In this document: piece after piece, positions 1-64,000 of the stretch
Layout of the letters: the number at the start of each line of letters is the position of its first letter
How positions within the stretch are numbered: the first letter of the stretch is position 1
NCBI GenBank assembly: GCA_951406725.2
Contig: OX597841.1
Coordinates: forward strand, 20,460,001-20,524,000
Length of the DNA stretch: 64,000 nucleotides
From: Octopus vulgaris
Lineage: Eukaryota
Reading direction: 5' to 3'
Position numbers and translations under genes: made by a program
The notes under the pieces: generated by a model
What the model saw: only the letters and a program-made list of their open reading frames with translations
Told to the model about the DNA's origin: nothing
Databases searched by the model: none

Positions 1-275
1 TACTAAATGTCCGAGTACATGATATGAACACTATATTTCAAAGTACATAATTTGGATCTTCGCATGTGGATGCATAGCATATTAGGAACAATAGATCTGC
101 ATGCCATAGGTTAGCTGGATATAAGTTGACCATGGGCTAAACTACAACAAATACACAAGTAGTATGAACAGTTGAGATAGTATTTATTCCATTTAATAAA
201 CCGCTCTGGGTTAGAGTATGCAATAGTTTATTTAGAAAAGTGTATTTGCATGATGAACCTCATGATTGTCTAATC

Positions 276-276
<1 letters not shown>

Positions 277-337
<61 letters not shown>
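277..337. repeat. (AG)n microsatellite
   Basis: Pure AG dinucleotide run seen directly. Confidence 0.95.
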
Positions 338-342
<5 letters not shown>

Positions 343-646
343 AGAGTGTGAGAGTGCAGAGAGAACAAGGGTAAGAGAGAGATGGTGGCAATGTGCCAGA
401 GCATACTCTAAAGGTATAGGGATGAGAATATAAATGGGATGGTAGTGGTAAAGTATATGCCGAGGGTGAACAGGGAGAGAGTTCATGTGAATGCAAAGAG
501 GGTGAAATCTGGGTATATAGAGGAGCAGGGTAGAACAGGATTGCAATGATGCAGTGAGGACCAGTAACACTTATGTGCCATAAGCTTGCTTGGTCAGAGC
601 TACACTGGTGCTATTAAGACAATAAATAACAGGAACAAGAACTAAC

Positions 647-744
647 CGTTGCACAATTCTGCTTCTGCATTCTCCGTAAGGCATATCCAGCCATCAGCAA
701 CAGAAGGGGGAACAAGAAAACGGCAAGGCGTATCGGTAAGGCAC
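647..744 (-). CDS. TIR / TMEM268-like gene, in-window exon 5 (second TM helix; gene continues beyond position 1)
   Basis: Acceptor tatttttcag|GT and donor ACG|gttagt; 98 nt, phase 1-0, matching the upstream exon; encodes (S)ALPIRLAVFLFPLLLLMAGYALRRMQKQNCAT. Confidence 0.8.
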
Positions 745-887
745 CTGAAAAATAGACATAAGAACAGGGAAAGCACAATGCAAAGATGGTTTCAATTATC
801 ACTATTATTTTATGCCCCTTCTTCACTATTGGGTGGGGGACGATGCAATGACATCAGGTGCAATGCACAGTGCAGGAAGCCTCATTG

Positions 888-1080
888 GGTGATGTAACAT
901 GCTTCAAAAGTTATAAGATTTACATTCTTTGTATTTTTTTTTTCTTATCACTCACTTCCTGATCACAAATTTCCTCACTTCACACACATTGTGTGAACTA
1001 CTAGCAACACATCACCAGCATCTGACTTGGAACAAAAGTGAAATGTAAAGCTTATAACTTTTGAAGCATGTTATGTCACC
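888..1080. mobile_element. MITE-like element with ~39-bp terminal inverted repeats
   Basis: ggtgatgtaacatgcttcaaaagttataagatttacatt is the near reverse complement of aatgtaaagcttataacttttgaagcatgttatgtcacc. Confidence 0.65.
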
Positions 1081-1273
1081 TTAAGCTATGTATGGTGCTT
1101 AAGGTGACATGGAGGAAGAAACCCCATACATAATTAAATGTATGCTCCTTGAACAACCAAGGGTTATATATATATGGTCCACTTCGAATAAAATTAAATC
1201 TAGAGTATCTCAACATATGTATTCTTTTAGGAAAAAAATCTAATAAATTCAAGAGGTCTCAGTAAATATATTT

Positions 1274-1346
1274 GGTTCCGTAGTGTAGTGGTTATCACAC
1301 TTGCTTCACACGCGAGAGGCCCTGGGTTTGATCCCCAGCGGAACCA
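1274..1346 (+). tRNA. tRNA-Val(CAC), possibly a pseudogene (T-loop TTTGATC instead of TTCGATC)
   Basis: 73 nt; acceptor stem GGTTCCG/CGGAACC; D-arm TAGTGTAGTGGTTATCAC; anticodon arm CTTGC-TTCACAC-GCGAG; T stem CTGGG/CCCAG; discriminator A. Confidence 0.85.
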
Positions 1347-1357
1347 GTGGTTTAATA

Positions 1358-1780
1358 GGCACAGGAGTGGCTGTGAGGTAAGTAGCTTGTTTACCAACCA
1401 CATGGTTCCGGGTTCAGTCCCACTGCGTGGCACCTTGGGCAAGTGTCTTCTACTATAGCCCCGGGCCGACCAAAGCCTTGTGAGTGGATTTGGTAGACGG
1501 AAACTGAAAAGAAGCCTGTCGTATATATGTATATATATATATATATACATGCGTGTGTGTGTTTGTGTGTCTGTGTTTGTCCCCTTAGCATTGCTTGACA
1601 ACCGATGCTGGTGTGTTTATGTCCCCGTTACTTAGCGGTTTGGCAAAAGAGACCGATAGAATAAGTACTGAGCTTACAAAGGAATAAGTCCCGGGGTCGA
1701 GTTGCTCGATTAAAAGGCAATGCTCCAGCATGGCCGCAGTCAAATGACTGAAACAAGTAAAAGAGTAAAAGAGTAAAGAG
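1358..1780 (+). mobile_element. tRNA-derived SINE family A, full length, with internal (TA)/(TG) microsatellite
   Basis: A/B-box-like head, CCTTGGGCAAGT core, 3' hairpin and (GTAAAAGA)n tail; near-identical copies at 6696, 14768, 24981 and 41536/43311. Confidence 0.9.
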
Positions 1781-3002
1781 AGATCTATTAAATATAAATT
1801 AACTTGGGGGGGTTATTTGTAGGGCTAAATCATATTGTATAGGGAGTAATTATTGTTCACTGTGTAATAATGAATTTAAAGAAATATTATTTAATAACAA
1901 TTATGGTGTTGGTAAACTCATTGGAGGAACGTAAAATTAAACGTAAACATAAATTAAATTACCTATATAATAGGTGTAGCTAATAAATAAATGATTATAT
2001 AAATATATTAGGATATATTAATTATAGTAATATGAATTAATTTAAATATTATATATTTATTTTACTTATTTATTATTTAGACTTTAAATTTATAGTAAAT
2101 AGTCATTTAAAATTAAATGCTAACATAAATTTATTTACCTATATAATACGTTTAACTTATTTTTCAGTATGTATAAAACATTATTTCGTTTTATGTTATT
2201 TATTTCTTGTAGAAATAATTTAATAGTGTTAGAGTATCATTTACTATATTATTATATATTATATTAATATATTTGAACAATATTAAACTTAAATATTTCT
2301 TAATACATAAATGATTATATATAATTTTATTAAGACCTATTAGTTATAGTAATAGAAATTAATTTAATATTATATTTTACGTAATAATTATTTGGAATTA
2401 AATTTATAGTCATTTGTTATTCTATTTTCCTTATTTTTCTTTAATTCATGAAGTTTAAATACTTTTCATCTTTTTCATTAATAAATAGTTTTCGTCATTT
2501 TCATTAATAATTTTATTCTATTTGATCAAACAACGTCTTCACGAGTTTAATTTCTTATAAACGCTAAGACCTATTTTTTTTACATTTAAAATTCAGTTAT
2601 ATAATTTTCATCGACAAGCTAAGTAATGTTTTTTGGTTATCAATATTATTTGGCTTTTGAATTGTAATGGGTTTGATTATTATTATTATTATTGTTGTTG
2701 TTGTTGTTATTATTATTATTATTGTTGTTGAAATATTATTATTTTTATATATAGTTTCTTGATAGTTATTAGTTATGATATCCATTTATTTAATATGCTT
2801 TATTATTATTTTTTTATAAAGGGATTTAATGTAATATATATAATTTAATTTGAGAATTAGTTTTGTTAGACAATACATTATTTAATAATTAGGTGGTCTA
2901 TTTATTACGTAGTATTACATTTAAGTAAATTAGTTTTATATTAATTGATATTTTGGTCAACTATATTATTGAGGGAAATATTAAATCTATAGATACTACA
3001 TA

Positions 3003-4292
3003 CAAGGGACGTTCAATAAGTAATGCCTCTGACCCACTTGCAGTTGCTTGATCTAGCTGAAATTTTGCATGTGCAATCATTTATATCTCTATAGAGTAAG
3101 TGGCAAATTACAGCTCTGAATTAATTGTGGTTTCTGATTTACAGGTGTTTGAACCGAGTCAAGTGTGAAATGGAGCCTGTTGAGTGTCGAGCAGTGATCC
3201 GGGTTTTGTATTTGAAAGGACACACACCACGGGAGACTTTTCATGAAATGAAAGTAACTTATGTTGATGATGCCCCATCATATGACCTTGTAAAACGCTA
3301 GCATCGTGAATTCAAACATGGTCGAAACTCTGTGGAAACATTTCCCAGATCTGGTCGCCCCTTCTGCCATTGATGAGGCATCTGTCCGTCAAGTTGAGGC
3401 TGCCATTTTGGAAGATCGACGCATAATTATTCGCCAAATAGCCCATGAGGTCAAGATTAGTACCGGGTCTGTGGAAACTATCATTCATGACCATTTGCAT
3501 ATGCAAAAGGTGTCTGCCAGATGGATTCCCAGGTTGCTCACGCCTTTCCAGAAGCAAGAACGCGTCGAGTGCTCGAGGGTGAATTTGGAGATGTGCCAAG
3601 AAGATGAGTCAAAACTTTTCAAAAGACTGATTACACAGGATGAAACCTGGGTCCATCACGATGATCCAGAGACCAAAGCCCAGTCAATGCAGTGGAAGCA
3701 CTGTGACTCACCCCCTCCAAAGAAAGCAAGGGTGCAGCCCTCCGCTGGCAAGGTCATGCTCACAGTCTTCTGGGACCAGGACGGAGTAGTGATGACAGAT
3801 TTCCTGGCAAAGGGTACCACAATTGCAGGAGCTTATTATGCTTCACTTTTGAGGAAATTAAGAGAAGTTATCAAAATCAAGAGGCGGGGCAAGATCAGCA
3901 AAGGCATCCTCCTCCTGCAGGACAACGCTCCGGTCCACAACTCACTTGTCGCCAGATCAGAAGCACAGGCGTATGGCTATGAACTCCTCCCCCATCCCCC
4001 TACTTTCCTGACCTTGCACCCTCTGATTTTCACCTCTTCCCAGTCATGAAGTTGTTTTTGAAAGGAAAGTGTTTCCCAGATGATGCAGCCTTGATTTCTG
4101 AAGTCACGTTGAGGTTGGAGGACCAAGCTGGGGTCTTCTACAAAAACGGTCTCCAGAGCTGCATCAAACAATGGGAGAAATACGTAACTCTGGGTGGTTC
4201 CTATGTAGAAAAAGACTAATAACTGTGCCAAGTTTCGTTGCTCTACTGCTATGGGAAGTGGGTCAGGGGCATTACTTATTGAACGCCCCTCG
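3003..4292 (+). mobile_element. Full-length mariner (DD34D) transposon, frameshifted transposase
   Basis: ~37-bp TIRs flanked by TA (3001-3002, 4293-4294); ATG at 3170; motifs WIPRLLT, ITQDETW, LQDNAP and, out of frame, PDLAPSDF. Confidence 0.95.
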
Positions 4293-4299
4293 TATATAT

Positions 4300-4751
4300 T
4301 AATAATATAGTTAGTTTATATAATGGGTGTGTGTATATTTGAACCATTAAATAGTATTTAAATTATGATAATTCAAATTATTATCATCTATTAAAGTTAC
4401 CATAGACTACATTATCTAAATTACAATTATTATTAAATTTAAATGTAGTCTTATCCCTATATGTACAATAAATTAAATCTTGGTCTTTGTTATTATTATT
4501 GGAATCAATATTTAATCTATCTTTATAGAATTTCTTAAATTTAAATATATTATATGAAAAATAATATTACCAACATTATTAGTAGTTGAATACCCAACTC
4601 CAAAATTATCTTTAGAAAAAATGTTATAATATTTTTTATTATCCCTAATGAATATTTCAATTATATTTTAAAATCTCTTTAATAAGATTTGTTTTAACCT
4701 GAACCCCAAAAGGAACGATTAACTATATTTTATTTTTATTTTTATTTTATA

Positions 4752-4782
<31 letters not shown>

Positions 4783-5990
4783 TATTATCATATTTTTTAG
4801 TAATATTAAAATTATTATCTTCATTAATTGAATTAAATTTTATCTTATTTTAATTTTTATTTCTATTTTTATTTTTTATTCCAATATTAAATGTATGATT
4901 TACATCATCAAAATACCTATTATTATTAAGACAATATTTTCCTAATCCAGATAATTAGATTTATCATTATAAAAATCATTTAGATAATTTATTTCAAATT
5001 ATAATTATGTTTACAAGTATTAAAGTTATTATTATTATTATTGTATCCTGCTTCATGTAGGTCTTTATTATAATAAGGTGCATGTTTATTAAAAATCTCT
5101 AAATCATAAGAAAGTAAGGATATTCTTTTACCTACATTATTTATCAACGATTTTTTAACAGAAGGTGGATGATTACTATAAGCATTAATATATCTGAGAT
5201 TTTCATTAATTTTATGGAATGGCTGGGTTTTACCCGTTATTAAATTAAAATTAACATCTAAATAATTAACATTATAGTTCTCATTATAAATAGTAATACT
5301 TAAACCATATCTTTTAAAGAAATTATAAAGTTTCTTTTTATATAATTCTAATTTTCTATTTGTACAATCTCTAGTAAGTAATACAAGGTCATCCCTATAT
5401 AAACCAACCTCCAAATTTAAATTTTCAAATTGAAGTTCTGATAATAAATAAATACCTACTAAATCAGTAGCCTGTGCAGAATCTGGTGCCCCCATAGGTA
5501 TATCAAAAAAGTTTCTAGTATCCTTCCTAGCCCATAATTTATTATTGTATCTAATGAATGATTTCCTAGCCATCTTAATAACATTAACTTCATCAGAGTT
5601 CATTCTTACCTTATTCATTGCATATATTAGGGCTTTATTAAGAATAATAATAATTATAGAAGAATAATAATTATCTATATCTATTTGAATGAACTTAGAT
5701 TTATTTTTATCTTTAGTATTATGAAACCATTTTAAAGTATCATTAGTACTGGTCCAAAGTTTAAGGTAATTAAATTCATTTAATCTATTAATGTATTTAT
5801 CCAGAATAATTTTACTTAATTTACCTAAATCTGATTTACATGGACAAATTAATCTAACCTTAGGGTCATAGTAAAAATATTCCTTGTGGTCTTTCAAAGT
5901 TATTCTAGGGTGCATAGGTACATAAGGTTCAGTTTTATTATTTTGCACATTACTTAATCGTCATTATATGTTTTATCTTATATTTAATCT
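4300..5990 (-). mobile_element. Penelope-like retroelement remnant (reverse transcriptase), very AT-rich
   Basis: ORF 4989-5948 carries TLKDHK, PKVRLI, FIQIDI, PMGAPDSAQ, GLYRDD, YLDV, SNHPP; downstream IVPFGVQVKTNL and GVGYS segments near 4580-4720. Confidence 0.85.
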
Positions 5991-6171
5991 TTCTATAATA
6001 TGTAATTTTTTAGATGGTATAATTTAATTTTTCATTTTGAATTGATAAAAGGTGTTTTTTTTCTAATTTATACACACACACACACATATATATATACATA
6101 CACACACATATATATATATACACACATACACACACACATATATATATACACATATATATACACATATCTAT

Positions 6172-6206
<35 letters not shown>

Positions 6207-6400
6207 CACACACACGTGGTTCTGAAGCTACTGAACTATCTGACTATATCTGCTCAGATATAGACTGTCTAAATTCTTTTCAAAAAAGACAAGCTGCCGC
6301 TGTCTGGAGCGTCTTTGGTGTGTTCAGTCAGCTCCACTTTCCACTTCATTAGGAATGGCCATTAAACAGAAGCAAAAAAATAAAAAAGAAACCAACTCAC

Positions 6401-6578
6401 TTGACTTTGGAGCATCAATGAGAAGGAAGATGACAAGAAGGAAAGAGACAATCCATATGATGGAGAGGATGAAGATTATGACGACTGGCTTCATGGTAAA
6501 CTGCCATCCAAGACTGTTCATTATCTCAGCATCATTCACAATATTTTTCATAATGTTTGTGAATTCGTTGTGACTCAC
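6401..6578 (-). CDS. TIR / TMEM268-like gene, in-window exon 4 (first TM helix)
   Basis: Acceptor ttccttttttccag|GTG and donor TCAA|gtgagt; 178 nt, phase 0-1; encodes VSHNEFTNIMKNIVNDAEIMNSLGWQFTMKPVVIIFILSIIWIVSFLLVIFLLIDAPKS. Confidence 0.87.
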
Positions 6579-6695
6579 CTGGAAAAAAGGAAAGAGAGAA
6601 AAATAACAACAGTAATACAAGAAAATAGTTGTGGTAGTAGTAGTAACAGCAACAGCAGTTCTGGTAATACTGGTGGAATGCAAATTACCTATGTA

Positions 6696-6879
6696 GGCGC
6701 AGGAGTGGCTGTGTGGTAAGTAGCTTGCTTACCAACCACATGGTTCTGGGTTCAGTCCCACTGCGTGGCACCTTGGGCAAGTGTCTTCCACTATTGCCTT
6801 GGACTGACCAAAGCCTTGTGAGTGGATTTGGTAGACGGAAACTGAAAAGAAGCCCATCGTATATATGTATATGTATGTG

Positions 6880-6916
<37 letters not shown>

Positions 6917-7068
6917 ATGTTTGTGTGTCTCTGTCTGTCCCCCCCCAAATCACTTGACAACCAATAGTGGTGTGTTTACGTCCCCGTAACTTAGCAAAAG
7001 AGACCAATAGAGTAAGTACTAGGCTTCCAAAGAATAAGTCCTGGGGTCGATTTGCTCGACTAAAGGCA
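6696..7068 (+). mobile_element. SINE family A, 3'-truncated
   Basis: High similarity to 1358-1780. Confidence 0.9.
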
Positions 7069-7239
7069 GTTCTTCTGTTAACTTTTTGATCTTGATCAAT
7101 GTTTTTCTCATTTGAAAAAACCAAATCAAATCTTTTTCTGCTGGATTTTTCAGTTTGTTTAAAAGCCTTTTAGATCTGATGTAGTGATTTTCTTCTGCTT
7201 TTTCTGACAAATTGACCTTTCCTCATCCTATAAGACTTG

Positions 7240-7565
7240 ATAGCATGTAAAAAGCACCATCTGAATGTGGTCGATACCAGTCCAACCACCCACACCCCCG
7301 ACTGGCTCCTGTGCTGGTGGCATGTAAAGAGCATCATCTGAACATGGTTGATGCCAGTGCCATCTGACTGGCTCCTGTGCTGATGGCACAAAAAAAGCAT
7401 CCACTACACTCTCAGAGTGGTCGGCATTAGGAAGGGCATCCAGCTGTAGAAAACCTGCCAGATCAGATTGGAACTTCGCACAGCTTACTGGCTTGCCGGT
7501 CCCTAGTCAAACCATTCAATCCATGCCAGCAAGGAAAGTGGACATTAAACGATGATGATAATGAT
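7240..7565 (+). mobile_element. RTE LINE 3'-UTR fragment with (GAT)n tail
   Basis: Matches the 3' end of the RTE element at about 27500-27702. Confidence 0.8.
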
Positions 7566-7961
7566 CTGATGTCTGCATGGACAACATTTCTGACTGTTCC
7601 TTCTGACACATGGAGATCTTTTGCAGTTGACGTCATAGACTTTCTGGGATTATAATCAATGATCTGTTGAACTTGCTGGATACATTCAGCTGTTCTGATG
7701 ATTTCAGAGTGTTTAGAATGCTTTCTATGCTTTGATACCGGTGATATGTTTCCATCTTTGTAGATGAAAGATCTGGCGACTTTTAAAAAATCAAGATATT
7801 TCTCAATCACTATGTTCACAATAACATCATGCCTCTTCATTTCTTGAGTAATCTGAGAGTCTGCCATTATTATTTTCTGAAACAAAGATTATACAGAGTT
7901 AGCAAAAACTGCAGCAATTACCCAGAAAAAGTATATCCTCAAATCCCTTATGCACCCTGTA
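7566..7961 (-). mobile_element. Tc1/mariner-superfamily 5' fragment
   Basis: Terminus TA-CAGGGTG at ~7961; ORF 7463-7885 resembles a transposase HTH region (NPRKSMTSTAKDLHVSEGTVRNVVH). Confidence 0.65.
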
Positions 7962-8020
7962 CTGACACACATATTTAATTTAACTCCTAGACTTCTTTAA
8001 TTGGAAATATCAAAATAATA

Positions 8021-8928
8021 CAATTGCAGCATGGAAGGTGTTTGTAAGCCATTTAAGAAACACACAAAAGCCGTTCGATTCACTTCAACATTTAAGTTTA
8101 ATTTATCAAAATATTTTTGTTGCTTGAAGGCCGCGACCTGTTCACTGACAAAAATCCGTGCTGCATCTGAGAAAGTAACAGTTAGTTCGTTATATATATG
8201 TACGTATGTATGCACGCATGTATGCATGCATGTATGTATGTATGTACGTATGTACGCATGTGTGTATGTATGTATGTATGTATGTATGTATGTATGTATG
8301 TATGTGTGTATATGCACGTACACACACACACACACACTATAAACTTAAAGCTATAAACCTGTAGTGATGGATAGGTGTAGACTGACCACTCATTACAACA
8401 ATATCGAATTTCAACCTCCCCCTCCTGCCGAAACTAGGAAGTGATTTACGACCCTTACCCTCACGCCAAAACTCTAAAACCTATTATCAGCCACTTATCT
8501 CTATATCTCAAAACTTTTGTATGTATGTGAGTATACTCACATACATACGTAGCACATAAGTACAAACATACATACATGCGTATGGGCATACACACGTACA
8601 TATGCACATACACGTACACACATACACACATACGCACATACATACATACACATATACATACATACACACATGCATACGTACGTACATACATACATACATA
8701 CATGCATGCATACATGTGTGCATACATACATACACACATACGTACGTACATATACATAATGAACTAACTGTTACTTTCTCAGATGCAGCATGGATTTTTG
8801 TCAGTGAACAGGTCACGGATTTTAGCGACGAAAATATTTTGACAAATTAAACTTAAATGTTGAAGTGAATCGAACGGTTTTTGTGTGTTTCTTAAATGGC
8901 TTATAAACACCTTCCAATGCTGCAATTG
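8021..8928. mobile_element. Foldback-type element with ~170-bp inverted arms plus inverted microsatellites
   Basis: 8021-8190 is the reverse complement of ~8758-8928; inner (TATG)n faces (CATA)n. Confidence 0.8.
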
Positions 8929-9099
8929 TTTTCGTTTCAGCACACGATCTCAGATCAAATCACTTGCTATGCGAGTACATCTCCGTAATCAAAATAATAG
9001 TAATCTGTTAAATGCTTGAAGAAAATTGTGAATATGAATGCATTGTCTGAAAGGGTATTGATAATAGTTTCTGTATTAAATAAAAAATGACAACTGTAC

Positions 9100-9770
9100 T
9101 TCTTGGTAGTTTATAGGAGAAAGTTTTTACAACATTTCTTGTAGACTTGCATTCCTTCAATATTTTAACATTTTCGTTCTTTATTCCCCAGCTTAAAGCT
9201 ACATATAGCTGGCCATACTGGAAGAATGGTTTCTCGAGATAAATTAGGACATTCTGCATGGTATACCCATGGACTTTACAGGGAACAGCTGGAACGTTCT
9301 TGGCTTTGGATAAAAGAAAATACAGGAGGATCAGTTAATTATGATTTTATTTAACATATTTCCCTCTCAAATTCACAGACTTATTGCAGTGGTCCTTTAG
9401 TTTTTCTAAGCCCTGTAAAAAAACTTGGAAGGTTGACCTCCAGCCAGGCCTTTCAAGATACCTTAAAGCCAGGAACTTTTCAGCTCCCCTTGTATGTACA
9501 ATCATTGTAAAACATGGCTGTATTGGGAGATGGACCTGCTGAACAGGTATGGACCTGCTGAACAGGTATGGACCTGCTGAACAGGTATGGACCTGCTGAA
9601 CAGGTACCATCAGAAGTATTGAGTTTCATTCTAAGAATCATGACATTGTCATTTTTTAATGCACCAACATTGATCTTGGCTATGATTAGATTCTTGTGCA
9701 TTTCTTGTACAATCATCCATGTTTCATTGCAAAGCCTTGAATTGTCTTAGATTCTCATTGAAATTTTGAG
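9100..9770 (-). mobile_element. Helitron PIF1-like helicase C-terminal remnant
   Basis: YLEKPFFQYGQLYVALS, ILRMKLNTSD and LPIQPCFTMIVH match degenerate PIF1/Helitron helicase motifs. Confidence 0.7.
9278..9493. mobile_element. mariner-derived MITE nested in the Helitron remnant
   Basis: Terminus TACAAGGGGAGCTGAAAAGTTCCTGG on the minus strand; homologous copy at ~17310-17510. Confidence 0.7.
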
Positions 9771-9779
9771 GGATCATCT

Positions 9780-9948
9780 CGTCCCGTAACTTAGCAGTTT
9801 GACAAAAAGAGGACGATAAAAGAATCATCAGGCTTAGCAAAAACTTTAAGTATTAGGGTCAATTCATTGAACTAAAATTCTTCAAGGCAATGCCCCAGCA
9901 TGGCCTTAGTCTATTGACTAAAACAAGTAAAAGACGAAAGATAAAAGA
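9780..9948 (+). mobile_element. SINE family A-related 3' half, diverged
   Basis: gtcccgtaacttagcag ... gccccagcatggccttagtctattgactaaaacaagtaaaag. Confidence 0.75.
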
Positions 9949-10535
9949 TCAGCTCATTCACCCATGGTACTGAATGAACAGAATTCTTTCTTTTTGGGAA
10001 CAACTAATACATTCTGAATTGATTTTACTCATTTCATTCTGATGAAACAAGATATAATTCTTAGAAAACAATTCCAGAGGATTGTTGAATTTTGGATAGA
10101 TGAAATCAATGTAATCAATGCATTAGAGTCATCAAAACAAATCAACACAAACTTAAAAAGAGTTTTAAAAATTAGAATAATGAAAATTTGAACTGTAAAT
10201 AATCTGTAAAGAAAGATATAAGTCTCTAAAACATAAAATAATATATAATCTATGCAAAATAAATAACGCTATTTTTCTATCACCTTCTTTTTCTGTCATT
10301 TTACTCTCGATTTCTTCCCAAATAAGAAAGAAACAAATGACCAGCACTTGAGAAGGAATGTGAAAGAGAAAGAAGAGGGAGGGTGGTAGATTAATAGAAA
10401 AAAGCAAAAGAAACTGAGACAGAGATGAAGAAATGTATACCACACCACATAACACTTGCCATCTCACAAACACAAGTATACACTTACACACACACACACA
10501 CACACACACACTATACACACTGACTCAATACTTAC

Positions 10536-10657
10536 ATTAATTCCATGACAGCTGAGGGGTGTCGGAACAGTTCCATCATAGTCAAAGACTAGAGTTGCCT
10601 TCCACTGGCCATTGATTCGGCCAGTGATTGTAGCTATCAACTGACCATTTGACAAAT
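10536..10657 (-). CDS. TIR / TMEM268-like gene, in-window exon 3
   Basis: Acceptor tatttttacag|AT and donor AAT|gtaagt; 122 nt, phase 1-0; encodes (N)LSNGQLIATITGRINGQWKATLVFDYDGTVPTPLSCHGIN. Confidence 0.87.
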
Positions 10658-11940
10658 CTGTAAAAATACAAGAATATTTACATTTTAGTGGGATGGAAAC
10701 AAAAGGGTAGAAGAACTGAGAAGAGTTAAAAGTCATAGAAAAATGGCTAGATAGAACTCGTTAGCCTTGGTCTAAGAGAAGGAACACTCTGATTTAAAAA
10801 CTGGGGTAGATAGAATCCCTTAGTCACCTTGGTAACAACCTGTCAGTGGCCATCTTTGTGATGAAAGCAAATGAGCCATGACTCAATAACCAGATTCCAA
10901 GTAACGGTTGGATGAGGATATGGGGCCCATACATGTCATGAGGATACGGGGCTGACCAACGCCATGATAAGAACCATAGACACCATATAAATGACAAGTG
11001 TTCGTGGTTCCCAACACTCAAAAATGAGAATGGGGATAGTCTCAACTTATGGTTAGTAAGAGCTAATCAGTCTTGGTTGGCAAGCTTTCTAAAGATGGTG
11101 TATTGATAAAAATACTGGGCTGGTAGCTAACTTGAAAGCAAACCTCAATATGAAGTGAAAATGTCCAATACAAATATAATGAATAATGGTGTTAATTAGG
11201 CTGGAACTAACAGTGAAAGTCTTTTGCCCATGTTGGTGCCCTGTGGCTGTACAGCACAGGCGTGGTCATCATCCAGAGACTACTGAAACTCAAGGTCAAA
11301 GGCAGAGAAAATGATGAGACTTGGAGGTGAACCAAACTGTAATTGAGAACTGGATTAGAAGTGAATCGAATCGAAGGGGATCTTTGAAACGCAGGAAATT
11401 AAAATGGGACGAAATAGAATTCTTTCAGATAAGTGAACAATGCTTAACTGATCAGGTAAGAGTAATATGAAAAGATGGGTGGTTAACAGGCATAGAAATT
11501 GAAGAAATAAAAAGGGAAGTAGAAAACAATGATAGCATTGCACCAGCAGAGATCCTACCTATTGAGGACAAAGCAATGAACGGAAGCCGAGAAGGTGAAG
11601 GGCAACAAATGAAGTGGAAGTAATGAGAAGGGCCATATTGCAAGGATATGAGGATGATCAACAAGGCATAGTGAGGACAATGTATCGATAAATAAGAGAA
11701 AACCAGGATGAAATACCTCCCAGTCTGAGATATGTAGACAGGTGTAAGCTAAAAGCAGAAACCAAAAGTATAGATTTTGTTCCTTGACTATTTCAAGATT
11801 GTCTGAGTTGCAGCAAAGGTTGCCATGGAAACAGTTGGATACAAAAGAACAGAACATAACAAAAAGATCTATATTAGCATAGAGAAATTTGTGAGAAACA
11901 AACAAAATTTAAAAAGGGATTCGGGACAAGATGATAGCTC

Positions 11941-13119
<1,179 letters not shown>

Positions 13120-13120
<1 letters not shown>

Positions 13121-13825
13121 TGCCAGTAACTCTATACAATTCTATACCTAGAAAGATGAAGGGTGATATTCATCCTTTGGCTAAGAGAAGAGGAGTCACG
13201 GTTATAGTTTCTAGGTTTGTATCTACTATAATAGCTTCCAAGTTTAGAGTTGCACAATATCATAACTTAATTGTTTTCCTACTAAAAATTTCATGGTACC
13301 AGTGGAGAAAGTTTCTAACAGTTATAGAAGGTCCTTGCAATTGAGGTTTTTGGTGTTATTATACCAACATATACGGGGCTTCTTTATAACATTCAGTATC
13401 ATTTCTGAATATCGTATGATTGGCAAAAAGATTAGAAAATTCTAACGGAAATGTTCTTAACTACTGGAGATGTTCTTGACAGAGAATAGGTGATTAGAAG
13501 ATCTATAGCCATACACCAAGTTCTTGTTTAGTTTATAGCAGGGGTAGTAAGTTTGTGAGTTACATTCTAAGGTTAAATCCAGGAAGTTAACAGATAAAAG
13601 TCTCTTTCAAACAAGATTGCTAGAAGAAAGTTTTTGAAAAACTTATATAATTTTTCCTTAAGCTATCAAGGGATAAAAAGTGGCTAAAAAAAAAGCAAGT
13701 AGAGTGTTGTCACAGTACAAACCTCCACCAACATAGGAAAAAACTTTGAGAGGTCATCTAAAAGACACAGACCAACAAGGTTGGTAACCTGTGCAGAATC
13801 AGATGAGCCCATTGTTATCTCAAGC
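13120..13825 (-). mobile_element. Degenerate Penelope-like RT fragment
   Basis: LEITMGSSDSAQVTNLVGL at ~13770-13825 is homologous to PMGAPDSAQATDLVG of the 4989-5948 ORF. Confidence 0.65.
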
Positions 13826-14201
13826 TGTATGAGATGATCCCTTTGTATTTCTCTGACTTTTTACTTGTATTTTATCTTCTTTTCCCCCCACCCACACCAC
13901 TCCAAGATTTTGCTTGTTCCCTCACCCACATACCTATTTACATATTTATTTATTCATATTTTCATTTATCTATTTATTCATTTAGTTGATCCATTCTTTC
14001 TTTTCACGCCAATCTAGTTCTGCCTTTCCCCTCTCTCTAATCTATTCCTTTCTCTTCCCTGTTCCCTTAAAGCTTCACTAAATCTTTCATCATGCATCTC
14101 TATACTGGGATTAAACAACAACAACAACTACTACTACTGCAATCAATGATGACAATGGCCACAACTACCACATGGTCAATGTATGAGTGTTCAATACTTA
14201 C

Positions 14202-14267
14202 TTGCTCTTGTTGAAAGAACTGATGACAGGTCACTGCTTATCGACTCACTGCTTCTTGGAAGACAAT
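14202..14267 (-). CDS. TIR / TMEM268-like gene, in-window exon 2 (66-nt Ser-rich linker, absent from the ORF track)
   Basis: Acceptor atttttgatctatttag|AT and donor GCAA|gtaagt; phase 1-1, open frame: (N)CLPRSSESISSDLSSVLSTRA. Confidence 0.78.
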
Positions 14268-14767
14268 CTAAATAGATCAAAAATATCATAAAATATAGTA
14301 TAATCTCATCATCATCATCATCATTTAATGTCTGCTTTATATACTGGTATGGGCTGGACGGTTTGGTAAGCTAGAGAGCTACACCACGTTCCAGTCTCAT
14401 TTGGCATGGTTTCTACGGCTGGATGCCCTTCATAATGCCAACCACAACTACGATTCACAGGTGCCTTTTACATGACACTGTCAATGGCCACGACTATGAT
14501 TTCACTTGGCTTGATGAGTCTTCTCAAGCACAGCATATTGCCACAGGTCTCAGTCACTGGTCATCTCAATACATGCATGCATACATTCAAGCACACATAC
14601 ATAAACATATGTTTTACTATGTATGTGCATGTGTATGTGTATATATACATACATAAACATATGTTTTACTATGTATGTGCATGTGTATGTGTATATATAC
14701 ATACATAAACATATGTTTGTATGTACAGATATTTGTATGTGTGTGTGTGTATATATATATATATATT

Positions 14768-15177
14768 GGCACAGGAGTGGCTGTGTAATAAGTAGCTTGG
14801 TTACCAACCACATGGTTCCGGGTTCATTCCCACTGCGGGGCACCTTGGGCAAGTGTCTTCTACTATAGCCTCGGGTCGACCAAAGCCTTGTGAGTAGATT
14901 TGGTAGACGGAAACTGAAAGAAGCCCGTCGTATATATGTATGTATATATATGTATGTGAGTGTATATGTTTGTGTGTCTGTGTTTGTCCACCCAACATCG
15001 CTTGACAACTGATGCTGGTGTGTTTACGTCCCCGTAACTTAGCAGTTCGGCATAAGAGACCAATAGAATAAGTACTAGGCTTCCAAAGAATAAGCCCTGG
15101 GGTTGATTTGCTAGACTAAAGGTGGTGCTCCAGCATGGCTGCAGTCAAATGACTGAAATGAGTAAAAGAGTAAAGAG
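14768..15177 (+). mobile_element. SINE family A, full length
   Basis: High similarity to 1358-1780. Confidence 0.9.
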
Positions 15178-15180
15178 TGT

Positions 15181-15378
15181 GTCATCATCATCGCTTAACG
15201 TCTGCTTTCCATGCTGGCATGGGTTGGATGATTTAACTGAGGACTGGCAAACCAGATGGTTGCACCAGGCTCCAATCTGATCTGGCAGAGTTCCTACAGC
15301 TGGATGCTCTTCCTAACACCAACCACTCACAGAGTGTAGTGGGTGCTTTTACGTGCCACCAGCACAAGGGCCAGTCAG
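15181..15378 (-). mobile_element. RTE LINE 3'-UTR fragment
   Basis: Reverse complement of the 27500-27702 tail; a related older copy lies at ~14307-14560. Confidence 0.8.
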
Positions 15379-16029
15379 AACCAAGGAGAATGGAGTGAAC
15401 AAGTCCTTTTATTACATTAATTTACAATTAGAAACTGGTCTCGTGAATATTGTTACATTTTGCAATAATATATACCACTATTGATTCATGAAGTGCCTTT
15501 GAATCAAATTGAAATTCAATTCTTCAGAATCGTGCATAGAAGTTATTTGCTGTAGATACTTGAATAACTGATAATTAATACTGATAATGAGTTGGGGATG
15601 CTTATATGATTACAGTTACAAGCCTGATGAAACAAAGCAAACTGTGATTTGAATTGAGGTTTTGAGGGATTTTGATTGTCTTTTACTTTTGATTATTTTG
15701 TATGGTTGTTGTTTCATTCTTTGGATTTGTCTCAGGAGTGGAAGGATCTGGTCGGTAATGTTGTAAACCTCTGTGTTTTGTGTTGTAATCAAGGGTAGAG
15801 TACTGGGTGTATCTGAAGTGTTTTTTGTCTTCCGAGTAGTGTTTGTTTTAATTCCTGAAATACAGGATGATATTTTACAGTTTGGGTGAAAATTGCACCT
15901 AACAGAGGAATTATTTGATAAGGAAAATAGGAACAAATTGAACAAAAAAACTAAAAAGGTAGGAATAAAACATTAGATATATTTTACGATTTCATATCCT
16001 CCTTCCCATACAAAGAACTACCTGTGTAA

Positions 16030-16810
16030 ACTCAAACCCAATACCAGTCAAAAACAATAACATTATAATTAAGGAAGCAGATAAGAAAGTGCAGTAATTA
16101 TTATGGATGTTGAACACTACAAAAGTACTATATGATCTCTACTACAAGTCACAACCTATCACGAGAAGGTTAAGATTGTTGATAGAAAAATATTTATTTT
16201 TATTGTAGACAAAAAAAATGTTACCATTACCATGAACAGCAAGCACTGAGATAGTTTGAAGCTAATTGTTCTTGATCTAGGTATGATAATAGTCACTGTA
16301 TTAGGTTCCTTGATGTTAGGTGATCATTGTGGGTTGTCACCATCTGTCCATTGGTTTTGTGTTGTTACAGTGCACTGGCAAGCTGCTGGTTCTACAACTG
16401 TCTGCTGACTTCCGGTCTGCTGTTTATTATCTGTCACCTGTTCGTAGTGGCTAAAATACACTGGATATATAGTGGTGCACTTGTTCAGAAAAAGTGCACA
16501 AAAGATGAAATTGTTGTTAGATCCAGTTCCGCATGAAGTCTCGAAAGGCCAGATTTGAATCATGAGTTATTTTTAATTTTTTTTTTTTTGTCTTTTTACA
16601 TTGAATATAGTGATCTGGATTTGATTGCTAAATATTCATGCTACAAGATAAACAAATACCAACAATCACAGACAATAACAAAACTGAACACATTCACCAA
16701 CACCAAGAGAGGTTTAACAAACAAACAATGTGACAACCTAACTAATTTTGAAAGCAACACTAGCTACTTCTACAGCCTCCCCAAAATTCACAAACCCACA
16801 ATTGTACATT
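16030..16810 (+). mobile_element. Penelope/Poseidon-type RT N-terminal fragments, interrupted
   Basis: IIIKEADK...VIIMD near 16060-16110 and SYFYSLPKIHKP near 16760-16800. Confidence 0.55.
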
Positions 16811-17309
16811 GAGATAACATTCAGAATTGTGAAATGTGTTATGATGGAGATGAAGCACAGAAAAGTCATAAAACAGGCTGATTCCTTAGTGCCATTGGAC
16901 AAAATACTTAGTATGTCTTTTGGCTCATTACATTCTGGGTTTAAATGCTGCCAGGGTCAACTTTGCCTTTTAACCTTTTGAGCTTGAAATTAAATAAGAT
17001 TTAACAGATTTACTTCATTCAGTGAATTTTATTGTTTCTATACCTCTTTGGTACTGTAAATAACTAGCAAAGAATATAGCATTTACTCTTTACCTTTCAT
17101 ACTTTTACTCTTGCAGTGATCCCGATTTCTACTGCTCTCTCTTGGTGCTAAGTTCCTCTGGGCCTATTTTAATCTATTTCATTATCAATTCGACAATCAT
17201 TCAATATTATCTTATTAACTAAATAATTTTATATCATATTTTCATTTCTTCCATAATTTTAGGTTTTTACTTTAATATCTTGAGCCCTCCCACCATTAAG
17301 TATTATATA

Positions 17310-17510
17310 TACAAGGGGTTGCTGAAAAGTTCCTGGTTTGGGATAAAAGAAAATACAGGAGGATCAGTTAATTGTGATTTTATTCAACATATTCCTCTCT
17401 CAGATTCACACATTTATTGCAGTAATCCATCAGTTTTTCAAAGCCCCGTAAAAAAAACTTAGAAAGTTCAACCTCCAGCCAGGCCTTTCACAATACCATT
17501 CAGCATCCCT
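17310..17510. mobile_element. mariner-derived MITE
   Basis: Homologous to 9278-9493. Confidence 0.7.
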
Positions 17511-19459
17511 TCGTTTGTACAACATATCCAGACATGAGCACAAATGCATCATATAAAAAGTAGTACAGCCATCATTGTAGAGGTAGTGAGTGGTGGGTGG
17601 GAGGAAAATGGGAGTAAAATGACAACTTACCTTATAATCATCCTAATAATACATGATTTGTAATTGTTTGACACTAAATGACACTAGAACATTTAAATAT
17701 TTATCAAGTAAAATGGTTACTGCTATAAAGCAGTAAAGAAAAAAACTATTTCATACCATATACAACTAAACAACACAAACAACTATCACCTGGTGAAAAT
17801 GAAGAAAGATGGAGGCCTTTATATTCTCCAGTACGCAAATTAGAACAAGTAGGGTCAATATAGGAGAATAGGGTAGAAGAAAGAGAGAGAGAGAGAGAGA
17901 GCATGAGAAAGGGGTGTGATGGTGGGGAGAAAAGCAAAGAACAAAGTAAGAGGGCCTTCTAGAGTGTGCCTAACACAAAGCAACAGGATGGGTGTGCAGA
18001 GGTCTGCTAAAAATCCCAAGAAGGGCAACAGTGCATCACATCCTTTCTGCCAAAGATAATCACTCCTACTGGGGGACAAGAGAGAGGCCCACTCTTCTCT
18101 CATAATGTTAAAAACAATATCCCCAGGTTGTTTTCACAAATACCAGATAGGGCTTTTTCTGGCCAAAATAGATACCAAAAGATCTTCAAGTAGAATAAAA
18201 TTGTTATCCTTCTCCATTGCTGCATTACCATGGCACCCAACAGGCACAAACTCAATCCTATGATGTGATTGCCACCAAGACTGGGCATGGAAGTGCCAGT
18301 GTCTATACCACTCATACCACTAGCATGCTGTGTGACCCATTCTAAGAGTACTCATGATGTAGTAACTTCCACATAGTTTGGGGACCTGCAGGATCATCTA
18401 CCACTCTGTTTGGGATCAGAGTGGCTATTTAGGGTCATGTTAACCAAACAAATGTCCCACTCTGTTCCACAAGGGATGGCATAAGGTTGGAAACCTCTGA
18501 TCACGGTTCTCCATCCACTAAATATAGGGTTCCTGCAGAGTGCACCCTGACCAGCCACTGAATCCAGACTAATGTAGGTTGTAGATAGAAGCCACAGGGA
18601 GCTGAGGAAAGCATCACATTCCTGTGCAAAAGCTAGAGTTAGGTTCTCCACTTTAATGGTTGAGTACAACCATACTATAGTACTAGGAAATGTTAATTAT
18701 AGTCTGAGATGGTGAGTGTTGGGAAATATTTGGCCCTCCAATAGGGCCAAAGAAGAATTGGAAATTACCCTGGTCAGCAAAATCAATTCGCTTAATAACA
18801 GGTTTGTTTTGTGCTCATGGAAACTCACTTTCTGGTTCCATCAAGTGGGCTTCAGCAACAGTTATGATGGGATAAGCTAGACTTTGACCCTTATCTAGCA
18901 TGCTCTTTGACCCTTGCCCAGCATGCAATGATGGCAATTTTCCCATTAGGCTTTCCTACTGTTGCCCTTGCATTTTAAATTTCCTCATCTCATTTATCAA
19001 GCTCCCCTTTGGTCCTTCTCTGCCTCACAACTCCTGTCATCCTTTTTTACTGGTATCTATACATTTGCTCCCCTTATTTCTAGAGTGTCTTTGAGGGATT
19101 TGATTCATCCACTCTCTTCTTACCATTTTCACACTCTTTGGGGTCTCGTATATACCATTGTTGCCATCAGCTTTATCACATGTCTGAGTATTTATTTTCT
19201 TTGTTGAACACTTCTTTTATGGTGATATCATTGATAATTAGGTAGACCAATTCTTGCTTAGAAGAATCGATGGCTTTGACTGCATGGCAATGTTGATGGA
19301 GGATGAGGTTGATGTTTTTTCAAGCCTTTCTCTCCTGTCCTTTGATTTCTTCTTTTTCTCTTCTGGTGGCTTTGAAGTTTGTGGTTCCAATGGTGCTGGA
19401 ACACCGCCACTTGGTATGGTCTCAGGCTTGTGTTTCAAATGATTTAGGTTCAATTCTAG

Positions 19460-19830
19460 TGGCTTTCAGTGTTGCTTTGAGTTGGTCCTTGTATTTTCAA
19501 GGAGGGCAAACCCATGGTCTTTTTCCTGAAGTGAACTCACTGAGTAAGACTTGACGAGGAACTTTGTAGCTTCCATTCTTCTTACATGTCCTGACAATTG
19601 AAGACAGTGTTTCATGATCAGTAATTCAATACTTTGACTGTTGACTCTTTCCAGGACTTTGTTATTGGTTACATAGTGTTCTGATTTGATGTTCAAGATT
19701 GAACGAAGCTTTTGCTGGTGAAAGTGTTCCAATTTTTAGATGTTGTGATGATATAGAGTCCAGGTTTTGCAGCCACATAGTAAGGCTGAAATGACAACAG
19801 CATTATAAATCAGAATTTTCTAATCCTGAA
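19460..19830 (-). mobile_element. RTE-BovB-like LINE, C-terminal fragment
   Basis: HQQKLRSILNIK..VTNNKVLER...LQLSGHVRRME and LLCGCKTWTLY-like segments. Confidence 0.65.
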
Positions 19831-20039
19831 TCTGCACATTGGTGTGAATGTGTGACAGGAGTCTGGTCCTACATTTGTGTTTGGCAGGCCTTTTAGTTTT
19901 AGGAGTACCACTGCCCACTTCAATCAAGGAAGGTCCTAGAAAAGGTAAACTAAACATTGAAAGTCATTACCACTGCTCGGCTGGGAAACCTCACCTGGCA
20001 GGCTACCCATCATGTGGTCAAAACAACAAGAAACTTAAG

Positions 20040-20530
20040 ACAACCAATGCCATCTTTGGAACATAGAATGTGAGAACTCTTGTTGACAAACCAGAAAGAT
20101 GCACAGCTCTGATCCCAAAAGAACTGGTTAGCATCAAGTGGACATCACAGCCCTGAGTGAAACACAGCTTTCAGGAGAAGGATGACTCAAAGTAACTGGT
20201 TCTGACTACACATTCTTTTGGAAAGGCAAGGATGAAGAGAAGAATCCAAGGAGTCAGTTTTGCTATTAAAACCTGTATCATACAAGACCATCATTTAATA
20301 CCAATTGCCATCAATGAATGACTAATGACTCTTCCGTTACCATTTCCAAATTACATCACTCAGTTCTGCTTATGCTCCAACTCTTGATGCTGATGAAGAA
20401 GCAAAGAATCAACTTTACCAACAACTAAGTAACATCATTGTCAACATACTACCAAAGGACGAACTCTAGTTACTAGGAGAGATTTCAATGCAGGGTAGGA
20501 AAGGATCATCACCTATGGAACTAGGAAAGC
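20040..20530 (+). mobile_element. RTE-BovB-like LINE, AP-endonuclease fragment
   Basis: Degenerate NVRTL, ALSET, YTFFWKG, SAYAPTL and GDFNA motifs with stops and frameshifts. Confidence 0.65.
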
Positions 20531-21577
20531 ATTCAGAGAGCGCAGGCCAAGCAGCTCATTTCCACCCATACACATGCATGCTGAAACTCTCCCAATTTCC
20601 CAAGCCAACGCTGGCAAAAACATAACCTCCTCCCATCCTCATCTTGACCATCGTCATCATCAACACTGTCTATGCTTTCACCACAATCACCGTCAAAACT
20701 ATGATCACCACAATCACTTTCTTTACACAGTTGAAAATCCAACTTCCGATACTCATGGGACCGAGATTGTTGCAGATTTTTGATTTTTCTAATTTCGGAG
20801 TTTTTGATTAAAAGAAAAAAAAAATTGCATCTACAAAACAGAACAGTTTGAGGATAGAAACCAGGTCTAAACACAATAGCTTATAGACATACTCTGAATG
20901 TAGTTCTATATAAATCTTTAATAATTTTTCTTTATACTTAAGACCATCAGAAATATTAAGATATCAGCCTCTACCCATGTTGTCAGGCTTTGATTAAAAG
21001 GTTACAGCATAGATTAGATTACTTAGATAAGTTTCAACCGAAGTTGACTCAGGCCATGTCTAATCTAATAGCACCACCTGGAAGAGATACACAGTCAGCT
21101 CTGGGGAACCGTAGCCCATTCAAGCAGAGGGTTATTGTTTACAGAGGCATAACTGGGTGTGGGTGGTTTATCTGGTATTTGTTGGGGTAATCATCTGGGG
21201 ATAGTTTGAATGCCGCGAAGTCACTTTCCTCCTTTGTGTGTATTTGACACGATGTTGAAGAGAGCAGGGTCAACTGAGGTGAAATAGTTCTGTCATAGTG
21301 TTGTGATACGACACGAACATTTCTGTAGTGGACGGATGGCACGGGGGCCAAGCCTCGGACGAATTTTAAAGATGGGCAATGTTGATGGAATATTTTCCAC
21401 ATCATACAGATGATATAGAGCTCACAGCAGCAGTGGAGAGAGAGCAAAGTCTGAGCTTTTTGAGTCAATGAAAACATAACCTCCTTCCTTGGCGGTTATT
21501 TTGCACACAGACGGACAGATGGACAAACCAAAATTAAAGTATTGATAAGTAGAAAAACAGACAAATGCTCGATATAT

Positions 21578-22080
21578 ATTAGGGTGGTAAAAAAAAATTG
21601 CAGTGCTTTTCAACTGGCAATATTTAATCATACAATCTGTTTTATCATGTGAGAGAAACATATGAAATATATATACTTCTTGAATGAGGAGATCTCAGCA
21701 CATTTTTCTATTTGAATTTTGTGTGGATTATTTACATTTACTGTTCTTAAGATAAAATTGAAAATGAAGGAAAATAAAATATATTTTCATAATTGAAAGT
21801 ACTGTTTGTAAGTGGTTTTCTTGGTTTAGAAGTGAAAATTTAGACCTGGAAGATTGTGAACTTTCCAGCAAGCCTACAGTCATTGATAATGAAGAAATCA
21901 AGACTTTAATAAAAAATAATCCATGTTGCACAATGTGAGACATCACAGAGATTCTCCACATATCACATGTGAGTGTTATAAAGCTTTTAAAACCACCTGG
22001 TTACGTAATTTGCTATGATTTCTAGGTCCCTCATAACTTAAAAAAAACAAACTTTATAGAGTGCATTTCCATCTGCAAAA
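21578..22080 (+). mobile_element. Degenerate mariner 5' part
   Basis: LEDCELSSKPTVIDNEEIKTLIKNNP HTH region and VPH.L motif. Confidence 0.55.
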
Positions 22081-22645
22081 AAGCATCTCTGCAGTGATTC
22101 CTAATGGGCCAGGGGCTTTCCCTGTCTTCATACTCTTAATTGCTTTATCAACTTGGATAGCTGGTCCCTCTGTTGGGTCGACATTCGGCAGACTCTCTTT
22201 CTCCCATTCATTCTCTTTATTGAGCAACCTTTCATAGTGGCGTCTCCAAACCTCTCTCTTTGCATCCTCATTTAGTGCAAGTGAACCATCATCCATGTGG
22301 ACACATTTCTCTCCTACCACATCACGATTCTCTCTCACACACTGTCTTGCAACACGAAATACTTCAAGTCTTTGGCCCTCACGGCGCAGAACATTGCCAA
22401 ATTTTTTCTTATCTGCTTCCCCTCTGGCTAAATAAACCTGCCTGCAAGCTTCCCTTCTGGCTGTCTGATACAATTCCCTGCTACCACCGTTCTTCCAGTC
22501 CCTCCAAGCCTGTTTCTTTTGTCTAATAGCCCTGTCAACAACATTGTTCCACCACCAAGTTACCTTTAGTCAAGATGGGACTTTGCACCATCCACAGATC
22601 TGGTCAGTGGCTCTCAGCAGGTTGTCCCGTAGAAATCTCCAGTTG
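22081..22645 (-). mobile_element. RTE LINE internal ORF fragment
   Basis: WRRHYERLLNKENEW and AIKSMKTGKAPGP motifs of the pre-RT region. Confidence 0.8.
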
Positions 22646-22951
22646 TATGTAGTTTATATGTGCACATACATTTGTGTGTATGTGTGTGTGTGTGCATGCA
22701 TGTGTATGTGCATGAGTGTATGCATAGGAAGTGTGGGCAGTGTGTCTGTGTGTGACAGCATATATTTGGTGAGATTAGCAATGTCTGCCTCTTGTGTGTA
22801 TATTTGTGTTTAAGTGTATATGTGTATGTGTGTTTGTGTATTTGTGTGACTTAGTGTGTGGTTAGATGTGTGTGCACGCATGTGTAAGTGCATGCATTTG
22901 TGAGTATGACAAGTAGGTAGGTAGTAAGAAGGGTTCACACAAGAGACCGAG

Positions 22952-23003
<52 letters not shown>

Positions 23004-23182
23004 GTGGTATGAGTAGAGTATGTGTGGGGGAGAGAGTGTTAGATTAGTGGAATTGAGGAAGTGAGAGAAAGAGTGTGTTAGATTAGTGGAACTGGCAATG
23101 TGTGTGTGTGTGTATGTGTGTGTGTGTGTGTGTGTGTCCATGTTTGTGTGCATGTATATATTTGCAAATGTGTGTGCACTTA

Positions 23183-23702
23183 CATACAAGATGGTATCAA
23201 AAAGTTCCTGACTAGTTCTGTAGTGTGCCAATAGATGGCAGCACACACTTGCACACATAGTGAGAACGAGCAGTGGCCTTCATGAGGTCATGTGCCAAGT
23301 GGCATTGCTGTGTTTACTTCACAAATTGTGAAATTTGTGTTTTTGTGATCCTGTTTGAATGCTGTAATCTGTGATTTTGTCACAAGGAGCCAACGTGAAA
23401 TTTTGTGTTAAACTTGTGAAGTCTGCTACAGAGGCATTGAGCCTGGCTTGCATCTCTTTCCCAATTTGAAAATGCAGCTCAAAAGTTGCCATTTTAACAC
23501 CATTGTCAAGATCCAGAGTAAATTGCAGAAGGTCTTTGACTTGCTTATGGAAAACAGCTTCCAGACTGGATTCCAAAAGTGGCAGGAATGCTGGGACCGG
23601 CGTATTGCAGTGTAAGGTAATTGTTTGAAATGAGAACAGTTAAGACTTAGTTAGTTTTTATTAAACGTAACGAGTTTGAAAACTTTTTGATACCACCTCC
23701 TA
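23183..23702. mobile_element. mariner-derived non-autonomous element
   Basis: Termini tacaagatggtatcaaaaagtt and aactttttgataccacctccta are inverted copies. Confidence 0.7.
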
Positions 23703-24980
23703 TGCAAACTGATATAAGCATTTGAAAGTACATTTAAAAGTACCTATGTCTTTATATAAAAGTTTGTGTCTGTGTGAGAGGATATATACCCGAGCTTATG
23801 TTTATATGCATTCATGCATGAGTGAGTGTATATGCATATAAATGTATATGCCCATGTTACATATTTATGCATGGAAAAGAATAAATAGAGCGAAAAGAGA
23901 AAGAGAATGAGACTAAGAGAGATGAAATGAGAGAGAGAGAGAGGGAGAAAGAGAGAGAATGAAAACGCTGGCCAGTGTGTTTGTGTGTGTTTGTGTGTGT
24001 GTGTGTGAATGTGTTTGTGTATACATGGATATGTGTGTCTGTGGCATATGTTGGATGAGTGTAAGTGTGTCTGTGTGTGAGCGGCTGCAGGAAGGGGGGG
24101 AGTTGAAGCAAAACAATGTTTAAGTTTGAAAGGAAAAGATGAATCGTTGTTCTTTGAGATGCAACACCAAGCGAAACACTGTAAATTGTATTTACATATT
24201 ATACATACGTACACGCACAAAGACTTGCACATTCGTGTGTGCGTGTGTGTGTGTGTTTAGTCACACACACAACTACATAAAAATATTAATACAAATTATA
24301 TTAATGGAGACAAATTCTCATTAACATCACCAAAAGAACAGTTTTTAATATGTCTGCTAAAACACAAACAGAAAAATAATTTCTTAATAAAAATCAAAAA
24401 GTTAAACAAATATTGGTTTGATTCCTGAGCAAGTTGTTCATTATTAGCATTTTGGTTTTGCTAGTAATTAGCAATTCTATGGGAAACTGTGAAATATTAA
24501 TGAGAGAATTTAGAAGCAAGAATTTAGAACCTTCGCTCAGTTAATGAAATTATATCCACTTTGCATCTTGACTTTGGAGCATTTTCATTGGCTGAACAGT
24601 GACAGCAATAAACAATGATAACCAATGAAAACCAATTGGTTTGGTTGGAATTAGTAATGAGAGAATAAGAAGAATTATGAATTGCCAGTTCCTGCCAAAC
24701 TGTTGAACCAATGTCATCATGCAAGAAAGATGTTAAATGATGATGATGATGATGAATAGTTTCAAATTTTGGCACAAGGCCAGCAACTTCAAGGGCTGGG
24801 AGTAAGTTGATTATATCAACCCAAGTACATAACTGGTAATATATTTTACAAAAGTGAGCTGAAAAGTTCATAAGTTGATTGGGAATGATGGATGCTGGAG
24901 TTGTGAAGTCTTGAATGCATAAATTTCTCCTCTCTTCTTATTGATAACTGCATCGTTTCTTTCCGAGTCAACTGAATCTG

Positions 24981-25392
24981 ACTCTTTACTCTTTACTCTT
25001 TTACTTGTTTCAGTCATTTGACTGCGGCCATGCTGGAGCACCACCTTTAGTCGAGCAAATCAACCCCGGGACTTATTCTTTGTAAGTCCAGTACTTATTC
25101 TATCAGTCTCTTTTTGCTGAACCGCTAAGTGACGGGGACGTAAACACACCAGCATCGGTTGTCAAGCAATGTTAGATGGACAAACACAGACACACAAACA
25201 CACACACATATATATATATACATATATACGACAGGCTTCTTTCAGTTTCCGTCTACCAAATCCACTCACAAGGCATTGGTCGGCCCGATGCTATAGTAGA
25301 AGACACTTGCCCAAAATGCCACGCAGTGGGACTGAACCCGGAACCATGTGGTTGGTCAGCAAGCTACTTACCACACAGCCACTCCTGCACCT
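24981..25392 (-). mobile_element. SINE family A, full length
   Basis: Reverse complement of 1358-1780. Confidence 0.9.
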
Positions 25393-26317
25393 GTTTAAAG
25401 AAGACGTCAAAAGTAATTAAATGGACCCAATTTGGCATCATGGTGTTATCAAGTAGGTGCAGAAAAAGGGTTTAGCCTCCAATGGCATTCATACTGACAT
25501 GGTTGCTACATTAAGGGATGACACTTCAGATTTATAAGCAGTGCAAAGTGAACAGCTGAATTTAGAAGGGAAAGGGAGAGTCTTGAAGATAACCCAAGAT
25601 CCAGATCTTGGGTTATAATTCAAGACTCTCCCTTTCCCTAAATTCAGTTGCTCATCGACTGTATTTACCACATGGTGGTGGATGATAGGTGATTGACTAT
25701 AAATCAAACAGCATATCCCATGAGTTAAGAATACACTGTACAATGAACTTGGCATGATGTAGGTTTCTGCTCAATTGGTGTCACATCTTCTGACATCAAG
25801 TTGATCTTATCCTGGGAAAATCTGACATTGTTTGAAACAGATCCGGCTAGTTTCCTTGCTCATTTCCTAAACCAGGGCAAGTGTTGGCTTCATCACTTTG
25901 AGTCAGAAATGAAGCAATCTATGCAGTGGAATCATCCCTCCAGACCTGCTCCAAAGAAGGCCAAGGTCATTCCATCTGCAGGGAAGATGCTGGCCTCAAT
26001 ATTTTTGAGATGCAAAAAACATTGTGTTAATTGACTATCTTCAAAAGAGCCACACTATCAATGGAGAGACATAGGCCAACTTGCTGAGGCAGTTATGAAA
26101 GGCTATCAAGACCAAACACTTGAGAAAACTGACAAAAAGGGGTCATGTTTTATCAGAACAATGCCCCAGCACACAAGTCCTTGATTTCAATGGCTGCAAT
26201 ATGTGACTGACTTTGGACTGGTTGGTCACCCTTCTTTGATCCCATCTGACTATCATATGTTCCCCAACATGAAAAAACATTTGGTTGGGAACCAGTGATG
26301 ATGTCATATTTGCTGTT

Positions 26318-27702
26318 ATTGCCTCCAGGCAATAACGGAGGAATTCAAGACAGGATGCCCCTGGGAGCTCCTCTATGCTGATGACCTTGCTCTAATTGCT
26401 GAGTCACTATCAGAACTGGAGGAGAAGTTTCAGGTGTGGAAGCAAGGATTAGAATCGAAGGGCCTTAGAGTCAATCTAGCTAAAACCAAAGTCCTAATAA
26501 GTAGGAAGGTAGACAAATCTCAAACGCCTTCAGGTAGATGGCCCTGCTCGATCTGTAGAAAAGGCGTAGGTAGAAACTCTATAAGATGTACCAAGTGTAA
26601 GCTATGGACACATAAGAGGTGCAGCAATGTCAAAGGAAGGCTAACTAGGAATATAGTTTTTGTATGTGGCAGATGTTCTGGTGCAATAAACACTGAAAAT
26701 GCGCAGAGACTGTCTTCCGCCACATTCCAGGGAGAAAAATTAGAAATAGTTGATAGTTTCCGTTACCTAGGTGATCAAGTCAGTAGTGGGGGGGGGGGTG
26801 CCGAAAGTGTAACTGCTAGAATAAGAATAGCCTGGGCAAAGTTCAGAGAGCTCTTACCTCTGCTGGTGACAAAAGGCCTCTCGCTCAGAGTAAAAGGCAG
26901 ACTGTATGACGCATGCGTAAGCTCGCAAGAAATGAAGCCAGTATGCTCCGATGGAGGTGTAATATCAGTGTTCATACCCGACAGAGTGTAAGTACCTTGA
27001 GAGAAAAGTTGAACCTAAGAAGCATTAGATGTAGTGTGCAAGAGAGACGTTTGCGCTGGTATGGTCATGTGGCGAGAACGGATGAAGATAGTTGTGTGAA
27101 AAAGTGCCACACCCTAGCGTTTGAGGGAACCTGTGGAAGAGGTAGACTGAGGAAAACCTGGGATGAGGTGGTGAAACACGACCTTCGCTCTTTAGGTCTC
27201 ACCAAGGAAATGACTAGAGACCGAGACCTTTGGAAGTATGCTGTGCGTGAGAAGACCCGGCAGGACAAGTGAGGCCATAACCCATGGCCCCTACCTGGGA
27301 CGTAGTCAGTCCACCTGTGCATACCTTCCTTCTTGGGACTCATAACTCTACTTGTGAAGACCTGTTGAGGCAAGTGAGAATCAAAATCAAAGAATCAAGT
27401 CAAAATCGAAATCGATCCACATCAATGGAATTTGTAGTTTGTGGTACCAGTGCCGGTGGCACATAAGAGAACCTTCCAAACGTGGCCGTTCGCCAGCCTC
27501 GTCTGGCACCTGTGTCAGTGGCACATAAAAAGCACCCACTACACTCTCGGAGTGGTTGGCGTTAGGAAGGGCATCCAGCTGTAGAAACACCGCCAGATCT
27601 GATTGGCCTGGTGCAGCCTCCTGGCTTCCCAGACCCCAGTTGAACCGTCCAACCCATGCTAGCATGGAAAGCGTACGTTAAACGATGATGATGATGATGA
27701 TG
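26318..27702 (+). mobile_element. 5'-truncated RTE-clade LINE (RT C-half, PHD-like finger, 3' UTR, (GAT)n tail)
   Basis: LLYADDL, GLRVNLAKTK, FRYLG, RRLRWYGHV and GRGRLRKTW motifs; 3' UTR matches many dispersed fragments. Confidence 0.92.
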
Positions 27703-28094
27703 ACTTTTTTTTAGCCATGGGATTCAAGCACCTCAGCACTGCTGGAAGAAGTGCATGAGCAGCAAGAGAGTTTATGCTGAAAAATAAACCTCATTTGATC
27801 ACATTCCATGAGAGTATCTTGGTCAGCTATGAACATTTTAGCCAACCCTCATATCAAACCTGAAAGGATGAAAGACAAAATTAACCTCAGTGGTGTTTGA
27901 ACTGAGAATGTAAAGTATCAGAAGAAATACCATTCAGCATTTGGTCCTACAAGCTAATGATTCTCTCTGCTCGTCAGCTTAACAACAATAATAATAATAA
28001 AGTCAAGTGAAATGTTGCTAAGCATTTTGCCTGGCATTCTAATGATTCTGCCAGCTCACCACTTCAACAATAATAATAATAATTTTTTCTTCTT

Positions 28095-28950
28095 TAGACA
28101 CATGGACTGGCAACCCAAGCTGGCTGTGGACAAATGTACCACCATGCATTTTGGGAGGAAAAACCCAGTGTCTTCTTACTCCCTCCACAACACTAATCTC
28201 AAAAAGTCTTCTGGGCATTGTTGTCAACAGCGATTTGCATTGGACAAAACACATTGCTAAAATTGCCAAGAAGGCTGAGGGTGTCTTGGCATCACTCACC
28301 AAGTCCTTTGTGAGCCGCTCTCCGGCTATCTTATCTGCAGCTTTATATAGCTATGGTGCGACCTCACCTGGAATTTGCATCACCGGTCTGGAACTCCTAT
28401 CTTGCCCAGGATATTAATCGTCTGGAAGCCGTTCAGCAACGTGCAACCAAGAGAATACCCTCCATCAGGCATTTGCCATATTCTGAACGCCTTACTTCCC
28501 TGGGCATGGATACATTGAAACTCCGATGTCTGGCAGCTGACTTGGCAGACACCCATAAAATTATTAACCATCTTACAAACAATAACTCTGAGCACCTTTT
28601 CAAACTCCACCCGTCTAACACCCATGGACATGTTTACAAAGTCAGAAAACAGCACAGCTCCCATGACTTTCGGAAACACTTTTTCACGCTAAGAGTTGCT
28701 GAAGCATGGAACAGACTGCCGGCATCAGTTGTTAGTTGTCAGAGCACTGCATCCTTCAAAACTTCCATGCTTCCTGAGATTCACCAACACTACACCTGAT
28801 TTTCTCCTCTCCATACATACGCAAGCATGTATCTGACTCATACACTGTTCACTTTCCAGACATTTGTACATTACTGCATATACTTTATATGCACTTTTGA
28901 CAAGTTGTGGTGCACCTGAGCACTGCATACAATAATTTCATAATTATTAT
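28095..28950 (+). mobile_element. CR1-clade LINE 3' fragment
   Basis: MVRPHLEFASPVW, LEAVQQRATK, YSERL, HGH, FFTLRV..WNRLP, SFK; ATT-rich tail. Confidence 0.9.
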
Positions 28951-29492
28951 AATTTTCAAAACCCAAAATTTTAGAGAAGGTGGGTAAGTCAATTACATTG
29001 ATTCCAGTACTCAACTGGTTTTATTTTATCAACCCCAAAACAATGAGTGGCATAGGTGACCTCAGCACAAATCCTCACCTGTCATTTATTAATCTACAGC
29101 ACATGCTTCAAGTTGGTCCATTTATCCAAACATTTGTGCCTCATTTGACGAATTCAGTGGGAGGGAGCACTTCCCTCTCCACTCTTACTTTTCTTAGTAA
29201 ATATTTCTGTTTTAAGCACAAAGCTAGCAATTTTGTGTGGAGAGATTTCATTGATTACATTGAACCCCACTAACTGAGAAGCACTTTATTTTATTGCCCC
29301 AAAAAGGGTGAAAGGTAAAGTGGGGTCTGAACTGAAATGGTGTAGAGCTGGAAATAGTGCAAAATATGATCATGCCTATCTCTCACCTTTAATAATAATG
29401 ATGTGTGAGGATGATGTTGGTAATGTTGATGATGATAATGAGAAGGGGTAGAGGAGGAGGAAGAAGAAGAAGAAGATTGTTTTGAAACTTAC

Positions 29493-29843
29493 TGCTACGT
29501 AACAGTCGTGTCAATGTTGAGTAAAACTGCTTCTGACGCACGTCAAGATATCCAACGGTTTGAAGTGGTTCTGGCACCTCACAGTCCTCCAGCATTATTA
29601 CAATCAGACGCTGCTGGTAGAGGCTGGATTCTGTAAGGTTCTGTAGGATCTCCTGGAAGTCAAACCATGTTGACAGGACATAGCTTCGGCTGAGCGCAAT
29701 CACGACACGCTCACTGAGCATGGCAGCACACAGTGTCGACTGGATTGTGCCATTGCTGCTCCTTGTTTTGGAGGTGGAATTGCCCTTGTTCTTGCTGCCT
29801 GTATGGATGATGCGCTGCTTTATGTTGACACCATCTTCACTCT

Positions 29844-29874
<31 letters not shown>

Positions 29875-30668
29875 GTCATCACTACCACCACCAACACTGC
29901 AGTTGCTACTGTTGATGGTGTTGTTAGGATTGCTTTTGTTGTTGTTGTTATTGATGCTGTTGTTGATGATGATGCTTCTGGTGCTGCTGCTTCTGCTGCT
30001 GCAGTTGCTGTTGTTGTTACTCTTGTTCTTGATGACAGCACCGATGCTGTTGCCATGGCTAGGACTGCTCCGACTGATAAGAATGCTAGGAATGCTGGGA
30101 TTGCTGTAATTGTTATGGCTATGAATGCTGGGATTGCGGTGACCGCTTGGAATGCTGGGAATGCCATAATCGTTGTTGAGACTGCTACATTTGCCCTGGC
30201 TTCTAGGAATGATGGGACTACTCCCATCGCTGGGAATGCTGGGATTGCCAAGGCCACTAGGAATTCTGGGATTTCCTTGATTGCTTTGGCTGGTCTCAGA
30301 GGAGTTTGGTTTGGTGTAGAAACATTTATAGTTGTATGGACATTCCTCCAGCTTCTTCACGATGCTCTCAATCCATGCAATATCGTTGGGGCTGTGTGAA
30401 AAGAAAATATGGTAACGGTATAGGTCCTGCAGGGGAGGGGCCGGAAAGAAGGAGTCCATGTTGAAGCAGGCATCAGTAGATGTTGTTGCACCACTTTCCA
30501 TCTTGTTGCCATCACCATCACCATCATCATCATCATCATTATTATTGAGCGAGATGGAACAGTCAATGGGGCTGTATGTAGTTGTTGGTTCGATTGGAAT
30601 GTGAGGGGTGTCCTCCTCGTTGCTGGCTGTGTCACTCTGTCCATCTTCAGGGATCAAGTTCTGGTGAT
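29493..30668 (-). CDS. TIR / TMEM268-like gene, in-window exon 1: TIR domain with large low-complexity insertion
   Basis: 1176-nt open exon; acceptor ttctttcctccacag|AT and donor AGCA|gtaagt (phase 1-1); TIR motifs YHIFFSHS..DIAWIESIVKKLE..YKC and SERVVIALSRSYVLSTW..RLIVIMLEDCEVPEPL...YLD; in-frame Mets at 30501 and 30459. Confidence 0.9.
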
Positions 30669-30984
30669 CTGTGGAGGAAAGAAAGAAAATAATGAAGAGA
30701 AACAAGATGAAATGAAAAAGAAGAAGAGGAACAACAGCAACAAGATAACAATAATGATAAGTTAAGGCTATGCTGGAGCAGCGCTTTCTGTGACAATGAA
30801 GATGATAATGATTGTGGTTGTGTCATTAATGATTGATGATAGTGGCAGTGGTGATAGTCATTGGGGTTTGTGGAGGTGGGGGTAGTCATGGTGGTCATAA
30901 TGGTGCTGACAATGCTTAAGATGGTCACAATGGTTATTGTGATAGCAGTGGTGATACAGTATTAAGGATGATACATGGTGATGT

Positions 30985-31345
30985 ACATGGTGTGGATGCG
31001 TGGTAAGAAGTTTGTTTCCAGACCACATAGTTCTGGGTTCAATCCCACAACATAGTCTTCTATTATACCCTCAGGCCAACCAAAACCTTTTGAGGGGATT
31101 TGGTAAATGGAAACAAAAAGACAGCCATTGTATATGTGTGTGTGTGTGTGTGTGTCTCCCACTACAGCTTGACAACAAGTGCTAGTGTGTTTATGTCCCC
31201 ATGACTTAGCAGTTTGGTAAAGAGACTGATAAAATAAGTACCAAGCTTAACAAAACATAAGTACTGGGGTTGATTCATCTGACTAAAAATTATTCATGGC
31301 CATGCCCCAGTATGGCCACAGTCTAATGATTGAAACAAATAAAAG

Positions 31346-31350
<5 letters not shown>
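30985..31350 (+). mobile_element. SINE family A-related, diverged
   Basis: Colinear with 1358-1780 at lower identity. Confidence 0.75.
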
Positions 31351-31393
<43 letters not shown>

Positions 31394-31397
<4 letters not shown>

Positions 31398-32010
31398 TCA
31401 TAAATGAGGGCAAAGGAAAAAATTTCTAATGCCAAATATGCCGAAAAATTGGACATATTGTCCATTAACCATATAATTTTTCTCCCAGTACGCACGCTAC
31501 TCGAAAAAAGGTTGACAGAAATTTCTAAAAAATTCCATTATTACCATATCGAACCGATTTCAGAGTTAGCTACTAAGAACCCTCCCTTCGTCAGTGATAC
31601 ATGTGGCAAAAGAAATAAATGAGATACTTACCCATGGAAGAAGCAAATACTAAGTCATGGGCACAACTAAGTACCCCAAATACATCCAAAATAGAAATAC
31701 TCCAGCCCATTCGAGGCACGTGCGATTTGAACTGAGTCTCTCACAGAGTGAGTTAGTTAGTTCGGAAGTGAACGCTTAAATTTATATCAAATGTGAGGAT
31801 AAAATTCTTTTCGAAAAAAAATATTTTCTCGAAAAAATTTTATCAATGGCCAGCATATTAAAAAATACCTTTAAAGGTTAAATTTATAAACAATTCATAA
31901 ATGAGGGCAAAGGAAATGCATATTTGGCATTAGAATTTTTTTCCTTTGCCCTCATTTATGAATTGTTTATAAATTTAACCGTTAAAGGTATTTTTTAATA
32001 TGCTGGCCAT
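31394..32010 (-). mobile_element. Penelope-like pseudo-LTR remnant with direct and inverted terminal repeat
   Basis: aattcataaatgagggcaaagg occurs at ~31395, at ~31892 and inverted at ~31945; palindrome 31847-32010; contains a hammerhead motif; flanked by (TA)n. Confidence 0.6.
31547..31599 (-). ncRNA. Type I minimal hammerhead ribozyme motif
   Basis: Minus strand: tatca-CTGACGA-aggg...ctct-GAAA-tcgg-TT-cgata; stem I has one mismatch, stem III is near the palindrome AACCGGTT. Confidence 0.6.
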
Positions 32011-32016
32011 ATATAT

Positions 32017-33273
32017 ACTAGATGTCTTAAAATTAAGGCAACCAAAATTTTGGACTTTAGTAACTATCAATAAATGTGATAAGATATGAAAATTATACAT
32101 CATTATAAAAGCTTAGTGTCTTCCTTTTTGTTTAAGACTAAATAAATTCAGACTTATAAATTAGATAATGGCTTTCCACTGAAATACAATCATGACCCTC
32201 CACAAAAGAGGTAAAAGTAATACAATTATAGCAAAAAATTTTAAAATTAACCAAATAACAGTCTGGAAAATTGTCAAGAAATTTCAAGAGACTGGTTCTA
32301 TTGCTGATCAATCTAGACATGGCCAAGGAGGAAGTGTACAGACCCCTCAGCCTATCAAAAGTACCAGAGAAAAGGTATGGTGAAATCCTTGTTGTTCCGT
32401 AATTAAACTGGCTGCCATAGCAAAAATAAGCTGAACATCAATGTATTGAATGCTGAAGGAGGATCTCAGGACCCACCTCTACAAGATGGTTTGTTGTCAT
32501 GAGATCATGCAAGAGACTGGAGAGAAGCCATCTTTTATCCTGTATCAGATTGCTGAAGGCACACTGCCCAACCTGGTGTTCACTGATGAAAAGACATTTG
32601 ACATCGAACAAATAGTAAATCACTAGAATGACCAATTTTGGAGTGTATCTGGCTCTGTCAAGGGTAGACCCGTAAATCAACATCAAAATCCACAGTCAGT
32701 TATGGTTTGGGTGACTGTGACTGGAAGATCTCCCCTTGTTTTTGTACCCTTGGGTGTTAAAATTGACCCAGCGATACATTAGTGACATTCTGGGAGCTGA
32801 ACTGCTTCCATGGATGGATGAGCACTTTCAAGGCCCACCTTGGAGACTCCAACACGGTTCTGCACCATCCCACAGCATGAAACAGACACAACACTGGATT
32901 CATGAAAACATTCCATCATTCATAGACAAGGATGTGTGGCCCTGAAGAAGCCCCAATCTTAACTCATTGGATTTTTGGTCCATTTTGGAGATGAGGGTCT
33001 CAAGCACTCTTCATGCTTCACTCAATGCTCTGAAAGCAAAACTGTCCCAGGAATGGGCTTTGATTCTGCAAGGACAGCTGTTTGCTGTGTGTGAAGCATT
33101 CACACCTAGACTTAAGGCTGTGAATCAAAACAGAGATGATCATATCAAGTAAATGTGGTAGTGTCATAATTGGATTTCCCTCAGCATTGCAATGCTTCAA
33201 CCCAAAATATAACAATATTTTCTTTTGGCAAATTGAAAAATGACAATTGTCTTAATTTCGAGACACCCTGGAT
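32017..33273 (+). mobile_element. Degenerate Tc1/mariner-superfamily transposon (probably DD37D-type)
   Basis: FTDEKTF, SVMVW, QHGSAPSH and WP*RSPNLNSLDF motifs; degenerate TIRs. Confidence 0.8.
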
Positions 33274-33451
33274 ATAAAGTGATAGCATGTTGTCAACTTA
33301 ATGCGGCAGTCCCATAATAGGGAAGAATGTTACTGCTATTTAGCCTTGTTGGGCTTGATACATTTCCTGTGTTTCCTAGGGCTAAATAACTGCAGTATTC
33401 TTCCCTTTTATGGGACTGTTACATTGAGTTGACAACACACTATCACTTTAT
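33274..33451. mobile_element. Palindromic MITE-like element
   Basis: ~75-bp imperfect inverted arms (ataaagtgatag...tagcc / ggcta...ctatcactttat). Confidence 0.65.
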
Positions 33452-33600
33452 CATTGCTGCTACTGGATAAATCTCTCTGAGACATTTAGAAATATATTAT
33501 TTCTATTTTCAAAAACCCTGTATATATATATATAATATATATATATATATATACGGTGGTGCATCAGCATGGCCGCAGCTCTGAGCTGAAACTAGAGAAT

Positions 33601-33661
<61 letters not shown>

Positions 33662-34800
33662 AAAATATGAAATAGAAGCAGTGGTAGTTCAATAAACATT
33701 ATCAACCACATGTACTTAAAATGTAAGAAATGTGTATTTACTAGTAGACTGTGATTTGGCACCATGGAGAATATTTTCTCAAAGCCCCAGGTCTTAAAGC
33801 ACCTGAAAGTCATGGATATCAATATGCCATTTGATATGTTGATATGCCATTTTTGTGGCATATCACATCACATGCCCAAACAGAATTGGAGATATATCAT
33901 ATTGCCAGTCAATGACTTAAATACATATACTGAGAAAAACTGTGACAAAACGCCCAGACAATGCATAGATAGGAATAATTTCAAATATGAAACAGAAGTA
34001 GCTTAAGAAACATTATCAACCAAATATATGCTTTGTTTTATTTGCTGGCAAGCTGTGGTTTGGAGCCATGGAGAATACTCTCTCAAAGTGGCCAGTGTTA
34101 AAACACTTAAAAGTCATGGACAGGTGAGATAACTCACCTCTAATCCCATCTAGGAGTGATGGACAACAGTGTTTTGCAATTTTCTTGGAGCTATATGCCT
34201 ATAAGTCATGACCTGGTGATATGATTTATCTTCAATCTATTTTGGGTGCAGGATGTTGATAAGCCACAAAAATGGCAAAACATCAATGTCCATCACTCCT
34301 GGATGAGACGAGAGGTGAGTTATCTCACCTGTCCATGACTTTTAGGAATTTTAACACATAGCACTTTGAGAGCGTATTTTCCGTGGTGCCAAATTGCAGT
34401 CTACATAGAATGACATGCAGGATATACATTAAGTATATTTGGTTCTAAGGTTCATCGCATTAGCATTGCTTTCATTTCATATTTGAATTTATTCTTATGT
34501 ATGCATGGCCTGGGCACACCTGCACAGAGTTTGCACACTATATGCATCTAAGACTGGCAATACGATTTACCTTCAATACGGTACAGGTGCATTATGTCAA
34601 TAACCCACAAAAATGGCAAAACATTCCTAGATGGGATAAGAGGTGAATTATCTCATGAGTCCTTGACTTTCAAGTGTTTTAACACCCAGCACTTTGATTG
34701 AATATTCACCACCACACCAAATACACATTGAGTGTACATTAAGTAAATGTGGCTGACAATGTTTATTACACTAATGCTTCTTCCATTTCATATTTGAAAT
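33662..34800. mobile_element. Modular foldback: two ~320-bp units facing two inverted units
   Basis: aaatatgaaa..cattatcaacc..ccatggagaata..aaagtcatgga at ~33662 and ~33983; reverse complements end at ~34490 and ~34800. Confidence 0.65.
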
Positions 34801-37241
34801 GAACAATTGCACTTCAATCTGCTCAATATTTGTCATGAGTGACTTTCAATTTTTCTTACTTTTCACACTTGTCAGATTTAGAAGTAATGGATCATTATAC
34901 ATTTACTAATACCTATGAAGATTATATTTACCAAACATTTCACTGAAGTCTAAACATTCCTCAGATAACATGGGGACCACAAAAGTTGAAAATCTTCACC
35001 AAATCATCAACAACTTTTAGATCTATGATACTGCCTTATTAACTATTCATAGAGCTGGTTTGCAAGAAATCATCTCTTTTGCAACTAGAGTAAATGGCAG
35101 AAGAAAATCCTATGGAATTGAATAAAAACAGAAAAACAATAATAATTTCCAAAAATGAATATTACCATTAAGGGAATGCCAAAAAAATGTACCTAGCATA
35201 CATGTAACGAGAAAATGGGAAATTTAAGCCAAAGTGAAAAGAAAAATTGAGACAGCTAGAAAGTGATTTGAAAATATGTCAACCATATTAATATCAAACA
35301 TGAGAAAAAGATTATCAAAATGTTATATATGGCCAACTCCATACATAAAATGTACAGAATGAAAAGGAGAAAAAAAGAGATACAAATGAAAGTATTATCA
35401 AAGACTATATAGTACTGATGTGGACAGTAATGAAAATATAAACAAACAGATTACAGGCTTTTAAGATATGGACAAATAGATGACTCTTGTGAATATAATA
35501 AATAAACCATTAAGACTAAAAATTGCTGAGAAAAATAAGAAAATTTTGTTAGACACTATGAAAGAGAAAACTAAAATATTTTGGATATTTAGGCAAAAAA
35601 AAAAATGGGTTAAAGAGATTTTTAATTGAAGGTAAAGAGAAATAAGGGGAACTTCAAGAATGACATATGTGAAGGAATAACAAATGACAATTTAAAAGAA
35701 ATTTCTGTTGCATGAGTTTTGCTCTTCCTGTTCTAGTTTTCTTGAAATTTGAAGATTAACTTTTTATCCATTTATAGTTAATTTTGACATATTGAGCCTA
35801 CTTACAAAGAATTGATAATTGTGATTTTTCAGATCTGATCATGGTTTCTTCAAGTAAGCATAGATGTGTGAATAATCCTGATGGCTTCTGCCAAGTCTGT
35901 GGCTCCTTCACACTTATTCATCAAAAGTGCAATATCACATTGTTTGTGAGACGGGCTTATAAAGCTTATTTTGGAATTCTCCTAGGTGATCAAGACACAA
36001 AATGGGCCTCCTCATGTTGTGTGTCATAACTGTAAGGAAATGCTTGATGACTGGACAAAAGAAAAAGGCCAGCCATTTGGAGTTCCTATGGTTTGGCAAG
36101 AGCTCAGGGGCCAGACAAGTGACTGTTATTTTTGTATGATCAACACAAAAAGCACTGGCAAGAAAACTAGGAGTAAAATATCCCAATATTCCTTTAGCAA
36201 GTCCCAGTTTTTCTTGGATTTACCTCTTCTAAAGCTGAAGTTAGCAAGCAAGAATATGAGAATGATAACAAAGATCAACAAATTATTTCAGAATCCCAAG
36301 ACCTCTCTTATGGTACTGAAAAATCAGCTACTGAACAGTTTAGTCAAACAGAATTGAATGATTTAATGCATGATTTGAGACTCTCCAAGACTGCAGCTGC
36401 AGTTTCAACATCCAGGCTGCAAAAAAAACATCTACTTGATCAAACTGCAAAAGTTTCTTATTTTCTAAAATGAGACCAGATTTTTGTATAATTTTTTTCA
36501 GAAGGGAAACATTTTGTTTACTATCATGATATCTCCTTGTACTGTTCAACTGACTGGCAACTATTTCTAGAGAGTTCTAAGCCCAGCCTAAAGTGTGTTC
36601 TCCCACACAATGGTAATGTTTAGGGAGCTGTCCCAGTTGGTCAATCAGTGCATTTGTAAGAAGAATACAATAACAAAAATGGTTATTGACCAACTAAAAT
36701 ATCATGAGCACAACTGGACCATTTATGTAGATTTGAAAATAATCAATTTTCTTCTTGGCCAACAGAAACATTTCACAAAGTATCCTTGCTTTCTCTGCAT
36801 GTGTTGACAGCTGAACTCGAGAGAAACACTGGATTCAGAAGAAGTGGTCCATTTGTGAGACTCTGGAAACAGGTATGCCAAAGATTGTGAAAGATCCAAT
36901 TGTTAGCCAAGAAAAGATTAGTTTTCCACTGCTTCATATAAAGCCGGGCTTGATCAAGCAATTCACTAAGGCATTGAATACTGATGATGAATGTTTTTAA
37001 CATATAGTTTCTGTATTATTTGGTTTGTCATTCAAGATGATTGAAGCAGGTGTGTTTGACAGATTTCAGATTCATGCCCTTGTATGTGATGAGGAATTTG
37101 TCAGAAAGATGAATGACAGGGTAAGAGCAGCATAGCTGTCATAAAAACTTTTCTTGAAAACAGAAAAGTAAATGACTATGAAATTCTTGCAAATAATATG
37201 CTGTCAGCTTTCCATGATCTTGGGTGTAACATGAGCCTTAA

Positions 37242-37462
37242 CCCTTTCGTTACCAACCTGGCTGAAACCAGCTCTGGCTTTGAGTACAAATGTCTTGTTT
37301 TCATAAGTTCTGAATTAAAATCTTCCACCAAACCTTAGTCACAATCTATGTTCCTAACACTAGCTTAATGGTAACTGAATTATTTTACTAAATTCTTTGT
37401 TTTATTTAAAATTAATTGAAAGAAACACAGAGTATCTCAATGGAAATACGGTAAGAAAAGGG
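37242..37462. mobile_element. piggyBac-type MITE with TTAA target-site duplication
   Basis: TTAA-ccctttcgttacc ... ggtaagaaaaggg-TTAA; removal restores ATG AGC CTT AAA CTC CAT (MSLKLH). Confidence 0.9.
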
Positions 37463-37877
37463 TTAAACTCCATTTATTCTACAGTCACATCGATCAGTTC
37501 CCTGAAAATCTTGGAGATGTAAGTGATGAACAAGGAGAGTGCTTCCACCAAGACCTCAGGACCATGGAAGAGCAGTATCAAGGGTGATGGAAGAAAAACA
37601 AAGCATGACAACAGACTACTTCTGGAGCATTAAACAAGATTTACCTAACAAAGTCTACAAATGCAAGAGCTTCAAGCACAAATTCTTTCCTGGATAAGAC
37701 CTATTTGTGTTTTATCTTCCATCCTGATCAACTATGTACACCTAGTATTTATATATGATATAGATTTCCAACTAAAAAGTGGATAGTGAAAAAACTGGCA
37801 CATGATAACATTTTACTCAGCATCAGAATAAGAAATATTTCTTTCATAGCCTAATTCTTATTGTTATTCTTGTTGTA

Positions 37878-38930
37878 TCTTTATATATATAAAACTGAGA
37901 ATGTGTGTGTCTGTCTGTGTGTCTGTCTGTCTGTGTGTTTCCCTAAAACTTGAGAACTACACAACCAATTTCATTCAAATTTTACACATGACTTACTTAG
38001 GGTCCATGTAGTTCATGGGCAAAAAAATGTTCAGCTTCTTGCCTAGAGCAAGCCCATAGCAATATCATATCTTCTCCACTATTTCAGTATTACGTGTTAA
38101 AAGTAAAACAAAAATATTTCTCTATTTTATGTCAGATACTTTCACTTTAACAATAAAAATAATAATAACAATTGAATTATATGTAGTAAGTAATAATTAA
38201 AATCAAACCAAAGTATAATATAATCGTAACATAACAAAAGTAAAAATAGCAATTGGTATAAAATTGCATCAATGACTTGAACTTGAATAAGTGGTTTCAC
38301 ATGAATGGGAATAAATTAAAAATAAAATTAGCGTGCAGAAATGGAATAGTCCAGATGGATAATAAAAAATTTAATTAAAGAAAAGTCTATTGTCTATAAA
38401 GTATACAATGTAGAGAAAAAAGAAAATTTGAACACCTGGAGGAAAGCAGCATTGAAAAGTGTCTTGGTGCGACTATGAAAGATATCAAGTATCTAACCAG
38501 AGGCGGTAAATTCGCCACAATAGAAGCAAGGTTCGAGTCAACGGAGAGTGCAAGGGAGTACTCGACTCGAACTTGCAAAGTGGAAATATTTTATTTTTAC
38601 CTTTATATCTGGGACGTAGGATGTCCCGGAAAAAAAAATTAATAATGCCCCCCCCCCCCAAGTAGAGGTAAGCTGGATTGTAGCCACACTTCTATACAAG
38701 AGGGAGGACAAGATACAATTGATCGAAATTGCAAGAGACGGGCCTACAATTCCAGTCTGTTATATATTTTGAGTATTGTTATCACTAGCGATATCCATAT
38801 ATAACTTTGTATTTTGTATTTTATGTGTAGATGTATATATATAGATGTACATGTAATATGTACACATATATATACACATATATACATGCACTAGCACTAT
38901 GACCTGGCAACGATGGGTCTTTAATGCTAA
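37878..38930 (+). mobile_element. Non-autonomous Helitron-like insertion
   Basis: 5' A|TC followed by (TGTC)n; 3' degenerate hairpin gacctggcaacgatgggtc then gctaa (CTAG-like). Confidence 0.5.
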
Positions 38931-39189
38931 AGGATTACATTATATATCAGGAAATATTTGAAATTTGGAAAATATAGAAAAACCTTTAATTGCAAAAAAT
39001 CTAGATCTTACAGATAAAAACTAACTTCATATTTGAATTCAGCTTATTGAAATTAAGAAACAGCAATTGAAATTAAGGAACAGCAATTGAAATTAAGGAA
39101 CAGCAATTGCTATCAATGCAACAACAATTTTGTTGGCCAGTCTAACTGGTGGGAATAAGTCTTAAAAATATTGTTGTTGTTGTTGTTTG

Positions 39190-39482
39190 TTCCTTCTTAA
39201 GCCATGCCTCGCTCATAAGGGCCGATTTCCCAGTTTCATTCCCTACATGAACAAGACACCAGTCCGTTGTAGGTGAGATGCTAGATGCAGGAGGAAAGAG
39301 TGAGAGAAAGTTGTGACAAAAGAGTCAGCAGAAATTCGCCATTACCTTCTGCCGGAGCCGGGTGGAGCTTGGGTGTTTTTGCTCATAAACAAACAAACCT
39401 GTGAGCCCTTGACCGTGAGCCCTTGACCGTGAGCCCTTGACTGTGAGTCCATTGATCTAACCACTGGGCCATGTGCCTTCAC
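39190..39482 (-). mobile_element. tRNA-derived SINE family C (OR-like), tail variant 1
   Basis: Head and body shared with 46361-46672; different 3' part ending in (AAC)n. Confidence 0.7.
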
Positions 39483-40550
39483 AAAATACAGTAAATATAT
39501 AAGGACAGCACAAGACAAACCAAAATGATAATCTGTGGTATTATTAATCTACAAAATGTGGGTGATACCTAATGGTGATGATGGTATTGACGGTGAGGGT
39601 GGTGGTGTGTTGTGGTGGTGGTGTTGGTGGTGGTTGTAGTGATGGTGGTGTTGGTGGTGGTGATATTAGTTGTAGTGGTGGGTTCCTGATATTTGATATG
39701 AGGGATGATCTGTAAACTAAACAACAACAACAACAACAACAACGTTTACTTCAAACCAACCAAGGTAAGGCTTCCACATGGTTAATCACTTTGCTATAAA
39801 TAGCAGCTAAATTTCCGTCTGTGACATCCTACCATCTTAAATAAAAACTGGACACATTCAACACTATTGGTTTATCAGTTTTACATCATGCTTACATGTT
39901 TTTGAATTATGTTATGGGTATGGGTGTGGCTATGTGGTAAGAGGTTTGCTTCCAAACCACATGGATTATTTGGTATTGCTACAATTGTTTCATTAAGAAC
40001 CTTTACTGTGACATAAACATGGTACAGTTAGGTATGCAAAACATCCAAAAGAATATGAAAAACATTATGCAACTCTCAACTCATCAGGTTTACCAATTAT
40101 ATAAACAAGCAATGACATGCTGATGTAATTTCTTTGATGTTCATCAAAAAGTGAAATTTCAAATCAGAATTACCTACATTTAAGAAAGGTAAAGTGGATG
40201 GTACTGTTTGTAAGTTGTGTTCAAGGGAGGCATTTGCTTTCCTTCAACACCATAACTCTTCATTACTCAACAGGGCTCTCTAACACAATCTTTTCATGTA
40301 AGTATAAATTTTATTCCATTTTTGCCCATTATGCAAAGTCTCCTTAATCTCTCCTAGTTATGATTAAGCCCTAACTTACCACTTAGCTATGCTAGCAGCA
40401 TATTCCTTCTCATTTTATATCTGACTCTCTTTTCATTCTCCTTGTACCTTCCTCCTCTGCTACCTTACCCTTATACGTTCCTTGCCTCTTCCTCTTTATG
40501 CTATCTCCAAACAACACTTCTATTTCCTTCTTCACTTTTTGTTGGTGAGA

Positions 40551-40610
<60 letters not shown>

Positions 40611-41729
40611 TACATATATACTATTTTATGAAAGCTGATAAAAATCTTCACAAACTGTTACTCAGAGTTTCACATGACCATTCATCAGACAGTTGTGATA
40701 ATAGGGAATAATTAAATAATTAAATTATGTGAGTATGTATAACATATACAGTGTTTGGTGAAAGAAACATGTTTCTGGCTAGAGTCCAGCTCAAACTCCA
40801 TTGGTAAGAAATTTCAAAAATTATACCAAGAACAACTCTGCATTCATAAATGCTTGCATAGAAATACGAAAGTGTGTGTCATTGCAAGTTATTAATGAGA
40901 CAGGAACAACAGACGAGAGGGTAGAACAAATGACTGCATACTATCACCACAACTACTGCCAATGCTGTCACAACCACCATTACCGCTACTACTAACACTA
41001 CGACAACCACCACTGCTACCGTAACCATTACAACTACTACAATCACCACTACAATGATCATCACCAACCCCACCAGTAGTAGTAAATGCATAGAATAAAG
41101 GTGATGACTATGAATGCATACAACAAAAAACTACCACAAAATACAAAAAAAAACAAGAACAAAAACAACAGTAAAATATATGTAATAAACTGATAAGAAT
41201 GAGTTGATTGCATTTCTGTAATTAAGAATGCGTCAATGATAACGAGAGCAGCAGTAGCAGCAGAAGTAGCAGCAATAACAACACCAAGATGTAAGCGATA
41301 AGCAAGTGTTGATAGCAATTAAGAAAACTGTACCGACAACAACAACAACAACAACGTGAAATGTCCATAAATGGAGAAAATCGAATACCAGGATGAGTTT
41401 GTGTATATAGTAAACATGTAGAATGAGTGTGTGTATGTATGCATAGCATGTGTGTGTGTATATATATACATAAAAATACACACACATGTATACACATATA
41501 TATACATATATACACAAACATACACATATATATACTCTTTCACTCTTTTACTTTTTACAGTCATTTGACTGTGGCCATGCTGGAGCACCACCTTTAGTCG
41601 AGCAAATCGACCCCAGGACTTATTCTTTGTAAACCTAGTACTTATTCTATTGGTCATTTTTGCTGAATCGCTAAGTTACGGGGACATAAACACACCAGCA
41701 TCAGGTGTCAAGCAATGGTGGGGGACAAA

Positions 41730-42688
41730 CACACACACACATACATATACATACATACATACATAAATACACACATACATACATACATACATACGTACAT
41801 ACGTACATATATACACACACATACATACACACAAACATACATACATACACACTTACATACATACACACATACATACACACATACATACACACAGACATAC
41901 ATACGTACACACATACATACATACACACATACATACATACACACATACATACATACACACACATACATACACACATACATACATACAGACATACATACAC
42001 ACATACATACACACACATACATACACACACATACATACACACATACATACATACACACATACATACATACACACACATACATACACACATACATACATAC
42101 ACACATACATACACACATACATACACACACATACATACACACATACATACATACACACATACATACATACACACATAAATACACACATACATACACACAT
42201 ACATACATACACACATACATACATACATACATACACACATACATACATACATACATACATAAATACATACATACACACATACATACATACACACATACAT
42301 ACATACACACATACATACATACACACACATACATACATACATACATACATACACACATACATACATACATACGTACATACGTACACACACACACATACAT
42401 ACACATACATACATACACACATACATACACACATACATACACACATACATACATACACAAATACATACATACATACACACATACATACATACACACACAC
42501 ATACACACACATACATACATACATACATACATACACACACACACATACATACATACATACATACACACACCCATACATACATACATACATACATACACAC
42601 ATACATACACACATACATAAACACATACACACACACATACATACATACATACATACGTACATACATCTATATATATATATATATACAC
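41730..42688. repeat. ~950-bp compound (TACA)n/(CA)n microsatellite
   Basis: Seen directly. Confidence 0.95.
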
Positions 42689-42689
42689 A

Positions 42690-43000
42690 TTGGTGACATG
42701 TTAAAAGAACCATCCGAACATGGCAGATTCCAGAGCCGCCCTGACTGCCGTCCATGTCGGTGACACGTAAAAGCACCAACCGATTGTGGTTGTTTGCCAG
42801 CCTCATCTGGCCCCTGTGCCAGTGGCACGTAAAAAGCACCCACTACACTCATGGAATGGTTGGTGTTAGGAAGGGCGTCCAGCTGTAGAAACTCCGCCAA
42901 ATCAGACTGGAGCCTAGTGAAGCCTCCTGGCTTCCCAGACCCCGGTTGAACCATCCAACCCATGCTAGTTTGGAAAACGGACATTAAACGATGATGATGA

Positions 43001-43003
<3 letters not shown>
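42690..43003 (+). mobile_element. RTE LINE 3'-UTR fragment
   Basis: Matches 27450-27702 with (GAT)n tail. Confidence 0.85.
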
Positions 43004-43048
<45 letters not shown>

Positions 43049-43249
43049 GAAAGAATGGAGTCGAACGAAAATGTTATTCATATAACATGTTTATTCATAT
43101 GCAACACACAAATTTCTGCACATGAACCAGGAGTTTCTACCCTTGACAGGTTGCTTCAACCGTGTTTCTGACGTGAATTTGCTACCCAGGTTTCGGTTAA
43201 ACGAATTTTCCATGCTGACAATAAACACAGGATAATTCATTCACCTACT

Positions 43250-43311
<62 letters not shown>

Positions 43312-43611
43312 TACGACGGGCTCCTTTTCAGTTTCCATCTACCAGATCCACTCACAAGATTTTGGTCAGCCTCAGGCTATAGTAGAAGACACTTGCCCAA
43401 GGTGCCACGCAGTAGGACTGAACCTGGAACCATGTGGTTGGTAAGCAAGCTACTTACTACACAGCCACTCCTGCAACTATGTGTGTGTGTGTGCGCTTTA
43501 TTTATAGTGAAACAAAGAAGATGTTGGCAAATTAACGTAAAGCACCTCTGTGTATATATACTGTGCCTATATATATATATGTGTGTGTGTGTTTATATAT
43601 ATATACATATA

Positions 43612-46262
43612 TCCCTTAAATCCTTAAAAATGTTTTAGCCCAAAGGCTGCGGCCATGCTGGGGCATCACCGCTGAATGAGCTACACTAATATGTGAATCC
43701 ACCTCTGATACGTGGCACTTGGTCAACAAGGGAGTTCGATGCCGCAGCCTGCATCTGTGTCTCCTGTCGTGAGGTAGGTTCATCTGGGACCCCCAACAGG
43801 AAGAGATCCAGTTTAGTTTTAAAGAAACCCACATCCACACCATGTAAGTCTCTCACGCGTTTAGGGAGGATGTTAAAGAGCTGTGGTCCTCTGAAACCCA
43901 AGCTGTTGCAGTATCTGGACCTGTATTTTGATGGTGATGTTGGAATCTTTGGCACCATGCAGTGGCGCCCCGTTCTGCAGTTGGGGTAACTTTGAATGCC
44001 AAAGTTTGGGACAAGACCCTCCAGGATTTTCCAGATGTATATCACTGCATATCTCTCCCGCCTTCGCTCTAGGGAGAAGAGGTTTAATACTTTCAGTCTT
44101 TCCCAGTAGCTGATATTTTGCATTGAGACGATCTTCTTTGTGTAGCTTCTTTGAATTGCTTTGAGTTCTGCTGTTAGTTTTATATTGTGTGGTGACCATA
44201 GTTGGGAGCAGTAGTCCAAGCGGCTGAGGACAAATGTTTTCCATAGGACCATCAGTGTCTCCTTCTCTCTTGTTCTGAAAGTTCGGAAAATCCATCCAGC
44301 TAGCTGTCTGCATTTTATCACCAGATTAGTAATATGCACTTGGAAAGATGCATCATTGCTCATGTCAATGCCCAGGTCACGCACTGATTTTGACTCAGGG
44401 ATTGCAATTCTTCCTGGGCCAGTGTATCCAGTCTGCATGTCGTTTACCTTTGTGTGCCGGTAGCGCAGGGCCTGGAACTTACCTGCATTAAACTGCATAT
44501 TGTTGTCCTCAGCCAACTTGTATATTGTATCCAACTCCTGTTGCAGATGCGCAATATTTTCAGGGTTTTGTATTGTGTGGGAGACTTTTGTGTCATCTGC
44601 ATAGCTAGCAAGGGTGGCCATCGTAGCAACTGACAGTATGTCTGAGAGGGCCACTATGAACATCAGTGGCCCCAAGACAGTGCCCTGTTATTTGTGTTTC
44701 CTTGGAGGTGGCTCCATTGGTCACAACTGCCTGTCTTCTATCTTTTAGGAAATTGTGCAGCCACTCTTCAAGTTTTCCGCCTATGCCGAGACCACGCAGT
44801 TTGTGACAGATCATACCATGGTCGATTTTATCAAAGGCTTTTGCAAAGTTGAGATATATTACATCCACATTTGAGCCATTTAGTAGCTGTTTTAACACCC
44901 AGTCATAGTGTTGCAGGAGCTGTATTAGGCAGCTTCTACCTGGTCGAAATCCATGCTGGGTGTTAGACAGCAAGTCATTTTCTTCAAGGAACATGATTAG
45001 TTTCTTGCGGAATATTCGTTCCATGACTTTGCTGATATGTGAGGTCAGAGAGATAGGCCTATAATTTTTAGCATCTGCTCTGCTACCTCCCTTATGGATA
45101 GGGCATATTACCCCCTCTTTCAATTTGACTGGGAGCTTACCACTTGCAAGAAAGCTCTGAAAAAGAAGCTGTAGCGGTTTTGCAAGGGCTCGTTTGCACG
45201 ATTTGAGAAGGATCACTGGAAATCCATCAGATCCAGCAGCTGAGTTTGTGTCAATCTCATCAATGGCTAGTGTGATATCATCATCTTCAATGTTAATGTA
45301 CTCAATTTTTGCCTCTTTGGCAAAGAATTCTTCTGGGTTGTTTACTTGCCTATGTCCTAGAGGTCTAGTGAACACACTTTGGAATTGTTTGTTCAGTATT
45401 TCACTTATCCTCATGGGATTTCCTGTGAGAGAGCCATCTTTTCGGAAGAGAGGTCCTATTCTCTGGTGCACTGTGGCTGTCTCTTTGGCAACCTTAAAGA
45501 AAGCTTTAGGGTTTGACTTTATATTTTCTATTACCCAAGCTTCTTTATCTGCTCTCTCCTTTTCATGGGACTGATGCAGACTTTTCTCAGTTTCCATTAG
45601 CATTCTTTCGAGCCGAGACTTCTCACCACTTTTGGTGTGCTTGCTCAGGCGGTTTGCAATCCTTGTCCGTCGTCTCATAAGAATCCTCCTTTCTCGAGGG
45701 ATCCTGTTTTTGTTCTTGTGTGTGCTGGCCCTGCACATTGGGACATATTTGTCACATATGGCTTGTATTATGGACATGAAGTGTTTGTGTTTCATGTTAA
45801 TGTCCGGTGTGGAGAGACATTTAGGTCAATCCTGTTTGAGGATCTCTTTCTCAATCAACTTCCAGCTTGCTTTATGAAAGTTTAAGTTGGAGAGATGGTG
45901 GATGCTTCGTATAGGCTGTGTGTCTACGGGGGCTTTTGTTCCATACATAGACAGCTCTATTATGTTGTGTTCTGAGATCATTGTCGGCATCACTTTAACA
46001 TTATGGATAATATCCATATTGTTTGTGAAGCAGAGATCCAGTATATTATCTGCCCTTGTTGGTTGCAGAACTGTTTGCTCCATGAAAGAGGCATTTGTGA
46101 GATGGAGCAGGGACTCTGCCTGTGCCTGCTGATGGTGTGTCATCCCTGAGAGCATCTGCCCCAGGCCATTCCACATTGGGGAAGTTAAAGTCACCCATGA
46201 AGAATACACTGTTGTGTTGTTCAAGGTTGGTGAGAACTTCTATTTTTGTTAGGCAGTCTTCA
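43612..46262 (-). mobile_element. 5'-truncated CR1-group LINE (endonuclease C-part and RT), frameshifted
   Basis: GDFNFP, LDLCFTN, NYRPISLTS, QHGFRPGRSC, FAKAFD, YADD, LDYCSQLWSP, SLERRRERY; short-repeat tail. Confidence 0.93.
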
Positions 46263-46360
46263 TTGTACATATATACACAAATATATACATATGCATATAT
46301 ATGTATACATATATGTACATAAATATATTACATATATATATACACGCACATATATACATA

Positions 46361-46672
46361 TATCACGTGATCACGTGACTGACCAGGCTATCAGATGTTG
46401 CTACACATCGCTGGTCACAATGCGCTTTGCTTTGTTTTAGCCTTCGAATGACGCCACCCCGCTGGCTAAGCGAGCAGGCCAACAGAAGAAAGAGTGAGAG
46501 AAAGTTGTGGCGAAAGAGTACAGCAGGGATCGCAACCACCCCCTACTGGAGCCTCGTGGAGCTTTAGGTGTTTTCGCTCAATAAACACTCACAACGCCCA
46601 GTCTGGGAATCGAAACCGTGATCCTATGACCGCGAGTCCGCTGCCCTAACCACTGGGCCATTGCGCCTCCAC
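46361..46672 (-). mobile_element. tRNA-derived SINE family C (OR-like), tail variant 2
   Basis: Head GGAGGCGCAATGGCCCAGTGGTTAGG...GGTTTCGATTCCC with A and B boxes. Confidence 0.8.
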
Positions 46673-46715
<43 letters not shown>

Positions 46716-46737
46716 CACATATATATATATATACATA

Positions 46738-46839
46738 CTGTGTAGCACCTTGGACAAGTGTCTTCTACTATACTATTGACTAAAGCCTTGTGAGTGGATT
46801 TGGTAGACAGAAACTGAAAGAAACTTATCATATATATGT

Positions 46840-46887
<48 letters not shown>

Positions 46888-47088
46888 CTGTGTTTGTCCC
46901 CCCACCATTGCTTGACAACCAATGCTGGTGTGTTTATGTCCCCGTAACTTAGCGGTTCAGCAAAAGAGGCCAATAGAATAAGTACTAGGCTAACAAAGAA
47001 TAAGTCTTGGGATTGATTTGCTCAACTAAAGGTGGTGCTCCAGCATGGCCACAGTCAAATAACTGAAACAAGTAAAAGAATAAAAGAA
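46738..47088 (+). mobile_element. SINE family A, 5'-truncated
   Basis: Matches the 1430-1770 portion of the first copy. Confidence 0.85.
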
Positions 47089-47102
47089 CATATATATATA
47101 TA

Positions 47103-49740
47103 TTGGAAGTCACAGAGAAATTATACCTCAAACAAATGATGACAGAAGCAACAAGAAATAATAATACGATCGACTTGGTTTTCACCAACAACGAGGACAC
47201 GCTATTTGACCTTCACTCAACCCCAACAATCCTTTCAGACCACAATATTATTGAAATGCATTTACACATTGGTAATGAGCCCAATGCCACAACTCTTAAA
47301 CAAAAGGACATGCCAAAGCTATGCAGGTATGATTATCACCAGGCAAATTGGGAAACTATTAACAACCAGTTACAAATCATTGACTGGGATCTCTACCTTA
47401 CTGGGCCAGATAAACACAAGAAATTCTTAAACAAGATCGAAGAAATATGTGAAAAAAATGTTCCTCTAAAGAAAACCAAGTCCACAAAAAACCTGTACCA
47501 CGGGAGCGAAAGATCCTGATGCGCAAAAGGTCAAGACTAAGAAACAAAACATCTAAGCTGACATCAAAACATGAATTACAGAAAGTCCTTGACCAAATAT
47601 ACAGATTAGAAGACAATCTAAAACAACACTATGATGAAGAACGTAACAATGCAGAAAAGAGAGCCATAGAAAACATCAAGAAAAATCCAAAATGTTTCTA
47701 CAGTTTTGCAAAGAAATACTCGAACACCAAGTCAACAATAGGACCTCTCCAGAGACAAAATGGGGATGTAGTGAATAACCCTATTGAAATGGCAGAAATG
47801 TTGGGTCAACAGTATGAAAGTGTCTTCAGTGAGCCATCTAAAACCATGAAGATCCATGACCCAGGAAAATTCTTCAAGGATATCGACCATACTAAACCTA
47901 CCCTATCCGACATTGATTTCAACCCAGAAGACATAGCAAGAGCCATAGACAAGCTCTCCATGCACTCGGCTGCGGGGCCTGACGGTTTCAATGCCATGAT
48001 ACTTAAAAACTGCAAGGTACAATTGTCGAAACCCCTTTACATGATATGGAGGGAATCTATGGAGAATGGCAAAATACCATCATCATCATCATCATCATTT
48101 AGCGTCCGTTTTCCATGCTAGCATGGGTTGGACGGTTCTGCTGGGGTCTGTGAAGCCAGAAGGCTTCATCAGGCCCAGTCAAATCTGGCAGTGTTTCTAC
48201 GGCTGGATAAATACATATAAAGAAGCACACATAACTCCAATACATAAAGGGGACAGCAAATCAAAACCAAAGAACTACCGACCAATCTCACTGACATCAC
48301 ACATTATCAAGGTCTTCGAAAGAATAGTTCGTGGAAAACTGGTTGAGTTCCTGGAATCCAACAATCTGATGAATTGCAACCAGCATGGATTCAGGTTAGG
48401 TAGATCATGTCTTTCCCAACTACTGGCACACCATGACCAAATCCTAGAAAATCTAGAGAATGGATACAACACAGATGTTATCTACCTCGACTTTGCCAAG
48501 GCATTTGACAAGGTAGATCATGGCATCCTGGGTCACAAACTTCGAAAGCTAGGAGTAGGAGGAAAAGTTGGTACATGGATACATGAGTTCCTTACAAATA
48601 GAACTCAAACAGTCACTGTGAATGGAACCCATTCAACACCATCACCTGTGACCAGCAGTGTTCCTCAGGGTACAGTACTCGGCCCAATCCTGTTTCTCAT
48701 CCTCATCTCTGACATAGATGAAGATACAACCAGCAACGTCTCATCCTTTGCTGATGACACCAGGGTCATGAGACAAATCAAAGACGAGGTGGATACAGAG
48801 GCCTTACAAAAGGACCTGACCACCATATATAAATGGCAGGAAACAAACAACATGTTGTTCAATGATAAGAAGTTTGAACTAATTCGCTACGGAACAGATC
48901 AAGATCTGAAAAATACAACAAACTACAGAAACCCATCAGGACAACAAATAATGGAAAAACAGTATGTGAAAGATTTAGGCATCCACATGGGAACCAACCT
49001 AAAATTCAGAGAACACCTTGACTCAGTCTGTCTTACTGCAAGAAAGTACAGCGGGTGGATCTTGCGCACCTTCAAATCAAGAGATACCTCAACAATGAAA
49101 ACCCTCTGGAACAGTATGATACTTCCGAGGATTGACTACTGTTCTCAGTTATGGTCACCAACAACAAAGGGACAACTATCTAAGATAGAATCGCTCCAAA
49201 GAAATTTTACCTCATACTTCTCAGAAACGAGGGACCTGGACTATTGGCAAAGACTCAAAACCTTGAGGATGTACTCAATAGAAAGAAGATTTGAGCGATA
49301 CCGAATTATATACATTTGGAAAATGATAGAGCAGAAGGTGCCAAACTTTGGTATCAAAACCTACCACTCACTGCGCCACGGAAGACGCTGCCAGCTGCCA
49401 CCAATCAACAAAAAGGCTGGCCTGGCAGCAAAAACCCTGCGAGAATCAAGTCTGTTGGTTCGAGGAGCACAACTGTTCAACTCCATTCCGGTACATGTCA
49501 GAAATCTATCAGGATGCAGTGTGGAATCATTCAAATTGCAACTGGATAGATACCTAAGCACCATTAGAGATGAACCCCATCTCCCAGAATATACACAACG
49601 AGCACAAACTGACTCAAACTCGCTCCTACACATGTCAAAATTAAGCAGAGAATACAACCTGGCAACCACACCAGACTCTGAGGGTGGAGTCTTCGACTTG
49701 GCCTGAGCATGGACTCAAACCCAAATGAAATGAAATGAAA
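47103..49740 (+). mobile_element. 5'-truncated CR1-group LINE, nearly intact ORF2 portion
   Basis: IDLVFTN, SDH, NYRPISLTS, QHGFRLGRSC, DFAKAFD, VPQGTVLGP, FADD; (AAATG)n tail; one frameshift near 47490 and a 130-bp insertion. Confidence 0.95.
48079..48208 (-). mobile_element. RTE 3'-tail fragment inserted into the CR1-group LINE
   Basis: (ATC)n followed by the reverse complement of the RTE 3' UTR; removal restores ...GKIP-NTYKEAH... Confidence 0.9.
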
Positions 49741-50499
49741 TATACATACACACACACACACACACACACACACTGGCAGTTGAGTTCTTGACAAATTTAG
49801 TGTCTCTTAGCTGCAACCAGCTGAATTTTTAGAATACCTTTTTGATCAATCCACAATCCACTCTTAAACATCACAGTTTTCCAGGTGTCCTGGAAACTTG
49901 TTTATATTTATTAATTCACATCATTAACTGGTTCTTATATTATTGTTATTTCCATTCAGAACAGGTTTGAACATTTTAATAAACTGTTTTTCCTTTATCT
50001 TTCTCCCAACCTCACTTGTGTCACGTAGTTTGTGGAAAAGAAAAATTAGAAACATTTTCTGATCACATGCCTCTATATGTTTGCTCAATGGAATTTGGCA
50101 AACATTGATGTTCTGAATTTGTTGCCTGTGGACTCATGACTCATGTCTATATAGACAGAAACTGAAAGAAACTCATCATATATGTGTGTGTGTATGTATC
50201 TGTGTTTGTCCCCCCACCATCATTTGACAACTGATGCTGGTGTGTTTATGTCCCCATACCTTAGCCTATATATTTAATGTCTTGCCTATATATATAATGC
50301 TTGCAATTCAGGCATTTAATGCAGTAGTAAAATTTCTGCTTTTGTAGTTCATATTTGCATTTGCGATAATCTGCCCATTTTTTGTTCCAATGGATCTACC
50401 TGTATGTATGTATAAAATACAGGAAAACCAGACTATGTTTTAACTTTATTCAACTTATATATTATTCTATACACATTTACATAAATTCTTAACAATATA

Positions 50500-51082
50500 T
50501 ATAAACAGGATTTGGAAGCTGGCATTTTCTACTGTCTATCACAAAATGAAAGCAAAATCATTACAAGGAGGAGGAATTTTTATTAAATAAATGAAAGCAA
50601 AGCATTACGATGTCTGAAGTTGTAAGAATTTCTGAAGCTTTTATATCTGCTTTCAAATCATCATATTAAGATTTATTAAAACTTTACCAACATACTGAAA
50701 CAATAAAACTATAGATAATGTCTCTTATTTTCTTCCATAGATGAATAGCCTGTTGTTGTCGGGCAATTTTTACAATAGAATGTCTTATTAAAATTTTTGT
50801 TTATTCCATGTCCGGCCATGCCTTCCCAAACAGATAGACCAGGATAGATCAGGACAGATTTGTGTAATTTTTCACAAAAAAAATTTGTTGAGGATTATTT
50901 TTCCTTTTTAAATTATTTATGTGTCTGTTTGAGTGTTTCACATGACTTTATTCATTAAAACTTATTAAAACTTTAGTCATCGTAACGCTTTGCCATCATT
51001 TCTTTCATAAAAATTCCTCCTTCTAATGGTTTTGCTCTCATTTTGTGATAGCAGAACATGCCAGCTTCCAAATCTTGTTTTC
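50500..51082. mobile_element. Foldback/MITE-like element with ~110-bp imperfect inverted arms
   Basis: gatttggaagctggcat...aggaggaattttta...ttacgatg versus catcgtaa...taaaaattcctcct...atgccagcttccaaatc. Confidence 0.65.
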
Positions 51083-51354
51083 TGATTAGATAAAATTGAT
51101 TAAACTTTGAACCTTAGTAACATTTTTCTGGAACAAATAAATAACAAAACCAGATTTAACGTGAAAAATTATTTCAATTCACCAAATTTGAAACATTTTT
51201 AGGTAATTTTAAAATCTCACAATATGTGACAGCAACAAGGAAGACCCTACAAAAGTAGAGAGACAGACAATTATAGGATGAGACACACACATACACACTC
51301 ACATTTACAAATTACACACAGGTAATCACAAGTTTAAAATAGTGTGTAGTAGGC

Positions 51355-51385
<31 letters not shown>

Positions 51386-52008
51386 TGTATGTATGTGTGT
51401 CTGTATGTATGTATGTATGTATGTCTGTATGTCTGTATGTATGTATGTATGTGTGAGTGTTTCTTTGAGATGGACTGCAGAACAGCCACCTACCCCATCT
51501 CTCCTTAAAGCTACGTATTCTTTACATCCACCTTTCCTCCCTTCCTCAACGTTTAAAAGTTAGTTATGTGTAGTGTGTGTGTGTGTGTGTGTGTGTGTGC
51601 ATGTATCTATGTAATTATGACAGCTGTATTAAAGTTACAATTTCATTGTGACTCCATACTTGTTGCTTACACAATACTGTACTCCCCTTCCCTGATATCA
51701 GTCACACCCACTTCTGCTATTACATTCTCTGAGATTAATACTCTTTGCATCCTTCTCATTTTATCACATAATTTGCCTAACTCCTAGGGGGCCCATTTTC
51801 GTGAAATCCAATAAGCCTATTATTGAACTGGATGGTAGTTTAACATGTACGCAAAGTTTTGTGAAGATTGGTTTCTTGGTTTACGCAATAAGATGGTAAC
51901 AGACAGACATTTATAAGGTAAGACATATGCAGGAAGACTTACATTTTTACGTATACATTCTGACGTATAAACATAACATAAGCGTATATTTATATATACC
52001 TACATATA

Positions 52009-53697
52009 TCTCTATATTATAATTCTGAAATGCAAAAAGTTTGTCTGGTTTTGGCATTGGAACGGGTTAAGGAGCACTAGATGGGGTCGGATTGGCTCCA
52101 AAATTTAGAGAGACATGTAAAATGAGGTGAGGATGCGAGTGGGCTAGGTTAGAAATCCCTATCTTAAAAGGTGTCGTTGCTAGGGTGAAAAACGCACACT
52201 TTGACAAGTCTACTCTCATTCTTTTATGTGTCTGTCTTCCTCCATCTCTCTCTCTTTCCTCCCTTCCTTTCACCTTCTCTCTATAACGTCACTTGATAGC
52301 ATCTATTATCTTTCCCCCGCCGCCTTCGCATTCTATTATCTGCCTATCTTCCTCCATCTCTCTCTCTCTCTCTCACCTCCCTTCCTTTCAATTTCTCTCT
52401 ATAACGTCGTTTGATAGCGTCTACTATCTTTCCTCTGCAGCCTTTGTCAGCGCTATCACTCTCGCTCTCTCTACGTCTGCCTGCATTCATAAAGAGAATT
52501 ATCATCGCCACCACCACCACCACGACACAATCATGAGAATCTTTCTCTTAAAACAAATCATCTTTAGGTTTCAAAATATTTCATTTTTCAGTCCTCTCTT
52601 TCATATATCACCTTTTCTTCCTCGATCTCTCTCTTTTCCCCCTTCTCTCCACGTTCTCTCTCTATAACGACGTTTGACACCTCCGCCGTCTCTCTTTCTT
52701 CTCTAACACGTCTCTCAATGTATTTCTGCTTGTATCTATAAAGACGAAACGTGACAACCGCAAAAGTTTAAATATCCCCACCACATTTCTTTCAGAAAAG
52801 TGAATTATTATCTCCCACCACCACCGCACAATTATAACAGATATTATTTATCAGAAGATATGCTATTATTTTGCGTGGATAAAAGATTTTAAGGAATTTA
52901 TTTCAGAAGATATGCTATTATTTTGCGTGGATAAAAGATTTTAAGGAATTTATTTGTATGCCCAAGGCGATCGTCATTAACAAAAATTTGTCGGTAAATT
53001 TGAAAAATTTTCCAGTTTTGAAATATTTACTTCTTAACTTATTTCATTCGTTTTCTCATTGTAAAACAAATCATCTTTAGGTTTCAAAATATTTTATTTT
53101 TCAGTCCTCTCTTTCATATATCACCTTTTCTTCCTCGATCTCTCTCTTTTCCCCCTTCCCTCCACTATCTTTCTATAACTACGTTTTGACTGCTTGCCAT
53201 GGTGAGTCTACTGTCGTGAGAAAGAATCACTTTAAAACTTAATGTTTAGGAATTTTCTTTTACATCAAGTTCAAAATTTTACGCCAGCTGTCCGTCATTA
53301 AGAAATGCCAGCCATGGTGACTCTACTCTCCTCAGATTCTATCCCTTCAAACTTTGGTTTCCAATATTTTAAAATTTTTATTCAGCTCGCAAGTTCGTCT
53401 GTCTTGAAGCAGACCTTTCCGTTGTCACTGCCTGATAGTTATGATTGATCTTTGAAAACATTTTCTTTCTCAACTTACTCAAGATCTTTTGTTGTTTATA
53501 AATGGGAGAGAGATAGATAGAGAGTAAGAGAAAGCGAGGGAAAGTCCGAGAGAAATGAAGAGTAAGAGAGTGGGAAAGTGAGAGAGAAAGGAGAGACAAA
53601 CAAAGAGTGACAATGTGGCAATAAGAAACAGGAAGGAAGCAACAGAAAGTAACAACCACACCCTCACCCGTGCGTAGAGCGGGTCACCTTAAGCTAG
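52009..53697 (+). mobile_element. Non-autonomous Helitron
   Basis: A|TC start, subterminal hairpin acccgtgcgtagagcgggt, CTAG|T end, no TSD; internal duplications (52550-52645 vs 53062-53160; tandem at 52851-52954). Confidence 0.75.
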
Positions 53698-53758
53698 TAT
53701 TCCTATATTTTTAAACATAACTTATACATGTGCACTTTTATAATATACTACATTAATG

Positions 53759-53892
<134 letters not shown>

Positions 53893-54605
53893 GTAAATAG
53901 ATAATACAGTTCTATATTTAAGAGATGAGGAATTATGTACCTAATTTACATTTGATGGACGTTTGTCCTAATCTTGTTTGTTGTTAACACACCGTTTCGG
54001 CTGATATACCCTCTAGCCTTCATCTAGTGTCTTCAGGAAGTTTCGAACCTGGGTTCTCATTCCTTAGGTATTTTTTTGATGTTATCATTATTATTATTAT
54101 TGAGTGAGAGAGCAGTGCATGCCATCAAAGTGACACTGGGGTAAAATAGATGAAGCCCAGTATACCCATCATGACTACCTGTCTGATAAGGGTACACCAG
54201 GTACATGCATCACAACAACATGTGTGCGACATGGTGATCTCATATCAAGATAAATAGCACATGACCTTGCAGGTGGGGCCCAGTAAGAATTTTCTTCTGG
54301 TTGAGTAACCCATCCTGCTCAAAAGGTCCCTGAATAAGGGTTATTTAAGGATGTTTAAAGAACCACCCATGTTTCCAGAGGTGAATAATTCAAACCCCAA
54401 AGAATCCCTCTCGACACATGACTATGATGCTACCCCACGACTTTTGCTCGTGATCAGAGATGCACATATTGTCAGCCAATAAGGGACATGCTCAACTGGT
54501 TAAGGTCAAACAGCTGACAAGCAAATCTGTGGTATTGAGCAGAATATTTGCTGTAGCCCATCTTTTATACCAAGACAAAATATATACATGCATGTATGTA
54601 TGTGA

Positions 54606-54652
<47 letters not shown>

Positions 54653-54927
54653 AGTATGTAAGTATGTATGTATATATATATATATATATCTGAAGTATTA
54701 AAATTAATCAAAGACATACTAAGTATGTCTACCTACTGGAAATAACAGACAAAATTTTATTTAAATCGCCAAAATAATTACAATACTAATTACAGAAAGC
54801 AACCGTCCAAAGACAATCTTTTAGCATACATTCAAGAATTTGGGCTCACGGGGACTGGTTTCTGGACTAGAATAATTGCATCACCTTGTTCTATATGCAT
54901 TACTATGATGGAGATCCCCAACCCCTC

Positions 54928-54987
<60 letters not shown>

Positions 54988-55905
54988 TTTTATGTATGTA
55001 TATATATAAGTATAGGGGAGAATTCACAAAAAAACAAAAGACAAAGACAGGTGATGTAGACAACAAACAGATGTATTAGTTTAACGCTCAGGAAGGTAGT
55101 GAGACATTAAGCTTTAATGTTTCGAGCCTACGCTCTTCCACAGAAAGGAACACAGAAATAAGCAGGGAGAGAAAATAAAGAATGTGTAGTGGCTAGCAAT
55201 CTATCGTGGTGAATGCCAGATAGAGGGTCACACAAGAGAGCTAGGGAGATGGGGAGATAATAAAGTGGTGGTGATTCCAAAATAAAGGTGCACGTGCGTG
55301 TATATAAGAGAGCATGTATGTTCATGTAGAAGAGGGCTGATGACCTTGACGTATGTGTGTGCGTGTGTAGGTGTGTGCGTGATAGTGTGGGGATGGGAAG
55401 TGGTCAGTGCTATGTGTGCATGGTGTGATGTGATGTGGTGCTGTGTGGTGTGATGGTGTTGGGATGTGGAGGAGGCAAGAGTGGGGAAAGGAAGGGAGAG
55501 GTGTAGGGAGAAAGTAGGTAGGAGTGAAGAGAAGTAGGAGCCAGAGCAAGAGAGGTGGGTGGAAGGAAGTAGGTGTCAGAGGAAGAGAAGAGAGGGGAGG
55601 AGGGTTAGATGAAAAGGGGAGGAGAGTTGATCCCATGTGGTGCAAAGGAGTGAAGAGAGAAGATTAATCCCTGTTCACGGCGAAGACAGGAGTCTGGATG
55701 GCCCCTCTGCGAGGACAGTCCAAACATAGACAGGTGTTGCAATGGTAGAGCGAAAATGGCACGTTTTTCGTTTTGCTATGAATTTGTGTCTGTGTGTGTA
55801 TGGCTTCACTGTCATATTGTCTCTGCTTATGTGAAAGAAATTTGTACCTGAATGGAGAAGTTAGTAAAATAGGTATATCTGAAGCATGAATGAATATACA
55901 TGTGC

Positions 55906-55973
<68 letters not shown>

Positions 55974-56075
55974 CGTGTATGTGTGTGCATGTTCTTTTAA
56001 AGAGAGAGAAACAGAGAGACAGAAAAATATAAAAATAGCAGCACCATTTCTTTGGAAATGGACAAAACACCCTCT

Positions 56076-56123
<48 letters not shown>

Positions 56124-56385
56124 GGTGTTTTGTCCACTTTCACAGTTTAACTATGATGATGATAATGATGATGATGGTGTGACCAGAGCTAAAGTGCCAA
56201 AATTTTAAAAGAATCAACACCTTTCAATCTCTCTCTCTCTTTCTCTCCCTCTCCCCCTCTCTCTCTCTTTCTGTTAGTCTATTTGGCTGGAAATTGTCCT
56301 GTGGTGAGAATGGTCAGTGTTCAAGACAATGACAACCATCACACCATATATATTTATTCACTTATTTATTCACTTATTTATTCAA

Positions 56386-56429
<44 letters not shown>

Positions 56430-56545
56430 TTTTATAATTATAAGCATAATTATAATTAGGGTTCAGCAAAAAATTTGCTTCACCACATACCGAAATTTAG
56501 AAATAGCAGTTAAAACTAGCTATTTCTCTACCATAAGAAAATCTC

Positions 56546-56619
<74 letters not shown>

Positions 56620-56766
56620 AGAGGTTAAATTAGCCTCATTACTGGTTCATTGCCTAATATTGTTGTGAATAATAATAATATTCATAAAATAATAAGTCTA
56701 TATATAAATCATGGTTTATAATCATTCAAAAGAAAATTAAGAAAATGGAGATATAGCATTTAATAA

Positions 56767-57102
56767 AAATTTATTATCTGCAAAAATCCAATATATTCTC
56801 TTACAGCTATTTCAGTTAAGCTAAAAGATTAAAATAGCAATTATATTAGTCAAAAACTTATCAGAGAGGTAAAAAAAAGATACATCATTAGGTTATTAGG
56901 TGTTATGTTTTCAAATCATTGTAGCAGTCTGCTGAGAAGATTTGCTGAGAACATAACACCTAATAACCTAATAGTATATCTTTTTTCTACCCCTCTGATG
57001 AGATTTGCCTTATATAATGATTTAATAATTGCTATTTTAATCTTTAAGCTTAATTGAAACAGCTGTAAGAGGATATTTTGGATTTTTGCAGATAATAAAT
57101 TT
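56767..57102. repeat. ~335-bp imperfect palindrome carrying inverted hammerhead motifs
   Basis: Arms of ~150 bp are reverse complements; see findings. Confidence 0.8.
56989..57073 (+). ncRNA. Type I hammerhead ribozyme motif
   Basis: cccct-CTGATGA-gatt...aatt-GAAAC-agct-G-TA-agagg; palindromic stem III CAGCTG. Confidence 0.65.
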
Positions 57103-57129
57103 ATATAACCCTAAGATAAATGTGGTAAG

Positions 57130-57955
57130 AAAGAAGATTAAAAACTTTCTTTCCATCAGGTAAATGGCCCTCCTTCACATGTAGGAAAGGAGTTGGAAGA
57201 AATTCCATTCGCTGCACCCAGTGTATACTATGGACACATAAGAGATGCAGAGGTATCACAGGCAGATTAGCAGATAAAGTAGTCTTTGTATGTGGCAGAT
57301 GTGCATGAACAATAATCACTAAGAGTACACAGGAATTAGATTCTCTCAAATGCCCAAGAGGCTCTCTTGCGGTTGTAGATAGTTTCTATTACCTAGGTGA
57401 CCAAATTAGCAATAGTGGAAGATGCTCTGAAAGTATTATTTGGGTGGAAGAAGTTCAGAGAGCTATTACCTGTCAGCAACAAAAGGCCACTCTCTCAGAG
57501 CGAAAGGTTGACCGTATGATGGTTGTGTATAAATGGCTATACTTCATGGTAGTGAGACATGAGCTCTGAATGCTGAAGACTTGCGTAGACTGGAGAGAAA
57601 TGAAGGTAGTTTGCTCTGTTGGATGTGCAATATTAGTGCACATGTACAACAAAAAGTGCAAATGTATTGAGAGGAAAGTTGGGAATAAAAGGAATCAAAT
57701 ATTGCATGCAAGAGAGATGGCTGTGTTGATTTGGAGCAAGAGAGATGGCTGTGTTGATTTGGACATGTGATGTGCATGAATGAAGATAGCTGCATAAAGA
57801 AGTGCTGATCACTGAAAGGGGATGGTACCCATGGAAGAGGGAAGAGACCCAGGAAGATGTGGGATGAAATGGTAAGGACTGATCTCAGGAAGTTGGACCT
57901 CACAGAGGAAATGATCATGGACCAAGATGTCTGGCAATATGAAGTTCTAGAAGTG
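57130..57955 (+). mobile_element. Older degenerate RTE LINE fragment
   Basis: Colinear with 26520-27250 but with many stops. Confidence 0.8.
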
Positions 57956-58719
57956 TTGTGTGTCCCTTAACACTTAACAAGAAAACTTATCACAAACCCT
58001 ACCCCAACGAACCAAACTACGTCTCTACATCTCTTCCTCACATTTCAGCTTTATGTTTTATGATTACCTCCCCCTCCCCAATCTTGTCCTCTTGGCCCAA
58101 TGCCACTGTATCATTGCTTGCCCCTGACCTGTGCATTCTACCCACATGCCTTGATTCACTCTATTATTGCCATCTGCTAGCTGCTCCCAATCTGGAAAAC
58201 TTTTCCCTCACCCTACCCCAACAAACCAATCTACATCTCTTTCTCACATTTCCTCCTCCATTCACTATGCCTAGCTCTCACTCCCCAATCCTGCCCTCAC
58301 ACCCCTGTTCCTCTGTATCATTGCTATCCAGTAGCCCCTCCAACTCTATATACCCAGGTCTTTTGCCACTTACTTGCACTCTTTAATTGCACTCCCTTCG
58401 CAATATCCTGTCATTTATATTATGGCATTTGAACCTCAAGGGTTCTCTCTCTTCCTTTACTCAACCATCTCATTTATACTCTGATCCCCATTCCTTGTGA
58501 GTATGCCCAGCATTTTGTCACCATCTCCATCTTGCAGTCTCCCACTTGCTCACTCTCACTCTCTCTCTCTCTCCTCCTGCACTTCCCTCAGGTTGGGCAA
58601 CCACGTATTTTCTTTGCAGTAGCACACCTCTTTCTGTCTTCATACCTGATCTTTACCTCTCTCTGGCCAGGTTGCCTTGTACTTCCTCTACAGCAAGACA
58701 CCTGCATCTGTCTCACTAT

Positions 58720-59078
58720 AACCTTTTCGTCATCACCTCTTAAAAGTTTTTGTCTTGCAAGTACTTGGTGACCCTGTCAGTGCAGGTGCCACTTAGAAGC
58801 ACCCAGCCCACATTGTAAAGTGATTGGTGTTAGAAAGAGCATCCAGCTGTAAAAATCTGGCCAAAACTCACCTCGCCTATGCTTGTGCCATGTAAAAGCA
58901 CTACTCACCTCAGCTGTACTTGTGCCACATAAAAAGCATTAAGTCCACTCTACTGAGGTGTTAGAAAGGGCATCCAGCTGTAAAAATCCTGCCAAAACAG
59001 TCACAGAAGTCTGGTGCCGGCTCCTGTGGTACCGTCCCACCCATGCTAGCATGGAACATTAAATGATAATGATGATGA
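58720..59078 (+). mobile_element. RTE 3'-UTR fragment with internal duplication
   Basis: ttagaaag..catccagctgtaaaa occurs twice; (GAT)n tail. Confidence 0.75.
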
Positions 59079-59256
59079 TCTCCATTTTCTTAATTTTCTT
59101 TTATATACTTACATAATGCATACATACATACATACAACACCCCTCAACTATTGTAGGTGTTACATATATATATGTGTATATATATATATATATATGTGTA
59201 TATATATATATATATCATCATCATCGTTTAACGTCCGCTTTCCATGCTAGCATGGG

Positions 59257-59291
<35 letters not shown>

Positions 59292-59689
59292 ATTTTGGTT
59301 AAGTCAGTTTCTTGCTGCTCTGAAGAGTACAGGATCTTCAATCAAATGTTGACAATGTCTGACAACTTGCCTGAAGATCCTACGGGTGAAAGTTGTAGGA
59401 GACAGAGACTAACTCAACCAAAATAAAATATTGTTAATCTTGACTATGGTAGTGAGAACTCTTTTTTTACAACAGTCCACACTAAAAGGATATGCATGTG
59501 TGTGTGTATATGTGTGCATACATGTAGTCATTGAAAAGGTTGCAAGTACCAACAAAAGAGCTTTGGCAAACAAAAACAAGACAAATTAGTCAGATATTTG
59601 GCCAATTGACTAATAATAAAGAAAAGGAGTGGAATTATACACATGTGGGTATTAATTAAATGTGCATAATGACTCTCCCTAGACACAAC

Positions 59690-59724
<35 letters not shown>

Positions 59725-59910
59725 GGAGAGCTAGGAAGACAGAGAGAGAGAAAGAGAGAGGAAGGAGAGTTGCATATACACACACATGTATAACACACAT
59801 GTACTCTTATGCACACAAGTATATATGTATATACATTGCTTATTGGTTTCTAGGGCCACTTTTGCTCGTCTCTTTGTGATTTATCCCAGAACCATCCCAT
59901 CTCACTCTGC

Positions 59911-59962
<52 letters not shown>

Positions 59963-61039
59963 TAAGTAAATATGTCTGCAACAGAATAGATTTTTTTCCC
60001 ACATATCCAAATATCTAACATCTACAACTACTACTACTACTACTACTACTACTAATACTACTACTACTACAACTACAAGTTCTGTGTAGCCTTCCTCTGC
60101 CATTGCTTGGTTCTTGATGCATTCTTCTGACACTGTCAGCTGCTGCAGCAACATTTGTGCATAAGGAATTGTTTTTGTTTTTGTATTTCTGTGTACAACT
60201 GTGCTGATACAATGTGACCGTGGTTGTATGAGTGTGTGCTATGGCAATGTGATCAATGGGAGATTACATAACACCATTTCAGTGACACATGTTTGCTCAC
60301 GAGACAACAACAGAACCTTTCATGTAATTCTTCTCTCTCTTCTGCCAGAAACAGCAAACAGCTTAATCAGACTATTGTCTTAAAAGAATGTTATAATGTG
60401 TATCTTCGTCCACTTGTATGTTAGTGTTGGCACAGTAATATTCTTGTCACCAATGTTACATTGTAGTGGTATTCCACGTCTTATTATCTTTGACTTGTCT
60501 ATTTTGCTATCACTGACAGCTCAGCAAGACAATAACTTTGAAACGTCTCCCTTGATGGTAACTTGAACTTGTGTATATCATATAACTGACACTGACTCCA
60601 ACTAAGAGACTTGGACAATGACTCTGCTACCACTACTACTAACCTCCTACAATGACTGACTGTCTGACTTCATAGTAGCTCTGGCAAGAAGAATATTGAG
60701 TTTTATTGGATAACCAGTTGATTTAGCAAGCAAGGCATCATATCAGTGAGGGGGGTGCACATTGATGCCGTCGCGAGGTAGGCCCTGAAATGGCATACAT
60801 TCCCTCCTGATGACCCAATACACTTGCTGGTTTCTGGTATGCAGAGTTCTTGACTGGAAGCACTTGCATGTGCAAGTTATTTGCAAAACATGTATGCGTG
60901 TGTGTATGTATACCTGTCTGTCTATGTATGTACGTAAGAATGTTTCTTCTATATTTTAATTATTATAAATCTTCCACTGAGGAGGGTGCTGGTTTCTAAC
61001 AAAGATACAAAGCTCCATCTCTATGATGTAGTTAACACA

Positions 61040-61610
61040 GACAAATTCACATTTGGAACTTGAGAAAAGTCTTGCATATTTTTATTGTTCCACTCACAGA
61101 TTGCACTTGTCATACGAATTAGCCGATCGATTTCTTTTTCTGAAAATCCCAGTTTATCCAGATTCTCCTTTAACAAAACCTAGTGCTCCAATTGTTATTG
61201 GTATGAATATGAATTCATAATCTGGATGTAGAAGCTGGAGGTTTCGAATCAGTCGTCCTTAGATATCCTATTTTCCTTTGATTTTCAAAGAGATATTTAT
61301 ATCTGCAGGCCATCTAACCTCTATGATGGTACATACCTTTGCCCCTCTGTTCCAAACAACAATATCCGTCTATATTCGACAGACGTTTTGATGGGAATAT
61401 TCCACCAATGTTCCTTGAATTGGTGTATTCCATAACAGGGAAATTTATTTCAAGACAGTCTTCCTTGCAGATGGCGCTGTAAATTGTTTTAGCAACAACA
61501 ACATGCTGCATAGGGAGGAAGTACCGTGATGACATTTTAGGACAGCTGCTAATCACATTCGTGACGTCTTCCACAGAATCATGACATAGCCTACACGTGC
61601 AGTTGAGCAT
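61040..61610 (-). mobile_element. R4/Dong-like (restriction-like endonuclease) LINE 3' fragment
   Basis: [19 protein letters not shown] zinc knuckle, [14 protein letters not shown] and FIPITIGALGFV motifs. Confidence 0.75.
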
Positions 61611-61656
61611 GTATGTATGCGTGTATGTATGTATGTATGTATGTATGTATGCATGC

Positions 61657-61703
<47 letters not shown>

Positions 61704-61718
61704 AATACATATATACAC

Positions 61719-61754
<36 letters not shown>

Positions 61755-62147
61755 TCTAGCTGTCTGGATGTTTTGCGTTTTTGTCCCATTTTTTTTCCTT
61801 TTTATATACATATTGCTTAATTTAATTCACCCTTTGTCGAAAAACGTCTGTTGTTATGTCCTGTTATTTGCATTTGTATTTGTGTACCATTTCTCGTTTT
61901 TTTTTCTATCCTTGTTTTTGTATACATTCACTGCTTTCTTCCAAGGAATCTAGTGCTCTTAGATTAGTTTTTTCTTGGGGCTGCCCAGATTGGAGCAATC
62001 TTGAGTATAACCAGCCAAAATTGCAACGATAATCTGGAACTTGACTGAGGAAAGAAAACTTCGAATCACCCGTCTATGTTTTTTCTTGTCCCTTTTTTGC
62101 ATCATCTCTCTGGATGTTTTGTGTTCTTGTCACATTTTTTATATTCC

Positions 62148-62219
<72 letters not shown>

Positions 62220-63058
62220 CTAGCTGATGTACCCAGTAATTCCCAGGAAAGTGGAGCTTATCCCTTGGTTCCATTCTCATAATTGTTTCGCTAATCAAAT
62301 AACAACAATACAAAATATGTAGCCCTTAAAACGGTTTTGTGCATTTACAGAGAATATCGAACTGTCTTACTCAGGATCTTGTTTTTAGGAATTCTCAATA
62401 AGTTATGAATACCCAAATTGTGAAGTCAGTTATGCAAAAACTTGGAATTAGTTACCTGATAGTAAGAATTCAAATAAAAAGGGCTTTAATTCATTCCCAG
62501 ATTATATAGAATTTAGGAGGAACACTAATAAGGTATGTATGCTAAACTCATGAAGCATGTTATACAATAGGCTAATCAGATATGAGATAATAACAATTCA
62601 AAGTGAACAACTCTGAAAAGGGCTTTTGTGCATTCCCAGAGAATATTACCCTCAGCAGTACTAGGGTCAATATATTCGCGAACAAGTCACTAACTGAAAT
62701 AAGTGGATCTGTTGTTTAGGAAAATATTATTTACTTGTTTAAAGGTTGTACGAGATAAATTGCGAAAATAATTCTAACAGATCAAATACTAAGAAGTAAG
62801 TAAAACTCAATTTGATTTATACCAAATGATTTAGGAAAATGAATGGGCTATTTCCCTTGGAAATATATTCCCTTAGATATATATTAGAATCCCTTCCAGG
62901 GGCTCTATTATCGCTTTTATTTCAACAATCTGAGCATGCCATGCGGTTTCCAGACATGAGTTCTACTCATGTGTCAAGATTCATTGATCAATAAAACGAT
63001 GTGGAAGGAGTTAGCTATCAACACACCCACAGACAGAATTTCCCACATATGTAGTATA
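62220..63058 (-). mobile_element. Non-autonomous Helitron-like element
   Basis: Minus-strand 3' end ...ctgggaattactgggtacatcagCTAG|T; putative 5' end near 63058. Confidence 0.5.
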
Positions 63059-63234
63059 CATACATATATATTCTTTGACTGCTATTTCTAAATTCGGTCT
63101 GTGGTAAGGCAATTCGTTGCTAAACCCTTTATTGCTTAGTATTACTTAAATTTTCTTCGAATGAGGCTTTTACATGCCGAAGACTACTTGGTGTAATTGA
63201 TAATTATTCCAAATTAATTAATTTCACCCTTCAT

Positions 63235-64000
<766 letters not shown>

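What the first reader, a model, noticed from the sequence alone, without database searches (positions are those of the whole stretch)
29752..30312. TIR domain split at the BB-loop position by a ~187-aa low-complexity insertion
Seen: the N-half of the TIR (YHIFFSHS...KKLEECPYNYKCFY) is separated from the C-half (TIQSTLCAAMLSERVVIALS...) by Ser/Asn/Pro-rich, poly-Asn, poly-Asp and poly-Gly sequence, with the frame open throughout. Established: this is where the BB loop (RDxxPG) lies, the key TIR-TIR assembly surface, and that motif is absent here. Inference: a long disordered loop replaces the BB loop, which could block canonical TIR polymerisation (decoy) or add a regulatory or condensate-forming segment.
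Basis: partly seen in the sequence, partly recalled or inferred. Interest (0 to 1): 0.72.

Follow-up and report, generated by a model that had tools for sequence, protein, structure and literature searches.

The report
Octopus TIR with giant floppy loop
An octopus membrane protein carries a real, transcribed 189-residue low-complexity loop in the middle of its immune-type TIR domain, where snails and clams have about 10 residues, but those relatives already lack the loop's usual binding motif, so the insert is likely a tolerated expansion of a disused surface and not the event that switched the domain off.

Summary
One 1,176-nt exon (30668-29493, minus strand) encodes a TIR domain whose BB loop is 189 residues long. 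Spliced transcripts keep the insert, and no joint skipped it in 8 of 8 runs. In the AlphaFold model the halves close into one TIR fold (Z 15, rmsd 2.4 A) around a disordered loop. The protein is an unstudied TIR plus two-transmembrane, TMEM268-like protein.

All 24 insert-free rows of the mollusc clade have 10-13-residue loops and already lack RDxxPG, and the loop is their least conserved part. Distant family members keep RDFxxG. Octopus also has Gln at the catalytic Glu position. The insert arose after the split from cuttlefish-type relatives (13 residues, poly-Asn seed), likely by repeat slippage, and is 87% identical between two Octopus species, so some constraint exists.

Best reading: a tolerated expansion on a non-enzymatic membrane scaffold (0.6). 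A regulatory or condensing loop remains open (0.25). In passing, one contig suggests that this exon is back-spliced into a circle. The scan noted a similar loop expansion in an octopus glycosidase.

The parts
29493..30668 (-). TIR exon, 1,176 nt, phase 1-1; holds an acidic linker, both TIR halves and the insert
   Evidence: splice signals; contigs begin or end at 29493 and 30668-30671, with the upstream exon as loose end
30421..30668 (-). acidic, predicted disordered linker with a short poly-Asn/Asp run, ending in the conserved APPL-x-DL extension before the TIR
30313..30420 (-). TIR N-half: strand A, helix A, strand B
29746..30312 (-). 189-aa low-complexity BB-loop expansion, predicted disordered
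30085..30275 (-). six degenerate NPSIPS-type hexapeptide copies within the insert, from a repeated DNA unit (limits approximate)
   Evidence: 9-nt period arrays
29909..30018 (-). Ser- and Asn-rich trinucleotide-repeat part of the insert
29844..29897 (-). Gly-Asp(8)-Gly acidic patch of the insert
29493..29745 (-). TIR C-half: helix B to helix E; Gln at the position of the catalytic Glu (W+4 in helix C)
14202..14267 (-). next exon (66 nt), linker after the TIR; begins AT
10536..10657 (-). exon starting the DUF4481/TMEM268-like part
6401..6578 (-). exon with the first predicted transmembrane helix
647..744 (-). exon with the second predicted transmembrane helix; the gene goes on beyond the window

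Best explanation
This is a transcribed, octopus-lineage expansion of the BB loop in a TIR plus TMEM268-like membrane protein, and it likely grew by repeat slippage in a loop that molluscan ancestors had already stopped using, so it is likely a tolerated flexible appendage on a non-enzymatic membrane scaffold. Shown: exon, insert, retention in spliced RNA, short motif-less loops in relatives, Gln at the catalytic position. Predicted: one intact TIR fold, a disordered loop, two membrane helices. Inferred: TIR and C-terminal domain both face the cytosol; the TIR cannot hand a BB loop to the next subunit of a MyD88-type filament and cleaves no NAD; it binds partners through the parts that molluscs conserve (the N-terminal extension, helix B-strand C, the CD loop, strand E). 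The insert would act mainly as a spacer or brush over an unused face, held under moderate purifying selection once fixed.
For: Loop length 10-11 aa in gastropod, bivalve and chiton proteins, 13 aa with poly-Asn in cuttlefish-type proteins, 180 in O. bimaculoides, 189 in O. vulgaris and O. sinensis. Tree of TIR cores with the loop left out, 69 rows: a clade of 26 rows with support 1.0 holds all named mollusc orthologues and both octopus rows; 0 of its 24 insert-free rows keep RD or RDxxxG; 10 of the 11 rows in the neighbouring branches (one is Lineus) keep RD without the Gly; 30 rows, 29 of them more distant, keep RDxxxG. Column conservation of the loop is 0.29 in 21 mollusc rows against 0.56-0.90 for their other TIR elements, but 0.63 in 28 canonical rows. 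W+4 is Glu in 40 of 40 rows with RD, but Gln, Arg or Leu in 21 of 26 mollusc-clade rows. The insert is built of trinucleotide and 9-nt repeats, changes faster than the TIR halves (23 of 181 against 4 of 119 residues, p = 0.006, plus 9 gap positions) and has only 2 aromatic residues. Model: VIA-align places residues 112-421 on the Hydra TRR-2 TIR, 118 of 127 residues, Z 15.0, rmsd 2.4 A.
Against: The insert is not drifting freely: 87% identity between O. sinensis and O. bimaculoides, nearly the same length in a further, unnamed species (256 against 262 nt across the repeat core), and all 3 listed differences inside it are synonymous. It has ordered blocks (six NPSIPS copies, a basic Asn/Ser part, an acidic patch). 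It is not significantly faster than the disordered linker before the TIR (p = 0.08). A disordered BB loop drives condensation of plant TIRs (PMC10972746, abstract and passages), so this position can carry such a role. No function was tested. Only three named Octopus species were seen with the insert. The tree rests on 127 columns with FastTree support.
Confidence: 0.6

Rival explanations
1. The insert has been recruited as a functional disordered region: a Ser-rich phosphorylation or docking segment, or a charge-blocked Asn-rich segment that clusters the protein at the membrane in place of TIR filament formation.
For: 87% identity and near-constant length across octopods; repeated NPSIPS units and separated basic and acidic blocks; precedent for BB-loop-driven TIR condensation in plants (PMC10972746).
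Against: Only 2 aromatic residues, 2 S/T-P sites and no TRAF6-type motif (motif patterns recalled); 9 gap positions between two species; cuttlefish-type orthologues do without it while the rest of the protein is 68% identical; the plant mechanism needs NAD or ATP binding by an active TIR.
Confidence: 0.25
2. The insert itself turned a polymerising TIR into a decoy.
For: The position is the BB loop, whose Arg and Pro are needed for MyD88 filaments (PMC12297185, passages); a 189-aa loop could add steric blocking.
Against: The motif is already gone in 24 of 24 insert-free mollusc-clade rows and the loop is unconserved there. Any decoy or capping role would belong to the whole clade.
Confidence: 0.06
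3. The insert is an exitron, removed in a regulated minority of transcripts to restore a compact TIR.
For: 187 or 189 codons could be removed in frame; contigs drop rare variants, and the tool masked 29832-30033.
Against: No joint within the exon in 8 of 8 runs; contigs cross from the TIR halves into the insert on both sides in 6 of 7 spliced runs and on one side in the seventh; no consensus donor near the 5' end of the insert and no pyrimidine-rich acceptor near its 3' end; 8 of 8 database isoforms that contain this exon keep it.
Confidence: 0.05
4. Assembly artefact or a decaying gene.
For: Simple repeats can be misassembled.
Against: Same insert in independent records of three species and in RNA contigs of several studies; 15 of 17 listed codon differences in the C-half are synonymous.
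Confidence: 0.01

Closest known systems
TIR plus DUF4481/TMEM268-like proteins of invertebrates, amphioxus and amphibians (database records such as Asterias 'transmembrane protein 268-like' XP_033642929.1, Branchiostoma XP_035689347.1, Ascaphus XP_075422882.1)
   Same: N-terminal TIR followed by a two-helix membrane domain; 72 of 76 aligned relatives match TIR_2 and 24 of 76 match DUF4481.
   Different: Most distant members keep a 10-aa RDFxxG loop and the helix-C Glu; the octopus protein has neither, and has a 189-aa loop. No paper on this architecture was found.
Human TMEM268
   Same: DUF4481-like membrane part (Pfam weak in octopus, E 0.012; Atlas lead 0.89 for the mussel orthologue).
   Different: Reported to bind and stabilise integrin beta-4 (PMC6748091, abstract only); it has no TIR as I recall, not checked here.
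TLR, MyD88 and MAL TIR domains
   Same: Same fold; closest solved sequences by profile are TLR2-type TIRs.
   Different: They use the RDxxPG BB loop for filament assembly; 16 of 16 uninterrupted TIR matches elsewhere in this genome keep RD in a short loop. This TIR lies before the membrane helices and no LRR or Ig family was found.
Plant TIR-only proteins that condense through a disordered BB loop (RBA1, TX14, RPP1-TIR)
   Same: Disordered BB loop (PMC10972746, abstract and passages).
   Different: Their loops are short (17-19 residues in cell-death-active Arabidopsis TIRs; PMC12452931, passage) and they are NAD-binding enzymes.
Oyster TIR-STING
   Same: Molluscan protein with an N-terminal TIR; top structural hit, Z 15.3, tied with the next.
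   Different: Only its TIR (chain residues 21-162) aligns; no STING family in the Pfam scans.

Membership tests
TIR domain | five-stranded parallel sheet with surrounding helices | tested here: met
   predicted: model residues 112-421 align to 118 of 127 residues of 4w8h, Z 15.0, rmsd 2.4 A
TIR domain | Pfam TIR_2 above the curated cut-off | tested here: met
   36.4 bits against 28, two stretches
TLR/MyD88/MAL-type polymerising TIR | Box 2 motif RDxxPG in a short BB loop | tested here: not met
   absent in octopus and in 24 of 24 insert-free mollusc-clade rows; motif as given in PMC7075850 (passages)
TLR/MyD88/MAL-type polymerising TIR | filament formation | not testable with these tools
   needs purified protein
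TIR NADase | catalytic Glu in helix C (W+4; position recalled, placed here by alignment) | tested here: not met
   WFDFQE: Gln where TLR10 and 40 of 40 RD-bearing rows have Glu; 5 gastropod rows keep Glu
Toll-like or IL-1 receptor | LRR or Ig ectodomain, one membrane helix, C-terminal TIR | tested here: not met
   TIR precedes two predicted membrane helices; no LRR or Ig family in Pfam
TMEM268 / DUF4481 | Pfam PF14800 over cut-off | tested here: inconclusive
   octopus 15.5 bits against 25; Saccostrea orthologue 26.5 bits, over cut-off; Atlas lead 0.89
TMEM268 / DUF4481 | two membrane helices within the domain | tested here: met
   predicted helices 514-536 and from 546, both hydrophobic
Exitron | splice sites within the exon and junction reads that skip the segment | tested here: not met
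   rare use is not excluded by contigs
ecTIR-DC families of invertebrates | assignment to one of the numbered families | not tested
   the defining paper was not read; three papers that cite the families were seen as passages only

The most novel reading that the evidence does not exclude
Molluscs have a membrane-anchored, non-catalytic TIR that lost its BB loop and could cap or dampen TLR/MyD88 filaments, and octopuses rebuilt the vacant loop into a 180-190-residue, selected, condensate-forming or phospho-regulated module, the first animal case of a TIR whose assembly loop was exchanged for a long disordered region; the same lengthened exon may also be back-spliced into a stop-free circle.
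Probability: 0.15. Interest if true: 0.75.

Novelty: new variant of a known kind. Interest (0 to 1): 0.42.

Why it matters
It shows that a TIR can carry a loop longer than the domain itself at its best-known assembly surface and still be predicted to fold. It supplies a natural series for one loop (RDFxxG, RD only, no motif, poly-Asn seed, 189 aa) in which the order of decay and expansion can be read and tested by loop swaps. It points to an unstudied TIR plus TMEM268-like family. Such inserts also hide domains: the genome-wide TIR_2 search missed this gene, and databases name the protein after unrelated low-complexity proteins.

Tried and rejected
No run was on record as RNA (no RNA holder listed); RNA status rests on spliced contig ends. 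Foldseek on the octopus model gave no match at E 0.001 or below and aligned about 80-100 columns, as expected when a long loop breaks the alignment; the short-loop model gave 11. Two long 'loops' (P0075, 429 aa; P0086, 327 aa) come from pairing halves of different TIRs in multi-TIR proteins, and one of -5 (P0027) from a fragment; all were set aside. An IQ-TREE run timed out, so the tree is FastTree; 9 of 78 rows were dropped as fragments or misaligned. The Argonauta model starts at the C-half, and a search for short proteins with the N-half found no octopod fragment, so its loop is unknown. Searches of the own genome found one match to the C-half and, with an RDxxxG-type abalone paralogue, only TIR loci already listed; the DUF4481 family search rang nowhere and is uninformative. 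The C-terminal domain was not folded alone, so its fold was not searched. No complex was predicted. Paper searches for the locus, the architecture or a BB-loop insertion in cephalopods found nothing on it; the search on octopus homorepeats listed no octopus paper. Three supplementary files of PMC9699675 held neither the gene id nor a circRNA list; its file 2 was not searched and may bear on the circle.

Full report
Observation. The minus-strand frame 30822-29389 encodes a TIR N-half, a low-complexity stretch and a TIR C-half without a stop, and Pfam TIR_2 matches it in two stretches above cut-off. The coding exon is 30668-29493, 1,176 nt, phase 1-1. Its translation is contained in O. vulgaris CAI9743053.1. 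Further exons lie at 14267-14202, 10657-10536, 6578-6401 and 744-647, and the first coding exon lies about 64 kb upstream, outside the window. The full protein (770 aa in O. sinensis) is an acidic linker, the TIR, and a DUF4481/TMEM268-like part with two predicted membrane helices.

Is the insert in the mRNA? Eight runs were laid. None is on record as RNA, but seven stop at the exon borders and go on with other sequence; in X11 the loose end is the upstream exon letter for letter and in X22 nearly so. X15 runs into the introns and looks like DNA. In 6 of the 7 spliced runs contigs pass from both TIR halves into the insert; in the seventh (X22, a more distant organism) one contig passes from the C-half across the repeat core, with 256 letters where the window has 262. 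No joint inside the exon was listed in any run. The tool masks 29832-30033 and contigs drop rare forms, so a rare exitron is not excluded. The sequence offers no consensus donor at the insert's 5' end and no good acceptor at its 3' end. All 8 database isoforms that contain the exon keep the insert; the other 2 of 10 are C-terminal fragments.

Does it fold? In the AlphaFold2 model of the O. sinensis protein both halves are confident (mostly pLDDT 88-97, with a dip to 65 in helix C) and residues 156-329 are almost all below 50. VIA-align places residues 112-421 on the Hydra TRR-2 TIR (118 of 127 residues, Z 15.0, rmsd 2.4 A) and 113-422 on MyD88 (Z 14.3, rmsd 3.0 A, 127 aligned). The short-loop cuttlefish-type protein gives the same elements and matches the same TIRs. 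These are predictions led by an alignment of short-loop relatives, so they show compatibility and not folding in a cell.

History of the loop. Relatives were collected by three protein searches and one search of representatives. The loop is 10-11 aa in abalone, whelk, mussel, scallop, pearl oyster, oyster and chiton proteins, 13 aa and starting with an Asn run in unnamed proteins that cluster with an Acanthosepion pharaonis record, 180 aa in O. bimaculoides and 189 aa in O. vulgaris and O. sinensis. The cuttlefish-type loop ends much like the octopus insert (TSKNKSSN against TSKTRSSN). On a tree of 69 TIR cores with the loop left out (9 of 78 rows dropped), 26 rows form a clade with support 1.0 that holds the named mollusc orthologues and the octopus rows. 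None of its 24 insert-free rows has RD or RDxxxG. Ten of the 11 rows in the neighbouring branches, among them Lineus, keep RD without the Gly. Thirty rows, 29 of them more distant and including amphioxus, a frog and an abalone paralogue, keep RDxxxG; two starfish rows and Capitella also lack the motif (midpoint root). Loop conservation is 0.29 in 21 mollusc rows against 0.56-0.90 for their other TIR elements, and 0.63 in 28 canonical rows. The helix-C Glu is kept in 40 of 40 RD-bearing rows but in only 5 of 26 mollusc-clade rows; octopus has Gln. The simplest order is: loss of the Gly, loss of RD, an Asn run in coleoids, then expansion in octopods.

The insert itself. It consists of six degenerate NPSIPS units, Ser/Asn trinucleotide runs and a Gly-Asp-Gly patch, which fits growth by slippage and local duplication. 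Between O. sinensis and O. bimaculoides it differs at 23 of 181 residues with 9 gap positions, against 4 of 119 in the TIR halves (p = 0.006) and 4 of 81 in the linker (p = 0.08). That is faster than the domain but well kept, and the 3 listed nucleotide differences inside it are synonymous. I had no O. bimaculoides DNA, so no dN/dS was computed. This is the main evidence against pure neutrality.

How it likely works. Inferred: a membrane hairpin holds a cytosolic, non-catalytic TIR that cannot donate a BB loop, which MyD88 needs for filaments (PMC12297185, passages), and that binds partners through the elements molluscs conserve. The insert hangs from the unused face. A condensing role has a precedent in plant TIRs (PMC10972746, abstract and passages), but those are active enzymes with short loops. 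Elsewhere in this genome 16 of 23 TIR_2 matches are uninterrupted and all 16 keep RD in a short loop; 7 are partial matches, apparently exon pieces, 2 of which my profile did not hit. That search missed this gene, so it is blind to other split TIRs.

What is known. No paper on this locus, on TIR plus TMEM268-like proteins or on such a BB-loop insert was found; subscription journals are mostly not covered, and the paper that defined ecTIR-DC families was not read. A TIR survey (PMC7075850, passages) describes the BB loop as flexible and variable and has no occurrence of 'insertion'. Human TMEM268 is reported to stabilise integrin beta-4 (PMC6748091, abstract). An unchecked note of this scan describes a 291-codon loop expansion in an octopus glycosidase, which suggests that such growth recurs in this genome.

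In passing. In run X4 one contig reads the last 28 letters of the exon and then its first 632 mapped letters, donor to acceptor, as a back-splice would. The neighbouring contig ends 2 letters past the donor, and both the next exon and this exon begin with AT, which fits a branch between linear and circular splicing. It is one contig in 1 of 8 runs, with fewer than the 31 letters the tool asks for on the short side, so it is a lead. The circle would have no stop in the coding frame, as for any frame-preserving exon. Octopus circRNAs are reported at low levels overall (PMC9699675, passages).

Verdict. Real and expressed; a new variant of a known domain; most likely a tolerated expansion of an already disused loop, with a smaller chance of acquired function. 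Interest 0.42.

Noticed in passing
window 29493-30668: One contig of run X4 joins the exon's donor to its own acceptor, as a single-exon circular RNA would; 28 letters on the short side, 1 of 8 runs. The exon is flanked by introns of about 64 kb and 15 kb that share several inverted repeat pairs, and the circle would be stop-free in frame.
   Followed up: partly
whole gene and relatives P0014-P0149: TIR plus DUF4481/TMEM268-like proteins occur in molluscs, a nemertean, an annelid, starfish, amphioxus and a frog, with no paper found; Babylonia has two mollusc-clade copies and Haliotis also has an RDxxxG paralogue.
   Followed up: partly
L023 and L024 (G000:C1:102135486-102135680 and 102018821-102019012): Two long frames of 762-763 codons end in a TIR cut by the same TAA just after strand C; truncated receptors or an intron at that place.
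   Followed up: no
L019 and L022 (G000:C5, near 105.40 and 105.42 Mb): Two near-identical TIRs carry a short Asn/Gly/Glu-rich extension of the loop between helix A and strand B.
   Followed up: no
L003-L007, L009, L010 (G000:C3, 22.89-23.16 Mb): A cluster of seven TIR-bearing single frames of about 690-710 codons, likely Toll-like receptors.
   Followed up: no
P0013 (Argonauta hians): The gene model starts at the TIR C-half and has its own Asn/Ser/Gly-rich insert of about 40 aa near the C-terminus, absent in Octopus.
   Followed up: no
database names of P0002-P0010: The protein is named 'histone-lysine N-methyltransferase' or 'kinase pats1' in databases although Pfam finds no such domain; likely a low-complexity match.
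   Followed up: yes
window 3294-4049, 26302-26991, 43686-45825, 47453-49706: Intronic transposon remains: a mariner-type transposase piece and several reverse-transcriptase frames, one with a weak PHD-like match.
   Followed up: no
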